A DNA stretch of 63,326 nucleotides, the filler included, from Deltaproteobacteria bacterium (lineage in GTDB: Bacteria; JAEEML01): the NCBI GenBank assembly GCA_016283195.1. It is 6 parts of 6 records of this genome, joined end to end, with 100 filler letters (N's around TTAATTAATTAA, not from the genome) between each part and the next. Parts side by side here need not be neighbours in the genome. Positions count along the whole stretch, not along the records: positions 5,036 to 10,759 come from JAEEML010000143.1; 5 more parts are not named here. One strand, written 5' to 3'. The notes below the pieces were generated by a model. That model did no database searches. It was not told where the DNA came from and saw nothing but the letters and a program-made list of their open reading frames with translations. How positions within the stretch are numbered: the first letter of the stretch is position 1; the number at the start of each line of letters is the position of its first letter. The position numbers and the translations under genes are program-made. This document shows positions 1 through 63,326 of the stretch, piece by piece.

Positions 1-1
1 C

Positions 2-1198
2 GCCATTAATAGCTTTGCCACAACAAGCTCTGTATCAGATACTTATGCCACCAAGGCCATGGTAAATGCTATTAAATATGCTGCTTCCGATTCAGTCGGC
101 GGCGCAGCCACTAAAGCCAATAAAATTAATACTTCCGCGGCAATCGGTGGTGCGGCTCAGCCGGTGTATATTGCGGCAGACGGTACTGTTACTGTTGCTA
201 CCAAGTATTCGGAAGCTTCGGTGAAATCCGCTACCAGCGCTACTAATGCCAATATTACTAGAACTGCCGACACCGCTAATGGTGATAAGCTCCAAATCGG
301 TAGCGGCACAGCTGTTAATATTACTAACGCCAAACATGCCGCCAGCGCTGATTCTGCTACCAGCGCCAGCAAAGCTAGCAAAATTAATACTTCCGCGGCA
401 ATCGGTGGTGCGGCTCAGCCGGTGTATATTGCGGCAGACGGTACTGTTACTGCTGCTACCAAGTATTCGGAAGCTTCGGTGAAATCGGCCACCAGCGCTA
501 CTAATGCTAATATTACCAGAACTGCCGACACCACTAATGGTGATAAACTCCAAATCGGTAGCGGCACAGCTGTTAATATTACTAACGCCAAATATGCTGC
601 CAGCGCTGGTTCAGCTACCAAAGCCACTAATGATGATGGTGGTAACAAAATTTCCTCAACTTATGTCAAAACCAGTGCCGTGAGTGGCTTATCGGTTAGT
701 CATGCAGCTACAGCCGATTCGGCCACTACGGCCAACGCCATTGCTAATGGCGCTGTTAGTAGCGAGGAGAAAATTGCTAGCGGAGTTATTTCTGTAGGTA
801 AACTCAATAATTCATTGAAAAGTATGTTGGTAAGAGCTTATGCCAACTTTGTAGCCACCAATGCCAATGGCGGTACTTTTTATGGTGATGGCATATCTGG
901 TATTAAACGTGATAGTCCCGGTGCCTATACGGTTACGTTTAAACAGGGTGCAATGGCTAGCGAAAATTACACAGTAGTTGCGCGTTATGCTGAAACCACC
1001 ACTTATCAAAATACTGTAGCTTGTATCTTGAGCGTGAGTAATAAAACAACCAGCTCATTTAAACTATCTACAAGAGTTATAAAGAATTCAAGCGGCACTA
1101 TATCCATAACAGATGGTGCTGATTGTGTAAAAACTGCCGCTAGTGGCAGTGCGTCAATGGCCAGAATTGAGTTTGCTGTTTTTGAAAAAGAAGAATGA
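2..1198 (+). CDS. Tail-fibre/adhesin-like repeat protein, 5' end outside window
   Basis: Frame is open from base 2. Ala/Thr/Ser-rich with an 86-aa tandem duplication. C-terminal VRAYANF...GISGIKRDSPGAYTVTF...MASENYTV resembles tail-fibre tip domains. Confidence 0.55.
   Translation, partial: AINSFATTSSVSDTYATKAMVNAIKYAASDSVGGAATKANKINTSAAIGGAAQPVYIAADGTVTVATKYSEASVKSATSATNANITRTADTANGDKLQIGSGTAVNITNAKHAASADSATSASKASKINTSAAIGGAAQPVYIAADGTVTAATKYSEASVKSATSATNANITRTADTTNGDKLQIGSGTAVNITNAKYAASAGSATKATNDDGGNKISSTYVKTSAVSGLSVSHAATADSATTANAIANGAVSSEEKIASGVISVGKLNNSLKSMLVRAYANFVATNANGGTFYGDGISGIKRDSPGAYTVTFKQGAMASENYTVVARYAETTTYQNTVACILSVSNKTTSSFKLSTRVIKNSSGTISITDGADCVKTAASGSASMARIEFAVFEKEE
122..620 (+). 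repeat. 258-bp (86-aa) near-identical tandem duplication
   Basis: aaaattaatacttccgcggcaatcggtggtgcgg starts at both 122 and 380; identity continues for most of the unit. Confidence 0.95.
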
Positions 1199-1299
1199 TT
1201 TATCCTTTTCGCGTGTATAGGCCATCCAGCATAAGATTCTTGTTTTAAAGCGTTTTGAGCCCCCAAACCCCCTAGGGAGCGCAACAAAGAAAAGCGCCA

Positions 1300-2517
1300 T
1301 TACTCCAGCGGCTTTCTTATTAAATCATATAGTTCCGCGCCATTTATCATGGGGAGCAGCACCAAATGGCCGCCCTGCGCGCGATTTATATCAAAGCCTT
1401 CTTCATTTTTTATCTCGTTTACTATGAAGCGCTTTCTTTTTAGCCCCGGCTGGCAAAGCTCCAGCTCATCACCCACCACAAAAGTATTGGTAATGCGCAC
1501 CTCTATATGCCGCCCTCTAAAGCCGGTAATGCGCCCGGCTGTCAGCTGGTCGCCGCCGACGCGCGAACCGTCAAGATGATAAGAAGAGAGCAAATTTTCT
1601 TCATGGCCCACAAAATGGCTTGAAAGCTCGCGCTTACTAGCCGTGTGCAGCTCTTTTAGCATCCGCGGCATTTCGGCGGCAAAGAGCGCATTTTGCCCGC
1701 TAAGCAGCAAATTGATGGCATAATTATAAACATCGCTGATAATGCCCACATAGTAGGTAGAACGGGTGCGACCCTCAATTTTATAGGAAGCTATATTTAG
1801 CGGCAGAAGTTCCGGCAAAAAGGGCAAAAGGCAAAGATCGTCGGCGTCAAAAAAGTAGCTCCCGCGGCCGTCTTCTTCCAAAAAGCGCATTTTGGTGGGA
1901 TTCTTTTCCTCTTCAATAGCCAGGCGGTAGGGCCAGCGGCAGGGCTGGGCACATTCGCCGCGGCGCGGGTCACGGCCCACGGAGTAGAGAGAAAGCAAAC
2001 AGCGCCCGGACCAGGCAATGCAAACAGCCCCGTGAATAAATATTTCAAGCCGCCCTTTAGCCCCGGAAGCCACCGTTTTTAGGCGTTCCAAAGAGAGTTC
2101 ACGCGCCAGCACTATTTGCGAAATACCTTGTGAAAACCAAAAGTTAGCAGCAGCAGCATTAGTAACGCTGCACTGGGTGGAAAGATGTGTTTCCACATTT
2201 TTGGGCATGAGGCTAAGGAGGCCAGGATCGGAAATAATCACCGCATCAACGCCGATATCCCCCAACTCGCCTAAAGTCTTTTTGAGCTCGGGGTATTCAT
2301 CATCAAAGGGCAAAACATTAACGGTCACATAAATTTTTTTGCCCAATTTGTGCAAATAATCTGTGCCGACAAGCAGCTCTTCCAGCGAAAAATTGCCGGC
2401 AAAGCTGCGCATGGAGAATTTTTTTAAGCCCACATAAATAGCATCAGCGCCAAAATGAGCGGCACTATAAAGTTTATCGAGATTACCGGCCGGAGCCAAG
2501 AGTTCGGGACGTTGCAT
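1300..2517 (-). CDS. Peptidase U32 family protein (TrhP/YegQ-like tRNA hydroxylation protein)
   Basis: PELLAPAG, GADAIY, VLARELSL, EIFIHGAVCIAWSGRCLLS, RGECAQPCRW and KIEGR motifs. Confidence 0.9.
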   Translation of the reverse strand: MQRPELLAPAGNLDKLYSAAHFGADAIYVGLKKFSMRSFAGNFSLEELLVGTDYLHKLGKKIYVTVNVLPFDDEYPELKKTLGELGDIGVDAVIISDPGLLSLMPKNVETHLSTQCSVTNAAAANFWFSQGISQIVLARELSLERLKTVASGAKGRLEIFIHGAVCIAWSGRCLLSLYSVGRDPRRGECAQPCRWPYRLAIEEEKNPTKMRFLEEDGRGSYFFDADDLCLLPFLPELLPLNIASYKIEGRTRSTYYVGIISDVYNYAINLLLSGQNALFAAEMPRMLKELHTASKRELSSHFVGHEENLLSSYHLDGSRVGGDQLTAGRITGFRGRHIEVRITNTFVVGDELELCQPGLKRKRFIVNEIKNEEGFDINRAQGGHLVLLPMINGAELYDLIRKPLE

Positions 2518-2739
2518 AGTTTTTCTTCACAATTTAGCGCCAGCAGACCACTATGGCCTCCTAACAGTGCGCCGTTATAGTAATTTTGCTTTTCCCAATT
2601 GGCAATATGAATTTCCATAGCAAACCATAAATGGTGCCTAAAGCACTTTAAGCCATGTCAGTTGCCCTATTGACATAACTCTCCCCTTTTTCTAAAAGTA
2701 GCCTCACTAGGCCGCTTAAAGCGGCGCGAGGAGAAAATA

Positions 2740-3078
2740 ATGCGCTTAAAATCAAAATTCAGCTTACTTATTGGTACCTTATGCACTTTAATGTTGGCTC
2801 CGGCCGTGGCTCTGGCTGATGAAGCCCCGGTAGCCGCCCAAGCGGCCGCTTCCGCCATCTCCGAGCCGGCATTAAAAGCCATTGCCGCCGCTCTGGCCAT
2901 TGCCATTGCCGTAACTTTCGGCGCCATCGGCCAAGCTAAAATCGGCGTCAGCGCCCTTGATGGCATTGCCCGCAACCCCGGAGCCAGCGGCAAAATGTTT
3001 GTGCCTATGCTCCTCGGCATGGCTTTTGTGGAATCACTCGTGCTTTACGCCTTTCTAATCGCCCTCATGATCCGCTGA
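2740..3078 (+). CDS. atpE: F0F1 ATP synthase subunit c with signal-peptide-like N-terminal extension
   Basis: GAIGQAKIG...IARNPGA...LGMAFVESLVLYA hairpin with conserved Glu; GAGGAG RBS. Confidence 0.93.
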   Translation: MRLKSKFSLLIGTLCTLMLAPAVALADEAPVAAQAAASAISEPALKAIAAALAIAIAVTFGAIGQAKIGVSALDGIARNPGASGKMFVPMLLGMAFVESLVLYAFLIALMIR

Positions 3079-3178
3079 TAACCAGCGATAAAAAGCGCCG
3101 TTTTTTTGACCACCTTTAAAAGTCATTGCATATTGCCTTTATCAAGAGCCCGGAAGGGCCTTAACGGAGGGAATAACA

Positions 3179-3517
3179 ATGACTAAGAGCTTAACACGTG
3201 AAAGCCCGCGCTACCGCACTGATTTCTATGTCAATAAGGTCATCGACGACGAACTGCACATGGCCAGAGTGCGCGATATATCCTCGGGCGGCATTTTCCT
3301 TTACAAACTATTGGAACCGGAAGCCGATAACGACGAAATGGCTCTGGAAATGGTGCTTCCCGGCAGCAACGAAGTAATTTGGGCCACCGGCAAAATGGTG
3401 CGCGAACAAGAACACAACGGCGTCCAGGGCACCGCTTTTCGCTTCACCCGCATTTCCGAAGAACACCGCCAAATGATCACCGATTATGTAGAACAAGGCC
3501 GCGGCCAAAGAGCATAA
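3179..3517 (+). CDS. PilZ domain protein
   Basis: RESPRY (RxxxR) and DISSGG (DxSxxG) motifs; GGAGG RBS. Confidence 0.85.
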   Translation: MTKSLTRESPRYRTDFYVNKVIDDELHMARVRDISSGGIFLYKLLEPEADNDEMALEMVLPGSNEVIWATGKMVREQEHNGVQGTAFRFTRISEEHRQMITDYVEQGRGQRA

Positions 3518-3613
3518 CCTAAAGCCGCTCGCTTCCCCCTCTTGTATCAATTCATCAGCCTATGATAAAGGCACTGCTCAGCGGAGTGGTTCCGCAGAGA
3601 AAAGTGACTATGT

Positions 3614-4786
3614 ATGAGTAACTCTACCAAAAGACTACCCAGTTATATATACCCCTCGCTGATGTTTGCCCTGCTCCTCATGGTCACGGCGCCCATCGGC
3701 TATTTTTTAACTATTTTTTTTAAAGAAAATTTGGGCTTTAGCGGCAGCCAAATCGGTTTTTTGTACTCGCTGGGTGCCTTCACCGGCGTTCTCTGCTCCA
3801 TCCCGGCCGGCCTTTTAAACGATCGCCTAAAAAGCCGCACTATCCTTATTATTTCGGCCCTGCTCATGGCCGCCGGCTATGGCGGCATGGCCTTTTTCAC
3901 CGCCTACCTGCCTTATGTCGCCGTTTATTTTATTATGAGCCTGGCCGTTGCCACCTTTAAACTGAGCCTCGATGTGGCGGTATTAAAGGGCAATAACGGC
4001 CCGCAAACCGCCGAGGGCATTGCCGGCTACCACGCTTTTCGTTATGTGGGCCAGGCTATCGGCACCTTTTTATCCGGCTATCTTTTAGCCATCATTAATT
4101 TTAAATACTTTCTTTTGGCTGTAGCCGCTCTCTCGCTTATTTTTATCCCTATGTCATTAAAATTGCCCAATCTCACCTTGGACAAAGTAACTTTAAGCGA
4201 TTACGCCAAGGAGCTTAAAAATCCCAAAGCCATCTTTATGGCTATATGGGTCTTTATTTTCACTTTGCACTGGGGCGCCGAATACACCTGTTACGGCCTC
4301 TTTTTGCACCACACCTTAGCACTTACTTACCGTGAAATGGGCCTCTATATGGGCGTGGAACTTATTGTGCTCACTATAACCGTGCTTATTGCCATGAAAT
4401 ATGTCGACCGCCCCGGCATGACAGGCAAATTCATTATTTTAGGCCTCTTTTTATCGGGCGCATCTCTAATAGGCATGACTTTTACCCCCATCTGGCTCTC
4501 ACTTTCATTTCGGGCTATTCACGGCGTGGGCGACGGGCTGGTCTTTTTAGTGCTCTTTATGGGGCTGGTGCGCCTCTTTGAACCGGAGCGTCTGGGCGGC
4601 GTCACCGGCTTTTTTAACTTTGTACAAATGGGCGGAACTATTGTAGGATCCATCATATCCGGCTATATCGGCGAGCGCTTTGGCTGGGGGGTACCGTTTT
4701 GGAGTAGTGGCATTTTATGTCTAATCCTGATAGTATTTGTTTTCATCTGCGGCCGAAAGGGCCTGTTAGCGGAGCAAAAAGCATGA
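3614..4786 (+). CDS. MFS transporter
   Basis: About 12 hydrophobic segments; GLLNDRLKSR motif-A-like; GYIGERFGW. Confidence 0.88.
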   Translation: MSNSTKRLPSYIYPSLMFALLLMVTAPIGYFLTIFFKENLGFSGSQIGFLYSLGAFTGVLCSIPAGLLNDRLKSRTILIISALLMAAGYGGMAFFTAYLPYVAVYFIMSLAVATFKLSLDVAVLKGNNGPQTAEGIAGYHAFRYVGQAIGTFLSGYLLAIINFKYFLLAVAALSLIFIPMSLKLPNLTLDKVTLSDYAKELKNPKAIFMAIWVFIFTLHWGAEYTCYGLFLHHTLALTYREMGLYMGVELIVLTITVLIAMKYVDRPGMTGKFIILGLFLSGASLIGMTFTPIWLSLSFRAIHGVGDGLVFLVLFMGLVRLFEPERLGGVTGFFNFVQMGGTIVGSIISGYIGERFGWGVPFWSSGILCLILIVFVFICGRKGLLAEQKA

Positions 4787-4935
4787 AAATATTCTTTAAT
4801 TTCTTATCGTTATCATTTTTTGTCTTTACTCTTCTTTTGGTAAATACCGCCGCCGCGCAGCGTTTTGTGGTGGATTTGGAAGACCCTAATTTTGTTCCCT
4901 ACCCCATGGCTGTGCCCGATGTGGTGGAAATGAAG
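4783..4935 (+). CDS. tolB: Probable TolB N-terminus, truncated by contig end
   Basis: Signal peptide (AAA) followed by RFVVDLEDPNFVPYPMAVPD, similar to the TolB N-terminal domain. Confidence 0.55.
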
Positions 4936-5035
4936 NNNNNNNNNNNNNNNNNNNNNNNNNNNNNNNNNNNNNNNNNNNNTTAATTAATTAANNNNNNNNN
5001 NNNNNNNNNNNNNNNNNNNNNNNNNNNNNNNNNNN
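4936..5035. other. Assembly spacer
   Basis: 100-nt N block with central TTAATTAATTAA. Confidence 0.99.
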
Positions 5036-5121
5036 GATCCCATCCCGAACTCGGTAGTTAAGCCCTCTAGCGCCGATGGTACTGCAGCTGTAAGGCTGTG
5101 GGAGAGTAGGTAGCTGCCAGA
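5036..5121 (+). rRNA. rrf: 5S rRNA, 3' portion
   Basis: gatcccatcccgaactcgg...ttaagccc...agcgccgatggtactgc...gggagagtaggt..ctgccag matches the bacterial 5S consensus. Confidence 0.95.
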
Positions 5122-5122
5122 T

Positions 5123-5280
5123 CCTCACCCCCTGACCCCCTCTCCATTTTCTGCGAAAATAGCGAGGGGGAACTTGGGAAAAAAATTAGCCCCGAAAGGG
5201 GCTTTTTTTTTGCCCGCCTCACCCCACCGCAGCGGAAATTATGGCATATCGCCCTCTCCATTTTTACAAATAGAGAGGGC
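5123..5280. repeat. REP-like palindromes, copies A (5136-5170) and B (5251-5280)
   Basis: cctcacccc leader followed by imperfect ccctctccattt...aaatag(a/c)gaggg hairpins. Confidence 0.7.
5188..5211 (+). terminator. Intrinsic terminator of the rRNA operon
   Basis: AGCCCC-GAAA-GGGGCT followed by a T run. Confidence 0.88.
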
Positions 5281-5420
5281 ACATATGATTGAATTTATAT
5301 GTATTTTATAGATGGAATTATAAAGACTATTGGCGAAATATAGAAAGCTGTGGCTGGGCTGACTGTAAGCAGCTATCAAAAGCCAAAAAGTGTGCTATAG
5401 TGGAAAGCGGAGGTGTGAGA

Positions 5421-5630
5421 ATGTTGGCAACAGCAGCGTATGTGACAGGTGATACAGTAACTATTCGCGATGAAAAACTTAAAGTTTTTGACGGGCACCA
5501 GATAATAGTTAATATATTTTTGCCTGAGCAAAAGAAGAATGCGGCCGAGCGTTTTTTTGAAGTAGCCAACAAGGTTCATGGCAATTCTATGGGTCAAAAA
5601 TGGACGCGAGAAGAATTGCATGAACGATAG
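5421..5630 (+). CDS. Putative type II antitoxin (VapB-like)
   Basis: GGAGG RBS; 69 aa ending KWTREELHER; overlaps the start of the PIN gene. Confidence 0.72.
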   Translation: MLATAAYVTGDTVTIRDEKLKVFDGHQIIVNIFLPEQKKNAAERFFEVANKVHGNSMGQKWTREELHER

Positions 5631-6033
5631 AATTTTTATCGACTCGAACATTTTGGTTTATAGCATTGATGACAATGAACCAAAAAAGCAGAGTGTTGCC
5701 AATAAAATTATATGGCAACTGGCGGAAGATGGTGGCACTATTTCAACGCAAGTTTTGTAAGAGTTTTATAATATTGCCACCAAGAAGCTTGGTTTATCTA
5801 AAGAACAGGTCAAAGAGCTAATTGAGCGGCTGGCTGATTGTTTTACTGTTCATAAAAACTCAGTTGCCGATATTTTGCGAGCCATAGAAATTAGTATCAA
5901 GACGCAGTTTTCATTTTGGGATTTCCTTATAATCTCTGCCGCAATTGCCGAAGGTTGTGCGATATTATATTCCGAAGATCTAAGCCATGGGCAGGTGGTG
6001 GACGGGGTGAGGATAGAGAACCCTTTGGGCTGA
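5620..6033 (+). pseudogene. PIN-domain (VapC-like) toxin with in-frame TAA at 5758-5760
   Basis: MNDRIFIDSNILVY...ISTQVL*EFYNIATKKL...FSFWDFLIISAAIAEGCAILYSEDLSHGQVVDGVRIENPLG; the frame continues past the stop. Confidence 0.9.
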
Positions 6034-6068
6034 TTTTTCAAAACCAGCGCTACCTCCGCCTGCGGCGG

Positions 6069-6160
6069 CCCTCACCCCAAAAGCAGCGAAAAATTTATCA
6101 TGTTGCCCTCTCCATTTTTACAAATAGAAAGGGTGGGCGCCGTAGGCGGCCGGGTGAGGG
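6069..6160. repeat. REP-like palindrome, copy C
   Basis: Near-copy of 5217-5280; outer CCCTCACCC (6069-6077) pairs with GGGTGAGGG (6152-6160). Confidence 0.72.
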
Positions 6161-6229
6161 AAGGCAAACAAGCGGCGGTTTCTCCACCATTTTCCTAAAA
6201 ACACTTGCCAAATACAAATACTCTATATT

Positions 6230-6393
6230 GCAGGCACGCCCATCAGGTAGGACACGATATAGGTTTTAATAGCGCTGGGAAATTCAATGGACCTTGCGGC
6301 TTGGGCCGTGAGGTCTATCGTTTGGCGGTTTGCCCGTAGTTAACCCTGACCTCATGTGTTTTACCAGTTGGTGATCGAGGTAGGGGCTTTTTT
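6230..6393 (+). ncRNA. Candidate structured RNA of unknown family
   Basis: 14-bp hairpin 6287-6318 with G-U pairs; closing stem 6230-6240/6324-6333; 3' stem 6344-6385 followed by T6. Confidence 0.45.
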
Positions 6394-6398
6394 GCCCG

Positions 6399-6443
6399 CC
6401 TCACCCTGGCCCCCTTTTCATTTTCTCACGAAAATAGCGAGGG
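6399..6443. repeat. REP-like palindrome, copy D
   Basis: cctcaccctggcccccttttcattttctcacgaaaatagcgaggg resembles copy A. Confidence 0.65.
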
Positions 6444-6502
6444 ATGCAGCTAGGTGAAATTATGCGGTTGGTGTGAATGGAGGTATAAAGGCTACGGTAC
6501 GA

Positions 6503-7238
6503 TTATTCTTCGTGCCCTGCTAATTCTCGTTCTATTTCCTCTATGGTGGGTAAGGATGCTTCCAACTCTTGGGGAATTGTATCCTGAAGCTTATTTTCCC
6601 AATCGGCAACGCCTATAGGATTTGTAAAACCAGTCAGAGCATACTTTACAACAGTATCATTCTTTCCTTTTACTAGCAGCAGTCAGATTGCCGGCTTATC
6701 ATCGGGATGATTTAAAATCCTATTTACAGCGTTTAAGTATAGATTTAATTGTCCGGCAAAACCTGGATTAAATTCACACACTTTTAGCTCTATAACAACG
6801 TAACGTCGCAGCTTTAAGTGGTAAAACAGTACCCCAGGGAATTTGTGCAATGAGCTGTTGCACAATTTGAAAGTCCTCCCATTCCTGCGCAAATTTCCGC
6901 ATATATTTAATATTGCGCGGTGAAAATCCTTTCATTTCAGGAAATTCTTTCCTTAGGTCATACGAAATGCGGTCTATAACTTTTGCGCCCCAGCCTTCTT
7001 CCTGCTGCTTTTCCAATATAGCTTTTCCGATATTCCAATATAGACATATCATAGAAGCATTAGCCTGTAAGGTAACGCTGAGGCGGGCATGATGGATATT
7101 GTTTTTCAGAGCCTTTATGAAATCAGAATATGAGGCCGTCATTTCTGCTTTTTCCGGTGGTGCGGTAAAACGTACTTGATTATTTTCATCAGAAAAGCCT
7201 TTGCGCTCATCTTTACTTTTGATTTTGTTGTTCTTCAT
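6503..7238 (-). pseudogene. YhcG/DUF1016 PD-(D/E)XK-domain protein, internally deleted and frameshifted, with a nonsense codon
   Basis: N-domain (LYWNIGKAI, GWGAKVI, GFSPRNIKYMRKFA, QIPWG) is joined out of frame to the C-domain (LFYHLKLRRYVVIELK...GQLNLY...PAI*LLL...LPTIEEIEREL). Confidence 0.87.
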
Positions 7239-7341
7239 CAGTATTCTTGCCTTTCTGAAGGTTATATAGGCTGTATGATATAGGCTGCCTTAGCGGGTGT
7301 CAAGTAGGGGAGGGTCGATTTAAATAGTAGGAATATTTGGA

Positions 7342-7535
7342 TTAGAGATAACGCTCAATAAACAAATCTATTAGAACAGCGCCTTCGATTAGAATAATAT
7401 TATGGCTATCAGCCAGAACATGAGCATCAGGGCTGAACGTGGCTAAGGTAATAGCGCAGCCTTGAGCCGATTCGGCTTGGTCTTCATCAATGATTTTAAT
7501 GAGTTGCTCGATGGCATTTTTGCCGGTTACATCTC
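7342..7535 (-). pseudogene. C-terminal fragment of an Mrr-like restriction endonuclease
   Basis: Translates ...AIEQLIKII...QGCAITLATFSPDAHVLADSHNIILIEGAVLIDLFIERYL*; no start codon or N-terminus. Confidence 0.6.
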
Positions 7536-7545
7536 GTTAGGCTAA

Positions 7546-7935
7546 TTATATTTTTGAGATTACATCTTGGCGAACCTTGGCATTATCTGTGTCGTTGGCA
7601 GCTATTTTATTGAATTTATATATTAGATCAGCATATTGTAGTAAACTGGTCTTAATCGTTTTGAATCTTTCATTGTATGCTATAAGAATAACATCACAAT
7701 ATTTGTGATTATTAATAAAATCATCAACATCTCCCTGTTTATCTCCCATTGATAGAATGCCTATTGATTGGTTGTTATATGAAAGTACCACGGTAAAATC
7801 TTTGGAATCTCCTCCAATTTGAGTTTTTGGTTCGATAATATTTGTGCCATTTGGACTAAGTTTAATAAAAATATCATTAATCGTAGTTGTTTTTCCTGTG
7901 CTACTTTTACCGTAAATAACTAAAATTTTTTTCAT
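7546..7935 (-). CDS. Small P-loop-containing hypothetical protein
   Basis: ILVIYGKSSTGKTTT Walker A; AT-rich; AAGGA RBS. Confidence 0.7.
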   Translation of the reverse strand: MKKILVIYGKSSTGKTTTINDIFIKLSPNGTNIIEPKTQIGGDSKDFTVVLSYNNQSIGILSMGDKQGDVDDFINNHKYCDVILIAYNERFKTIKTSLLQYADLIYKFNKIAANDTDNAKVRQDVISKI

Positions 7936-7976
7936 CGTTTTATCCTTTATTTCCGAGCATTATTGCTCTTGGTTTG

Positions 7977-9518
7977 CTAATCTCTTACGCAGCGCACCGA
8001 GACGCCGTACGTCTTTTTGAGGCTGAACATGCGCGCATTGCTGCTATCCACGTACAGGTTGTACGCGTAGGAACTACTGTCCTCCGTACTTGACCAGAAG
8101 TAGGCGTACGACCCGAAATAGTGGTAGCTGCCGGAGAGGCAGTTGCCGGCGGGAAGCGCCCCAAAGCCATATTTATCGGCACCGCTACTCCATGTGGTGG
8201 CCCGCAAGTTTTGCGACCGAGTTGAACTATCAGAACCAACATAAGTAAGCAAACTGTCAAACTCTGCTTTTGTCGGCAATCTCCAGCCAGTTGGGCAGAA
8301 ATTGGCACTTGTTGCCGTGGCCCAAGTGTAAAGCAAGCCGTAAGTAGCTACATTGCTTGAATTGTTATTGGGATTGTAATAGGTGCCGGTTTTGCGCTGA
8401 TAGTTTTCGGCCATCCATTCCCTGCCATTAATAATAACTGTTTTATAAGTGTTTCCGGCTTGATCAGTGACTGAACCATAGGCAGTGCAATTTGTGCCAT
8501 ACCCCTTAGTTGTATCGCACTCGTCACAATTGGCCCCAGTCATCAGTGAGTTCTTGCACTCATCGCAATTAGCGCCAGTCATCAGTGAATTCTTGCACTC
8601 GTCACAATTGGCCCCGGTCATCAGCGAGTTCTTGCACTCATCGCAATTAGCGCCAGTCATCAGTGAATTCTTGCACTGATCACAATTAGCGCCAGTCATC
8701 AGTAAGTTCTTGCACTGGTCACAATTGGCCCCGGTCATTAGTGAATTCTTGCATTCATCACAATTGGCCCCGGTCATCAGCGAGTTCTTGCACTGATCGC
8801 AATTAGCCCCAGTCATCAGTGAATTCTCGCATTCATCACAATTGTTCCCAGTATATTTTTTTTCGCAGCTTCCGGCTTGGCAATGCCCGGTTTGCGGGTC
8901 AAGAGCACCATGAACGCACTTTATTTCTTTATCACAATTTACCCCGGTGTAGCCGCTTGGGCAGCTAAAGCATTCGCCGGTGCCGCTTCTGCCTTCACGG
9001 CAATAGAGGCTGCCGCAGTCGCATTTTTGGCAACTTGGCCCATAGTAACCAGGCTGGCATTCTTCGCAGTTTTCGCCGGTAAAATTAAAAGCACACACAT
9101 CGCAATTGTCACCGCTCCAGCCTAACAGGCAATCGTAGCATCTATCACCTCCATGGTGGCCAATACAAACACAGCTACCGGCCCCATTACATTCTTGAAA
9201 GTCCCCACTACAATAAACAACCTTTTGACCTTTAGGAAAAGGTTCGCAAATATGAGAGCTTTGTGAACAGTAAGAGCAAGGCCCGCCGCAATCTTCATCT
9301 GACTTGCAATTGGCTACACATTTGCCATGGGGGTAGAGTTTATCATCAATGCAAGTAAAGCCTTCCGGGCATTCTAGGTCTTTGGTGCAAGCTTGGCCCG
9401 GTTCCAAGTCGGGCAGCTCGCCCGCAAATTCGGCATCCGGATTCTCTTTTAAAAGATCGACGCCGCAGGCCAGGAGATTAAAAGAGGCTAATAAAGCTAA
9501 TATTTTTAAATACTTCAT
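7977..9518 (-). CDS. Cys-rich lipoprotein with EGF/laminin-like stalk and C-terminal FISUMP (Fib_succ_major) domain
   Basis: Lipobox LLAC; DQAGNTYKTVIINGREWMAEN, YGLLYTW, CPTGWRLPT, FGALPAG, FWSSTE and SVRCVRD motifs. Confidence 0.88.
   Translation of the reverse strand: MKYLKILALLASFNLLACGVDLLKENPDAEFAGELPDLEPGQACTKDLECPEGFTCIDDKLYPHGKCVANCKSDEDCGGPCSYCSQSSHICEPFPKGQKVVYCSGDFQECNGAGSCVCIGHHGGDRCYDCLLGWSGDNCDVCAFNFTGENCEECQPGYYGPSCQKCDCGSLYCREGRSGTGECFSCPSGYTGVNCDKEIKCVHGALDPQTGHCQAGSCEKKYTGNNCDECENSLMTGANCDQCKNSLMTGANCDECKNSLMTGANCDQCKNLLMTGANCDQCKNSLMTGANCDECKNSLMTGANCDECKNSLMTGANCDECKNSLMTGANCDECDTTKGYGTNCTAYGSVTDQAGNTYKTVIINGREWMAENYQRKTGTYYNPNNNSSNVATYGLLYTWATATSANFCPTGWRLPTKAEFDSLLTYVGSDSSTRSQNLRATTWSSGADKYGFGALPAGNCLSGSYHYFGSYAYFWSSTEDSSSYAYNLYVDSSNARMFSLKKTYGVSVRCVRD
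8517..8840 (-). repeat. Eight 39-bp tandem units encoding CD(E/Q)CKNSLMTGAN
   Basis: Visible in both DNA and protein. Confidence 0.95.
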
Positions 9519-9527
9519 AATAATCTC

Positions 9528-10118
9528 CTAAAAGTTTAAAGCCAAAGTTAGAGAGCTTTCTTCTGGGCTGATGGCTGGTAAGAGGGTAACTTTGGGCTTT
9601 TGCGCTTTTTCTAATTTGTGCTTGGCGCGCACTTGCATAGCACCCAAAACAATAGATGTAACCGCCGCCGCGCCGCCCACGCCAAAAGCGATGTAAGATA
9701 TTTTTTTGTTTTTGGCCGCACTTGTTTCTAAATCTTGCAAATAGAGCATACTATCAAATACTTGCGGATTGCTGCGGCGCTTTTCTTGCTTCTTGGCAAT
9801 GGCTAAAAAGGCGGCTCCTGTGCCAATCCCCCCAGCTCCGCCTACAAGGCCCACAGTGAGGGCGCTGGCCAGGAAAGCTTTCTTTTGCTTTTCATAGCGA
9901 GTGATGCGCTTTTGTTTCCTGGCCTCCTGGCGGGCGGCTTCTTCGGCCTCTTCCTGGGCTGCATTTTGCTCTATAGCTGCTCCAGTGGTGGCGGTGGCCT
10001 CATTGCCACTAACCGGGCTGCCGTAAAGATCCTGGGCCGAATTTCCATAAATATCCTGAGCCAGAGCAGGGCTGGCAAAACCCAAAACGGCGATGAACAA
10101 CAAGATATTGCGCCCCAT
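9528..10118 (-). CDS. Exported/membrane hypothetical protein
   Basis: Signal peptide (PALA), two Gly-rich hydrophobic helices, C-terminal ...SLTLALNF. Confidence 0.75.
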   Translation of the reverse strand: MGRNILLFIAVLGFASPALAQDIYGNSAQDLYGSPVSGNEATATTGAAIEQNAAQEEAEEAARQEARKQKRITRYEKQKKAFLASALTVGLVGGAGGIGTGAAFLAIAKKQEKRRSNPQVFDSMLYLQDLETSAAKNKKISYIAFGVGGAAAVTSIVLGAMQVRAKHKLEKAQKPKVTLLPAISPEESSLTLALNF

Positions 10119-10121
10119 GGC

Positions 10122-10556
10122 TCACTCCGCATTCTGCCAACCGGTGTCGTCTTTTAATTTGGCCTCGCTAGCCACTTGAGGAGCGCCGTTCTCAATGACT
10201 GTAGTGTATTTGATGGCCAGGGCCGAACCGTAGCGGGTTACCGTGCAAGTGCTTTTGTCATCATCTTTTTCGCAATTGGTCACTGCTTCGATTTTCACAT
10301 TGATGATGTCGTGAGCGCCCAGAGCGTGAGCTTTTACCATGAGATCATGGTAAATCATGGCCGGGCCGTTTTTGCTTGCGGCATTTAGTGTGGCCTTGGA
10401 AAAGACCAGCGAGAGCGGTTCATAATCTTTGAGCGGCAGGGCAGCGGTGGCATAGCTGCCAGCCTCGGCCGCAGCTTTAACCCGCAATTGATGGCCGCCG
10501 CAAGCAGTGAGAGAAAGAGCCGAGACGAATAGACAGATTTTTACAAAATTGCTCAT
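10122..10556 (-). CDS. Lipoprotein, hypothetical (YbjQ-like fold possible)
   Basis: Lipobox LTAC; KAHALGAHDIINVKI...YGSALAIKY; GGAGG RBS. Confidence 0.75.
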   Translation of the reverse strand: MSNFVKICLFVSALSLTACGGHQLRVKAAAEAGSYATAALPLKDYEPLSLVFSKATLNAASKNGPAMIYHDLMVKAHALGAHDIINVKIEAVTNCEKDDDKSTCTVTRYGSALAIKYTTVIENGAPQVASEAKLKDDTGWQNAE

Positions 10557-10680
10557 GGTAAACCTCCTAGATTAGCAAAAAAATGCCGTAATGATGCAAA
10601 AAAATATGCAAAATTATTGAATAAATTGCAAATTTTGTCTTGAAATATTTTTAGATATGTGCTTTACTTAAATAAAGCGA

Positions 10681-10759
10681 CTGAACTGAACTGAACTGAA
10701 CTGAACTGAACTGAACTGAACTGAACTGAACTGAACTGAACTGAACTGAACTGAACTGA
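10681..10759. repeat. (CTGAA)n pentanucleotide microsatellite, at least 15 units, running into the gap
   Basis: Seen directly. Confidence 0.97.
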
Positions 10760-10859
10760 NNNNNNNNNNNNNNNNNNNNNNNNNNNNNNNNNNNNNNNNN
10801 NNNTTAATTAATTAANNNNNNNNNNNNNNNNNNNNNNNNNNNNNNNNNNNNNNNNNNNN
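10760..10859. other. Assembly spacer
   Basis: N block with TTAATTAATTAA. Confidence 0.99.
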
Positions 10860-13800
10860 CAAAGGTGCTCTTTATTCTTGAGCCACCGGCAATATTGAGT
10901 GCCATCTGCCCACCATTGCCTTGCAAAGCTGTATCAACCTTGCCTTTTTCTATTTCGCCATAGAAGTAGCCATCTGAAATATTCATTACTGTGTTGGCCG
11001 CCGAAACACCGCCGCCGATATAAAGTTCATTAAGTGTGGCCTTTAGGGCTACACCCTCGGCCATATCAAGCGAAATATTTTGATCGGGAATGGCAAAGGC
11101 AACATCACTAGCCACACCGGTTGCTGTTAAGCCGCCTTTCATCCTAATGGCTATTTCCGGAGAAATATTAATTATTCCGTCGCCGCTCAAATCAACTTGG
11201 TTAAGATCAAGGCCGAGATTATCTTGGGAAACAATTATATTGCTCATGGAACCGTCCATGTTGGTAATTTTCACATCGCCCAAGGTAGAGAAAGTGCCGT
11301 TGCCAAAAGTTACACCGCCGCTGATATTGGAACGCCTGATATCCAAAACAGTGGGCCTTTCATCAGTTCCAAGGGGAATAAGCGCCGTACAATCAAAATC
11401 GCCTTTTACCCCGCCTATCACCGTTTCACCGCTGGCAGTATTCATTTCAAAGAGGCCGACTGAGCCGTTTTTCACACTATAGCGGCTACCATCAGGCAGG
11501 ATAACATCGCCGCTTAGTTTGAAATCTTTGCTTGTTTTCTTAAAAGATATCATCCCGGCATCGCTCACCGTAAGCTGGCCGGCACCGGAAATATCCATAG
11601 AGACGTTGGTTACACTATCACCAGCTACTATCGACAAATTCTTGGCCGAAAGGTCGAGATTTTGCACCGTGCCTTTAATAACCCCACCTTGCATATTAAG
11701 GGCACCCTCAATAGTTCCCTTTATGGCATCGGCTCTGCCGCCTCCGCCACCAATCAGCGCCCCACCGGAAAAATCAATTCCCGCTTTAATTTTGGGGAAA
11801 TTAAAATCCATCTCCGGCTTGCCGTCAGCACCTTGAACATAGTGGAAAAAGCCATTTTTCACAGCCGCATCTGTCAACGCAACCGCCGTGCCGCCAAAAG
11901 TGCCGTTTACGTCAATATTCTCAGCTTCGACATTGTTTATAACCATCTCGATTTGCGGTTTGCCGCTAAGCGCACCGATAACTTTCATCGCTATGCTAAC
12001 GTGTGCCCCATCAAGACGGCAACCTGCAGCGGCACCGCCGAGAATCGTCTCACCGAGAACAGCATCACCGGAAATGGTAAAATTATCCGGCGCACCGGAA
12101 ATATTCAAATGCGAATCCGCCCCGATAGTTAATTTTTGCCCATTACCAAAATTAATAGTGCCGGGAGCCAGTTGGGTTTTGGCAACAAAGAAATTGGCAT
12201 TTTCAGGATGAATTTTAGAAGCCAGAGCTTGCAACTGCTCTTCAATCGAGGGATTCTTGGCTGCCTCGGTTGCCGGTTCTGTCACTTTATCTGTCTTAGC
12301 AGGCTGCGTCGGTTTAGTCGGTTGAGCAGGTTGCGTCGGCTGGGCAGGCTGAGTCGGCTGAGCAGTTTGCCCGCCGGAGACAGGCGTCTTCGGCGATGGT
12401 TTTTGCTGCCCATTAGTTACTTTTATTTTTCCGGCATGGATAACACTGGCATCAAGCTTGCCATATAAATCTTTGAAATCAAGTGGGAACTGCGCATCGC
12501 CAAATAATGCTTTACCTATCTCGGCGCCGATTTTTTCTCTTATATCATTCTGCACATTTTTATAAATAACCTCAAGGGCAGAAATAGTAGTGTGCTCAAT
12601 ATCAACCAGTGGGTAAAGGTAACCGAGACCGGTTTCGGGATCTTTACGAATTTCCATACCGGCGATGGTAATACCAACAGAGGTACCGACACTGCCGGGT
12701 CCCGGCAACCAATAAGTGCCTTCAGCTTTTAATTTAAGTGGTGGATTTAATTTAACTTTTGAATTATTATTCTGCAAAACGCCATTTTCCACAATCAAAG
12801 TTGCGGTAATGGGCGCTTTTTCTCTGGAACCGGAAATAACCACATCATACCCCATGGTATCTTTAGTCACCATCATATCAACATCGTGCTTGGAAGAGAG
12901 ATGGAAGAGTTCTGTGGTTAAAGAATCCACCGGCACCGAAACAGTTAGCTGCGTCGCTTTCAGAGTGCCGAAAATCTCATTCAAATCCAGAGAAATGGGG
13001 GGAATAAGAGTTGTTAATTCCTTAGTATTCAGTTGTTTAAGCCGGCTATCAATTCGCTGCCGTGCCAGCGGCTTACGCATGGTTGCCAGCTGCAAATCGC
13101 CATCGGGCATAATAGCGCCGTCCGGCAAACTGGCCGCACTCACCTGCTCTATAGCGCCCTTTTGTACTGCTCCGGTAATGAGCGTATTACTAAAGCTGAT
13201 ACCGCCGGCGCATTTAATATGGCCGGTTTCATCGAGAGTGGCACCCAAAACCAGAGTAGCCACCCCGGTGGAATTGTCTATTTCTATGGAAGCATTATCT
13301 ATTCCGGGAATAGCCCCGGCCACTGCCGTAACATTTTCACCGAGTTCTATCCGCAATTCTCCACTGAAATCCGGAGAAACTGCCCCTTCCTTCCAGCCCA
13401 TGTCAAAAATATCAAGAAGGCCGCGAGTTCCGGGAGCTATTCTTATATTTTGCTCTTCAAGCGGCAGGCGCAGCTCATCAAGTACAACATCAATACTGGC
13501 ATCGGCCCGGAATACCGGCTTTTCGCCGGGTTTTAATTTCAGCTTTTCCAAAGCCACCGTGGCTACACTGCCATCGGCCACATCAACCAAAACCCCACCT
13601 TTTGTCATATCGCCAAAAACAGCATCCTCAACATCGGCAAAAACAGAGAAATGGTCGTTTTCAAGAGCTTCAAAATCAAGAGCGGTAAAATCGCCCTGCT
13701 TATCAATATCAATATGGCCGCTGCCCTGAACGGCCACTTCATTCATCACTAAATCAAAGCCGGCAGAATCAACAACCGCCAGGCGGTCCATTGTCGCTGT

Positions 13801-15351
13801 AAATTCTTTAACATCGCCGGATATTTTAAGTTTATCGGCTTTACCGTCGATCACGCTGAGTTCCAAACTACCAAACATATTGAAATCTCGCGCTAAATCA
13901 GCTCGTTTGCCCAGTTTCAAGAGCGACGGTCGGCCATCACTGCCGGTAACTTCCACCTGCCCGCTGAGGCCGCTTAGCTCATGGTGCGGAATACTCAAAT
14001 CGAGCGATTGATGCTTGCCGGCAACCGCAAGAGCAATAACCGGGCTCTTATCTTCTTTGGCAAAATCCATGTGCCCAAACTCCAGCACATTGCGATTTGT
14101 ACCGCTGGAAGAAGAGGTCTCCATATAAAAATCATCAACACTCAGCGATTTAACGGCAATATTCATGGCGAGCGGCGCATCAGGGCGCAAAAGCTCCCGG
14201 CCCTTGCCACTCCGCGTAAGCTCCACATCAAGATCAATGGTACCCTTGCCGGACCTGATAACTGTTGTACCGCTATTCATAATAACCGAATCGGTGGGCA
14301 GGTTCATGTGGGCCTTTAATTGGCCGGGAGTACCGCTAACTTCCACTTTAGATCCTTTGGCAACATTTACCGAAAACTCCTTGCCGAAGGAAACCTGGCC
14401 GGCCTTTAATGAGCCTTTAAAAGAGACGCCCACCTTATCCAGCTGGAAAGTGGACATAAGAGCCACCAAAGGATCATCAATGACTTGGCCAATGGAAAAA
14501 GAGCGAGCTTTGCCCTCTTCATCGGTAGCTGCCAGTTCTTTTTCCCGCTCAACAGCGCCTTTGATATTCTCGCGGGATTCTTCCATCTGATAATTCAGGG
14601 TATAAAGCGGATAAGCTGAGTTTTCCACAGGAACCGGCTTACTGCTTTTAACAGGATTACCCTCTTTTTTATCTTTTACATCGCGAGAGACATTAACCGG
14701 CAGTTCATTTCCCGGCGTCAAACGAACTTTATCATCACCGCCGGTGAGTTTGTTTATAAGCTTGCTGATACCCTCAATAGTATCGGGTACTTTCTTTTCG
14801 CCCTGCAAAACATATTTAGTAATATTAATATTGGGCAAACACTTAACATTGGCCATAATATGGCCGTTTTCGTCAATATAAACGCTCTTTGGATCCCAAA
14901 AAAGCGGCCCGTCAAGATCGGTTTCGGTGCCATCAGCCTTTTCAAAAAAGACTCTGGTATGAGCAAAATCGATTTTGCCGTTTTCTACTCTGAGAGTAAT
15001 GGCGCCTTGGCTATCCGGCCGCACTTTAAAGGGGCCAAGTTTGGTGCCGCCGGTCATGGGAACGGTGATCTTCAAATCGCCGCTATCCATGCGGTTAACC
15101 ATGTCGCTGATATCCGCTACCGCCGCCGGCCCCCTGATAGGCATAGCCAAGTTGGCCGTTAGCGGATCCTGATTTGCTTTCACAGCAACACTGTTAGCAA
15201 TGGCACTTTTATCTAAAATATCAACAGAAAGAGCCTCTGCTTTAGCTGCAGGAGCAGCTTTAGCAGCATTTTTAGAATGTTTTATCGAAGCATTAGGCTC
15301 AGACAAGGGCTGATATAAATTAAGCGGGCTGCGATTATTAATTCCTTGCAT
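10860..15351 (-). CDS. Giant beta-rich hypothetical protein (>1490 aa), 3' truncated, with an internal duplication and a PTQPAQ linker
   Basis: Uninterrupted ORF with AGGAG RBS; no Sec signal; low-complexity N-terminus. Confidence 0.8.
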
Positions 15352-15395
15352 TATGAGGCTCCTTTAAAGCCGCTGGACACACCCAGACCTAGGCT

Positions 15396-15421
15396 TTATC
15401 GCATATTTTAGCCTTTAGTTG
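15396..15421 (-). promoter_or_regulatory. Putative sigma-28-like promoter, CAACT-N14-GCGATAA
   Basis: Same motif and spacing upstream of the neighbouring gene; -10 resembles GCCGATAA. Confidence 0.6.
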
Positions 15422-15477
15422 TTATATATTTTTGTTTTTTTGCGGAAAATATGCTGATTTACGCAAGAGGCAAGCTA

Positions 15478-16845
15478 TCAGTTATCTAAATCGTGGTTTA
15501 AGGCCGGATCAGGCAAAGGAGCCGGATCGCGCGGATTGGTAACTTTGAGTTCCAAGATTTTTTTCGCGCTCTCAGGGTCTTTAAGATCGAGATCGGTGCC
15601 TTCGCTAAATTGCTGCACAAATTCAATAATTTTTCTGGCATCACTATCGGTCCACTTCCAAAACCAGGTGCCAGTGCGCGCTGAATCAATACTGGGGTAG
15701 AGTTCAAAAAGCTCAAGGCAGCGCAAATAAGCCCACTGGCGGGTCGGCGGCGTACCGTTTTCGGCAATCCAGCCAACATACCAAGCGCGATATTCAGCCT
15801 GAAAATATTTATAATTTGAACGGTTTTTGTCGCCATTAACCTGATGGCTGACTTCATGGGGAATGGTGTCTAAGACAGCGTGGCGAGCATAAAGATTGTC
15901 TTTGGGATAAGGGTCATTCCCGGCCGGCACAAATTGATTATTGATATAAATGCCGCTACCAAAGGCCGGAGCATAACCAAAAGTAATGCTGCCGGGGTCG
16001 TCTTCAATTTCGGTAAAGTGCAGCGGAATTTCACCGGAAAGGAGGCGATTCATGGTATTATCAAGCAGGGTATTTTGCTCAGAACCGGGCTTTTTAATGC
16101 TCACTTCGGCCATATAAGCAATGGATTTGGCCGCCCGCTGCTGATCGGGGAGATCCATTTTTTTAAACCATTTAGCACTGCTGAGTTTCACCAGGTGCTT
16201 AATGGAATGAGCATTGGGAAAATTCTTGCATTGCGCAAGAAGTGCTATTTTGGTATCTTCCTTTGCAGCACAAAATTCTTTTGTTTTTAATAAGTTAGTG
16301 AGTTCTTTTGCCACTTCAGGTGCGCCGGAAGCATTAATAAAAGCCGCTACAAGCTGCTCATTTGCTTCCGCTGTCAAAGGTTCGGCAAAATCCAGCATCT
16401 TCATAGCTGCAGCAAAAGCGGCAGCATCTATATTCCCGGCGATGGAGACCAGGCTTTTCTGTGTTTCCAGCGCGAGAGAAGCAAAAGCGGCGCTATTCTC
16501 CAAAAAGGCCTTCTGGCTGCTTGTAAGAGCTTGCCACTCGGCGCCGGTCAGGAGTTCGGCAGAGAGAGCCGGCCTGGCGGCCGACATAATGGTGACATCA
16601 TAAAGAGAGGCATTAGGCTTGGCCACGGCAGTTTTATCGGCTTTAGCTTCCGGCAAAGGAATAGTAACATCAGTACCAGCTTTATTAGCCGGCTTTTCAG
16701 CGCTTTTTTCCAAAATATCGCCCGGGGCCGCCGGAGCAGCTTTTCCGCTCTCTTTAGCCGGCGCCTGGGCCACATTATCATTAGCGGCAGTGGCGGCAAG
16801 ATTTTCCACATGCCAATTATTATGCTGGCTAATTCCGCTAACCAT
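15478..16845 (-). CDS. Putative zinc metalloprotease-like protein (HEXXH)
   Basis: IPHEVSHQ plus downstream AEYRAW; GGAGG RBS before MVSG; low-complexity N-terminus. Confidence 0.7.
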   Translation of the reverse strand: MVSGISQHNNWHVENLAATAANDNVAQAPAKESGKAAPAAPGDILEKSAEKPANKAGTDVTIPLPEAKADKTAVAKPNASLYDVTIMSAARPALSAELLTGAEWQALTSSQKAFLENSAAFASLALETQKSLVSIAGNIDAAAFAAAMKMLDFAEPLTAEANEQLVAAFINASGAPEVAKELTNLLKTKEFCAAKEDTKIALLAQCKNFPNAHSIKHLVKLSSAKWFKKMDLPDQQRAAKSIAYMAEVSIKKPGSEQNTLLDNTMNRLLSGEIPLHFTEIEDDPGSITFGYAPAFGSGIYINNQFVPAGNDPYPKDNLYARHAVLDTIPHEVSHQVNGDKNRSNYKYFQAEYRAWYVGWIAENGTPPTRQWAYLRCLELFELYPSIDSARTGTWFWKWTDSDARKIIEFVQQFSEGTDLDLKDPESAKKILELKVTNPRDPAPLPDPALNHDLDN

Positions 16846-16930
16846 TTTTCCTCCCCAAAAGCTCATCCGCTTTTATCAATCACCCAGGAGCATAAGAAAT
16901 AGACCTTATCTATTATCTGCTCTTGTGAAG

Positions 16931-16957
16931 TTATCAGGCCGCCAGGCAAAAAGTTGC
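16931..16957 (-). promoter_or_regulatory. Putative sigma-28-like promoter, GCAACT-N14-CTGATAA
   Basis: Matches the 15396-15421 motif with an identical 14-nt spacer. Confidence 0.6.
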
Positions 16958-17155
16958 TAATTTTTTTGCTTGGCTAAAATTCTGCGCGCCGGCATAGATG
17001 TTCTCCTGTTTTCGCCACTTACTCCAAAGCGAAAAACTAACCTAATGTTTTTTAAGATAAAATAAATTTTAGCTTCAATAAGAGGTGCCACTTACCGCTT
17101 GGAAACTGGGCGAGATACCAATAAAATCAAGCGCTTAACGAGGTGCTGGGGTGGG

Positions 17156-19324
17156 TTATTTGCTCTCTTCCAGATTCTTCTTTGCTCCCCAGGCCGCCAG
17201 GCCGGCGCAGGCGAGCGCCAAAAGAATAAACATGACCAGAGAGAGCCACTGGCCGGGCGCTCCTTCAAACCACTCGGCAGCCGGTAGGGCTTCCATAAAT
17301 GCTTCACCGGAAGCATCGGTTTTTAAAGCATATTTCTGGCCAACACTGATAAAGCGAATAGGCGCGCCCAGGGCCGGCTGCCGCAGCACAGCGCCCACAA
17401 TGCCAAAGATGGCCGCGCCGGCCATAAGTCCAGAGGCAATAAGCACGCCCTGCTCACTTCTAGCCTTTTTGATCTCCTCGGTTTTACCGGATTTACCAAC
17501 AAGGTAAGCCACAAAAGCGCCAACAAGCACAGGAATATTAATAGATATTGGCAAATACATACCGAGAGCAAAAGCCAGCATAGGAACACCGGCCATATAG
17601 AGCACAATAGCCACAATACAGCCCAGGCCATAGAGCAGCCAAGGTTGATTGGCTGGGTCGGAGAGGAGTCCTTGGCTGACAGCGGCAATCATATTGGCCT
17701 GCGGAGCGGGCAGCACGGCAGAATTGGAGACCCACTGGCCGGCGCTCTCCACCACAAAGTGGTAGCCGCTATCCATGATGGGAATAACAAAAGAGACGAC
17801 AAGTGCCGCCACCGCTATACCTAAAAATTTCCATTTTTCCTGATTTTTGGGCGTGGAACCAATCCAGTAGCCGATTTTAAAATCGGTGACAAGAGCACCG
17901 GAGGTGGAGAGCGCCGTGCAAACGGCGCATCCGGCGATGAGGGCAATGACCATACCGCCCGCGCCGGATGCGCCGGCCGCCACCAGAGCCAGAATAGTGA
18001 GCACCACGGTGATAAGGGTCATACCGGAGACAGGGTTAGATCCCACAATGGCAATGGCCTGAGCGGCCACCGGCGTAAAGAGGAAGGAGAGCATAAAGCC
18101 CACACCGGCGCCGATTATGGCAAAGAGGAGCGAAGCCCCAAAAGTATAAGTGGCACCGGTAGCACTATCTATGGTGGTAAAAGCAATACCAAAGAAGAGA
18201 ACGGCCATTAAAACAGCTGCGCCCAGTTGCATCAAAAGGACAGTGCGCGGGTGCAAATCGCGCTCGGTGCGCGGAATAGCCGCTTCATCACTTTTGCCGC
18301 CCTTTAGCCCTTTAAAGCCCAGGCTCACCGAGCTGATGACGATTTTACCCATGCGAATGATGCCGATAACGCCGGAAGTGGCAATAGCGCCGATGCCAAT
18401 AGGTTTGACAAAAGCGCCAAAAATCTGACCGGCACTCATGGCGGCGATGTCATAAGTAGCTCCGGCATAAGTAAAAGCTGGAATATGTGAGCCAAAGAGG
18501 TAAACAAGCGGCACCATCACAAGATAAGCCAAAATACTGCCGGCAGCGATAATAGCGGCATATTTGAGGCCGATAATATAGCCCAGGCCAAAGAGCGCCG
18601 CCAGGCCATTCATGGAAAGCTCCAGGCGCATAGCAGCTAGCTTTTCGCCAAAGCCCCCCAAAATAGCCTTCATGGTAATGGCCGGGTTCCAGAGGCTCAC
18701 CGCCTCAGCCAAAAAGTCATAAATAGCGCCCAAAGAGAAGGAAGCCAAAAGCACTTTGCCGGTACTCTTACTGGCCGATTCGCCAGAGACCAAAATTTCG
18801 TTAATGGCTGTGGCTTCAGGGAAAGGAAGTTCGCCGTGCAGCTCTTTAACAAAATATTTTCTGAGCGGAATAATGAGCACTGTGCCCAAAGCGCCGCCGA
18901 CAAAAGTAGCCAAAAAGATTTGCCACCAGTGGATGGTAAAGAGCTTTTCACCGGTTTGCGGGTTCACGGAATTAATATAAAGCGCAGGAATAATAAAAGC
19001 GGCACCGGCGGCCACCACACCGGCCGCCTGGCCCACCGACTGCACCATCACATTTTCCAAAATGGTGCTGTTTTTAAATTTGCCAAAAAAGATGGCCATA
19101 ATGGCAATGGGGATGGCCGCTTCGATGGCATTGCCGGCCCTAAGAGCCATATAAATGCAGGCGGCGGCAAAAAGCACAGTCATGCCGAGGCCCAGGCCGA
19201 TACTGAATTTGGTAATCTCCGGGCGGCTGTCGCCGGCTGGGACAATCGGTTTATATTCTTCACCGGGCGCCAGCTTGGTATAAGCATTGTCCGGCAAAAG
19301 TTTTTTGGGTTTTGAATTCTCCAT
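17156..19324 (-). CDS. OPT family oligopeptide transporter
   Basis: LPDNAY, EAAIPIAI, STILEN, LPFPEATA, NPVSGMT, DFKIGYWIG, LPAPQA and ASGLMAG motifs; GGAGG RBS before MENSK. Confidence 0.93.
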   Translation of the reverse strand: MENSKPKKLLPDNAYTKLAPGEEYKPIVPAGDSRPEITKFSIGLGLGMTVLFAAACIYMALRAGNAIEAAIPIAIMAIFFGKFKNSTILENVMVQSVGQAAGVVAAGAAFIIPALYINSVNPQTGEKLFTIHWWQIFLATFVGGALGTVLIIPLRKYFVKELHGELPFPEATAINEILVSGESASKSTGKVLLASFSLGAIYDFLAEAVSLWNPAITMKAILGGFGEKLAAMRLELSMNGLAALFGLGYIIGLKYAAIIAAGSILAYLVMVPLVYLFGSHIPAFTYAGATYDIAAMSAGQIFGAFVKPIGIGAIATSGVIGIIRMGKIVISSVSLGFKGLKGGKSDEAAIPRTERDLHPRTVLLMQLGAAVLMAVLFFGIAFTTIDSATGATYTFGASLLFAIIGAGVGFMLSFLFTPVAAQAIAIVGSNPVSGMTLITVVLTILALVAAGASGAGGMVIALIAGCAVCTALSTSGALVTDFKIGYWIGSTPKNQEKWKFLGIAVAALVVSFVIPIMDSGYHFVVESAGQWVSNSAVLPAPQANMIAAVSQGLLSDPANQPWLLYGLGCIVAIVLYMAGVPMLAFALGMYLPISINIPVLVGAFVAYLVGKSGKTEEIKKARSEQGVLIASGLMAGAAIFGIVGAVLRQPALGAPIRFISVGQKYALKTDASGEAFMEALPAAEWFEGAPGQWLSLVMFILLALACAGLAAWGAKKNLEESK

Positions 19325-19512
19325 AGTAGCCTCCAAAAAAATAAGCTGCCTTTTATTGCCACAGGTTGGAGAAGGTAACAAGAGATTTTATTGGCGCGGT
19401 ACACATTCATCTTAATTATTCACCATATTCTTGCCAAGAACTAAACTTTTAATTTATGATGTAAAAATAGAGCCTTATTTGTTGGCTCTTTACAATATTC
19501 AGGAGGTTTCGA

Positions 19513-21246
19513 ATGAAAAAGTATCTTGCACTAGCAGCAGCGCTTTCCTTGCTGCCCAGCTTTGTTGCCTGTAACGTAACTCCGGATAAACCAAACGCTC
19601 CGGTGAAACCATCAGGCAATGGGAATCAAAACAACAACCATGATAGCCAAAGCGATAACAATCATGGCAACAACAACCCCGGCCAAGATGATATCACCTG
19701 CGGGACACCGGATGAAGATGGCTATTACTCCGCTTGTATTGATGGCAAAGACGGTAATCCTATTGCTGTCAACTGTATGAACAACAAGTTATACAGTGTC
19801 ATAGATTGCCTCTTGGGGCGCGTCTGCATTAGTGATGACTATTACGGCGCCTATTGTACTTATGAAGTACCGGAAACTGACTTTTGCTCAGGCAAGGAGC
19901 AAGGTTACTATTGTGCCACCATCGGAAATGATAGCTGGTTACTGGCCTGTAGTGAAGGTGAAGCGCTAGATGATTACAGCGAAAATTGCTCAAGCCAAAA
20001 AGGTATGACCTGTGGCTCTATAACATATAACGGCCAAACAGCTTCACGCTGTAAATGTACAACAAATGAGCAATGTGCCGGCAATAATTCCATGGCCAAC
20101 TCCCATGGCATTTGTGTCAAAGATGGCGGTTTCTGTAGTGCGGAATGTGATGAAGGATATGTTTTGGCTCAAGACTATAGTGGCTACTATTGTGCGGAAG
20201 ATGATACACCAGCCGCAGTAAGAGCCCTTTGTGTCACCATTGGCACTTCAGAAGATGATGCCACTTGCTGGACCGATCCGGAAAGCGGTGACACATGGCA
20301 AGTTATCTGTTACGATGGCGAAGTAAATCCCACCTATACCGCCAATTGCGCCGATTACGGCAGGGTTTGCAAAGAAGTTACAGATAATCTAGGTAGTTAC
20401 CATACCTGCGCTGAACCTGATGACACCGAGTGCGAAGAAGACAAAGACTGCGAGGGCACTGTTGAGGGCGGCCATTTTGTGTGTGTAATCGGCTACTGCG
20501 TAGCGGAGTGCAATGATGAAGAAGCCGAATTCAATGAGTTAACCGGCAAATGCGAAGGCAGCTCCGCGCCGGAATGTACCGAAAATGATGATTGTTCTTA
20601 CACCGGCGGCCTGGGCACTGCGATTTGCAATGCCAGCCAAAAATGCGAAGTTAAGTGTGTAGAAAACGCCAGCTTTATGTACAACGGCAGCGATGCCTGT
20701 CAGTGCAATAATAACTTCCATGAAGATGATGGCGCCTGCATCGCTAATGGTTCAACTACACTAACGACCCACGGACCTGTTTCATTTGACTGGACCAATA
20801 CCGGCAATGCGGCCACTGCTTATACCTCCTCATATACAAAAACTGTTGAAGAAGTAGTAACTATTAAAGCTGTCGGCCGAGTTGATCTAAATAATAATAC
20901 CTACGCCATTGATGGAGCTGGCATCATCATCAGAGGCAATAAAACTGATGCTAATCCACCATCAGAAATCACTGTGACCGGGCTAACCAAGGGACTATCA
21001 AAAGTAACTTTGGATACTATCGCTTGGCCTGGTTCAAATGCAGCAAAAACAATTAAACTTTTGGTTACCCCCAATGTCGGTACAGCAAAAACTATAGAAG
21101 TTCCCAAAGATGATCCGCTAACTCGTAACAGAAGTGTTTCTTTCGATGATGCCCAAGATGCTACTTCGTTTACCATAAAAGCCAATCATACAAATAATGA
21201 CAATCGTGTTTCCATTAACAACCTGCGCTGGACCGATGGTAAATAA
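19513..21246 (+). CDS. Cys-rich surface lipoprotein with C-terminal beta-sandwich-like domain
   Basis: Lipobox FVAC; Asn-rich linker; many Cys modules; Cys-free beta-rich C-terminus. Confidence 0.82.
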   Translation: MKKYLALAAALSLLPSFVACNVTPDKPNAPVKPSGNGNQNNNHDSQSDNNHGNNNPGQDDITCGTPDEDGYYSACIDGKDGNPIAVNCMNNKLYSVIDCLLGRVCISDDYYGAYCTYEVPETDFCSGKEQGYYCATIGNDSWLLACSEGEALDDYSENCSSQKGMTCGSITYNGQTASRCKCTTNEQCAGNNSMANSHGICVKDGGFCSAECDEGYVLAQDYSGYYCAEDDTPAAVRALCVTIGTSEDDATCWTDPESGDTWQVICYDGEVNPTYTANCADYGRVCKEVTDNLGSYHTCAEPDDTECEEDKDCEGTVEGGHFVCVIGYCVAECNDEEAEFNELTGKCEGSSAPECTENDDCSYTGGLGTAICNASQKCEVKCVENASFMYNGSDACQCNNNFHEDDGACIANGSTTLTTHGPVSFDWTNTGNAATAYTSSYTKTVEEVVTIKAVGRVDLNNNTYAIDGAGIIIRGNKTDANPPSEITVTGLTKGLSKVTLDTIAWPGSNAAKTIKLLVTPNVGTAKTIEVPKDDPLTRNRSVSFDDAQDATSFTIKANHTNNDNRVSINNLRWTDGK

Positions 21247-21354
21247 TCTCTCCTAATCTCTTTTCCCCTTCCCTATTATCCATTGACACAAGTTTTTTTT
21301 AACAATACAAGCATTGCTGTGTAGTTAGTGGATATCCACTTTTAAGGAGAAAAC

Positions 21355-22230
21355 ATGAAAAAACTAACCACCATCTTTCTAACTACCTTAATGGCTATGA
21401 GCCTTAATAGCTGTACCAGTGCCGAAAATAAAAAAGCCGAGCCCAAAGCTCCCGCGCAGGAAACAGCCAAAGAGCCGGCTAAAGAGGCCGTTAAAGAGGC
21501 CGCAGCCCCAGCCCAGGCAGAACAGGCCGCAGAAGCCCCAAAAGCTGAAGAGCCCAAAGCGGCTGATTGCCCGGCCATAACCGCCGAGGCCCTAAAAGCT
21601 ATGGTGCAAGACGAAGAAAATATTTTCGACAAAGAGCATGAAGCCATCCTCGCCGCGCTCCGTTGCACCAAAGACGATGAAATTATCGCCCTCATAAATA
21701 GCCAAGATCAAAAAGTGGCCAAAATTGCCTGCTATGAAGTCGGCTCACTTTATAACGAAAAATTTGTGGCTCCCCTCACCGCCATAATTAACAACCCGGC
21801 CCAAAAAGATTTGCATGGTAAATGTATGCACAGCCTCGTCACCATGTGGCTGGATTACCCAGCTCATGAGCACCATAGCGAAGCCGCTTATAAAGCCACT
21901 ATGGAATATTTCCAAAAGAAACCGCGCAATAATCTCGTTCCGGCTTATGACACATTTTCTTATATACACCAAGTAGCCAACGACAACAGCCAATTTGATA
22001 AATGGAAAGAGCAAGCCACTTGGTTTAAAGCCGATGAATTTGTGGCGGTTATGAGCGATATTCTCAAAGACAAACAGGCCAATTGGCTAAGCAAAAATCC
22101 GGCTTTGCGCGCTGTTTTTGCCTTTGGCGGCAAGGCCGAACTGGATAAACTTAGCCCGGTTATCAAAGAACTGGATGATATGCAAATAACGCATATTTAT
22201 AAAGAATTGCAGGAAAAAGCCGGGAAATAA
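21355..22230 (+). CDS. Helical lipoprotein, hypothetical
   Basis: Lipobox LNSC; Ala/Glu/Lys/Pro linker; AAGGAG RBS. Confidence 0.8.
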   Translation: MKKLTTIFLTTLMAMSLNSCTSAENKKAEPKAPAQETAKEPAKEAVKEAAAPAQAEQAAEAPKAEEPKAADCPAITAEALKAMVQDEENIFDKEHEAILAALRCTKDDEIIALINSQDQKVAKIACYEVGSLYNEKFVAPLTAIINNPAQKDLHGKCMHSLVTMWLDYPAHEHHSEAAYKATMEYFQKKPRNNLVPAYDTFSYIHQVANDNSQFDKWKEQATWFKADEFVAVMSDILKDKQANWLSKNPALRAVFAFGGKAELDKLSPVIKELDDMQITHIYKELQEKAGK

Positions 22231-22454
22231 TGCACCGGCGGTTTAGCAAAAAATTCTCATTTTTAACGCACTCTTCAACTTTTCTAAAAGCCAAGCAGTT
22301 AACAATAGGGCCTTTGATATATTAATTCGCTCAGGCATTTTTTGTGCTAAACAAATAAATTAAATGCTAGTTCTACCTTGACTCTGGCCACTAAAAGTTA
22401 TTTACTGCGCTAGTTTGGCTAATGGTGGCCACAATAAAACAATAGAGGAAAGTA

Positions 22455-23519
22455 ATGAGCGAAGAAAAAGCAGGAAGAGAAATTAGTGTCTGGTGGTTTG
22501 CTTTTGGCTATTTTGCCGCCTATGCGCCCTACAGCATGCTGACCAAGGTTATTTCCAGCGGCCTTTTAAAAGGTAACCCGGCTGTAAACGGCACAGCCTT
22601 GCTCTCCTTCTCCACTTTGGCCACCCTCGTCACCAGTTTATCAGTTATCACCCTACTTGGCTGGTGGAAATTTGCTTCGCATAAAAAAATCGGCGCTCTA
22701 AATGTACCGGTAACTTCAATTTGGACTTTTCTTTCCGGTATTTGCACGGCGGCCATCATCGCCACCACCACTCTTTCTTACACCATCAAAGGCGTTTCCA
22801 TCGTCTTTATGATGATTATCATGCGCGGCGGCGTCTTTATTTTGGCTCCTATTGTCGATACTATTTGCAAGCGCAAAATCAGCTTAAATTCCTGGATTGC
22901 CCTGGGCCTTTCGCTGGTAGCTCTTTCTGTGCAAGCCATCGGTAAAGCCAAAGGCGGCGATTCATCTTTTAGCCTGCCCATTGAAGCTATAATAATTCTC
23001 TCACTTTATCTCGGCTCTTACTTCATCCGTATGCTCTTTATGACCAAAAGAGCCAAATCCAAAAACGATGCCGACACCAAAAAATATTTCGTGGAAGAAC
23101 AAATGGTGGCCACACCCTCTTTGGTTATCTTCCTGCTCATTGCCGGCCTCTCCGGCCGCTTTGGTGCCTTTGGCAGCTTTGGAGCACAAATTCACTGGGG
23201 TTACACCACTTTCTTCAGCGAGAGCTCCGCTTTGGTCATCTGTTTGGTGGCTCTAATTGGTATTTTATCCACCGGCACCGGCATCTTTGGCACGCTTATT
23301 TACCTTGGCAACAAAGAAAACACCTTCTGCGTGCCGGTAAACCGCTGCTCCAGCCTCTTAGCCGGTGTTTTGGCTACCTTCCTGGTCTGGCAGGTTTTTA
23401 ATGGCAATCCGCCAGCCACCACCGAGCTCATCTCGGCCGCTATTCTCATTGTGGCTATTATTGTGCTCTGCGTGAAATTGCCTATAGGCGGCAAAAAAGA
23501 TTGCAAAGCCTGTAAATAA
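22455..23519 (+). CDS. Multi-pass membrane protein (DMT-like topology)
   Basis: About 10 hydrophobic segments in two halves. Confidence 0.72.
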   Translation: MSEEKAGREISVWWFAFGYFAAYAPYSMLTKVISSGLLKGNPAVNGTALLSFSTLATLVTSLSVITLLGWWKFASHKKIGALNVPVTSIWTFLSGICTAAIIATTTLSYTIKGVSIVFMMIIMRGGVFILAPIVDTICKRKISLNSWIALGLSLVALSVQAIGKAKGGDSSFSLPIEAIIILSLYLGSYFIRMLFMTKRAKSKNDADTKKYFVEEQMVATPSLVIFLLIAGLSGRFGAFGSFGAQIHWGYTTFFSESSALVICLVALIGILSTGTGIFGTLIYLGNKENTFCVPVNRCSSLLAGVLATFLVWQVFNGNPPATTELISAAILIVAIIVLCVKLPIGGKKDCKACK

Positions 23520-23567
23520 ATTTTCCGATGTTCTCTCTTATTTCCCCAACCTAAAAGCAGAATAAAC

Positions 23568-24104
23568 ATGAGTAGATGGATAGATTTTGCCACTATCGGC
23601 CGCCCTCATGGCGTAAAGGGCGAAGTGACTCTTTGGCCAGAAAACCCCGAAAGCGATAATGTAAAAGCGCTCAAAGAGGTCATCATTGCCCCGCCGACGG
23701 CCGCCGGCAACAGCGGCGGCGAGAGCTGTCAGGTGCTGGCGGTAAAAAAAGTGGGCACTCATTATGCTGCCTCTTTGGCGGGCGTAACCAGCCGCGAGGC
23801 CGCCGCGCTCCTCACCGGCAAACATCTTTGGGCCGATTTGGATAGCCTCTCACCCTGCGGCGAGGATGAATTTTATCTTAATGATATTATGGGCTTTTTG
23901 CTAAAAGATAGCACAACAGGCCAAACTATCGGCCCCATTAGTGCCATTGCCGATTACCCGCAGGGGCCATATTTGGTGGTGCAAAAAGCGGCCGCCGGCG
24001 GGGAGATCGAAATACCATGGCAAGTGGCTTATTTAGTGGAAATTTCTTTTGAAAAACATGAGGTTGTCTTAGCTCTGCCCGAAGGCTTTAATGAGCTTTT
24101 ATAA
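23568..24104 (+). CDS. rimM: 16S rRNA processing protein RimM
   Basis: IGRPHGVKGEV; SREAAALLTG; DEFYLNDIMG. Confidence 0.92.
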   Translation: MSRWIDFATIGRPHGVKGEVTLWPENPESDNVKALKEVIIAPPTAAGNSGGESCQVLAVKKVGTHYAASLAGVTSREAAALLTGKHLWADLDSLSPCGEDEFYLNDIMGFLLKDSTTGQTIGPISAIADYPQGPYLVVQKAAAGGEIEIPWQVAYLVEISFEKHEVVLALPEGFNELL

Positions 24105-24106
24105 TC

Positions 24107-25573
24107 TTAGGCAATGAGCGCTCTCCACACTTTGGCGCCGTTTTTAAATCTCTTGTAATTTGAAGGGGCGCTTTCCAGCATTTTCACAAAAGGCTTTTCT
24201 AAAGAAATACCTGTAATATCACGGGCATATTCCATAGCTCTTTTGGCATAGCGCAAAATCTGTGTGCTCTCAAGGCCGGAAATATCATCAAAAAACCAAC
24301 CGCAACTGGTAAACATCAAGAGACTAAAACGCTCCATTTCCAAAAGGCGGCCGGCCAACACCACCTCCTCCGGGGTAAGCGGCGCTTTAGCTTCAAAAGC
24401 CAGAAAATCCAACCAGGCCTGGTGATTTTTGGCTAAGATTACTTTTATATAATTGTTGCGCGCCGCCCAGATATCTTTAAAAATCTGCTCACCCTTTTGA
24501 CGATAAACGGCATAAAGCTCATCACGCAACCAATTCATGGCCTCACGCAGCGGACCGCGCCACTTTTGTTGAAAATTGCCATTCATCTTGCAACCGCAAT
24601 CGCGCGACCAGCGCCCTACACCATGGGCACAGCTCCACGAGGTGGGCTCTTTAATAACCACCTCATATTTAGGCGGAAATTTCTCTAAATATTCTCCGTA
24701 AACAGTAATATTAGCCAGCTTATTTTCTTTAATATAATTGAGGCAAAAACTAAGAGCCATCTCTCCTTTTTTATGATGATGGCCGTAAGTTTCGCCGTCT
24801 GTGGCAATATTTATGAGCTCATTTCCCTTGCCTTTAGCCTGAGCTAAAAGTCCCTTGGCAAATTCCACGCCATCGTTAAGCATACCGCCAAAAGCAATGG
24901 CCCCGGAAATATCCCCGCAATAAAAGAAAACAGCTATATTTTTACCTGATGGCAAATTTACAAGATATGGCTCACGAAAATCGATATTGCCCTCCACCTT
25001 TTTCCAATTTTTTTTGCCTATAGCGCGAATCTTTTCGCCTTGCCACGGTGCTAATATGGTGAATTTTATGCCATTTTCGGCCAAAGCCTCCAAAGTTGGA
25101 GTATCCACTGCCGTCTCGGCCAACCACATACCTTCCGGCTTTCGACCAAAGCGCCACACAAAATCGGCTATGCCCCATTTTATCTGCGTATCTTTATCTG
25201 CACTACTGGCAAGGGGCATAATAATGTGGTTATACACTTGGCCAATAGCGGTGCCATGGCCGGAAAATTGCTCCCTACTCTCCCGCTCGGCCGTAAGTAT
25301 AGCCTGGTAGGTCTCCGGCTGATGTTCCTCAAGCCAAGAGAGTAAGGTGGGCCCCATATTAAAGCTCATCTGCTTATAATTATTCACGATTTTTAGCAAC
25401 TTACGCCCTTCTAAGATTTTAGTGGCGCAGTTTGGTGTATAACATTCGGCGGCGATGCGCTCATTCCAATCGTGATACGGATGAGCAGAAGATTGCTTTT
25501 CTATCTTGCCTGTCCAGGGATCTTCACGCGGGGGTTGATAAAAATGGCCATGAACACAAATATATACACTCAT
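24107..25573 (-). CDS. Glycoside hydrolase family 57 / DUF3536 protein
   Basis: ICVHGHFYQPPRE, YHDWNERI, SFNMGPTLLSW, GMWLAETAVD, ATDGETYGHH, SWSCAHGVGRW, MFTSCGWFFD. Confidence 0.92.
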   Translation of the reverse strand: MSVYICVHGHFYQPPREDPWTGKIEKQSSAHPYHDWNERIAAECYTPNCATKILEGRKLLKIVNNYKQMSFNMGPTLLSWLEEHQPETYQAILTAERESREQFSGHGTAIGQVYNHIIMPLASSADKDTQIKWGIADFVWRFGRKPEGMWLAETAVDTPTLEALAENGIKFTILAPWQGEKIRAIGKKNWKKVEGNIDFREPYLVNLPSGKNIAVFFYCGDISGAIAFGGMLNDGVEFAKGLLAQAKGKGNELINIATDGETYGHHHKKGEMALSFCLNYIKENKLANITVYGEYLEKFPPKYEVVIKEPTSWSCAHGVGRWSRDCGCKMNGNFQQKWRGPLREAMNWLRDELYAVYRQKGEQIFKDIWAARNNYIKVILAKNHQAWLDFLAFEAKAPLTPEEVVLAGRLLEMERFSLLMFTSCGWFFDDISGLESTQILRYAKRAMEYARDITGISLEKPFVKMLESAPSNYKRFKNGAKVWRALIA

Positions 25574-25723
25574 AATTTCCTCCGGCCGAGCGGCCAAATA
25601 ACGATATGCCTTTATTACCCTGCCGCCGCCCCTGTCAAGGGCAGTAAAATCATTTTGCAAATAAGGCTTTATTAAAAGTAGATTTTTTACTAGAATGGCG
25701 CCTGGTTTTGTCCTAACCAACGG

Positions 25724-26800
25724 ATGGTTACTATGGATATTAAAAGCATAAAGTATTTACTGATGGTTGTTTTCGTTGTTTTTCAAGGGGTTGCCTGCAC
25801 CACTCCCGATTCTCTGATGCAAAAAAGCGCCCTCAGAAACACTGCCAAAAGCGGAGCCGCAGCCAAGGATCTTGTTGCCTTTGTAAAAGCCAGTAAAAAC
25901 GATGACAAATTGCGCTATTGGGCTTTTCGCAGCCTCGCCACCTTCCCGGAAGTCCCGGATGCGGTGATTGACGATCTTGGCAAAATCATGCTAAATAGCG
26001 GTGAATCAAAGGATATCCGCATGTGGGCCGCTTATACGCTGGGCAAATTCAAGCGCAAAGAGGCTCTTCCTTACTTTTTGGAGGCGCTTGAGAATAATCC
26101 GGAAGCAGGTGTTGATTATTATGTGATAGAGGGCATAACCAGGCAGGTTGATGTTTTAAGCGGTGACAGGGATCTCTCTTTAAGGCTCCTGGCAGCTATG
26201 AATACTTATTTAAGCCATGCCAAAAATGAGCCGCCTTCTATTTACAATCTGCTTGATGAATACGTAGCCACACTCTCTACTCTGGTGGTGGCTATGGATG
26301 AACTCTTAAACAAAAAATATGATAAAAATGCTACCAAAACCCGCACCGAAGACCTCTACGGCGCAAGTTATCGCATTTTCCACACTATAGAACGCAGCTT
26401 GGAGCAACTATTAAATAACTATGCAGCCAATCAGATGAGCCTGGAAAAAGCTTTTGATTTAACATATAAAGCTTTGGAAACCAAATATCAGCCGGCATTT
26501 TTGCTTTATGCCTGGTATAGCGGCGAAATAGCTAATAACCCGGAGCTCTCTATATTAGCCGCTGGCAAGATTCTGCCCTGGCTTAATAATGAAGACCCGG
26601 AGCTGCGCCAATTGGTACTTTGGGCTCTAATGGAAATGGAAGTGCACAATGAAGATATAAGAGCCAAAGTGCTCAAGCACCTAGCTACCAAAGAGACCGA
26701 TCACAACACGCTGCTTATGCTTGGCGATTACAAACACAAAGCCGGTACACCTGATGTAATTCAACAGCTGCGCGGCATAAGCGTAAAGGACGATCAATGA
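25724..26800 (+). CDS. HEAT-repeat lipoprotein
   Basis: Lipobox GVAC; LRYWAFRSL, IRMWAAYTLG and LRQLVLWAL repeats. Confidence 0.78.
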   Translation: MVTMDIKSIKYLLMVVFVVFQGVACTTPDSLMQKSALRNTAKSGAAAKDLVAFVKASKNDDKLRYWAFRSLATFPEVPDAVIDDLGKIMLNSGESKDIRMWAAYTLGKFKRKEALPYFLEALENNPEAGVDYYVIEGITRQVDVLSGDRDLSLRLLAAMNTYLSHAKNEPPSIYNLLDEYVATLSTLVVAMDELLNKKYDKNATKTRTEDLYGASYRIFHTIERSLEQLLNNYAANQMSLEKAFDLTYKALETKYQPAFLLYAWYSGEIANNPELSILAAGKILPWLNNEDPELRQLVLWALMEMEVHNEDIRAKVLKHLATKETDHNTLLMLGDYKHKAGTPDVIQQLRGISVKDDQ

Positions 26801-28302
26801 ATAATTACAATAAAATAGCAGGATTTATTGCTTTATTTTTGCTGAGTGGCTGTATGGCTACTCCAGCTCCATCTTCTCCGCAAATGAAAAAATTTGACGG
26901 TGTGGTTTCAAGCTCTGTTTTTAGCAATAAACCGACAGCGGCCGAGGGCATTTACATTTATCCGGATTTAAGCCAGCGCGGCCACAAAGATGACTTACAA
27001 CTGGTGGGCGTTGGAGCAGAATTTGACAAAGTTTATCCGTTTTCCATGGTTTCGGTTATGACTCCGGACGGCCAGCTTTATTACAACGACGACCCGCATA
27101 ACATGGTCGCCAACAAAGTCTTCAGTTCAGCTAAGTTGGCCATGAATTCCTTTACTTATACAACTGGTTGCGGCACTATGGGCAGCAATTACTCTTTTTC
27201 ACCTGTGCGCGATGTCCTTTGCAGTGTAGATAGCGGTTACACTATAAAAACTTCTCTCGGCAACACTTCCACTTTAACCGTCATGCGCCCGCTTTATCAC
27301 ACAAAATATTATCAGCCCTATACCCGCTATGGCATCAGCAAGCCACAACCGCCGCGCGGTTACAGCGGCAATAGCGGCCGCCACGGTACAGATGGTATCA
27401 ACGGTCGCAGCGGTAGCAACGGTAGCAACGGTTCAAGCGGCAGCAGCGGTGGCCACGGTAGCCGCGGCGGCAACGGCACCGATGGCAGCAGCAATGCCTA
27501 CGATGGCGAAAATGCCGGTCACGGTGCCAACGGTGAGCGTGGCGATGATGGCCCATATCTCCTGGTTAATATCCGCCCCATATACAGCAAATTCTACCCG
27601 GGCGAAAAATTGGTTTATATGAATATCGACGCCACTTGGCATAATTTGCGCGGCGAAGCCTACAAGCGTGCCGCTCTCAACTATATTTTTCATCAAAATG
27701 AGCAATTTATTGTCACTACTGTCGGCGGCGACGGCGGCCAGGGTGGCCATGGCGGCAACGGCGGCGCCGGCGGTCGCGGCGGTAACGGCGGTAACGGCGG
27801 CCGCGGCGGTAACGGCGGTAACGGCGGCTATAATCCCGATGGCCGCGGCGGTAACGGCGGTGATGGCGGTGACGGCGGCAACGGTGGCAACGGCGGCAAC
27901 GGTGCCATGGGCGGCAACGGCGGTGACGGCGGCAATGGCGGTGACGGCGGCAACGGTGGCATTATAGAAATTAATCTCTACGGCGATAGCAGCTTTATTG
28001 ATAATGTCAAACGCAATATCATTTTTAAAAGCGTTGGCGGCCAAAGAGGCGAACGTGGCCTGGCCGGTAGCAATGGCAACCCGGGTTTGGCCGGCAGAGG
28101 CGGCATTGGCGGTGCCGGCGGTTCGGGCGGCGCGGCCGGTTGCGGTCAATCTTGTGGTACAGCCGGTAGCAGCGGTTCTCGCGGGCGCGATGGTCGTGCC
28201 GGCAAAATGGGCTATACCAATAGCCACCGCACCTATGATGGCGCTCCCGGGCGCAACGGCTATGGCCAAAATATAACTTTCCACACCAATTACGAGGGCT
28301 AA
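26797..28302 (+). CDS. Gly-rich (GGNGG/GxxG) lipoprotein
   Basis: Lipobox LSGC; three Gly-rich tracts separated by short beta segments; ATGA overlap with the upstream gene. Confidence 0.82.
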   Translation: MNNYNKIAGFIALFLLSGCMATPAPSSPQMKKFDGVVSSSVFSNKPTAAEGIYIYPDLSQRGHKDDLQLVGVGAEFDKVYPFSMVSVMTPDGQLYYNDDPHNMVANKVFSSAKLAMNSFTYTTGCGTMGSNYSFSPVRDVLCSVDSGYTIKTSLGNTSTLTVMRPLYHTKYYQPYTRYGISKPQPPRGYSGNSGRHGTDGINGRSGSNGSNGSSGSSGGHGSRGGNGTDGSSNAYDGENAGHGANGERGDDGPYLLVNIRPIYSKFYPGEKLVYMNIDATWHNLRGEAYKRAALNYIFHQNEQFIVTTVGGDGGQGGHGGNGGAGGRGGNGGNGGRGGNGGNGGYNPDGRGGNGGDGGDGGNGGNGGNGAMGGNGGDGGNGGDGGNGGIIEINLYGDSSFIDNVKRNIIFKSVGGQRGERGLAGSNGNPGLAGRGGIGGAGGSGGAAGCGQSCGTAGSSGSRGRDGRAGKMGYTNSHRTYDGAPGRNGYGQNITFHTNYEG

Positions 28303-28304
28303 TC

Positions 28305-28856
28305 ATGCTTAAAAAAATTCTTTCAATTGCCCTATTTCTGGCTTTTATCATCGCCCCCAAGGCGGCTACTGCCCTCCCCGGCCCGTTTTTAAGCGGAGTT
28401 TCCGTAGGACAAAGCGAGAGCGCTGCTTTTAATGCCCTTAAAGGCGTTTTTTCCAATACTTATACAAGCACCAATAAAACCCAACAATATCAACGGGTTT
28501 TGCGAGTACATTTTTTAGAGATGCTCAATAAAGCCAAAGCCAAACACAATGTGCTGGAAAGCGAGGCTTTTATTGTGGGTTGCGACAACGAAGCTGGTTG
28601 CGTTATTGCCGCCGTTCACAATAAAAGAGTCACCACTATTTTTGAGACACTTTTTGTGCCACTCACCGGAGATGCTTTTTCTAAAACAAAATTAAGCAAA
28701 TATAATAATTTACTTAGTACTTACCGCAGTTCTTGCTCATTAAGCCCGCACACTGTCGCCGGCAATTCCTTCATCTACACCGGCTCTTGCGGAAGCAGCA
28801 AAGTGCGCTGGGAATATTTGCCGCAAGACAATATAGTTTATGTTGTGCACTATTAA
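28305..28856 (+). CDS. Secreted hypothetical protein
   Basis: Signal peptide (ATA); four Cys; starts 2 nt after the previous stop. Confidence 0.75.
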   Translation: MLKKILSIALFLAFIIAPKAATALPGPFLSGVSVGQSESAAFNALKGVFSNTYTSTNKTQQYQRVLRVHFLEMLNKAKAKHNVLESEAFIVGCDNEAGCVIAAVHNKRVTTIFETLFVPLTGDAFSKTKLSKYNNLLSTYRSSCSLSPHTVAGNSFIYTGSCGSSKVRWEYLPQDNIVYVVHY

Positions 28857-28865
28857 TTGTAATTA

Positions 28866-29519
28866 TTAATTTTTCCCGCTCTCTTCAGGGGATTTGGCTA
28901 CCGTTTTTTTACTTCTCTTCACGAAATATATAATTCCAAATACAAGGGCTGCGACAGCTATGGCGCAAATTATCACCATCTTGCCGTAATTATTGATTTG
29001 ATTGGCCATATTTTCCAGCGCTTCGATATTATCGCCCAGCGAATAGCCAATCCAAAAACTCACATTCATAACAATGGCCGCCCCCAGGCCGGAATGGAAT
29101 AAAAAAGAGCCGTGGGAAATGCCGGAAAGCCCGCAAGCCATAAAAACGGGAATACGAATACCACCGGGGATAAAACGCACAATAAAAACCATTTTGGCCC
29201 CGTATTTATCCACTTTGGTCATGGCCTTTTCCAGCTTATCCGGACTTAAAATAAAACGGCCAAGGCGACTGGTAAGCAGCGGTTTACCAAACCAGCGGGC
29301 CAGAAGATAAGCCCAATAATCGGTAATAACCATACCAAACCAGCAAGCCAGCATGGTAAAAGGCCAACTGCCATCCAGTTGAGCCGAGAGATAACCGCCC
29401 ACCATAATATTAAATTCTTCGGCTACCGGGATAAAAACCATATTGAGGCAGAAGAGGGCTAAAACTGCCAACCAAGGATGCCCACCGAAATAGCCGATTA
29501 TGTTCATCGCCACATTCAT
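28866..29519 (-). CDS. DedA family membrane protein
   Basis: IPVAEE...GGYL; DYWAYLLARWFG; YGAKMVFIVRFIPGGIR. Confidence 0.9.
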   Translation of the reverse strand: MNVAMNIIGYFGGHPWLAVLALFCLNMVFIPVAEEFNIMVGGYLSAQLDGSWPFTMLACWFGMVITDYWAYLLARWFGKPLLTSRLGRFILSPDKLEKAMTKVDKYGAKMVFIVRFIPGGIRIPVFMACGLSGISHGSFLFHSGLGAAIVMNVSFWIGYSLGDNIEALENMANQINNYGKMVIICAIAVAALVFGIIYFVKRSKKTVAKSPEESGKN

Positions 29520-29653
29520 GGGAGCGCACTATAGTATAATTATTATCTTTAGAATAGCCTTTTTTTAAAAAAATTACCGCTCTATGAGCTAAATAATGAT
29601 TGATTTAAAGCTAAAAGCGTGTTGCTCTATATGAGCTTTATGGAGGAGGTTCC

Positions 29654-29941
29654 ATGCGCGGTGAAATTGCTTATCAATATCCGATTTTCATTTTTTTGGC
29701 TGTCGGTGTGGCTATCGGCATATTCGTCCTTCTTTTAAAACTGGTATCCAAACCGGAAAAAAAGGCTCTTTGGCGCTGTCTTTTATGCGGCGCCGAGTTT
29801 TCCGGCAGCAAAGAGGACAAATTTAAATACTGCCCCTATTGTGGGGCTAAAAGAGGCACGAGAATCGGCCCGCGCCGCGAGGAAAAACCAGAGCCGGTTG
29901 ATGATGATTACGCCGATATAGACGAAGACCTGTTACGCTAA
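29654..29941 (+). CDS. Small membrane-anchored zinc-ribbon protein
   Basis: One TM helix; CLLCG...YCPYCG; GGAGG RBS. Confidence 0.78.
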   Translation: MRGEIAYQYPIFIFLAVGVAIGIFVLLLKLVSKPEKKALWRCLLCGAEFSGSKEDKFKYCPYCGAKRGTRIGPRREEKPEPVDDDYADIDEDLLR

Positions 29942-31108
29942 ATCCTTTAAAATTTCCGTACTAAAGGCCTGCTTGATTTTTTGTGCACCGGCCGCATCCT
30001 GCAACAACATAACATCGCCAAGAGCCGCAAATAAATCGGCTAAAAAATGCTGCGCCGGTTTGCCATCATCACCGGCGGAAGCTATTTGGGCCAGAGAGTT
30101 TTCAATGCCGGTGCGCAGGTTGCCGGAAACATTTAGAGCCAGTTTCTGGCGCATGGTAGCGGAAATATCGCGGTTATTGTACTCGGCGGTGCTACCTGGC
30201 AACTTAAATTCAAAATACTTTAAAATATGCGGTATTAAATCGGGGCGCAAAGCAGCCATGGAAATAAGTACACTGTGCAATACGCTGGGCACATCATCTT
30301 TGGCCGGTGTTCTAAATATCTGATGGTCGGCACCGTCTTCGAGAGCGCTAAAAAAGTGCGCCCAGACCTTGCCCCAAAAAGCGGCGTAGCCGGCATCAAA
30401 ATCGGGAGCCAGCCAATAGCGCATACAATATGCCCCAAAAGTGCGGGCTACGCTCTCCATCAAGGAGCCTTCCGTAAGCGGGTTGCCCCCGGAGCGTTTG
30501 CGCCTTTTAGCCATGGATAGAGGCAAAACAACCTTACGCAAATAAGAATAAAAATGGTTCCAGAGGTAACCATCAGCCTTGCTCTCTTTTAAGGCAAAGA
30601 GCAATAAATCAGCCTGTTCTTTTAATAATTTTGTACCGGTGGTGGCAATTTTTACCGCTTCGGGAATCATCGGTGCCCGTTGATGCGAAGGAATACCATA
30701 CATATTTTGGCTTAAAGTATGCAAAAACAGTTTACCTTGCAAAGCCGCAGAAGCCGAAGTGAGGCAATGATAAAAGCCCAAACCGGCCTTCTCAGCTTGC
30801 GGCTGAATATCACCGGATGAGAATATTTTTTTAGGATTTTGTAATAAATCGGCAATAGTTTCGGCACTGGGGTCGCTATCGGGCGTAAATTCCAGTAAAA
30901 GCACCGGCGGCATACGCCAGAGCAGCGAGCCAAGACGGCGCCCTGTCATCTGGCCGGCGTCCAGAGCTTCATAAAAACCATCACGAAATTCGTCTATTGT
31001 GCGCAAAGCTGTCGGCACAGTACTGAGCATCGAAGCCCGTTGACTCCGACTCACTTTCATTTGCGCCACGCTGGGCGGTAAAGTTTTTCCGCCAATTCCC
31101 ATAACCAT
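29933..31108 (-). CDS. Hypothetical alpha-helical protein
   Basis: 391-aa ORF downstream of nth; no recognised family. Confidence 0.7.
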   Translation of the reverse strand: MVMGIGGKTLPPSVAQMKVSRSQRASMLSTVPTALRTIDEFRDGFYEALDAGQMTGRRLGSLLWRMPPVLLLEFTPDSDPSAETIADLLQNPKKIFSSGDIQPQAEKAGLGFYHCLTSASAALQGKLFLHTLSQNMYGIPSHQRAPMIPEAVKIATTGTKLLKEQADLLLFALKESKADGYLWNHFYSYLRKVVLPLSMAKRRKRSGGNPLTEGSLMESVARTFGAYCMRYWLAPDFDAGYAAFWGKVWAHFFSALEDGADHQIFRTPAKDDVPSVLHSVLISMAALRPDLIPHILKYFEFKLPGSTAEYNNRDISATMRQKLALNVSGNLRTGIENSLAQIASAGDDGKPAQHFLADLFAALGDVMLLQDAAGAQKIKQAFSTEILKDLA

Positions 31109-31151
31109 AATTTACACCATGGCCTTAAAAGCCGTCATTAAAACTAGCACA

Positions 31152-31808
31152 TTAAGTAGCCGTGACAAGAGCATAATTGCATAGCGCGGCCACCGGGCAT
31201 TTAGCGCAAAGCGGTTTTCTGGCCGTGCATATTCTACGGCCATGATTAATAAAAAGACGATGAATTAAATTCCACTTATTTTTTGGAAATTTAGCAGTGA
31301 CATCGCCTTCTATCTTTTCTGGGCTGCCGCCGGCGCTTAAGCCCATTCTGGTGGCCACTCGTCCAACATGGGTATCAATAGCTAGAGCCGGGATATCCCA
31401 GAGCACAGCTAATACCACATTGGCTGTTTTACGCCCCACGCCGGGTAATTTCATCAGCTCTTCCCGCACCGGCGGCAAATTTCCGCCGGCGGCGCAAACA
31501 GCAGCCGCCATAGCTTTTAAATTCGCCGCCTTGGCCCGGTATAAGCCGCAGGATTTAATATATTCGCCAATTTCATCCACCGGCGCCGCCGCAAGGGAAG
31601 CAAAATCGGGATATTTGGCAAATAGGGCCGGCGTTACTTTGTTAACCCTTTCATCGGTACATTGGGCCGAGAGAATAACAGCCACAATCAGCTGATAAGG
31701 CGAGGCGTGAGAAAGCTCTGTTCGCCGCTCTGCCGCTTCGGGATACATAGCTGTAAGTTTTTGCAATAACTCATTTTTTTGGCTTTTTATCCACACAGTT
31801 CCGGCCAT
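31152..31808 (-). CDS. nth: Endonuclease III
   Basis: ILSAQCTDERVN; LPGVGRKTANVVL (HhH); IDTHV; CTARKPLCAKCPVAALC Fe-S motif. Confidence 0.96.
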   Translation of the reverse strand: MAGTVWIKSQKNELLQKLTAMYPEAAERRTELSHASPYQLIVAVILSAQCTDERVNKVTPALFAKYPDFASLAAAPVDEIGEYIKSCGLYRAKAANLKAMAAAVCAAGGNLPPVREELMKLPGVGRKTANVVLAVLWDIPALAIDTHVGRVATRMGLSAGGSPEKIEGDVTAKFPKNKWNLIHRLFINHGRRICTARKPLCAKCPVAALCNYALVTAT

Positions 31809-32010
31809 TTAAAACCTCTCTGACTCACCCACCGGCAACACGAGCCGGCAATATAGCAAAACATGTACTGCAACTCAATGCGTATATCTATCCTGTATCC
31901 ATAAGAATTGCTCTTAATCCGTAACAGAATGGGCGTGTGTAGAGTGCAAAGCACTCCCCTCTTGCCAAATAGGACAAAAAGTCCTATTGCAAATGAAGTT
32001 TGGAGGAAGT

Positions 32011-33333
32011 ATGCGTCAACACCTTCTACTTATTTTTACCTTACTGTTTTTAGCTTACTGCCCTGCTCTGCTGGCGGCGCCGCCAGAGGCTCCTCTAGCC
32101 ACTGCCGATGGCGCCACTGATATTAAACCGCCGCTACCGGAAAACCGCTATGTTATTTCTTTTCTTATTTTTGGCCAGGGCGACGACCTTTTTTCCCGCT
32201 TCGGCCATATTGCCATTGTCGTTGAAGACCAGAAGAAAGGCCACACAAGAGTTTATAATTACGGCACTTTTTCTTTTAATGACAAAAAGCTGATGTTCAA
32301 ATATGCCCGCGGCTATTTGCGGTACTGGCTGGGCATTGTCTCCTATGAAAACACTATTCGCACCTATAAATATTGGGATCGCCAAATAGATAAGTATATT
32401 TTAAACCTCACCCCGGCCGAGGCCCAAAACATTGCCGATATGCTCAGGGTAAATGCCCTCCCCAAAAATCGCTATTATTTTTACCGTCATTATTATGATA
32501 ACTGCTGCACCCGCCTGCGTGACATCATCGATCGCCTTACCGGCGGCGCTTTTAAAGCCGAAAAAAGCGCACAATTTACCCCCGGCCACACTTTTCGCTA
32601 TTGGACCAGAGATTGCCTCGTCAATATGCCGGTGATGGGCTTTTTGATTGATTATGTGCTCGGCCGCGAAATAGACCACCCGATAAGTCGCTGGGAAGAA
32701 TACTTTTTGCCGGCCCGCTTTGAAGAAGATCTGCCTTCTATCACCATGCCAGACGGGCGCAAATTGATAAAAGAACACCTTATTCTTAACAACCGGCAGG
32801 GCCCGGAGCCGCGCGAGCAAACTCCGACCTGGGAGCTGATTGTAGTCATTTCACTAATTTTAATAATCTTTTTCACTATTATTCTGCCGCCGGTTTTGGG
32901 GCCGAAAAAAGGATTAAAACGCCTCTTTAGCTTGGGCCTCGCCTTTTGGGGACTTTTATGCGGCCTGGGCGGGCTTATTCTCATAATTTTCCTCTTTACC
33001 GCCCACACCGACACCCACTGGAACGAAAATATTGTGGTGACACCAATCACGCACTTTTTGCTCATTTGGAGCGCCGTTTCATTGTGGCGCAAAAAAGCCA
33101 ATTCGGAAAAACGTTTTGCAATTCTCAGCAATTATCTCTTTATTCATAGCGCTGTTTTGCTTATTATCATGCTCCTGAAAATCGGCCCCTTTATTCAGCA
33201 AAATTGGGGGCTGATTTTTACTATGCTATTAAGTAATATGTGGCTCGCTTTAGTGGCTATTCCACGGCTTAAATTGACAGATAAAAATATTATCGGGAGG
33301 TTATTATGCAAAAAAAATGGTTCAAAAGAGTAG
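32011..33333 (+). CDS. DUF4105 / Lnb-like membrane protein
   Basis: FSRFGHIAI, YNYGTF and YYDNCCTRLRD motifs plus C-terminal TM helices. Confidence 0.82.
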   Translation: MRQHLLLIFTLLFLAYCPALLAAPPEAPLATADGATDIKPPLPENRYVISFLIFGQGDDLFSRFGHIAIVVEDQKKGHTRVYNYGTFSFNDKKLMFKYARGYLRYWLGIVSYENTIRTYKYWDRQIDKYILNLTPAEAQNIADMLRVNALPKNRYYFYRHYYDNCCTRLRDIIDRLTGGAFKAEKSAQFTPGHTFRYWTRDCLVNMPVMGFLIDYVLGREIDHPISRWEEYFLPARFEEDLPSITMPDGRKLIKEHLILNNRQGPEPREQTPTWELIVVISLILIIFFTIILPPVLGPKKGLKRLFSLGLAFWGLLCGLGGLILIIFLFTAHTDTHWNENIVVTPITHFLLIWSAVSLWRKKANSEKRFAILSNYLFIHSAVLLIIMLLKIGPFIQQNWGLIFTMLLSNMWLALVAIPRLKLTDKNIIGRLLCKKNGSKE

Positions 33334-34340
33334 CTTTTGTCAGCGCTTTGGCTCTGCTCAGCGGCTGCGGCATCACCGCCGAACAAATTCACAAATGGGG
33401 CCACAGCGGCCAATATGACCGCATCAGAGCAGTGCTTTCCGAGCAACCTGACGAAAATGTGCGTATTGCCGTAGCCACAGAGCTTGGCAAAGGTGACTAT
33501 GCTTTTGGTATTCCAGATCTTATAAAACTAAGCAAAGATGCCAGCCATAAGGTGCGGGCGGCCGCTGTAAACGGCCTCGGACAATATGCCGGCGCGGAAG
33601 TATATAACGCCATTATCCAACGCACCGGCGATGATAACATCGAAGTAGCCCGCAGTGCCGAACAGATTTTGCGCACTTGGAACGAAGAAACTGTGCCCTA
33701 CCTTCTAGAGGCGGTAAATGACCGCAATTACAAAGTGCGGGTTGCTGCCATCACTATTTTGGGGCGCATGAAAGATTCACAAATTCCCAATGTTTTGCTG
33801 GATAAAGCTCAGCGCGATGACAACAACATCGTGCGCCGCGAAGCTGTGCGGGCTATCGGCAATCTGGGTCTTAAAAATGCCAGAAAGCTTCTTTATAAGA
33901 TTAAAACCACCGACACCTCACAGGAAGTTGTCTTGGCCGCAGCCGAAGCTCTGGCCAAAATTCCCGGCAATATCACCGACATAACTCTTCTTCTGCTGCC
34001 ATTTCAGGCTGGTAAAGGGCTGCAAAATATCGGTGTTACGGTGGATACCACTTTGTCATCTCAAATAACTGCCAACCAACTTTGTCAGCTCATTCAAGGG
34101 CCGGAAACCATCACCAGTGATTTGCAATCCACTATGCTAAGTTCTGCCAAAAATATGAACGCCGACCAAGTAGTATCCGGCACAATAACCCAGCAAAACG
34201 GCAAAATAACCATTGACCTTATGCGTCTTGATGCCAAAACCGGAGCTACCATTCAGAGAGAAAATTACACCGGCCTCAAAATACAATCTAACGAAGTGGT
34301 GCGCGAGTTAGTCCGCCGCTTCATTGCCAAATTTATCTGA
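33306..34340 (+). CDS. HEAT-repeat lipoprotein with C-terminal CsgG/TolB_N-like domain
   Basis: Lipobox LSGC; VRAAAV/VRVAAI/VRREAV repeats; NADQVVSGTI...IDLMRLDAKTG. Confidence 0.8.
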   Translation: MQKKWFKRVAFVSALALLSGCGITAEQIHKWGHSGQYDRIRAVLSEQPDENVRIAVATELGKGDYAFGIPDLIKLSKDASHKVRAAAVNGLGQYAGAEVYNAIIQRTGDDNIEVARSAEQILRTWNEETVPYLLEAVNDRNYKVRVAAITILGRMKDSQIPNVLLDKAQRDDNNIVRREAVRAIGNLGLKNARKLLYKIKTTDTSQEVVLAAAEALAKIPGNITDITLLLLPFQAGKGLQNIGVTVDTTLSSQITANQLCQLIQGPETITSDLQSTMLSSAKNMNADQVVSGTITQQNGKITIDLMRLDAKTGATIQRENYTGLKIQSNEVVRELVRRFIAKFI

Positions 34341-34422
34341 TAAATCTGCACTAAACCTGCCGTTAAATTGCCCAAAACACCAATAGGTGTTACCATAGCT
34401 CCGTTTTTTTGCGGAGGGAAAA

Positions 34423-35400
34423 ATGCAAAAAAAGTTCTACCTATTGGCACTCATAATGTCGGCCATGTTTTTAAGCAGCTGTTGGGTTACCGCCGAACAA
34501 GGACGCCAGTTTCAAGCCGACCTCAATAGCGTGCGCGAACAAAACAACACCTTAAAACGCTTGCACGAAGAGGATTCTGCCCGTCTTTTAAGCCGCCTAA
34601 GTCTGCTCACCAAGCAGGCCGAGGCTCTGGAAATGCGCATTGATGAGCTGGATAAATCAGCCCATCGCGGAGCAGCGGATATCGGTATTGAAGTTGCGAC
34701 AATTCGCCAGGATTTAGCGGCCTTAAGAGGCGAAATCGAGCTGACAAATTATAATCTTAGCCAGGTGGGCATTAAAGTTGAAAAGCTGGAAAGCGTTCCC
34801 CCACCGCCTCCTCCGCCGCCGGTTCAGCCGGAACCGGTAATAGAAAAAACCGAGCCGGTGGCAGTAGTCAAGAACGAGACTCCGGACAATAAAGCCGGTA
34901 AAGACTCTAAGAGTAAAGACAGCAAAGATAATAAAGCCGCCGCTGAGAAGGATAAAGAGAGTAAAGAAAAATCAAAAGAGGCCAAAGAGGCCGACAAAGC
35001 CAAGATTCCAGCCACCAAAGATGAGCTTTTAAACGAAGCCAAAAAAGCCCTCGCCGCCGGAGATCATGCTAAGGCGCTCACCAATTATCTCAAAGTGGCT
35101 CGGCAGTGGCCTAATGAACTTGGCGTAACCGACAGAGCTTTCTTCGGTGCCGGTTCGGCTTACGGCAAAAAAGGCGATCACCGCGCCGCTATTATGGAAT
35201 TTAACAAAATTATCGAGCGTTTTCCCAAATCAAGCTATGTTGATGATGCGCTTCTCGGCATCGGCAAATCCTTTATTGGCATGGGTTATAAAGATGACGC
35301 CAAAGCCTTTTTGGAAGAGCTCATAAACCGCCATCCCAAATCTCCGCTGGTATCCGAAGCCCGCAAGGCTCTTAAATCTATCGGCGGCGGCAAACGCTGA
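34423..35400 (+). CDS. cpoB: CpoB/YbgF-like coiled-coil plus TPR lipoprotein
   Basis: Lipobox LSSC; coiled coil; TPRs IERFPKSSYVDDALLGIG and LINRHPKS. Confidence 0.75.
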   Translation: MQKKFYLLALIMSAMFLSSCWVTAEQGRQFQADLNSVREQNNTLKRLHEEDSARLLSRLSLLTKQAEALEMRIDELDKSAHRGAADIGIEVATIRQDLAALRGEIELTNYNLSQVGIKVEKLESVPPPPPPPPVQPEPVIEKTEPVAVVKNETPDNKAGKDSKSKDSKDNKAAAEKDKESKEKSKEAKEADKAKIPATKDELLNEAKKALAAGDHAKALTNYLKVARQWPNELGVTDRAFFGAGSAYGKKGDHRAAIMEFNKIIERFPKSSYVDDALLGIGKSFIGMGYKDDAKAFLEELINRHPKSPLVSEARKALKSIGGGKR

Positions 35401-35496
35401 TAACCCGCACTTTCTTAGCTTATTCGGCAATTTTCCCAAAATTCTAATCGACACTGACCTTAAATGCGGTTATTATGCCCGCCGGCGGAGGAGCTT

Positions 35497-35787
35497 GTGA
35501 AAAAGTTGGTTATTATTTTCGGCATCGCCTTACTTATTGCCTTGGCGATGATTTTAGATATGCGCTTTAGCGCTAGTGGTCTAAACAAAATCAGCGAACT
35601 GGAAGCCCAAATTGCCACTTTAAAAGAGGGACAAGATGATTTGCGCAAGCAAATATACCTTCTGGAGGGGCAGCGCGACTCGCTCAGCAAAAACGGGGCA
35701 GCGCGAGAACAAGCCATACGCAACAATTTGGGCTATTTGCATGAAGACGAAGTGGTCGTTGACCTTGGCGGAGCAATAAACAAGTGA
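35497..35787 (+). CDS. ftsB: Septum formation initiator (FtsB/DivIC)
   Basis: TM helix, coiled coil, EQAIRNNLGYLHEDEVV; GGAGG RBS and GTG start. Confidence 0.8.
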   Translation: MKKLVIIFGIALLIALAMILDMRFSASGLNKISELEAQIATLKEGQDDLRKQIYLLEGQRDSLSKNGAAREQAIRNNLGYLHEDEVVVDLGGAINK

Positions 35788-38105
35788 CAGTTACTCTCTT
35801 CAATAATAAGTCGGCACAAAAAAATGAAGCTACTGATAGCTTAGATATTCCTCGTACTCCAAACACGGCGGAAGAAGAAAATTCAGGAGCAGAAAACCCT
35901 CCGGCGGAAGTTAGTGACGAAGAGCCGGCGGTGGCTCCGTCTGCCGTCGGTGTCCCCAAAGAGAAAGACAGCCTGCCTCTGCTCATCGGCCGCTATGGCG
36001 TCATGCTTTTTGCCACAGCTTTCATCACTCTGACCTTGGGCGGCATTATGACCGACGAAATCTCATACGGCTGGCCTAAGATATTAACTTTCCTCATTAT
36101 TTTTGTTCTATTTGCCTTTCGCCTTTATGAGCGTATTTATTTAAAACTCGGCCTTATGTTGTGGCCGGCCGATATTGAACTCTCGCTGCTCACTCTGGCT
36201 GTAGCCGAAACGCTCACTCTTATTTCCACCGATATATTGGGCAGCCTGGCCACCTGTATTCCTCTCTTTGTCCTTATTTGCCTCGGCGCTTATCTCGATC
36301 TCGTGCCTCTCCTGGCGGTCACCGGAGCTTTTACTGTAGCCTCTATTCTGGGCCTGGCCATATCCTGGCAGGGGGTGGAAAATTATACCTTTAGCGCCTT
36401 TCAGATTATTACCCCATGGCTGGCCGCCTTTAGCGGGCGCCTAATCCTCGGCGGGCGCATCACGGCTCAAAAGCTGGCTTTTAAGAAAGCCAAAGAAGAT
36501 TTTTGTCGCAATTTGCAGGAACAAGCCAAAAGTTATCGCCTGGATCCTAATTATAAACCGGCCCGCAAAAACGACATCCGCCAGGAAACCGGCGATGAGC
36601 AGCTAGCCCTTTTAACCGCCTCTGTAGCCGCGGTGAATGAGGGCATCACCAACTTGCTCAATTTGTCCTGGAGCAGCATAAAAAACGAGGCTGCTTCTCT
36701 CATCTTTTTTGAGCTGGAAGATCGCGACCTTATCGTGCGCCAAAGTCGCGGCCTTGATCCGAGCAATATTACCGAGCGCTGTTTTCCCATCAGCGAGGGG
36801 ATTTTTTCTATTATAATGCGCAAGAAAAAGCCCACAACTTTGGAACCGCCCAATGGGCGCCTGCCCAATTTGCATTATTTAAAACGCCATAATTTTCACT
36901 CTATTATAGCTCTGCCGCTGGTAATTTACGAAGAGATTAAGGGGCTTGTGGTTATCCATTCCGAAGCTAATACCATCAGCCAGTCAATAGCCGATACGGC
37001 TATGGCTCTCATAACCGAGCTGGAGCGCCTGGTAGAATTTGAAGGGCAGTTTAACGATATATACAAACAGAGAATTATGTATATGACTTTGAGCAAATCG
37101 GCAGAAAATCTCAATAAAGTCATTGGATTACAGCCTGTTGCCGAAGTAGCGCTCCAAGCGGCCTGCGCCATTAGCGGAGCCGAATTTGCCGCTATTACCC
37201 TGCGTTTGCAAAGCAGTTCTAACGAAAAACCTTATGATCTCATTTTATCTTGCATTTCCAAATATTCCAATCACCTTGAAATTATAGGCAAAAAATTTTC
37301 TACCGGCACCGGGCTTGTAGATAGCGTTATCCGCCACTGCATGGCCTTGCCGGAGCAGCAAAAACTCTCTGCCAGACAAATCATCTTTAGCCCCACTATT
37401 GTGCTCAAAGAAATAAAAGCCGCCAGAATTTATCCCCTCCTTCATGGCAAAGAGGCCATCGGCACTATGGTGGTCGGCTCGGCCAAAAGCGACTTTTTAT
37501 CCATAGAAGCCAAAGGAATGCTGGGCATTATTGCCGAACAGGCAGCCACTTCGCTCGTCAATGCCCAGCTTTTTGAACAAATCGAACGCATGGCCACCAC
37601 CGACGGCCTAACCGGCATCTTAAACCGCCGTGTTTTTCAGGAACAATTCACCAAAGTACTCGACAGAGCCCAGCGGAATAAAAGAGCTTTTTGCCTAATG
37701 ATTGCCGATATCGACCACTTCAAACGTGTCAACGATAAATACGGGCACCAAATGGGCGACGAGGTACTAAGGCAAGTAGCCAGATGCTTACAAAACACCG
37801 CTCGCAAAACCGATATTGTGGCCCGCTACGGCGGTGAAGAATTTGCCATCATCATGGAAGATACCGACATTCCCGGAGCCTCAAGAATTGCCGAACGCAT
37901 CCGCGCTAACGTGAGCAAACTAACTTTTCAATCCACCACCGGCCCCTTCCGCTGCACTCTCAGCATGGGCATTGCCAATTATCCGGACCATCAAAGGGAG
38001 CGCGAAAAAATCATCGGTGCCGCCGACGAAGCTCTTTATGTGGCCAAAAACAACGGCCGCAATCAGGTAATTATTTACGGCCAAAGAGTTGAAGCCAATG
38101 AATAA
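35784..38105 (+). CDS. Membrane-bound GAF-GAF-GGDEF diguanylate cyclase
   Basis: TDGLTGILNRR, DIDHFKRVNDKYGH, RKTD I-site and RYGGEEF; N-terminal TM helices. Confidence 0.93.
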   Translation: MTVTLFNNKSAQKNEATDSLDIPRTPNTAEEENSGAENPPAEVSDEEPAVAPSAVGVPKEKDSLPLLIGRYGVMLFATAFITLTLGGIMTDEISYGWPKILTFLIIFVLFAFRLYERIYLKLGLMLWPADIELSLLTLAVAETLTLISTDILGSLATCIPLFVLICLGAYLDLVPLLAVTGAFTVASILGLAISWQGVENYTFSAFQIITPWLAAFSGRLILGGRITAQKLAFKKAKEDFCRNLQEQAKSYRLDPNYKPARKNDIRQETGDEQLALLTASVAAVNEGITNLLNLSWSSIKNEAASLIFFELEDRDLIVRQSRGLDPSNITERCFPISEGIFSIIMRKKKPTTLEPPNGRLPNLHYLKRHNFHSIIALPLVIYEEIKGLVVIHSEANTISQSIADTAMALITELERLVEFEGQFNDIYKQRIMYMTLSKSAENLNKVIGLQPVAEVALQAACAISGAEFAAITLRLQSSSNEKPYDLILSCISKYSNHLEIIGKKFSTGTGLVDSVIRHCMALPEQQKLSARQIIFSPTIVLKEIKAARIYPLLHGKEAIGTMVVGSAKSDFLSIEAKGMLGIIAEQAATSLVNAQLFEQIERMATTDGLTGILNRRVFQEQFTKVLDRAQRNKRAFCLMIADIDHFKRVNDKYGHQMGDEVLRQVARCLQNTARKTDIVARYGGEEFAIIMEDTDIPGASRIAERIRANVSKLTFQSTTGPFRCTLSMGIANYPDHQREREKIIGAADEALYVAKNNGRNQVIIYGQRVEANE

Positions 38106-38601
38106 ACATTCTTCTTTGCTACTCGCCCTGCTTTTTTCTCTCTTTAGCCTTTCTGCCTGTTATCAGCATGTAGCTATTGCCGTTAAACCGGCTGAAACTG
38201 CGACAATTCTGACCGAATATCAGGAAAAAGCCCTACTGCTTATCTTTTATCGCACTACCTGCCCCTGGTGCCTAAAAGAGCTTAGCGAGTTACCGGCATT
38301 AAAAGAGCAATTTACTGGTAATAATCGTGTTGAATTTATAGGCTTTTCGCTTGATAGGTCTATGGATGACTTAGATTATTTTGTCGCTAAAAACACTTTG
38401 CCGTTTGCTCCGTATTGGCTGGATTTTACTACAGCTGATGAACTACTGGATGGTTTTAATGAGCTTGGCATAACCCTGCCCACGCGCTTTGGTGTCCCCC
38501 TGCTGATTATTCTTGACACCGAGCATCGGCAGCAGGCCACTCTTCTGGGCTACCATACAAAAGAGGCCATAAGCGACGCCTTAAGTGACATATTACCATA
38601 A
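38089..38601 (+). CDS. TlpA-like thioredoxin-fold lipoprotein
   Basis: Lipobox LSAC; CPWC motif; FGVP cis-Pro loop. Confidence 0.82.
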   Translation: MKPMNKHSSLLLALLFSLFSLSACYQHVAIAVKPAETATILTEYQEKALLLIFYRTTCPWCLKELSELPALKEQFTGNNRVEFIGFSLDRSMDDLDYFVAKNTLPFAPYWLDFTTADELLDGFNELGITLPTRFGVPLLIILDTEHRQQATLLGYHTKEAISDALSDILP

Positions 38602-38691
38602 TTGGATATTGTCTTTTTTTCACCTTGTGCTATATAGCGCTCTTTATAAACGGCTTTGCTTGCCGCTTTGCTTAAAAAAAGGAGCTTTAAA

Positions 38692-38865
38692 ATGGTTATG
38701 GAAATTAATGACAATTGTGTTTCTTGTGGTGCCTGCGAGGGCGAGTGCGCTTTTGATGCTATTTATATGGGCGATTCACAATATCATATCGACCAAGAAA
38801 AATGCACCGGCTGTGGCGCCTGTACTGAGGCCTGTCCTTCAGACGCTATCCATCCCAAAGATTGA
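38692..38865 (+). CDS. 2x[4Fe-4S] ferredoxin
   Basis: CVSCGACEGEC and CTGCGACTEACP; AGGAG RBS. Confidence 0.93.
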   Translation: MVMEINDNCVSCGACEGECAFDAIYMGDSQYHIDQEKCTGCGACTEACPSDAIHPKD

Positions 38866-38882
38866 TAGCTAAAAAAGCGCCT

Positions 38883-39764
38883 CTAAACTTCCTCGTAATT
38901 TATCGTATATTTTTCTTCAATTTTTCCAATAATTTCACGCACTATAGAGAGCGGCGTAGAAGAGCCGGCCGTAATACCTACACGCCTGATATGGGGCTTA
39001 AATTCTTTAAGCTGCCCCACTTCGTCCAGCTGAATAGTGGCTACTTTAGCCCGGCATATATCGGCCAAATGGCAGCTATTAGCACTGACTTGGCTCCCGA
39101 CAACCAGCATTAAATCAACTATTTCCGCCATTTTGCCGGCTTCTGCCTGGCGTTTTTCCACTGCATTGCAGCGCAAATCAAAAGATCTAACATCGTCAAA
39201 ACAGGCGGCAAGCTCGGCAAGAGCTGCCTTAAAAGTTGCTTCGGTAATAGTAGATTGCGTAACTATGGAAACAGGTGTCTCTCGCCCCCAAGAAGGCAGG
39301 GGCTGATGAGCTAAAAAGGCAGATGAAATATTAGAAGAGCAACTCAAAATGCCTTGTACTTCCGGATGTCCGGCGCTACCAATGCAGATAACCCGCCGGC
39401 CCTCTGCCGATTCGGCCGCCGCCCGCTCGCGAATACGCGCCACCAGCGGACAAGTGGCATCTAAAAGTTTAATCCCGGCAGCTAAAGCTCGCTCCAAAAC
39501 AGGGCGTTGCTCACCATGGGCACGGATAACCAAAAGAGCCTTTTGTGGATTAGCTATTTCACCAATATCATTAATTATTTTTAGGCCCTTCTCTTCAAGT
39601 TCATGCACTAGGCGCGTATTATGAATCGGCCAGCCCAGGCCAAAAATAGTTTGCCCATCTTCCGCCGCCCGCTCAAGTGCTTCACTGATAAGTTTTATAA
39701 CTCTGGTCACGCCAAAGCAAAAACCGGCCTGCCTGGCCACAATCAATGTGAGTGGGGGCTTCAA
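38883..39764 (-). CDS. ispH: 4-hydroxy-3-methylbut-2-enyl diphosphate reductase
   Basis: AGFCFGV, IHN, IRAHG, DATCPLV, GHPEVQG, SANS, VGITAGSSTP. Confidence 0.95.
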   Translation of the reverse strand: MKPPLTLIVARQAGFCFGVTRVIKLISEALERAAEDGQTIFGLGWPIHNTRLVHELEEKGLKIINDIGEIANPQKALLVIRAHGEQRPVLERALAAGIKLLDATCPLVARIRERAAAESAEGRRVICIGSAGHPEVQGILSCSSNISSAFLAHQPLPSWGRETPVSIVTQSTITEATFKAALAELAACFDDVRSFDLRCNAVEKRQAEAGKMAEIVDLMLVVGSQVSANSCHLADICRAKVATIQLDEVGQLKEFKPHIRRVGITAGSSTPLSIVREIIGKIEEKYTINYEEV

Positions 39765-40378
39765 AGGTATTTCCCTATAGCTTGCAAGACATCAAGGCGG
39801 TCAATAAAGTCTGTCACATAATCCATGTGATCAGTCTCTACAATAAGTTTTTCGCTTTTATCCCAATTAGTTATCCACTCTTCATAAAGATTATTGAGTG
39901 TTTTAAGATAAGAAACGGGAATAGACTGCTCTTCCGGGCGTGCTCTAAGCGCGATGCGCCGCCGCAAAGTCGGCACACTGGCTCGCAAATAGATTAGTAA
40001 ATCCGGCGGATTAAGCGTGCTGATAATGCTTTCGTAAAGGTCGCGATAAACCTTATAATCTCTAGTCAAAAGGCAACGCTTACGGTGCAAATTTTGGGCA
40101 AAAATCTCGGCATCCTCATAAATAGTACGGTCCTGAATAACCGTGCGGGTAGTTACCGCTTTTTGTAACTCCTGATGAATGCGAAATTTATAAGTCAAAA
40201 AATAAACCTGGCTCTGAAAAGCCCAGCGCCGCATATCGGCATAAAAATCCTTTAAATATGGGTTGGTATCATTGGGCTCAAAGTAGGGTTCAATGTGATA
40301 GTAATCGCAGAGAATTTTTACCAGAGTACTCTTCCCGCAACCAATATTTCCGGCAATAGCTATATATCGTGGTTCCAT
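39761..40378 (-). CDS. Deoxynucleoside kinase
   Basis: IAGNIGCGKST, QDRTIYED, PDLLIYL, RIALRARPEE. Confidence 0.92.
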   Translation of the reverse strand: MEPRYIAIAGNIGCGKSTLVKILCDYYHIEPYFEPNDTNPYLKDFYADMRRWAFQSQVYFLTYKFRIHQELQKAVTTRTVIQDRTIYEDAEIFAQNLHRKRCLLTRDYKVYRDLYESIISTLNPPDLLIYLRASVPTLRRRIALRARPEEQSIPVSYLKTLNNLYEEWITNWDKSEKLIVETDHMDYVTDFIDRLDVLQAIGKYL

Positions 40379-40396
40379 AAATTTACCTTAATTATT

Positions 40397-41338
40397 TCAA
40401 AGAGATCCAGGACTTCTTGGCAATTCTTCGTTAGGAGCAGGCGCTGACGCTCCTGCTTCAAGGGCTTTTGGCTGCTCTTCATCTTTAGGCGGCTGTTCTT
40501 CGCTGCTATTTGCTTCAGGCTCCTGAGGAGCATCCGGTGCAGCCTGAACCGGCGGGGCAGATTCTACCTCTTGCTCTTCTGCAGGAGAAACCGGCTTTGT
40601 TTCCACAGCAGCAACCGGCGGTTCTTCTTTAAGAGCAGGTATAGGGGCCGGCAGGTCAAAAGCCTCAAGAGCTGCCGCCGGAGCGTGTTTTTGGCCCAAA
40701 CGGCGATAAGCATCAAGGCGCTTATCAATTTCAATAATCCATTTTTCGGCTTCTTTATGTTTGGAGCCGCCAAGTTCTCCGGCTAATTTGAATGACTTAA
40801 GCGCTTTGGCTAAATCATCAAAAGCCATTTTTACCAGGCGCTCACCATCAATATAGGCCAGCTCGCCGCGGAGCCCTTTAAGCTCTTTTTGTTGATCATC
40901 GCTAAGCCCGGAAAGGCGGCGCGCTCTATCAACATAATAAATGGCTTTATCAAAAGCTTTGGCCTCTTTTTCGGCCATACTTTTTTTAGTCCAGGAGCTC
41001 AGGAGGCCAAAAAGGCGGCGGTTGAGCTCCCCTAAATTGCTATATGTGCTCTTTTCCGGCAAAATCTCGCCGGCCGGGATATTTAGCGGAGCATATTGCT
41101 CATAAAGTGTGCCATCGGCTGGAACAAAGGCTTTGGAGCCCACGGGCAAAAATAGCCCCTGCTCAATAACAAGCTGGCCATCCTTGGCGTAAAGGTAATA
41201 GCGCTGGCTATTAATAACCGACAAAAGATAGACAATAACGCCGCCTAAAAGCAGCACCAGAATCAGTACCAAACAGCCGTTGATGCCCCGTTTTCCGCCA
41301 CTTTTGCCGCTTTGACTGGTTTCTTCATTCGTTGCCAT
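40397..41338 (-). CDS. Single-pass membrane protein with Pro/Glu-rich tail
   Basis: One TM helix, helical domain, low-complexity C-terminus; GGAGG RBS. Confidence 0.75.
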   Translation of the reverse strand: MATNEETSQSGKSGGKRGINGCLVLILVLLLGGVIVYLLSVINSQRYYLYAKDGQLVIEQGLFLPVGSKAFVPADGTLYEQYAPLNIPAGEILPEKSTYSNLGELNRRLFGLLSSWTKKSMAEKEAKAFDKAIYYVDRARRLSGLSDDQQKELKGLRGELAYIDGERLVKMAFDDLAKALKSFKLAGELGGSKHKEAEKWIIEIDKRLDAYRRLGQKHAPAAALEAFDLPAPIPALKEEPPVAAVETKPVSPAEEQEVESAPPVQAAPDAPQEPEANSSEEQPPKDEEQPKALEAGASAPAPNEELPRSPGSL

Positions 41339-41405
41339 AAACGCCTCCCGCCAATACTTTTATAGGTATAGCAAGAATGTTTTCATTTTACCAGAGAGGA
41401 AGTTT

Positions 41406-42180
41406 TTAGTCATCCTCACGCAGGCTGCGCGGCCTTAAAGCGCCGGATAGAACTCTTTTGCGCAGGCGAATAATAGCCGGGGTAACTTCCACCATTTCAT
41501 CATCTTTTATCCACTCTAAAGCACGCTCCAAAGGCATGGCTCTTGGCGGAGAAAGAATGCAGTTTTCATCTTTACCGGCAGCGCGCAGGTTGGTGAGTTT
41601 CTTGGGGCGCACCGGGTTAACATTCAGATCGTTCTCGCGGCAGTGCTCGCCTATTATCATACCCTCGTAAACTTCGGTATTGGCACCTATAAAGAGAGTA
41701 CCGCGCGGTTGCAGATGGAAGAGAGCATAGGCGGTGGTATCACCGAGGCGATCGGCGACAATGGCGCCAAAACTGCGCTGAGCAATAGGCCCGGCCCAGG
41801 GCATCCAACCATCAACAATGCTGTGCAAAAGTGCCGTACCTCTGGTGGTGGTCAAAAGCTGGTTGCGCAAACCAAAGAGGCCGCGAGTAGGAATGCGATA
41901 TTCAAGGCGCATCCGCGAGCCCTCCTGGCGCTGATCAAGCATAGTAGAGCGGCGACGCCCCACCACTTCGGTAACCGCGCCCATATATTCCGGCGGAATA
42001 TCAATAACTATGCGTTCAACAGGCTCCTCGAGCCCGTTTGGCCCCATGCGCGTTACAACTTGCGGGCTACGCACACAGAGTTCATAGCCTTCACGGCGCA
42101 AATTTTCAATAAGCACAGCCAGTTGCAGTTCGCCGCGGCCAAGTACGTTAAATTGATCCGGCGCCTCGCCGTCTTCCACA
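41406..42180 (-). CDS. typA: Translational GTPase TypA/BipA, C-terminal part
   Basis: GRGELQLAVLIENLRREGYE, IPTRGLFG, VYEGMIIGE, KKLTNLRAAG, EVTP. Confidence 0.96.
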
Positions 42181-42280
42181 NNNNNNNNNNNNNNNNNNNN
42201 NNNNNNNNNNNNNNNNNNNNNNNNTTAATTAATTAANNNNNNNNNNNNNNNNNNNNNNNNNNNNNNNNNNNNNNNNNNNN
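42181..42280. other. Assembly spacer
   Basis: N block with TTAATTAATTAA. Confidence 0.99.
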
Positions 42281-44265
42281 CTTGTTTCCGCTGCCAGCGC
42301 CAGATCCAGCGCCCCTTCGCCTTTTTGATTTTGCGCGTTTATTTCCGCCCCGGCGGAGGTGAGCGCCTGCACTGCCCCGGCGTTAAGAGCTTCGGCCGCG
42401 CACATGAGCGGCGTTTTACCCGAGCTGCTTTGGACATTCACCTTGGCCCCAGCCGCGATGAGCGCCCGGACTGCCTCAGCTCCGCCATAACAAGCGGCAT
42501 ACATGAGCGGCGTATTGCCCTCTTTATCCCGGGCGTTCACATCCGCCCCGGCGGCCAAAAGTGTCTGCATCGGCTCCAGATAACCGCCAGCCGCAGCAAA
42601 GTGCAGCGCTGTTTCGCCATCATTATTCACTGCTTTCACATCCAGCCCGGCCTGAATCAGCGTTTTGACAGCCTCCAGCCGGCGCTCAGCGGGAACTCTC
42701 TCGCTTGTGAGCAGAAAATCGGGCGGCGGCAGCGCCATCATCAGTAGCGTGCTGCCATTTTCATTCACCGCTTTGGGGTTTGCCCCGGCCTCAATCAGCG
42801 CTTTCAGCGCCTCGGGCTGGCCACCGCGTGCAGCCAGCATAATGGCGGTCAGGCCAATATAATTCCTGGCATTCAGGTCGGCTCCGGCAGCGGTCAGCAA
42901 GCGCACAACCGCACCACTGCCGCCCTTCACCGCCAGCATGAGCGCCGTCTCCTCCATCGCACCGTAGTGCACTTTATTCACATCAATTCCGGACTTAAGA
43001 AGCTCACGCACAAGTTCCACATCCCCTGCCGCACTGATCTGCTCCATCATGCGCATAATCATTTCGACGGCCTGCGTGCCCTCCTGATCCTTTGCTTTCA
43101 GATCGGCCCCGGCCTGAATCAATGCCTTCACCACCGGAATGGGGGCTAAGGCGGCAACCATGAGTGGCGTCCGCCCTTTATCATCCCGGGCATTCACATC
43201 GGCTCCGGCGGAGGTAAGCGCCCTGACGGTATCCAGCTTCCACTCAGGCGGAACATCCCTGCTCATCACAGATACCGCCCACATCAGTGCCGTCTCGCCA
43301 GTCCAATCCGCATCCGTCACTTTGCCGCCAGAATAACGCGCCCGGTCCCAGGCTTCCAGAGAGAGAGCATGGGCGTTCACATCGGCCCCGGCCTGAATCA
43401 GCGCCTCTACCACTTTCACATGACCTCTCTCGGCGGCCCACATTAGCGCGGTTTTGCCATAATTCTCAAAACTGTCACGGACATTCACATTGAGCTTGGA
43501 ATTGGAAGCGAGGAAAAAGCGTACAATCTCCGCCTGACCGCACAGGGCTGCATGGAGAAGCGTGTCGTCGTTTAGCTTCGCCCCGGCTTTGAGGAGCTTT
43601 TGCACCAGCTCCACATCATGACAGGCGGCTATTGAGAGCGCCAGCGCTTTCTGCAACGAGGAGAGCTCCACCCCGGCATCGAGAAAGGCCCGTAGCACAT
43701 CTGTCCGGAAATGTTCCAGCGCCTGGTCCAGCGCGCTTTTCCCCTCGATATTCTTCGTTTTCCAGTCGGCCCCGGCTTTGAGGAGCAGACCAATCACCTC
43801 GGGATTGGAGGCCAGCATCAGCGCCGTCTCGCAGTCACCGTCCTTCAGATCCAGCTTGGCTTTGGCGTTAATGAGGAGCCGCACCACTTCCACGCGATCG
43901 TGCATGGCGGCCTCCATCAGCGCCGTCGTCCGGCTGCTCTCGCCATAGGCATAAACATCATTGACGTTAGCCCCGGCGGCAAGGAGTGCCTTTACCTTTT
44001 CCGCATCGCCCTTCCGAGCCGCCTCCATTAGCGGCGTCTCATGATCCGTCGTGGCCTTTGCCCGGCACATCCTCGACTTAAGCTCATATTTGACCATTCT
44101 GGCCACGTCCTCTGCCGTCGGTCTGAAATGCGCCTCGGCATCCGGCGCGGGAAAAATGGCCAAAATGGCCAATGTGAGGCAAATTTTGATATGCTGTTTT
44201 AAAAGAAAGCAGCGCAGCCAGGAAAGCAGGTAATTCTGCTCACCATATTTATTCTTTAACCGCAT
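42281..44265 (-). CDS. Exported ankyrin-repeat protein, 3' truncated, start uncertain
   Basis: More than a dozen G-TPLM/TALM-AA...LI-AGADVNA repeats; hydrophobic leader ending AEA. Confidence 0.9.
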
Positions 44266-44533
44266 CTTTTACGGCTTTCCCTGCCTTTTTGGCTTTTTTC
44301 CAGCCTTTCTTCCCGGCTTTTTTGGTCGCTTTTGCGCCTTTTTTTACCCCGTTCGCCGTTTTATCTACGGCCTTTTCAACATCTATAGCCCGGGCGGCCT
44401 CTTGTTCGGGCCCGGCCAGCGCCACCTGGCTTTGGGGCTCTCCGGCTGATTCAGCGGCACCAGATAATGGTCTAGCCTGGGATGCAACGGGAATAGCCAG
44501 CAGAAAAGCCGCAAAAAACATAAATTTTAACAT
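44249..44533 (-). CDS. Small secreted protein with Lys/Ala-rich amphipathic tail
   Basis: Signal peptide (SQA); GAGGAG RBS. Confidence 0.75.
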   Translation of the reverse strand: MLKFMFFAAFLLAIPVASQARPLSGAAESAGEPQSQVALAGPEQEAARAIDVEKAVDKTANGVKKGAKATKKAGKKGWKKAKKAGKAVKDAVKE

Positions 44534-44675
44534 GTGATTCTCCTCATAAGGGTAAGAGTTATCGCCGCTTACAATAGCACGGCCTCGCTATTATAGGGCA
44601 TAATTTAAAATTAGTCGCGCAAAAAAATTCGCCAAATCAAAATAGCACGCCGGCTTGCGAACCATTTCCCAAGTA

Positions 44676-44755
44676 CTTTGGATTTCGTCTTGATTTGCCA
44701 ATTTAATTCTTTGGATTTCGTCTTGATTTGCCAATTTAATTCTTTGGATTTCGTC
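44676..44755. repeat. 33-bp perfect tandem repeat, about 2.4 copies
   Basis: ctttggatttcgtcttgatttgccaatttaatt at 44676 and 44709, partial copy at 44742. Confidence 0.93.
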
Positions 44756-44873
44756 CGGTCTTAGTTAATAGAGGCACTTTCGCCGAAGTAGATTTAGATG
44801 CGCGAAGCAGAAAATATGGTGGCTTTTGTCATACAGGATTATTTAATTTACTTGAAAAGAGGCGGAGAAGGCA

Positions 44874-46454
44874 CTAGCAGCTAACGCTAAACTCCTCTAT
44901 CTTGCACTCGTGAGTTTTTTCTTTGTCGTCATAATTAACGCCGATAAATAGCAGATTTCCCTTAAAATTTTGCAAAGAGGCAAAATATTTTTTCTCTCTT
45001 ATCTGGCTGAGTGCCGACTCAGTGGAGCTATTACGCTTCAGCTCAATTATCATGGCCGGAATGTTTGGCACAAAGGGTATAAAGACCACATCGGCAAAAC
45101 CCTTGCCGGTGGTCATCTCTTTGATAATTGTATATTTATTTAGGGCATATATGTAAGAGAGGTAAATAGCGCTCTGGAGCGCGTCTTCATTATTGTAACT
45201 CCGGTTACTCGTTACATGAATATGGCTTTCATCGAGAGCCCGGGCTACAGCTTCAGCATTTCCCGCGAGAGTTTCTGCTAAAAGTTCGCGCGATGATTCA
45301 ATAATATGGTTAGTTACCGCGTAATCGTCATTGGCTTCGATAGCGTTAAACCACTCCTGGCGCACCTCTTTATTGGGGATTCTGCAGGTTTTATCTTCTC
45401 TATTATAAGCTAGGTACCCAACATGGATGAGGTAAGTAAAGGCGTCACTACGTGTAGAAAAATCGGTCATGGTATTCATATAGCGAGTGACATTTACCGG
45501 CACATTTTCCCCGGCCAGCATTTTTATGACATCATCTTTCATGCCGGCAAAATTCTCTTTAATACGGTCGCTTATGACAGCATAAGTGGAAGTTTTGCCC
45601 CAATAATTATCAAAAATGCCATCTTCCATAGAGCGCACAACCGATTCGGGATTATAAATTTCCAGGCCGCGCTGATGATAGCCGTCATACCAGCGCTTGC
45701 ACTCGGCAAAAGAGACATCATACCTCTTACACAGCTCCTCAACTTCACCATCGGTAAAACCGACAAACTCGGCGAGCGGCCCGGCATCAAGAATGGTAAA
45801 TTCGCGGAAATTATTGAGTTTTGATTGCACTCTGTCGCGTACGATGGGCAAAATGCCGGTTAAATAAGCAAAGAGGATAGCCGGACGCACCGTGTCGTTT
45901 TTAAATAGGCCGTTTAAAAGGTCCAGATACTGTTTAAAAAGCGCTTCCGGGATTTTTTCGCGCACCAGAACATCGTATTCGTCCATAATGACAACAAATT
46001 GTTCGCCCGTTTTGGCAAAGACTTTTTGCATGCAATTGGCAATGGAATCATCCTCGGTAAAAGTTATTCCTTTAAATTCTTCGGCAAATTCTTCACGGAC
46101 ACTGCTTGTAAGTTTTATTATAAGATTTTCCGGCTTCATAGCCGTGCGATATTCACCATTTACATCAACTTTTATTACATTAAATTTATTGAGATTTTCA
46201 GAAAAACCTTCCCAGCTGGATATTTTCAAGGGCTTAAAGAGTTCCCGGGAATCACAGCCTTTGGAGTAATAAGCCGCCAGCATATTACCGGCGATGGTTT
46301 TCCCAAAGCGGCGCGGACGGGAGACGCAAAGATACTTATCATTGCGCTGAGCAAGCTGCTCTATAGCGGCGATCATCATGGTTTTGTCTACATAGATGGG
46401 AGCTCTTAAAGTCTCTTTAAAATTACTATTACTCGGATTCAGATAGATGCCCAT
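44874..46454 (-). CDS. AAA-ATPase-like plus PD-(D/E)XK nuclease (PDDEXK_9-type) protein
   Basis: YVDKT, SRPRRFGKT, IMDEYD, LTGILPI, WYDGY, GKGFADVVF, IIELK; GGAGG RBS before MGIYLN. Confidence 0.92.
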   Translation of the reverse strand: MGIYLNPSNSNFKETLRAPIYVDKTMMIAAIEQLAQRNDKYLCVSRPRRFGKTIAGNMLAAYYSKGCDSRELFKPLKISSWEGFSENLNKFNVIKVDVNGEYRTAMKPENLIIKLTSSVREEFAEEFKGITFTEDDSIANCMQKVFAKTGEQFVVIMDEYDVLVREKIPEALFKQYLDLLNGLFKNDTVRPAILFAYLTGILPIVRDRVQSKLNNFREFTILDAGPLAEFVGFTDGEVEELCKRYDVSFAECKRWYDGYHQRGLEIYNPESVVRSMEDGIFDNYWGKTSTYAVISDRIKENFAGMKDDVIKMLAGENVPVNVTRYMNTMTDFSTRSDAFTYLIHVGYLAYNREDKTCRIPNKEVRQEWFNAIEANDDYAVTNHIIESSRELLAETLAGNAEAVARALDESHIHVTSNRSYNNEDALQSAIYLSYIYALNKYTIIKEMTTGKGFADVVFIPFVPNIPAMIIELKRNSSTESALSQIREKKYFASLQNFKGNLLFIGVNYDDKEKTHECKIEEFSVSC

Positions 46455-46563
46455 GGCCACCTCCGGCGGCGTAGTATAACAGGTTATGCGTGGGCTAGCC
46501 ACTAAATTGCCGCCACTTATAACCAGCAAAGCAAAAGCTTAAAATCAAATGGTTCTAAAGGGC

Positions 46564-48819
46564 TTAAGGAATAGTAACGGAGGGGCTAGCCCAAATCTTC
46601 TTCAACTCAGCATGGCCCACCAGCGGCAGGCCCAGTTGGTAGGCGCTGTTATCACCGGCGCAATAGAGCTCGCCGCTCTCATTGATAAAGCAAGTATGCG
46701 CGCCGCCCACAGCCAGAGTTTGCCAGTGGCCGGCTATTTTTTGCGCTTCTTTTACAAAATAGTTCTCTTTGGCTACGCCGTCGGCCAGTTCGCCGTGCTC
46801 ACCGCTGCCCAAGCAAGCCACTTCGCCGCCGGCCAAAAGACCGCAAAGGTGCGCTTTATTGCCCTCTCCTGCTTCGGCCGCCAAAATAGTTTTAAAATTA
46901 CCGCCACTTAGCGGCCACTGGCGCACAGTATTCTCTTTTTGCGCCGCCGCCGGCCAGCATAAATTAGGCGCGCCCCAGCAGGCCAGCGAGCCATCACGCT
47001 TAATGACAATCAGTGAATCTCCGGCCATAGTGAGGTCATTAACGGCAGCCATTTTCAGCACACTCGGGCTTTTGCGGCCATATACACCGGTTTCAAAAAG
47101 CTGGCCCTGGCGATTACTGCCCAGGCAGGCAATCTGGTATTTATTGAGAAAGCAGATATTATTTTTGCCCATAATCACCTTGTTCCAGGAATTGCCGGTT
47201 TTCAGGCGGAAGGGACCATAGCTGCCGGCGGCGGCGCCAAAAGTATTGCCACTGCCATAGCACACCGGGTCGCCCTCGGTATCTATGCCGCAGGTATGTT
47301 CAAAACCGGCGCTTATGGAGCGGAATTTTTTGCCCAGTTGGTGCGGCGCCAAATACTTACCCCGCGCCGGGTCGGTAAATTGCCCTTTGCTGTTATCGCC
47401 AAAGCAGCGGGCCGTGCCCTCATTATCCAAAGCGCAGCAGTGATAAGGCCCGCAGGAGAGTTCCATAGTCATGCTGAGCCCATCTACCGGCGCGGGGCGC
47501 AGGAGCACTTTGTTATTCAGTGGGGCGCCGCACTGCCCACGGCTATTGTCACCAAAGCACCAAACAGAGCCATCTAGTGCAATGGCGCAGGTGTGCTTTT
47601 CGCCGGCGGCCACCTTAGTGTAATGGCCATCTCCCGCCACCGCCTCCGGGCTGGCCTTGTGCGTTATGCGCGGCGGTGGCGCCTCCTTTAGCAAATCGGC
47701 CACACTTTTCCCATAACCGGCACAAAGGAGCTCACCACTTTTTTTGAGCGCACAGTTGGTATGCCCAAGGGGTATAGCAGCCACAAAATCGCCATTAATC
47801 ACCGGCGCATCCGTGGTCAAAGAGGGATCATCAACGCCAAGCTCACTATATTCGTTGCTTCCCAGGCAGCGCATCCCGCCATTTTTAGTGAGCCCGCAGA
47901 GCGCAGAATTGCCAATAGTCACATTCAGCCAGGCAGTGTCATCCAGCTTTTGCCAATCGGGCGGGAGGCCCAAAGTCCTGGGCATATAGGGCAAATCCTG
48001 GCCGAGGCACCACAGCAAGCCGCTATCATCAAGAGCACAGCTTTCGCGCTCACCAAGAGCTATATAATTTACCTTATGCTCACCCATTTTGGTGAGATTT
48101 TCAAAAGTTTTTTGGCTATTACCGAGGCGCCCTAAATTATTCTCCCCCAGGCAAAAGAGCTCATTTTCTTCATTTATAGCGCAGAGATGGCCGGAGCTCG
48201 AGGCCATGGCCAGAAAGTTATTTCCCTTGGCTATCATCTTGGGATTATTCAAAATAAGCGTCTTTTCATTGCCGCCCAGCGGCCAGCCGCCGCTTGGGGC
48301 CGTACCAAAACAAAAAAGCCCTTTTTCTGCGGAAATAGCGCAAGTATAAGTGGCGCCGGCAGCGACAGCCCGCCAAAGGCCGGGCACTTTTTGCGGCTCT
48401 TTAACCACCTGGTCAAAAGGCAAATCGCTCCGCCCCAGCTGACTATATTGGTTGCTACCCCAGCACCAGAGCGAGCCATCCACTTTGAGAGCACAGGTAT
48501 GATGGCTGCCAAGAGCCACGGAAAACCAGGGTATCTCTTTTTGCTTAGCCGCTTCAGCAGCCTCTACTTTGGCCAATGTATTTTGAGATTCTGCTGTTTT
48601 TATGCCCAGTTGGCCATTGTCATTATTGCCAAGGCAAAAAAGTTCGCCGGCCGGCGTAATGAGGCAAAGATGGCCGCCATATTGCTGCGGACTTTTGGCT
48701 AAAACGGTGCGCTCCAGGTTATTGCCGTAAGGGGCGCTGAGTGTTAGAGTCTTTTCCTCACAACCATTTAATATTAAAAAAGAAAACAACAATAAGCTAA
48801 TAGGTGAAACTCGAGCCAC
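46564..48819 (-). CDS. RCC1-repeat lipoprotein
   Basis: Many G-xHTCA...G-xL-xC-xG-xN-xxGQLG repeats; lipobox LNGC. Confidence 0.88.
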   Translation of the reverse strand: MARVSPISLLLFSFLILNGCEEKTLTLSAPYGNNLERTVLAKSPQQYGGHLCLITPAGELFCLGNNDNGQLGIKTAESQNTLAKVEAAEAAKQKEIPWFSVALGSHHTCALKVDGSLWCWGSNQYSQLGRSDLPFDQVVKEPQKVPGLWRAVAAGATYTCAISAEKGLFCFGTAPSGGWPLGGNEKTLILNNPKMIAKGNNFLAMASSSGHLCAINEENELFCLGENNLGRLGNSQKTFENLTKMGEHKVNYIALGERESCALDDSGLLWCLGQDLPYMPRTLGLPPDWQKLDDTAWLNVTIGNSALCGLTKNGGMRCLGSNEYSELGVDDPSLTTDAPVINGDFVAAIPLGHTNCALKKSGELLCAGYGKSVADLLKEAPPPRITHKASPEAVAGDGHYTKVAAGEKHTCAIALDGSVWCFGDNSRGQCGAPLNNKVLLRPAPVDGLSMTMELSCGPYHCCALDNEGTARCFGDNSKGQFTDPARGKYLAPHQLGKKFRSISAGFEHTCGIDTEGDPVCYGSGNTFGAAAGSYGPFRLKTGNSWNKVIMGKNNICFLNKYQIACLGSNRQGQLFETGVYGRKSPSVLKMAAVNDLTMAGDSLIVIKRDGSLACWGAPNLCWPAAAQKENTVRQWPLSGGNFKTILAAEAGEGNKAHLCGLLAGGEVACLGSGEHGELADGVAKENYFVKEAQKIAGHWQTLAVGGAHTCFINESGELYCAGDNSAYQLGLPLVGHAELKKIWASPSVTIP

Positions 48820-50488
48820 CGATAAACTCCCTGAGCAGCGATGTCTGCGGTATATCGCCGGGCAAAATAGCCACAAAGAGGGCCAAAAATTCCCTCAAGC
48901 GATATACTTCGGAAAAAGCCGGATTGGAACGCGGCACTTCATGCAAATAGCGCTCGGCAAAAACCTTGAGCACCGGAAATTCATATATCAAAGAAGAATC
49001 AAAAATCACATCGGCCGTGTGCTCATAGGGGAAAATATGGGCTCTCTCCCCCCGGCGCACCAGCGGCCAGTTTTGAATAGTGTGGGCCGCCGAATAGCCA
49101 CGATAATGGCGATCGCGCACAATGCGGCGCAAAAGCCGGGCATCACTTGTTTGAATGCGGTTGTGATTATCAATGGCGAGCGGCGTAAGAGCATTGATAA
49201 AAATATGATATTGCTCATCTTTTGGCAAGCCGGCCGAGATTTTGGGATTAAGGCCGTGGATGCCCTCCATTAAGAGCACCTGGTCTGGCGCCATCTCAAA
49301 GATACGGCAATCTTCAAGTTTGCAGCGCGTCCCGCTCTTAAAATCAAAGGTGGGAACCGGCACTTTTTTGCCCTCCAAAAGATCGCTCATATTGCTTAGA
49401 AGCAGCGGCACATCAAGAGCATCAAGCGCCTCAAAATCAATTTTGCCATCGGGCCCCACCGGCATGTCACAGCGATTTCTATAATAATCGTCCATAGATA
49501 TAAGCACCGGCCGCCGCCCCACCACCTGCAACTGAATAGCCAGCCGCTTGGTAAAGGTGGTTTTTCCGGCCGAAGAGGGGCCGGCAATAAAAACCATGTG
49601 GCAATTTTTGGTGGCAATGTCATCGGCAATGTCGGCAATGAGCTTTTCGTGAAGTGCCTCATTTATCTTAATAACATCACATATTTGCCCGCTGATACAA
49701 GCGGCATTGAGGTCGCCGACATGGGAGACTCCCACCAAGCGGCTCCAACTGCGCGAGCGCTTTAAAGTGGCATAAAGAGCCGGCTGCGGCTTTTCCAGGC
49801 GCGGAATATTCGGGTCCTTTTGGTCGGGGAATTGTAAAATAAAATCTTCGCCCTGCAAAAGTAATTTATATTCGCCAAAAAAGCTGGTATCCGGAGCAAC
49901 AGGGCCATAACAAATATCAATAAAATCCTCTAGTTCTATCAAATTAACATGAGTAGGCGCCCAGGTATCCAAAAGTTGGCGTTTGCTCTGTTCTCCCCGT
50001 TTTAAAAAGATGCGCTGGGCCTCTTCCACCGCCACCCGCATAAGTTTAAAGGGCTTTTTGGCGGCCACCAGCGCCTTGAGGCCGGCATCAATCTTTTGCA
50101 AAAAAGCTTCATCTACTTTGGGGCCTTTAACCTCAAAATAGTAGCCTTCAGAAATCGACTGCCCTACCCTAATTTGCCCTTCGGGATAGAGTTTATAAAA
50201 AACCGCATAGAGCATCATGCAAATATGGCGGCGATAAATACGCGCTCCCTCATGGGAATGGGCGGTTAGCACTTCAATAGTGCCGCCGCTACAGATGGGG
50301 GCATCAAGAGAAACAACACGGTTATTAAGATTGGCCGCCAGGGCCACCGGACCATCATCAGCAGCGTATTTTTGCAAAAATTCGCGCACAGTTATGCCGT
50401 GCGGCACCGAGAGGCAGCTATCGTGAAAATAAATATTTACAAAGTTTTCATCGTTTTTTAAGGCACCGACATTCATCTTCTCAACCAT
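48797..50488 (-). CDS. Nucleoside (uridine) kinase with N-terminal TGS/ThrRS-like domains
   Basis: IAGPSSAGKTTF, SMDDYY, LMEGIHGLN, RLLRRIVRD, SLLREFIGGS. Confidence 0.9.
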   Translation of the reverse strand: MVEKMNVGALKNDENFVNIYFHDSCLSVPHGITVREFLQKYAADDGPVALAANLNNRVVSLDAPICSGGTIEVLTAHSHEGARIYRRHICMMLYAVFYKLYPEGQIRVGQSISEGYYFEVKGPKVDEAFLQKIDAGLKALVAAKKPFKLMRVAVEEAQRIFLKRGEQSKRQLLDTWAPTHVNLIELEDFIDICYGPVAPDTSFFGEYKLLLQGEDFILQFPDQKDPNIPRLEKPQPALYATLKRSRSWSRLVGVSHVGDLNAACISGQICDVIKINEALHEKLIADIADDIATKNCHMVFIAGPSSAGKTTFTKRLAIQLQVVGRRPVLISMDDYYRNRCDMPVGPDGKIDFEALDALDVPLLLSNMSDLLEGKKVPVPTFDFKSGTRCKLEDCRIFEMAPDQVLLMEGIHGLNPKISAGLPKDEQYHIFINALTPLAIDNHNRIQTSDARLLRRIVRDRHYRGYSAAHTIQNWPLVRRGERAHIFPYEHTADVIFDSSLIYEFPVLKVFAERYLHEVPRSNPAFSEVYRLREFLALFVAILPGDIPQTSLLREFIGGSSFTY

Positions 50489-50891
50489 TTTCCTGCTCCC
50501 ATTCATGCACTTTTCTGTACTCGGTAGAAAAAAGGTCACGTTCCACAACCAGTGCTTTACCACTAAACGGGCCGTTTGGGCAAAAACCATTATGCGGTTT
50601 ATCCACAAAAATAGCTTCCCCCGCCTTTAATTCTTTGGTTAAAAGGCCGTTTTCCGTATAAAGCACCAATGTTATAGCTCCGCTTAAAAGGGTAAAAAAT
50701 TCCGGGCAGGTGTGTTTTTCGAGCTCGGCAATTTCAGCCAAAGAAACAGCTTTAGGGCTATAAACACCAATGCGATAGTGCTCGGAATCGCCGCATAAAA
50801 CCTGCCATTCCTTAGCTACTTGCCAGCTAAAGGGTTCATTACGCATAGCCTCCGGAAACGACGGAGCGGTAACAGTCACTTTGCGGCTCAT
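50481..50891 (-). CDS. Cupin-like protein
   Basis: LEKHTCPEFFTLLSG...LKAGEAIFVDKPHNG. Confidence 0.7.
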   Translation of the reverse strand: MSRKVTVTAPSFPEAMRNEPFSWQVAKEWQVLCGDSEHYRIGVYSPKAVSLAEIAELEKHTCPEFFTLLSGAITLVLYTENGLLTKELKAGEAIFVDKPHNGFCPNGPFSGKALVVERDLFSTEYRKVHEWEQENG

Positions 50892-50919
50892 TGGCCCACC
50901 TCCTCAAAATTGTTGGCAA

Positions 50920-51019
50920 NNNNNNNNNNNNNNNNNNNNNNNNNNNNNNNNNNNNNNNNNNNNTTAATTAATTAANNNNNNNNNNNNNNNNNNNNNNNNN
51001 NNNNNNNNNNNNNNNNNNN
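50920..51019. other. Assembly spacer
   Basis: N block with TTAATTAATTAA. Confidence 0.99.
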
Positions 51020-51628
51020 GCGCTCAATGGCATCGTTATAAAACTGCGCTGCCCCGCTATAATCCGCGGCCTTAAAATGAATCTCTCCCAAGCGAAATAT
51101 AGCCTTGGCCGCCATAGAATGTTTAGGAAAATAATTTAAAAATTTCAAGTATTTTACTTCAGCGTCATCAAATTCTTGCTTTTCATAAGCATTTTCGGCT
51201 TCTTTAATGAGCTTTTGCGGGCGAATACCAACCGGCGGCGGTGCGGGAACAAATTGTTCCTCTTTTGCCTGGGCGCTTTCGGGCGTTAGTTTTACCACAG
51301 TCAAATGTTCCGGCGGCCTGGTAGCAGCATGGCTTACCTGCCCAGCCGCTTTTGGGCCGGCAGGTTGCGGATTATCATAAAGCACAGCTATTTTTTTGCT
51401 CTCTTTTTCCAACTGGGCAGAAAGTCGCACATAGCTCTTGGAAAGAGCAGCCAGCTGAGTCTCCAAAGCGTCGATTCTTTTTTGTGTAACTTTACTGCTT
51501 TGGCAAGCAGTAAGAAACGGCGCGGATAGCAGCATAACAGCCGAGGCAAAAACAGTATTACGGAGCAAAAACGGCATAGGCCCAAACCTCCACTTTGGCA
51601 ACATAAACAGCTTTTTAAGAAAAGGCAA
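51020..51628 (-). CDS. Second CpoB/YbgF-like TPR lipoprotein, 3' truncated, start uncertain
   Basis: Lipobox LTAC; coiled coil; FLNYFPKHSMAAKAIFRLGE. Confidence 0.75.
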
Positions 51629-51666
51629 AAAAGTGGCACTAGAGCAGGGGGTAAGGAGTGAGAGCT

Positions 51667-52485
51667 TTATTCGCTAACTATTTTAAAAATAACGGCCTTT
51701 TTGTTGCCGGGCGCTAAGGAGGCTTCAAAACGCTGCGGTTGCAAACCAATGAAATAGGAACGTTCGGCCATTACTTTGGAATTATTACGCCGCCAAGAGC
51801 TGATATCGCCTTTAGGCTCCACTCTAAGCTCCCCCTTCTCATTTATTTCATAGGCAAATTCCATTGTTTCATCGGCCGTAAAACGCACCTTTAAGGTACC
51901 AAAGCTAAGATGAAAGCGCAGAGGCACAGAATTATCCTTAGCCACTTTTTTACCATCGAGAAAAACAGTTGCTGCTTCTGAGAGTCCCAGGCGGACATTG
52001 ACCGGCTGGCGCTCAATAGCTTGCGGCTTTGCTTCTTCTGCCTCTTCTGCAGCCGAAGCTGCGGCCTCAGGCTGAGCTGCTAGTGCCGCGCTATTATCGC
52101 CGGCTGGCTTTTTGCCGGTTGCTTCGGTTACCGCTGTTTCTGCGGCCCCGGCCGGGAGAATTCGCATGGAAATAGGGAAAGAGAGAGGCTTATCGGCGAC
52201 CAGTTCCAGCGGCATTTCCACGGGATAATAGCCGGGAGCAGTTATTTTCAGACGATGCTGGCCGTAAGGAATAGTCACATCACGGTAAGGAGAACTACTA
52301 GCTTTTAATTCGCCGTCGATATAGAGCTTAAAACCTTTAGCCGGCTCTACGGTAACCTCCAGCCGCGGCTTGGTACTGATGGCTTCTTCTTTAAAAAAGG
52401 AGCGCAAATTGCTGACATTATCGCAAGCACCAAAAGTATTTAAGGCACATATTCCCCAAGTAACAATAAGCCATTTGTGCCTCAT
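51667..52485 (-). CDS. PEGA-domain lipoprotein
   Basis: LEVTVEP...LYIDG...GQHRLKITAPGYYP; FGAC lipobox-like. Confidence 0.8.
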   Translation of the reverse strand: MRHKWLIVTWGICALNTFGACDNVSNLRSFFKEEAISTKPRLEVTVEPAKGFKLYIDGELKASSSPYRDVTIPYGQHRLKITAPGYYPVEMPLELVADKPLSFPISMRILPAGAAETAVTEATGKKPAGDNSAALAAQPEAAASAAEEAEEAKPQAIERQPVNVRLGLSEAATVFLDGKKVAKDNSVPLRFHLSFGTLKVRFTADETMEFAYEINEKGELRVEPKGDISSWRRNNSKVMAERSYFIGLQPQRFEASLAPGNKKAVIFKIVSE

Positions 52486-52503
52486 AATTAACTCCTCAAA
52501 ATA

Positions 52504-55284
52504 TTAGGCCAGTTCGTTAAGGCGCTTTAAACTGGCCTCTAAGCCCTTTTTCATCTCCAGGGCCTCAGCCAATTTAGTCTCTTCGGCCGCTACCACCTCG
52601 GCCGGGGCGCGGTCTTTAAAAGAGGGATTACTGAGCTTGCCATTAAAGCGGGCGATATCCTTTTCCAATTTAGTTAGCTCTTTATCTACTTTGGCCTTTT
52701 CGGCCTCCACATTGATAAGGCCGGCCAGTGAAACGGAAATTTCGCCGCAATTTACCACAATGGCCAGGTTGCCGGATTCGTGGTGCAGTTCATCTACAAA
52801 GGTCACATCGGCATTAGAAAGGCGCATAATGGAGCTCACCTGCTCATTAAGAGCTGCGGCCAGGTTGGCCTTAGAGAGGCGCACTTTGGCACTTAGGCGC
52901 ACTTTGGGCGAGATGGTATAATCGGAGCGCACAGCGCGAATAGCGGTCACAATTTGCATTAGAGCGCCGAATTGCTCCTCAGCCGCGCTGTCGATAAGAT
53001 GCTCAGCGGCCACCGGATAGGGGCTAATCATGATGGATTCCGGCATATCGGCACGGCGCGGAATATTCTGCCAGAGTTCCTCAGTGATAAAGGGCATAAT
53101 GGGGTGCAAGGTGCGAAGAGCCGTTTCCACCACATAATAGAGCGTATCCTGAGCATTTTTAAAGGCTTCCGGATCGGCGGCTTCACCGGCTTGAATCACC
53201 GGCTTAATAGTCTCTACATACCAGTCGCAAAGCTCATTCCAGATAAACTGGTAAATAGCCATGGTCACTTCGCTAATCTTTACCTCGTCCATGCCGGCGG
53301 CCACCACTTTGAGCATATTACTTAGGCGCGAGAGGATCCACTTGGCCGGGAGGGTCTTTGGCTCCGGCGCACTGGTAACCGGGGTATAATTTTCGCCCAG
53401 AGTATTGAGCAAGAATCTGGTTAATTGCCAAATTTTATTGCCAAATTTCCTATAGCCTTCAATGCGCTTGATGGAGAGGTGAATATCTTTGGTCTGCGCC
53501 GTATAGGCGGCCAAAGTAAAGCGCATGGCATCGGCACCGCAGGCGGGGATACCCTCGGGGAAGAGCTGCTCCTGAGCCGCTTTGGCCCGTTTTAGCTCAG
53601 CCGGCGGCAAGTTATAGCCTTCCAGTTTGTGGTAGAGATTATCCAAATCAGAGCCATCGATAACATCCAGCGGATCGATGACATTGCCCGTGGCTTTAGA
53701 CATCTTTTTGCCGCGCTCATCACGCACCATGGCATGCAAGAGCACCTGTTTAAAGGGCACATCGCCCATAAAATGGATGCCCATCATCATCATGCGGGCC
53801 ACCCAAAAAAAGAGAATATCGTAGCCGGTCTCCAAAACGGAGGTGGGGTAAAAAGTCTTTAAAAGCTGCGTATTTTCCGGCCAGCCCAGAGTTGAGAAGG
53901 GCCAAAGAGCCGAAGAGAACCAGGTATCGAGCACATCTTCGTCCTGGTGCAGATTGTGCGAGCCGCAGTGTTTACAGGCAGTCGGCGCCTCCACGGCTAC
54001 TGTCTCTTTGTGGCAGTCATCGCAATACCAGGCGGGGATGCGGTGGCCCCACCAGAGCTGGCGGGAGATGCACCAGGGCTGGATATTTTCCAGCCAGTGA
54101 TAGTAAGTTTTTACCCACTCGGCGGGGATAATCTCGGTTTTACCCTCCTCTACCGCCTTTAAAGCCTCTCTCGCCAGCGATTCGGTATTGACAAACCACT
54201 GGGTGCTGATCATCGGCTCCACCACTGTCTTGGGGTGACGCTGACAGCGGCCCGGCGCATAGATGTGCTCTTTGCTGCCGCGGGCGAGGCCACGGGCTTC
54301 GAGCTCATCTTTCACTCTTTGCCGCGCTTTAACAGTGGTGAGACCGGCAAAATCGCCGCACTCTTCATTGAGAGTGCCATCAGGGTTTAAGATGTTGATA
54401 AATTCCAGATTATTGCGCTTACCGCAGGCAAAATCGTTGGGATCGTGGGCCGGAGTCACTTTAACGGCGCCGGTTCCAAGCTCCATATCGGCCAGTTCCG
54501 GGTCGGCAATAATGGGAATCTGCCGCTTTAAGAAGGGATGCTGCACCAATTTACCAATCATGGCTTTATAGCGCTCATCATCGGGGTGCACGCAAACTGC
54601 TGTATCGCCAAAAATAGTCTCCGGGCGGGTGGTAGCCACCACTATCTCGCCGCTACCATCAACTAATTGGTAAGCAAAAGACCAAAGTTCGCCCTTCTCC
54701 GGCTCTTCTCTATCCACTTCCAAATCGGAAAGAGCGCTTTGGCAGGAGGTACACCAGTTGATAAGACGAGTATCGCGGAAAATAAGCCCCTCTTCATAGA
54801 GCTTAACAAAGACTTCACGCACGGCGCGGCTTAGGCCCTCGTCCATGGTAAAGCGCTCCCGCTCCCAATCCACCGAGGCTCCCAGGCGCTTTTGCTGCTC
54901 TTTAATGCGATTGCCGTATTTTTTCTTCCACTCCCACACTCTTTCCACAAATTTTTCGCGGCCGATTTCGTGGCGGTTTGTCCCCTCTTTGGCTAGTTGG
55001 CGCTCCACCACCATCTGGGTGGCAATACCGGCATGATCAGTACCGGGCAGCCAGAGAGTGTTATAGCCGCACATTCTCTTATAGCGGATCAAAAGGTCCT
55101 GAATAGTGAGCGTAAGGGCATGGCCCATGTGCAAAGCGCCGGTGACATTGGGCGGCGGAATCACAATACAATACGGCGGCTTATCGGATTTTTCCTCGGC
55201 GTGAAAATAGCCTTTTTCTTCCCAGAATTTATACCATTTATCTTCTATTTGTGCCGGTTCAAAAGCAGAGGCTAGAGGGCTCAT
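52504..55284 (-). CDS. valS: Valine--tRNA ligase
   Basis: PPPNVTGALHMGHA, GTDHAGIATQ, WCISRQLWWGHRIP, KMSKA; C-terminal coiled coil. Confidence 0.98.
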   Translation of the reverse strand: MSPLASAFEPAQIEDKWYKFWEEKGYFHAEEKSDKPPYCIVIPPPNVTGALHMGHALTLTIQDLLIRYKRMCGYNTLWLPGTDHAGIATQMVVERQLAKEGTNRHEIGREKFVERVWEWKKKYGNRIKEQQKRLGASVDWERERFTMDEGLSRAVREVFVKLYEEGLIFRDTRLINWCTSCQSALSDLEVDREEPEKGELWSFAYQLVDGSGEIVVATTRPETIFGDTAVCVHPDDERYKAMIGKLVQHPFLKRQIPIIADPELADMELGTGAVKVTPAHDPNDFACGKRNNLEFINILNPDGTLNEECGDFAGLTTVKARQRVKDELEARGLARGSKEHIYAPGRCQRHPKTVVEPMISTQWFVNTESLAREALKAVEEGKTEIIPAEWVKTYYHWLENIQPWCISRQLWWGHRIPAWYCDDCHKETVAVEAPTACKHCGSHNLHQDEDVLDTWFSSALWPFSTLGWPENTQLLKTFYPTSVLETGYDILFFWVARMMMMGIHFMGDVPFKQVLLHAMVRDERGKKMSKATGNVIDPLDVIDGSDLDNLYHKLEGYNLPPAELKRAKAAQEQLFPEGIPACGADAMRFTLAAYTAQTKDIHLSIKRIEGYRKFGNKIWQLTRFLLNTLGENYTPVTSAPEPKTLPAKWILSRLSNMLKVVAAGMDEVKISEVTMAIYQFIWNELCDWYVETIKPVIQAGEAADPEAFKNAQDTLYYVVETALRTLHPIMPFITEELWQNIPRRADMPESIMISPYPVAAEHLIDSAAEEQFGALMQIVTAIRAVRSDYTISPKVRLSAKVRLSKANLAAALNEQVSSIMRLSNADVTFVDELHHESGNLAIVVNCGEISVSLAGLINVEAEKAKVDKELTKLEKDIARFNGKLSNPSFKDRAPAEVVAAEETKLAEALEMKKGLEASLKRLNELA

Positions 55285-55346
55285 AATAATATTCCTTATA
55301 ATGTTTTAATAAATACTATAGAACATGAGGGCGGGATTAAAAGCGA

Positions 55347-56945
55347 TTAGGCGTTGTTTTTCTTAATAAGTTCGGCCACATGCTCTTTAATAATCACTTC
55401 GGCCAGCTGCGGCACCACTTCCCAGGCGATGCGCTCGATAATTTCGCGTGCTTCGGCCGAGAGAGCGGCGTGGGTAACTCCGGGAGCAATCTCTTTTTCC
55501 GCTTTAGCCACAACTTGTTCTTCGGCTTTGGCCACTATATCAGCTACTGGAGCGGGAGCCGGGGCCGGCTCTTCTTTGGCTATAACCGGCTCAGCTACAG
55601 GTGTCACAGAAACTACAGGTGTTACCGGAGCAACTGGGGCAACAGGCGCCACCGGAGCTACTGGAATAACCGGAGCGGGCTTTTCTACCACTGGGGCAAC
55701 AGGTACTACCGGAGCTACCGGGGCAACAGGGGCTACAGGAGCAACAGGAGCAACTGGCACAACCGGAGCCGGTTTTTCTACCACTGGGGCCACAGGTACT
55801 ACCGGAGCTACCGGGGCAACAGGGGCTACAGGAGCAACAGGAGCAACAGGCACAACCGGAGCCGGTTTTTCTACCACTGGGGCCACAGGTACTACCGGAG
55901 TCACCGGAGCGACAGGGGCAACAGGCACAACCGGAGCTACTGGAATAACCGGAGCCGGCTTTTCCACTACAGGGGCTACAGGATGCACAGGAGTAACCGG
56001 TACAACCGGGACTACCGGAGTCACAGGCACTACCGGAGCCGGCTTTTCAGCTACAGGAGCCACCGGGTTGACAGGGGCTACAGGATGCACAGGAGTAACC
56101 GGTACAACCGGGCGCACCACTTGTGGTGGCACCGGCGGTGGTGTAAAGGTGCTACCAGGCGGAGTAACCGGACGCAACTGCGGCGGCACCGGCGGCAAGA
56201 AAGAAGGCCGCGGCGGCACCGGCGGCACATGATCACCGGCCTGAGCAGCTGGAGGAATGGGTCTTAATAACGGCATACCGTTGGGGCCAACAGCTTGCGG
56301 CGCTACTGGATGAACAGGCAGTAACGGCTTGGGAGCTACAGGTGCTACAGGAGCTACAGGTGTGGCCACAGGAGCAACAGGTGCCACAGGAGCTACAGGT
56401 GCTACAGGAGCTACAGGTGTGGCCACAGGTGCTACAGGTGCCACAGGAGCTACAGGTGCCACAGGTGCTACAGGTGCGGCAACAGGTGCTACAGGTGCCA
56501 CAGGTGCTACAGGTGCCACAGGTGCTACAGGTGCTACAGGTGCTACAGGTGCGGCAACAGGTGCTACATTCTGGGCATTACCACTCACAGCATTTTGCAC
56601 AACCTCGAGAAGTGTCTTAGTCTCAAAAGGTTTCTCAACGTGCAAAGATACACCGGCAGCCGCCGCTTTACCTTCATCATAAGCCTCAAATTTGCTGTTC
56701 ATTAAAACAACAGGAATTGCCGCAAGAGCGGCATCGGCCTTAGCCGCAGCAGCCACGTCATAGCCGTTCATATCGGGCATACCGACATCAATAAGCATAA
56801 CATCAGGCATTATTTCCTTGGCTTTGGCCAGAGCGTCATTACCGCTTCCGGTGGCCACAACCTGAAAATCTTCGGTGGCAAAGGTTATCTCTACTACTTT
56901 TTGCATAGTCACGCTGTCATCAGCAAGCAAAAGCTTATGGGCCAT
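55347..56945 (-). CDS. romR: RomR-like polarity response regulator
   Basis: Receiver domain (LLLADDS...ID..MPDMNGY...KPF), very long Pro/Val/Ala linker, C-terminal [22 protein letters not shown]; immediately upstream of valS. Confidence 0.85.
55595..56567 (-). repeat. PVA/PVV/PVT 9-bp tandem arrays with higher-order VEKPAPV blocks inside romR
   Basis: Seen directly; two arrays separated by a Pro-rich spacer. Confidence 0.92.
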
Positions 56946-57057
56946 AAATATCCTCCCTAAAACAAAACCAGAGCTAGATAGCCCACCTTGGGCGAAAGCA
57001 CAATACAACGGAAGAATGGGAAAGGCAACTTTGAAATTCCATAATTAGCAAATATTT

Positions 57058-58737
57058 TTACCTGATAAAGTAGCGAATCACATCATTCTTAAAAGCAACA
57101 AACATCAAAAGCATGAGCAAGAGCAAACCTACAAGCTGTATATAGTGCTTTACCTTTGGCGGAATAGGCCGGCGAATAACGCTTTCCACGATCACCCCGG
57201 CCAAATGGCCACCATCGAGCGGCGGCACCGGTAAAAGGTTCAAAAGACCAATATTTATAGATATATAAGCCATAATGCTCACAAAATAAGCCAGCCCATG
57301 TTCAGCCGCTTCGCCGGCTATATAAAAGAGCATAATGGGGCCGCCCATGGTATCAAGAGGCAAGCGGCCGGTAAAAAGATGAGAAAGCGCTTTGGCCGTC
57401 AGGGCAATATCGCTCCACACTTTTTGTAAAGCCAAGTTAATACTTTTGAAAAATCCATAATTTATAGTAACCATATCGGAATCAAGGAGTACAGTATAAT
57501 TATAAGCGCCAAATTGATTTTGCTCCTGCTGCTTTTGGGGATTGGCCAGATAATCGGGTTCTATGCGCTTTAAGTTATATTCCAAAACCTTTACTTCTTG
57601 CCCGCGCAAAACAGTTATATGCAACAAACGCTCGGTGGTTACATCGACTGATGGCAGATCTATTTCCCAAAATCCTATTTCTTGATCGTCAAATTTTAAA
57701 AGGCGATCCCCAGCTAAAAGGCCCATGGCGTGAGCAGGATTTTCACCTTCGTCAACACGAGAAATGGTAACGTTGGCGAGGCCAAGACCAAGATAACCGC
57801 GCGCCGGCTCGGCACTGCTGTAATATGCTGCCGGATAGCCGGCCGGAAGCTCACTGGCCGCATCGAGCGCTATCAGAAAATCGCTACTGCCATCTCCCTC
57901 AGCCGTTTCCCTTGAAATAGCCAGTTCAAAATGAGTGCCCTGCTCTTTTTGCAAAAAAGAGCGCAGTTCATACCAAGTGGAGATTTCTACTCCATTAACC
58001 GCTTTTATTATATCGCCGGTTTTTACTCCGGCCAGAGCCGCCGGCGCTGCCTGGTCGGTAATAGCCACCATGGCTTTTTGTTTGGCCAGCGATATACCGA
58101 GCATTCGTTTTTGGGTTACATCGCCAAAAATATCTTTATTTTCAGTCACATTAGGCGTGATATCCAAAACCAAATTTTCTGTGCCGCGTTTAATACTCAC
58201 CGCCACACTGCCGCTGGTGCCGTCCAAAATCTCGCCTATATCGCTAAAAGCTTTAACTTCCTGACCATTTATGGCTGTAATGGTATCGCCGGGCAAAATA
58301 CCGGCCACCGCCGCCGGAGAAGCTGCTTTTACATAACCGATAGTAGGCGCCCCAACTTCATGGCTACCGGCAAAGACAAAAAAGTAGAGAATAATGGGCA
58401 AAATGAGGTTGGAACAGGGACCGGCTGCCAGCACTAAAGCCCTTTTCCATGGCGCCTGGGCATTAAATGAGCGCGGCAAATCTTCGGGAGCCACTTCGCC
58501 GTCGCCCTCCCCCACCATGGCGCAGTAACCACCGAGCGGAATCCAGGAGAGGCAATATTCGGTCTCACCAAAGGTAATGCCCACCATTTTGGGCGGAAAG
58601 CCAAGAGAGAATTGCGTCACTTTAATATTAAAGGCTTTGGCCATTAAAAAATGGCCCAGCTCGTGAATAAAGACAATAACTCCCAAAAGAACTATAAAGG
58701 CCAGAAGCATTGTCAAACCATTTATGAGAGTTGCCAC
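57058..58737 (-). CDS. rseP: RIP metalloprotease RseP
   Basis: FIHELGHF, IPLGGY, AAGPCSN, PDZ domains, NLLPVPPLDGGH. Confidence 0.95.
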   Translation of the reverse strand: MATLINGLTMLLAFIVLLGVIVFIHELGHFLMAKAFNIKVTQFSLGFPPKMVGITFGETEYCLSWIPLGGYCAMVGEGDGEVAPEDLPRSFNAQAPWKRALVLAAGPCSNLILPIILYFFVFAGSHEVGAPTIGYVKAASPAAVAGILPGDTITAINGQEVKAFSDIGEILDGTSGSVAVSIKRGTENLVLDITPNVTENKDIFGDVTQKRMLGISLAKQKAMVAITDQAAPAALAGVKTGDIIKAVNGVEISTWYELRSFLQKEQGTHFELAISRETAEGDGSSDFLIALDAASELPAGYPAAYYSSAEPARGYLGLGLANVTISRVDEGENPAHAMGLLAGDRLLKFDDQEIGFWEIDLPSVDVTTERLLHITVLRGQEVKVLEYNLKRIEPDYLANPQKQQEQNQFGAYNYTVLLDSDMVTINYGFFKSINLALQKVWSDIALTAKALSHLFTGRLPLDTMGGPIMLFYIAGEAAEHGLAYFVSIMAYISINIGLLNLLPVPPLDGGHLAGVIVESVIRRPIPPKVKHYIQLVGLLLLMLLMFVAFKNDVIRYFIR

Positions 58738-58892
58738 TTATATCTCCTCTACCCCATAATGGGGCCTTTTATCTATACTCAAGAGTTCTGATTGGCAACA
58801 AAAGAAAATAATTTCAGGCGTAACATACCTATTTCGCTACCTAGGAAGCTAAGAGATTATAAAGCAGCACCGCGGATCTTTGGGCTACCTGA

Positions 58893-59641
58893 TTAAATGG
58901 TTAGGGCTTTTAATTGGGCAATAGAGAGGCCTGTGTATTTGGCAATAAGGTCAAAACTAAGACCATCTCTTAGCATATTGCAAGCGGTCTCCAGTTTGGC
59001 TTTTTCCATGCCTTTTTCCATGCCTTTTTCCATGCCTTTTTCCATGCCTTTTTCCATGCCTTTTTCCATGCCCTTTTCCATGCCCTTTTCCATGCCCTTT
59101 TCCATCATCGCCGCCATGCTTGATCTTCTATCTATATCGGCCATTTCTTCCTGAAATTGCTTGGCCCAGCGTAACCTGTCACCACTCATATAGGTAAGTA
59201 CAAATTCGGCAGCCATGATGCCCTCCTCTTTTTTGGCAAGGTCTTTAATGGTAGCTATTTTATTAGGATTATCGGCTTCTTTCAAAAAGATGCCCCAATT
59301 TTCCAGCGCTGAATTGGCAGAAAGGTCGGCCTCTTTGCCAGCCAGTTTGGGCAGCGATCGTAACGCAAGCCGCGCTCATCAGGGTAATCGGCAGGAGCTT
59401 CACTGGGCAAAAGGTTTACTTTGGTGATTTTGCGCTCAGTGGCCGCTTCCAGAAATGAGCGCAGAGCTGTTTTTGATTCTGGTGTGTTTTGAGTAAAAAT
59501 GGCTTTAAAAGTAGAATCAAAGCGCGGATTTAAGAGCGCACCGGTGCCGGCGCTGGCAATATAAGCCTCTTCTTCAGGGGTAAGCGCCGGTAATTCTTGA
59601 ACCTTATTGAGTTTTCTACGAGAAGCCATAAATACCTCCAT
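58893..59641 (-). pseudogene. Rpn/PDDEXK_2 family nuclease, internally deleted and frameshifted
   Basis: N-terminal LLNPRFDSTFKAIF...RGLRYD is joined out of frame to WGIFLKE...MEKG repeats...IAKYTGLS; the catalytic centre is missing. Confidence 0.85.
58998..59105 (-). repeat. 12-bp tandem repeat, 9 units (8 MEKG + MEKA)
   Basis: ttttccatgcc(t/c) array. Confidence 0.96.
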
Positions 59642-59942
59642 CTCGTGAGAAATATTTTAGCACAATGCTGGCTTAGTGGCCAAGTCTAAGTTGGGTGGCG
59701 CGCGGTTTTTAGTTAGTTAGTTAGTTACTTTTCTTACACAGCGCACGGAAAGGCTTCCTATATTATTATAAAGGTTATTCTAACGATGATGTTTGCTTTC
59801 CGAAAGTCAAAAAAGCAATCAGGTTAGCCGCTTAAAGCAGCTTTTGTTGCAAAGCAGTCGGTGTCTCTCCGGGAGCGGTGCGAGCATCACCCGGCGATTC
59901 AATAGGCCAGTACACAGTAAAACGCGCTCCTCCGAGGGGAGC

Positions 59943-60042
59943 NNNNNNNNNNNNNNNNNNNNNNNNNNNNNNNNNNNNNNNNNNNNTTAATTAATTAANN
60001 NNNNNNNNNNNNNNNNNNNNNNNNNNNNNNNNNNNNNNNNNN
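59943..60042. other. Assembly spacer
   Basis: N block with TTAATTAATTAA. Confidence 0.99.
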
Positions 60043-60044
60043 TT

Positions 60045-62285
60045 GCCCAAACGCTTTCGCCTTTCCCGCCGAGCCATATTCAATTTTTGATGCGGGCCGC
60101 TTCTTATTATCAGGTGGCGGTTGGCGAGCTTTTGCTCTCCTCATTGCCGCCTAACCAAAAGGGGCAGGAAAAATATCGCCTTGCCGCTAATTTTGCGGAT
60201 TCCCTCGCGAAATGCCGCCTGGGCTCAAGCGAGGAGGCTGTTATAGCGCTACTGAAAGAGGGCCGCGCCGTTAGCCAATTGGCTCTAAGCCGGCAGCTAA
60301 AAAAGCCGCTAACGCTTTTGAAGCCGGTTTTAAAGCGCCTGCTCGCCAAAAATCTGCTTGAAGTGCTTTACGCAAAAGAGAGCGGCCCGCGTATTGTGCG
60401 CACTGTGAAGGCTCTTTACTCAAAAGAGCTTGAGAAAATGGCCTGGCAACTGGCTACTAAAGCTCCCAAAGCTATTGAGCTCTGGCGCTCTTTGCCTCAG
60501 GATGAGGAAAAGGCTCTGGCCTCTCTTGGCGGCGGTGGTATTTATGCCAAAGTCAACTGGCTACAGGAGCGCGGCTTTGTGGAGTGCGCTTTTGCCCTTT
60601 TAAGTGAGCAGGGAAAAACCGAATTAAGCATTAAAAACGAGGCGGAACTGGCTGCGCCGCTGCCGCTAAATAATGAACAAAAATCTGTACTTAAAGCTAT
60701 TACTGATAAAATCGACAGCGGCTTTAGTCCTTTTTTGCTCCACGGTGTTACCGGCTCCGGCAAAACCGAAGTATATATGCAGGCCATTGCCGAAGTTTTG
60801 GCTAAGGGTAAAAAGGCGCTGGTTTTGGTGCCGGAAATAGCTCTTACCCCGCAAACGCGCCTGCGTTTTATGCTGCGTTTCGGTGAAGATCGCATCGGGC
60901 TTTGGCACAGCGAACTTTCGGCCGGAGCCAGGCTTTCTATCTGGGAGCGGGCGGCCAGAGGTGAGCTTGATGTTCTGGTGGGCGCGCGAAGTGCTCTTTT
61001 TGTGCCTATGGCCAATCTTGGTATGGTGGTGGTGGATGAAGAGCACGATTATTCTTACAAGCAAGGTGAGGAGCCGCGCTATAACGGCCGTGATTTGGCG
61101 CTCCTTTTAGCGCAGGTAAATGAGGCGGTGGCTATTTTGGGATCGGCCACTCCTTCTCTTGAGAGTTACCACAATAGCTTACAGGGCAAGTATTGTTATC
61201 TCGCTCTCTTGAGGCGGGCTGTCAGTCAGACTCTGCCGCTGGTGGAAACTGTTGATATGCGCCGTGAGGTGGGCAAAGCTGTTGACGGCCAGCTTTCGCA
61301 GCCCCTGATTAATGCCCTGGCAGATAATTTGGAGCGCCATGAGCAGAGCCTTATTTTTTTGAATCGCCGCGGTTTTGCTCCTTATGTTATTTGCCAGGAT
61401 TGCGGCTATAATTTTACTTGTCCTAATTGTGCGGTGGGGCTTACTTTCCATCAAAAGCGCCATCTTTTAAAATGTCACTATTGCGGCTACGAAATTCCCA
61501 TGCCGGATAAATGCCCGACTTGTAAAGGTGAGCGCCTTTTGAAACTGGGGCTGGGGACAGAGCGGCTGGAAGATACTATTCAGCGCCTTTTTCCTACGGC
61601 CCGCCTGGCCCGTTTGGATCGCGATACCGCGGCCAGCCGTCAGCGCCTGGAAGAGGTGCTGGCTGCTGTTCAGGCTGGGCAGGTGGATATTTTGCTTGGT
61701 ACGCAAATGGTGAGCAAGGGGCACGATTTCCCTAAAGTTACGCTGGTGGGAGTGGTGCAGGCCGATGCCGCGCTCAACTTTCCCGATTTTCGGGCGGCGG
61801 AGCGCACCTTTCAGCTGCTTACACAAGTGGCGGGGCGGGCAGGGCGCGGTGAGCTGCCGGGGCGGGTTTTAGTGCAAACTTTTGACCCGGAGAATTTTGC
61901 TATTAAGGCGGCTCTTAAGCATGATTGCCGCGCTTTTTGGAATAGAGAGCTCGCTATAAGAGAAGAGGTTGGTTATCCGCCTTTTACTCATTTGGCTATG
62001 TTGCGCTTTGAGGGGGAGGAGGAGACTCCTGTCAGCGCGAGCGCGCAAAAAGTGGCAGAGCTTTTAAACAGGCGAATTGCCGCTTCCAACTTGCCGGCAG
62101 GGTTCATTACCATTTTGGGGCCGACTCCCGCGCCCATAGCTCGCATAAATGGCAAATATCGCTATCAGTTGCTTATCAAGTGCCAAAAGCGGGCTCATGT
62201 GGGCAAAATAATTAGCGATATTGATGGGTGTGTGGAAAAAAACGTGCACCTGATTGTGGATATAGACCCGGTGGATATGCTGTAA
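60045..62285 (+). CDS. priA: Primosomal protein N' (5' truncated)
   Basis: LHGVTGSGKTEVY, VPEIALTPQ, VDEEHD, GSATPS, LNRRG, four CxxC, GTQMVSKGHDFP, QVAGRAGR. Confidence 0.97.
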   Translation, partial: AQTLSPFPPSHIQFLMRAASYYQVAVGELLLSSLPPNQKGQEKYRLAANFADSLAKCRLGSSEEAVIALLKEGRAVSQLALSRQLKKPLTLLKPVLKRLLAKNLLEVLYAKESGPRIVRTVKALYSKELEKMAWQLATKAPKAIELWRSLPQDEEKALASLGGGGIYAKVNWLQERGFVECAFALLSEQGKTELSIKNEAELAAPLPLNNEQKSVLKAITDKIDSGFSPFLLHGVTGSGKTEVYMQAIAEVLAKGKKALVLVPEIALTPQTRLRFMLRFGEDRIGLWHSELSAGARLSIWERAARGELDVLVGARSALFVPMANLGMVVVDEEHDYSYKQGEEPRYNGRDLALLLAQVNEAVAILGSATPSLESYHNSLQGKYCYLALLRRAVSQTLPLVETVDMRREVGKAVDGQLSQPLINALADNLERHEQSLIFLNRRGFAPYVICQDCGYNFTCPNCAVGLTFHQKRHLLKCHYCGYEIPMPDKCPTCKGERLLKLGLGTERLEDTIQRLFPTARLARLDRDTAASRQRLEEVLAAVQAGQVDILLGTQMVSKGHDFPKVTLVGVVQADAALNFPDFRAAERTFQLLTQVAGRAGRGELPGRVLVQTFDPENFAIKAALKHDCRAFWNRELAIREEVGYPPFTHLAMLRFEGEEETPVSASAQKVAELLNRRIAASNLPAGFITILGPTPAPIARINGKYRYQLLIKCQKRAHVGKIISDIDGCVEKNVHLIVDIDPVDML

Positions 62286-62402
62286 GCTAGTTATTTCCTG
62301 TTTGCGAGGGTGGACACCCAAATTATTTAGTTCAATACACCTAGAACGCTGTGTGCTTTTTTTTGACCTCTCCTCTTAACTTGTTGGATTTTTAAGAAAA
62401 TC

Positions 62403-62427
62403 GCCCCTCCCCGATGCAGGGAGGGGC
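62403..62427. terminator. GC-rich hairpin (terminator or REP-like) between convergent genes
   Basis: GCCCCTCCC-N7-GGGAGGGGC. Confidence 0.6.
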
Positions 62428-62519
62428 CAAAGGGAGCAAATGGCGAAAACAGAAAATGAAGTTATTAGCAAAACAGAAAATATTAGTGACTATATGGTTT
62501 TATATGTAGCCGTGCTTTA

Positions 62520-63326
62520 TTAGAAGTGTTGCATGCAGAAAGTTTCATTTTGACTTGTGCATGTTCCGTCTTTGCAACAGTAGCCAGAGCCACAATTTCC
62601 AGCACCGTTGTTGATATTTTTACATGTTCCTGTAGAACAGCTTTTGCAATCCCCAAAAGTGCGACATACAGTAGCACAGCAGTAACCGTCCTGACTGCAA
62701 ATTCCGCTACTGCAGGTGCTACCGTTACTGCAAGGAGTGCCATTGGGTGCACCATCATCAATAACGCAAGTACCGCTACTACACTTATAGCCGGTGGCAC
62801 AATCGCTGTTGGAGGAACAACTGGTTTTACATGCACCGTTGCTGCAAATGTAATTTCCGCAACCTTGCGGTGAGCTTGTTGTGCAGCTTCCGTTTGAGCA
62901 ACCGCGTATGTAAAGTGAACCACCGGAGCAGTAGTTTGCTCCGCAGTCATTCACTGTATCTGCTGCGCAACTTCCGCTGGTATTGCAGGTATATGACTGT
63001 GTTGCCGGGTGGCCATTAGTTGTTGTGCAAGTGGTTGGGCACGAATTTGCGCAACAGTGGACATTACAAATTCCGCTTAAACACTCAGAACCAGAGGAGC
63101 AGGTTTGCCCGTTGGTCTTGATGCAATTTCCGCTGCCGTCGCAGGTGTAACCAGCTCCGCAACCATTATTGGTACCTGAAGGGGTGTTGCTGCAAGTGCC
63201 GCTTGAGTTACCTTGTTTACAAGTGCCACAAGAAGAAGCCACACAGTAGCCATGGTCGCAGGCTACGCTTAAACAATCGCTGTTTTGTGAGCATTCTTGC
63301 CCATTTACTTTTTTGCAAGCGCCACT
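62520..63326 (-). CDS. Cys-rich repeat surface protein, C-terminal part
   Basis: Frame open to the window edge; NGQ-C-xxxx-C-xSG-C-xxG-xCC repeats. Confidence 0.8.
   Translation of the reverse strand, partial: SGACKKVNGQECSQNSDCLSVACDHGYCVASSCGTCKQGNSSGTCSNTPSGTNNGCGAGYTCDGSGNCIKTNGQTCSSGSECLSGICNVHCCANSCPTTCTTTNGHPATQSYTCNTSGSCAADTVNDCGANYCSGGSLYIRGCSNGSCTTSSPQGCGNYICSNGACKTSCSSNSDCATGYKCSSGTCVIDDGAPNGTPCSNGSTCSSGICSQDGYCCATVCRTFGDCKSCSTGTCKNINNGAGNCGSGYCCKDGTCTSQNETFCMQHF

Follow-up and report, generated by a model that had tools for sequence, protein, structure and literature searches.

A candidate remote DGR variable repeat at the C-terminus of a FISUMP-domain lipoprotein gene

The final codons of a predicted lipoprotein gene from a fragmented metagenome bin differ sharply in style from the rest of the gene, and the question raised by this locus is whether they form a variable repeat (VR) that is diversified by a DGR whose template repeat (TR) and reverse transcriptase (RT) lie elsewhere in the genome. 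We analysed the gene together with the whole 63,326-nt stretch of DNA in which it was presented (the window, 63 kb). The host looks like a deep lineage related to Myxococcota/'Deltaproteobacteria', judging from the nearest named valyl-tRNA synthetases, which are those of Deltaproteobacteria/Myxococcota MAGs at no more than 60% identity.

The gene and its lectin-like domain

The target gene (7977..9518; minus strand, as are all features given below) is an ORF for a 513-aa predicted lipoprotein in which Cys-rich EGF-like repeats are followed by a C-terminal FISUMP domain. Translation by eye places a predicted signal peptide with lipobox at residues 1-18, ending in NLLAC (9465..9518); the lipobox is recognised by inspection in the N-terminal sequence MKYLKILALLASFNLLAC. 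Tandem Repeats Finder, repeat-family analysis (D4) and translation delimit 8.6 copies of a 39-nt tandem repeat (8517..8852) encoding Cys-rich 13-aa units, CDxCKNSLMTGAN, that make up a stalk upstream of the FISUMP domain. The gene ends, as originally predicted, in TCGGTGCGCTGCGT (SVRCV).

Pfam, TIGR02145 and an AlphaFold2 model delimit a FISUMP/C-type-lectin-like domain at residues 345-513 (7980..8486). The predicted protein matches Pfam Fib_succ_major (PF09603) over residues 361-512 (E 1.9e-26, 94 bits, cut-off 33.9) and TIGR02145 over residues 355-513 (E 2.9e-38, 132.3 bits, cut-off 41.65), and by these curated family cut-offs it is a member of the FISUMP-domain proteins. Other Pfam matches are to Lcl_C (E 1.6e-8) and EGF_STAB1-2 (E 2.7e-6). 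A PDB sequence search returned 0 matches. The domain is modelled with a pLDDT of 93.2, and all PDB fold matches of the model are weak: the best is the C-terminal domain of Legionella Lcl (8q4e; E 1.6e-3, TM 0.42/0.52), the second the C-terminal domain of Bdellovibrio Bd2740 (8oks; E 0.085, TM 0.40/0.57, 12% identity), and snake-venom C-type-lectin-like proteins follow with E values of at least 0.19. We know of no link between Bd2740 and DGRs.

Codon style of the tip and proven cassettes of homologues

GC3 is 0.81 in the last 57 codons vs 0.48 in the remainder of the gene. Only four of the 57 end in A (TCA, AAA, GTA and AGA), compared with a fraction of 0.18 upstream, and T-ending codons fall from 0.34 to 0.12. 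The abrupt change of style described in the original prediction, with its four A-ending codons, is thus confirmed. By maximum likelihood the GC3 change point is codon 453 (LLR 11.4-11.9), the very codon that contains the predicted upper limit at 8160, with 2-lnL support for codons 450-459 and for a second interval at codons 433-438. Across the domain itself, GC3 is 0.79 in codons 451-513 vs 0.43 in codons 345-450 (Fisher p 5.3e-6), and two-fold NNC:NNT counts are 20:8 vs 12:20 (p 0.011). Other genes of the window prefer TAT (73%) and TTT (84%), whereas the last 57 codons of the target use TAC in 7/8 and TTC in 3/3 cases. Among 15,474 segments of 57 codons from 41 ORFs, only 20 (0.13%) reach a GC3 of at least 0.807; eight of these are the candidate VR and 12 lie in an ankyrin gene.

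To place this shift we use a panel of 79 fetched loci with homologous domains (176 domains). In five of the 79 loci the C-terminal stretch recurs as a non-coding copy, which per 80 nt has 68-75 identities and no non-A mismatch; the copy is followed by an RVT_1 ORF in 4/5 of these cassettes, and bAvd is present in 2/5. The five VR/TR pairs and a sixth VR, L046, which lies in the same assembly as L025 on another contig and has 3 non-A mismatches per 80 against L025's TR, are our proven VRs. They derive from Bacteroidota MAGs (L030, L066), Fibrobacter MAGs (L036, L061) and a Chitinispirillia MAG (L025, L046). In all five proven cassettes TR/VR homology begins with the motif G-F-x-A-L-P-A-G and extends to the stop codon or a few bases beyond it, and these are the boundaries of the stretch that runs from codon ~453 of the target to its stop, at the C-terminus of the lectin-like domain. 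Combining the change point with the boundaries of the proven controls, we place the candidate VR at codons 451-513 (7980..8168), beginning with G-F-G-A-L-P-A-G and running through the final codon. It shares position, boundaries and composition with the proven VRs of its homologues, and because the style shift occupies exactly the VR stretch of five proven FISUMP cassettes, the anatomy of the target fits that of a DGR VR.

The shift itself recurs in some of the proven VRs. In alignment positions the GC3 change point is at 109 in the target and at 109, 103 and 110 in L025, L046 and L066. The rise in GC3 (delta-GC3) is 0.36 in the target against a panel mean of 0.07 (sd 0.14) and is exceeded in only six of the 176 domains, three of which are proven VRs; L046, with a delta-GC3 of 0.42, is a remote proven target with the same codon shift. 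However, the shift is not fully specific to DGR targets. An LLR of at least 11.38 with a rise in GC3 occurs in 9/176 homologues, only three of them proven; L002 and L071 have a codon shift (LLR 9.2-9.7) yet fail to match the TR present in the assembly of each; and the L029 tandem paralogues, which also have it, were rejected as sister VRs. T-ending codons fall as much as A-ending ones in the candidate VR, as they do in proven VRs L025 and L046; this drop counts against a DGR, which alone does not predict the loss of T-ending codons.

Three further cues in the original prediction fared less evenly. The control TRs have AAC/AAT at 22 columns, which we take as the variable columns (residues 459-462, 466, 467, 471, 473, 480, 484, 487, 489, 491, 493, 494, 496, 498-501, 504 and 505). 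The predicted scarcity of adenine in scaffold codons shows as a scaffold-to-upstream ratio of 0.44, inside the range of all six proven VRs (0.28-0.48; other homologues average 0.66), although 22 of 170 other homologues also have a ratio of at most 0.48 and, at codon positions 1-2 only, depletion in the target is unremarkable (26th percentile). The predicted NNC/NNT codons at intervening positions are present at 21/22 variable columns of the target, but such codons are family-wide, with a mean of 0.77 across homologues and at least 0.95 in 17/170 homologues without a known TR, and we rejected them as a test for DGRs. The predicted GAGCA-ATAA-TGCTC hairpin (7955..7968; 5-bp stem, 4-nt loop) does exist, 8 nt past the stop codon, within the 41 nt that separate the target from the next gene. 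Folded as DNA it reaches only -4.6 kcal/mol (z -2.5), 7 of 200 shuffles fold equally well, and it is weak relative to the hairpins after 4/6 proven VRs, so that as a DGR test it too was rejected, being weak and non-specific. In the relevant part of one published survey, a good inverted repeat accompanies only 127/372 DGRs (PMC5758913).

Sister proteins and the search for a template

At the protein level, three database proteins (P0122, P0008 and P0121) are ~90% identical to the target over the scaffold and only 10-24% identical at the columns where control TRs have AAC/AAT. P0122 agrees with the target at 45/50 scaffold positions and 5/22 of these columns; domain 1 of P0008 agrees at 46/51 and 5/21, with 34/66 identical upstream. 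None of 14,064 control pairs combines a scaffold-minus-upstream identity difference of at least 0.28 with a variable-column identity of at most 0.35. Differing sister residues are compatible with a fixed third base at 19/19 columns in P0122 and 20/21 in P0008 domain 1, against a background of 82%. The proven sisters L025 and L046 are identical at 29/35 scaffold positions, 3/21 variable columns and 50/74 upstream positions, and their DNA identity is 0.89 in scaffold codons, third positions included, vs 0.67 upstream. At the level of these alignments, the sister-copy variation of the target resembles that of the proven pair.

A matching template was sought in several ways. Among 55 ORFs of the window, a Pfam scan found no match to RVT_1, bAvd or 23S_rRNA_IVP, and an adenine-tolerant scan of both strands of the whole window recovered only the candidate VR itself, the next best site having 26 non-A mismatches per 100; the original prediction of no RT, Avd or template repeat in the window is borne out by both. 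The five control TRs are ruled out as templates, with 17-21 non-A mismatches per 80 against the target VR. When the VR was written as an IUPAC pattern, its presumed variable bases set to N, 185,579 species genomes gave 0 matches; as not even the VR itself was recovered, neither the source genome nor any relative sharing this scaffold is among them. No Asn-rich TR-like ORF was present in 10 matches from a word-indexed search of shorter proteins, nor in 4 further matches examined of the 150 listed by HMMER against 1.84 billion representatives; multi-domain proteins dominate the HMMER matches listed, so a weak TR-ORF could lie below them. Positions 7940-8200 had no match to phage records by blastn in distant mode, and an Rfam scan of the window at gathering thresholds gave 0 matches. 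A cluster look-up for population variants found the target protein and 9/10 relatives to be singletons, the sole two-member cluster being P0072/P0131.

Origin of the tip and relation to known systems

We propose, with moderate confidence, that codons 451-513 are a remote DGR VR of the CLec2/FISUMP class. The boundaries, codon shift and sister pattern speak for this part of the original prediction, while the lack of a TR or RT in the window speaks against it; two of its cues are not diagnostic. Under this proposal, a TR elsewhere in the genome would be transcribed and then reverse-transcribed by a DGR RT that would misread template adenines, and the resulting cDNA would replace codons 451-513. 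This would randomise some 22 surface codons, those with AAC/AAT in the template, and leave both the fold and the adenine-poor scaffold codons unchanged. To give the lipoprotein a role in recognising prey or a host is speculative.

The same composition and layout would be expected of a tip that derives from a DGR but whose TR or RT has been lost or has diverged, leaving no functional DGR and an ordinary FISUMP paralogue under diversifying selection on its lectin-like binding loops. The style shift without a matching TR in the L029 tandem array, L002 and L071, even within DGR-bearing assemblies, is in keeping with such a history, as are the family-wide NNY-type residues at the 'variable' columns, the identity in the VR region of P0072 and P0131, which share a 90% cluster and lie on two different contigs, and the failure to find a TR or RT in the 63-kb window. 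We nonetheless consider it rather unlikely. Synonymous sites of an abandoned VR should drift towards the TAT/TTT preference of the genome, whereas the tip retains TAC and TTC, and the difference in sister identity between scaffold and variable columns looks recent or ongoing.

Exchange of cassettes among paralogues by homologous recombination or gene conversion could also give a tip its own composition, which would then come from the donor. Here the anchors would be NLRATTWSSGADKYGFGALPAG and SVRC, and partial copies such as P0122 the donors. P0008 domain 1 matches the target at every one of the 22 residues that precede the shift, with identity falling to ~52% further upstream, and P0122, a 76-aa ORF holding only the conserved block and the tip, starts exactly at the anchor block and differs from the target at two of those 22 residues; the second support interval of the change point (codons 433-438) is likewise compatible with exchange. 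However, an exchanged tract should transfer scaffold positions along with variable ones, while the observed differences sit on the AAC/AAT columns of proven TRs; conversion does not explain the adenine-poor scaffold codons; and a second copy is absent from the window. We therefore judge exchange improbable. Quite improbable, too, is that the tips of this lipoprotein family are diversified with no retroelement involved, by segmental gene conversion whose donors would be C-terminal cassettes that are partial and promoterless (P0122 possibly one of them); such a variation system, pilS/vls-like, would operate on a lectin-like fold in a Myxococcota-related lineage that is uncultured. It is very improbable that the tip reflects chance composition, or a chimeric assembly in which two paralogues or strains are joined inside a conserved motif. 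The window does string together short contigs, that of the target being 5,724 bp, with N-TTAATTAATTAA-N linkers between them, and repeated conserved motifs favour mis-joins, but neither reading frame nor domain is broken and the fold is modelled with high confidence (pLDDT 93), the codon shift is significant (p 5e-6), and it falls on a boundary that is defined biologically and recurs in independent assemblies.

If real, the candidate VR belongs to a documented kind and is not novel in kind. As far as the cited portions of these reports go, FISUMP/DUF1566 targets and remote targets are already on record (PMC5758913, PMC4159848, PMC11661182). In the pertinent sections of PMC5758913, 'category d' VRs, which overlap DUF1566/DUF823/Fib_succ_major, account for 51 DGRs, including all CLec2 VRs, and 45/372 DGRs have non-adjacent targets; the original prediction's account of C-terminal CLec-like targets, Fib_succ_major among them, holds to that extent. 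The CLec2 exemplar described there, Legionella LdtA (Wu et al. 2018, PMC5758913), resembles the target in being a lipoprotein whose C-terminus bears a lectin-like domain scoring on Lcl_C/DUF1566, and in a VR, putative in the target, that sits at the very C-terminus and ends ...SVRC; the Legionella Lcl domain is also the best fold match of the target. The target differs in having no known TR, RT or Avd, in its N-terminal EGF-like Cys-rich repeats with the 39-nt array, and in its host, which looks Myxococcota/'Deltaproteobacteria'-related.

With the proven FISUMP cassettes the target shares the domain PF09603 (E 1e-26 to 1e-49 in the controls), the VR start and end and the variable columns, and with L025, L046 and L066 the position of the GC3 rise. 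It differs from them in domain identity (at most 46%), in the misfit of their TRs, and in that 5/6 proven VRs have their TR 0.5-1.3 kb past the stop codon of the VR, with none on the target contig. Were a TR and RT found, they would reveal a trans-acting, multi-target DGR diversifying EGF-repeat FISUMP lipoproteins in a poorly known Myxococcota-related lineage, and would mark surface proteins that the host uses for variable ligand recognition. The GC3 change point and adenine-poor scaffold are, per our controls, not specific flags when taken alone; orphan VRs on short contigs may be flagged by a GC3 change point at G-F-x-A-L-P-A-G, adenine-poor scaffold codons, and sisters identical in scaffold and scrambled at variable columns. 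The Treponema denticola protein TvpA is of the FGE-sulfatase-like lectin subtype, other than that of the target, for which a cassette is hypothetical. The TvpA-type DGR, as cited in part of PMC5758913, nevertheless offers a likeness in its several remote targets diversified in trans, since sister tips (P0122, P0008 and P0121) appear to exist here as well.

Architecture and codon usage of the target gene

The candidate variable repeat (VR; codons 451-513, 7980..8168) forms the 3' end of a minus-strand gene, 7977..9518, that encodes a 513-aa protein. A signal peptide and lipobox are predicted at its N-terminus from the translation (MKYLKILALLASFNLLAC), and Cys-rich EGF-like repeats lie between the lipobox and the FISUMP domain. 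Among them is a 39-nt tandem array (8517-8852; 8.6 copies, 83% matches), each unit of which translates to a Cys-rich 13-aa stretch, CDxCKNSLMTGAN; the array could serve as a length-variable stalk. The C-terminus is a FISUMP (Fib_succ_major) domain, as in the original prediction, matching PF09603 (residues 361-512, E 1.9e-26) and TIGR02145 (residues 355-513, 132 bits where the cut-off is 41.65); Lcl_C/DUF1566 also matches it, more weakly than the FISUMP models. AlphaFold2 models residues 345-513 with high confidence (pLDDT 93.2). The model's best PDB fold match is the Legionella Lcl C-terminal domain (8q4e, E 1.6e-3), followed by Bdellovibrio Bd2740 (8oks) and then snake-venom C-type-lectin-like proteins, all with low TM-scores of 0.4-0.57.

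The abrupt change of style that the original prediction placed over the last 57 codons is real: GC3 is 0.81 there versus 0.48 over the remaining codons, A-ending codons number four among the 57, as stated there, and the best change point falls at codon 453 (support 450-459 or 433-438; LLR 11.4-11.9). Comparing codons 451-513 with 345-450, GC3 is 0.79 versus 0.43 (p 5.3e-6). Genes in the window favour TAT (73%) and TTT (84%), whereas the last 57 codons use TAC in 7/8 and TTC in 3/3 cases. Equally GC3-rich 57-codon windows number just 20 of 15,474 across 41 ORFs, and 8 of the 20 are the target stretch itself. T-ending codons drop as far as A-ending ones, which weakens the case for a diversity-generating retroelement (DGR). 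The expected SVRCV ending and small hairpin after the stop codon are also present. The small size of the hairpin weakens the case too; among VRs proven by their templates, one (L046) has no hairpin and another (L066) has one equally weak.

Comparison with proven DGR cassettes

Our control set comprised 79 loci carrying 176 homologous domains of nearly full length, none more than 46% identical to the target, mostly from Fibrobacterota and Bacteroidota. In five loci (L025, a Chitinispirillia MAG; L030 and L066, Bacteroidota; L036 and L061, Fibrobacter) a second, non-coding, Asn-rich copy of the C-terminal sequence, the template repeat (TR), sits 0.5-1.3 kb downstream from the stop codon that closes the VR and shows zero non-A mismatches to the VR, with 68-75 identities per 80 nt. 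Four of the five also have an RVT_1 ORF after the TR, and two have bAvd; no reverse transcriptase (RT) was found in the 8.9-kb contig of L025. The TR of L025 (target and TR, L025:2169-2370) is also fitted, with 3 non-A mismatches per 80, by L046:6744-6923, which lies on a different contig of the L025 assembly and is a real remote DGR target. TR/VR homology in all five cassettes runs from a G-F-x-A-L-P-A-G motif to the stop codon or just past it, and TR AAC/AAT codons occupy 22 alignment columns (TR-AAY columns).

The GC3 change point of the target lies at alignment position 109, and those of three proven VRs at 109 (L025), 103 (L046) and 110 (L066). Its delta-GC3 of 0.36 (family mean 0.07, sd 0.14) is exceeded in 6/176 homologues, three of them proven VRs. 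Scaffold-codon adenine relative to upstream is 0.44, within the 0.28-0.48 of all six proven VRs, against a mean of 0.66 in other homologues (0.48 or less in 22/170); counted at codon positions 1-2 alone, adenine depletion is unremarkable. The codon shift is not specific: an LLR of at least 11.38 with a GC3 rise occurs in 9/176, only three of them proven, and an adenine ratio of at most 0.48 with LLR of at least 8 and a GC3 rise is shared by three proven and nine unproven homologues. Two loci (L002, L071) have the shift (LLR 9.2-9.7) but misfit the TR of their own assemblies, and the tandem paralogues of L029 have it yet are not sister VRs. The NNC/NNT codons emphasized in the original prediction do occur, but fail as a diagnostic sign, being family-wide at variable columns (mean 0.77; at least 0.95 in 17/170; proven VRs 0.76-0.95).

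Template search, sister proteins and alternative readings

As anticipated, the window holds no detectable machinery: an adenine-tolerant scan found no template copy elsewhere in it, and none of the 55 window ORFs scanned is an RT or Avd. A VR pattern with third positions and scaffold codons fixed and presumed variable bases set to N matched only the VR itself in the window and had no match in 185,579 species genomes, the VR included, so the source genome must lie outside that collection. Nothing in phage records matched the VR region, and protein searches gave no TR-like ORF among the 14 hits inspected. At least six separate contigs of a draft or MAG assembly make up the window, strung together by five N44-TTAATTAATTAA-N44 linkers (4936-5035, 10760-10859, 42181-42280, 50920-51019, 59943-60042) across which neighbourhood is meaningless. 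Because the contig with the target gene (5036-10759) measures only 5,724 bp, a length that the protein database also records for the contig of the target protein, it says little that these joined contigs lack a DGR cassette.

Three NCBI-sourced homologues appear, from their protein alignments, to behave like sister VRs of the target. P0122, a 76-aa ORF covering only the C-terminal block, shares 45/50 scaffold and 5/22 TR-AAY columns with it; P0008 domain 1 shares 46/51 and 5/21, with 34/66 upstream; the more distant P0121 shares 38/51 and 8/22. P0122 and P0008 domain 1 agree with one another at 43/50 scaffold and 2/21 TR-AAY columns. The proven sisters L025 and L046 are similar (scaffold 29/35, variable columns 3/21, upstream 50/74), and 0/14,064 control pairs combine a comparable scaffold-over-upstream excess with scrambled variable columns. 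Differing columns are compatible with a fixed third base in 19/19 (P0122) and 20/21 (P0008 domain 1) cases, versus an 82% background.

The most likely reading, at about even odds, is that the 3' stretch is a VR belonging to the known CLec2/FISUMP class and that a DGR at another site of the genome acts on it in trans. It may instead be a relic VR whose working DGR is gone, which we consider unlikely; gene conversion that swaps in cassettes from partial copies such as P0122 is improbable, and chance or an assembly chimera very improbable. The case for a VR is weakened by P0072 and P0131, on two contigs and in one 90% cluster, which show no difference in the candidate VR region. For service in trans, FISUMP paralogues from different Fibrobacter MAGs are relevant (L005, L006, L031, L049, L069, L071 and L078; and L004, L009 and L040): their VR scaffold codons are 83-91% identical in nucleotides but their upstream regions only 52-72%, and no TR lies within the fetched flanks of these loci. 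The identity pattern suggests that the family may often be targeted by remote DGRs. If so, some unproven homologues may be real targets, and the chances for the target gene rise. Category d targets and non-adjacent targets of DGRs are documented in PMC5758913, 43 FISUMP targets in PMC11661182, and PMC4159848 likewise documents this kind of target; at best, the target gene adds one more member to a documented kind of element.

Surroundings and host lineage

Just upstream of the target gene, a 196-aa protein (9528-10118, minus strand) is 34% identical to the C-terminal extension of P0094 (pairwise E 6e-24), where the extension comes after a FISUMP domain; this points to the products of the two genes being functionally linked. 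Two ORFs come directly downstream (6774-7935, minus strand): one is AT-rich (local GC 0.23-0.35), encodes 129 aa, has a Walker-A-like motif, GKSSTGKT, and matches no family, and the other is a DUF1016_N ORF covering 98/137 profile positions; this region looks like foreign or decayed DNA. The extreme end of the contig (10680-10759) is a perfect ACTGA x16 repeat.

On another contig, the valyl-tRNA synthetase (52504-55284, minus strand) shares no more than 60% identity with any protein in the database; its named matches come from MAGs of Deltaproteobacteria, Myxococcota and Polyangia, pointing to a deep, poorly sampled host lineage. Long arrays of 9-nt and 12-nt coding repeats occur in other ORFs, at 27363-27996, 55535-56577 and 58985-59128: Gly/Asn-rich repeats in the ORF 26797-28302, further repeats in a response-regulator ORF (55347-57008) and a 12-nt unit in the ORF 58893-59285.
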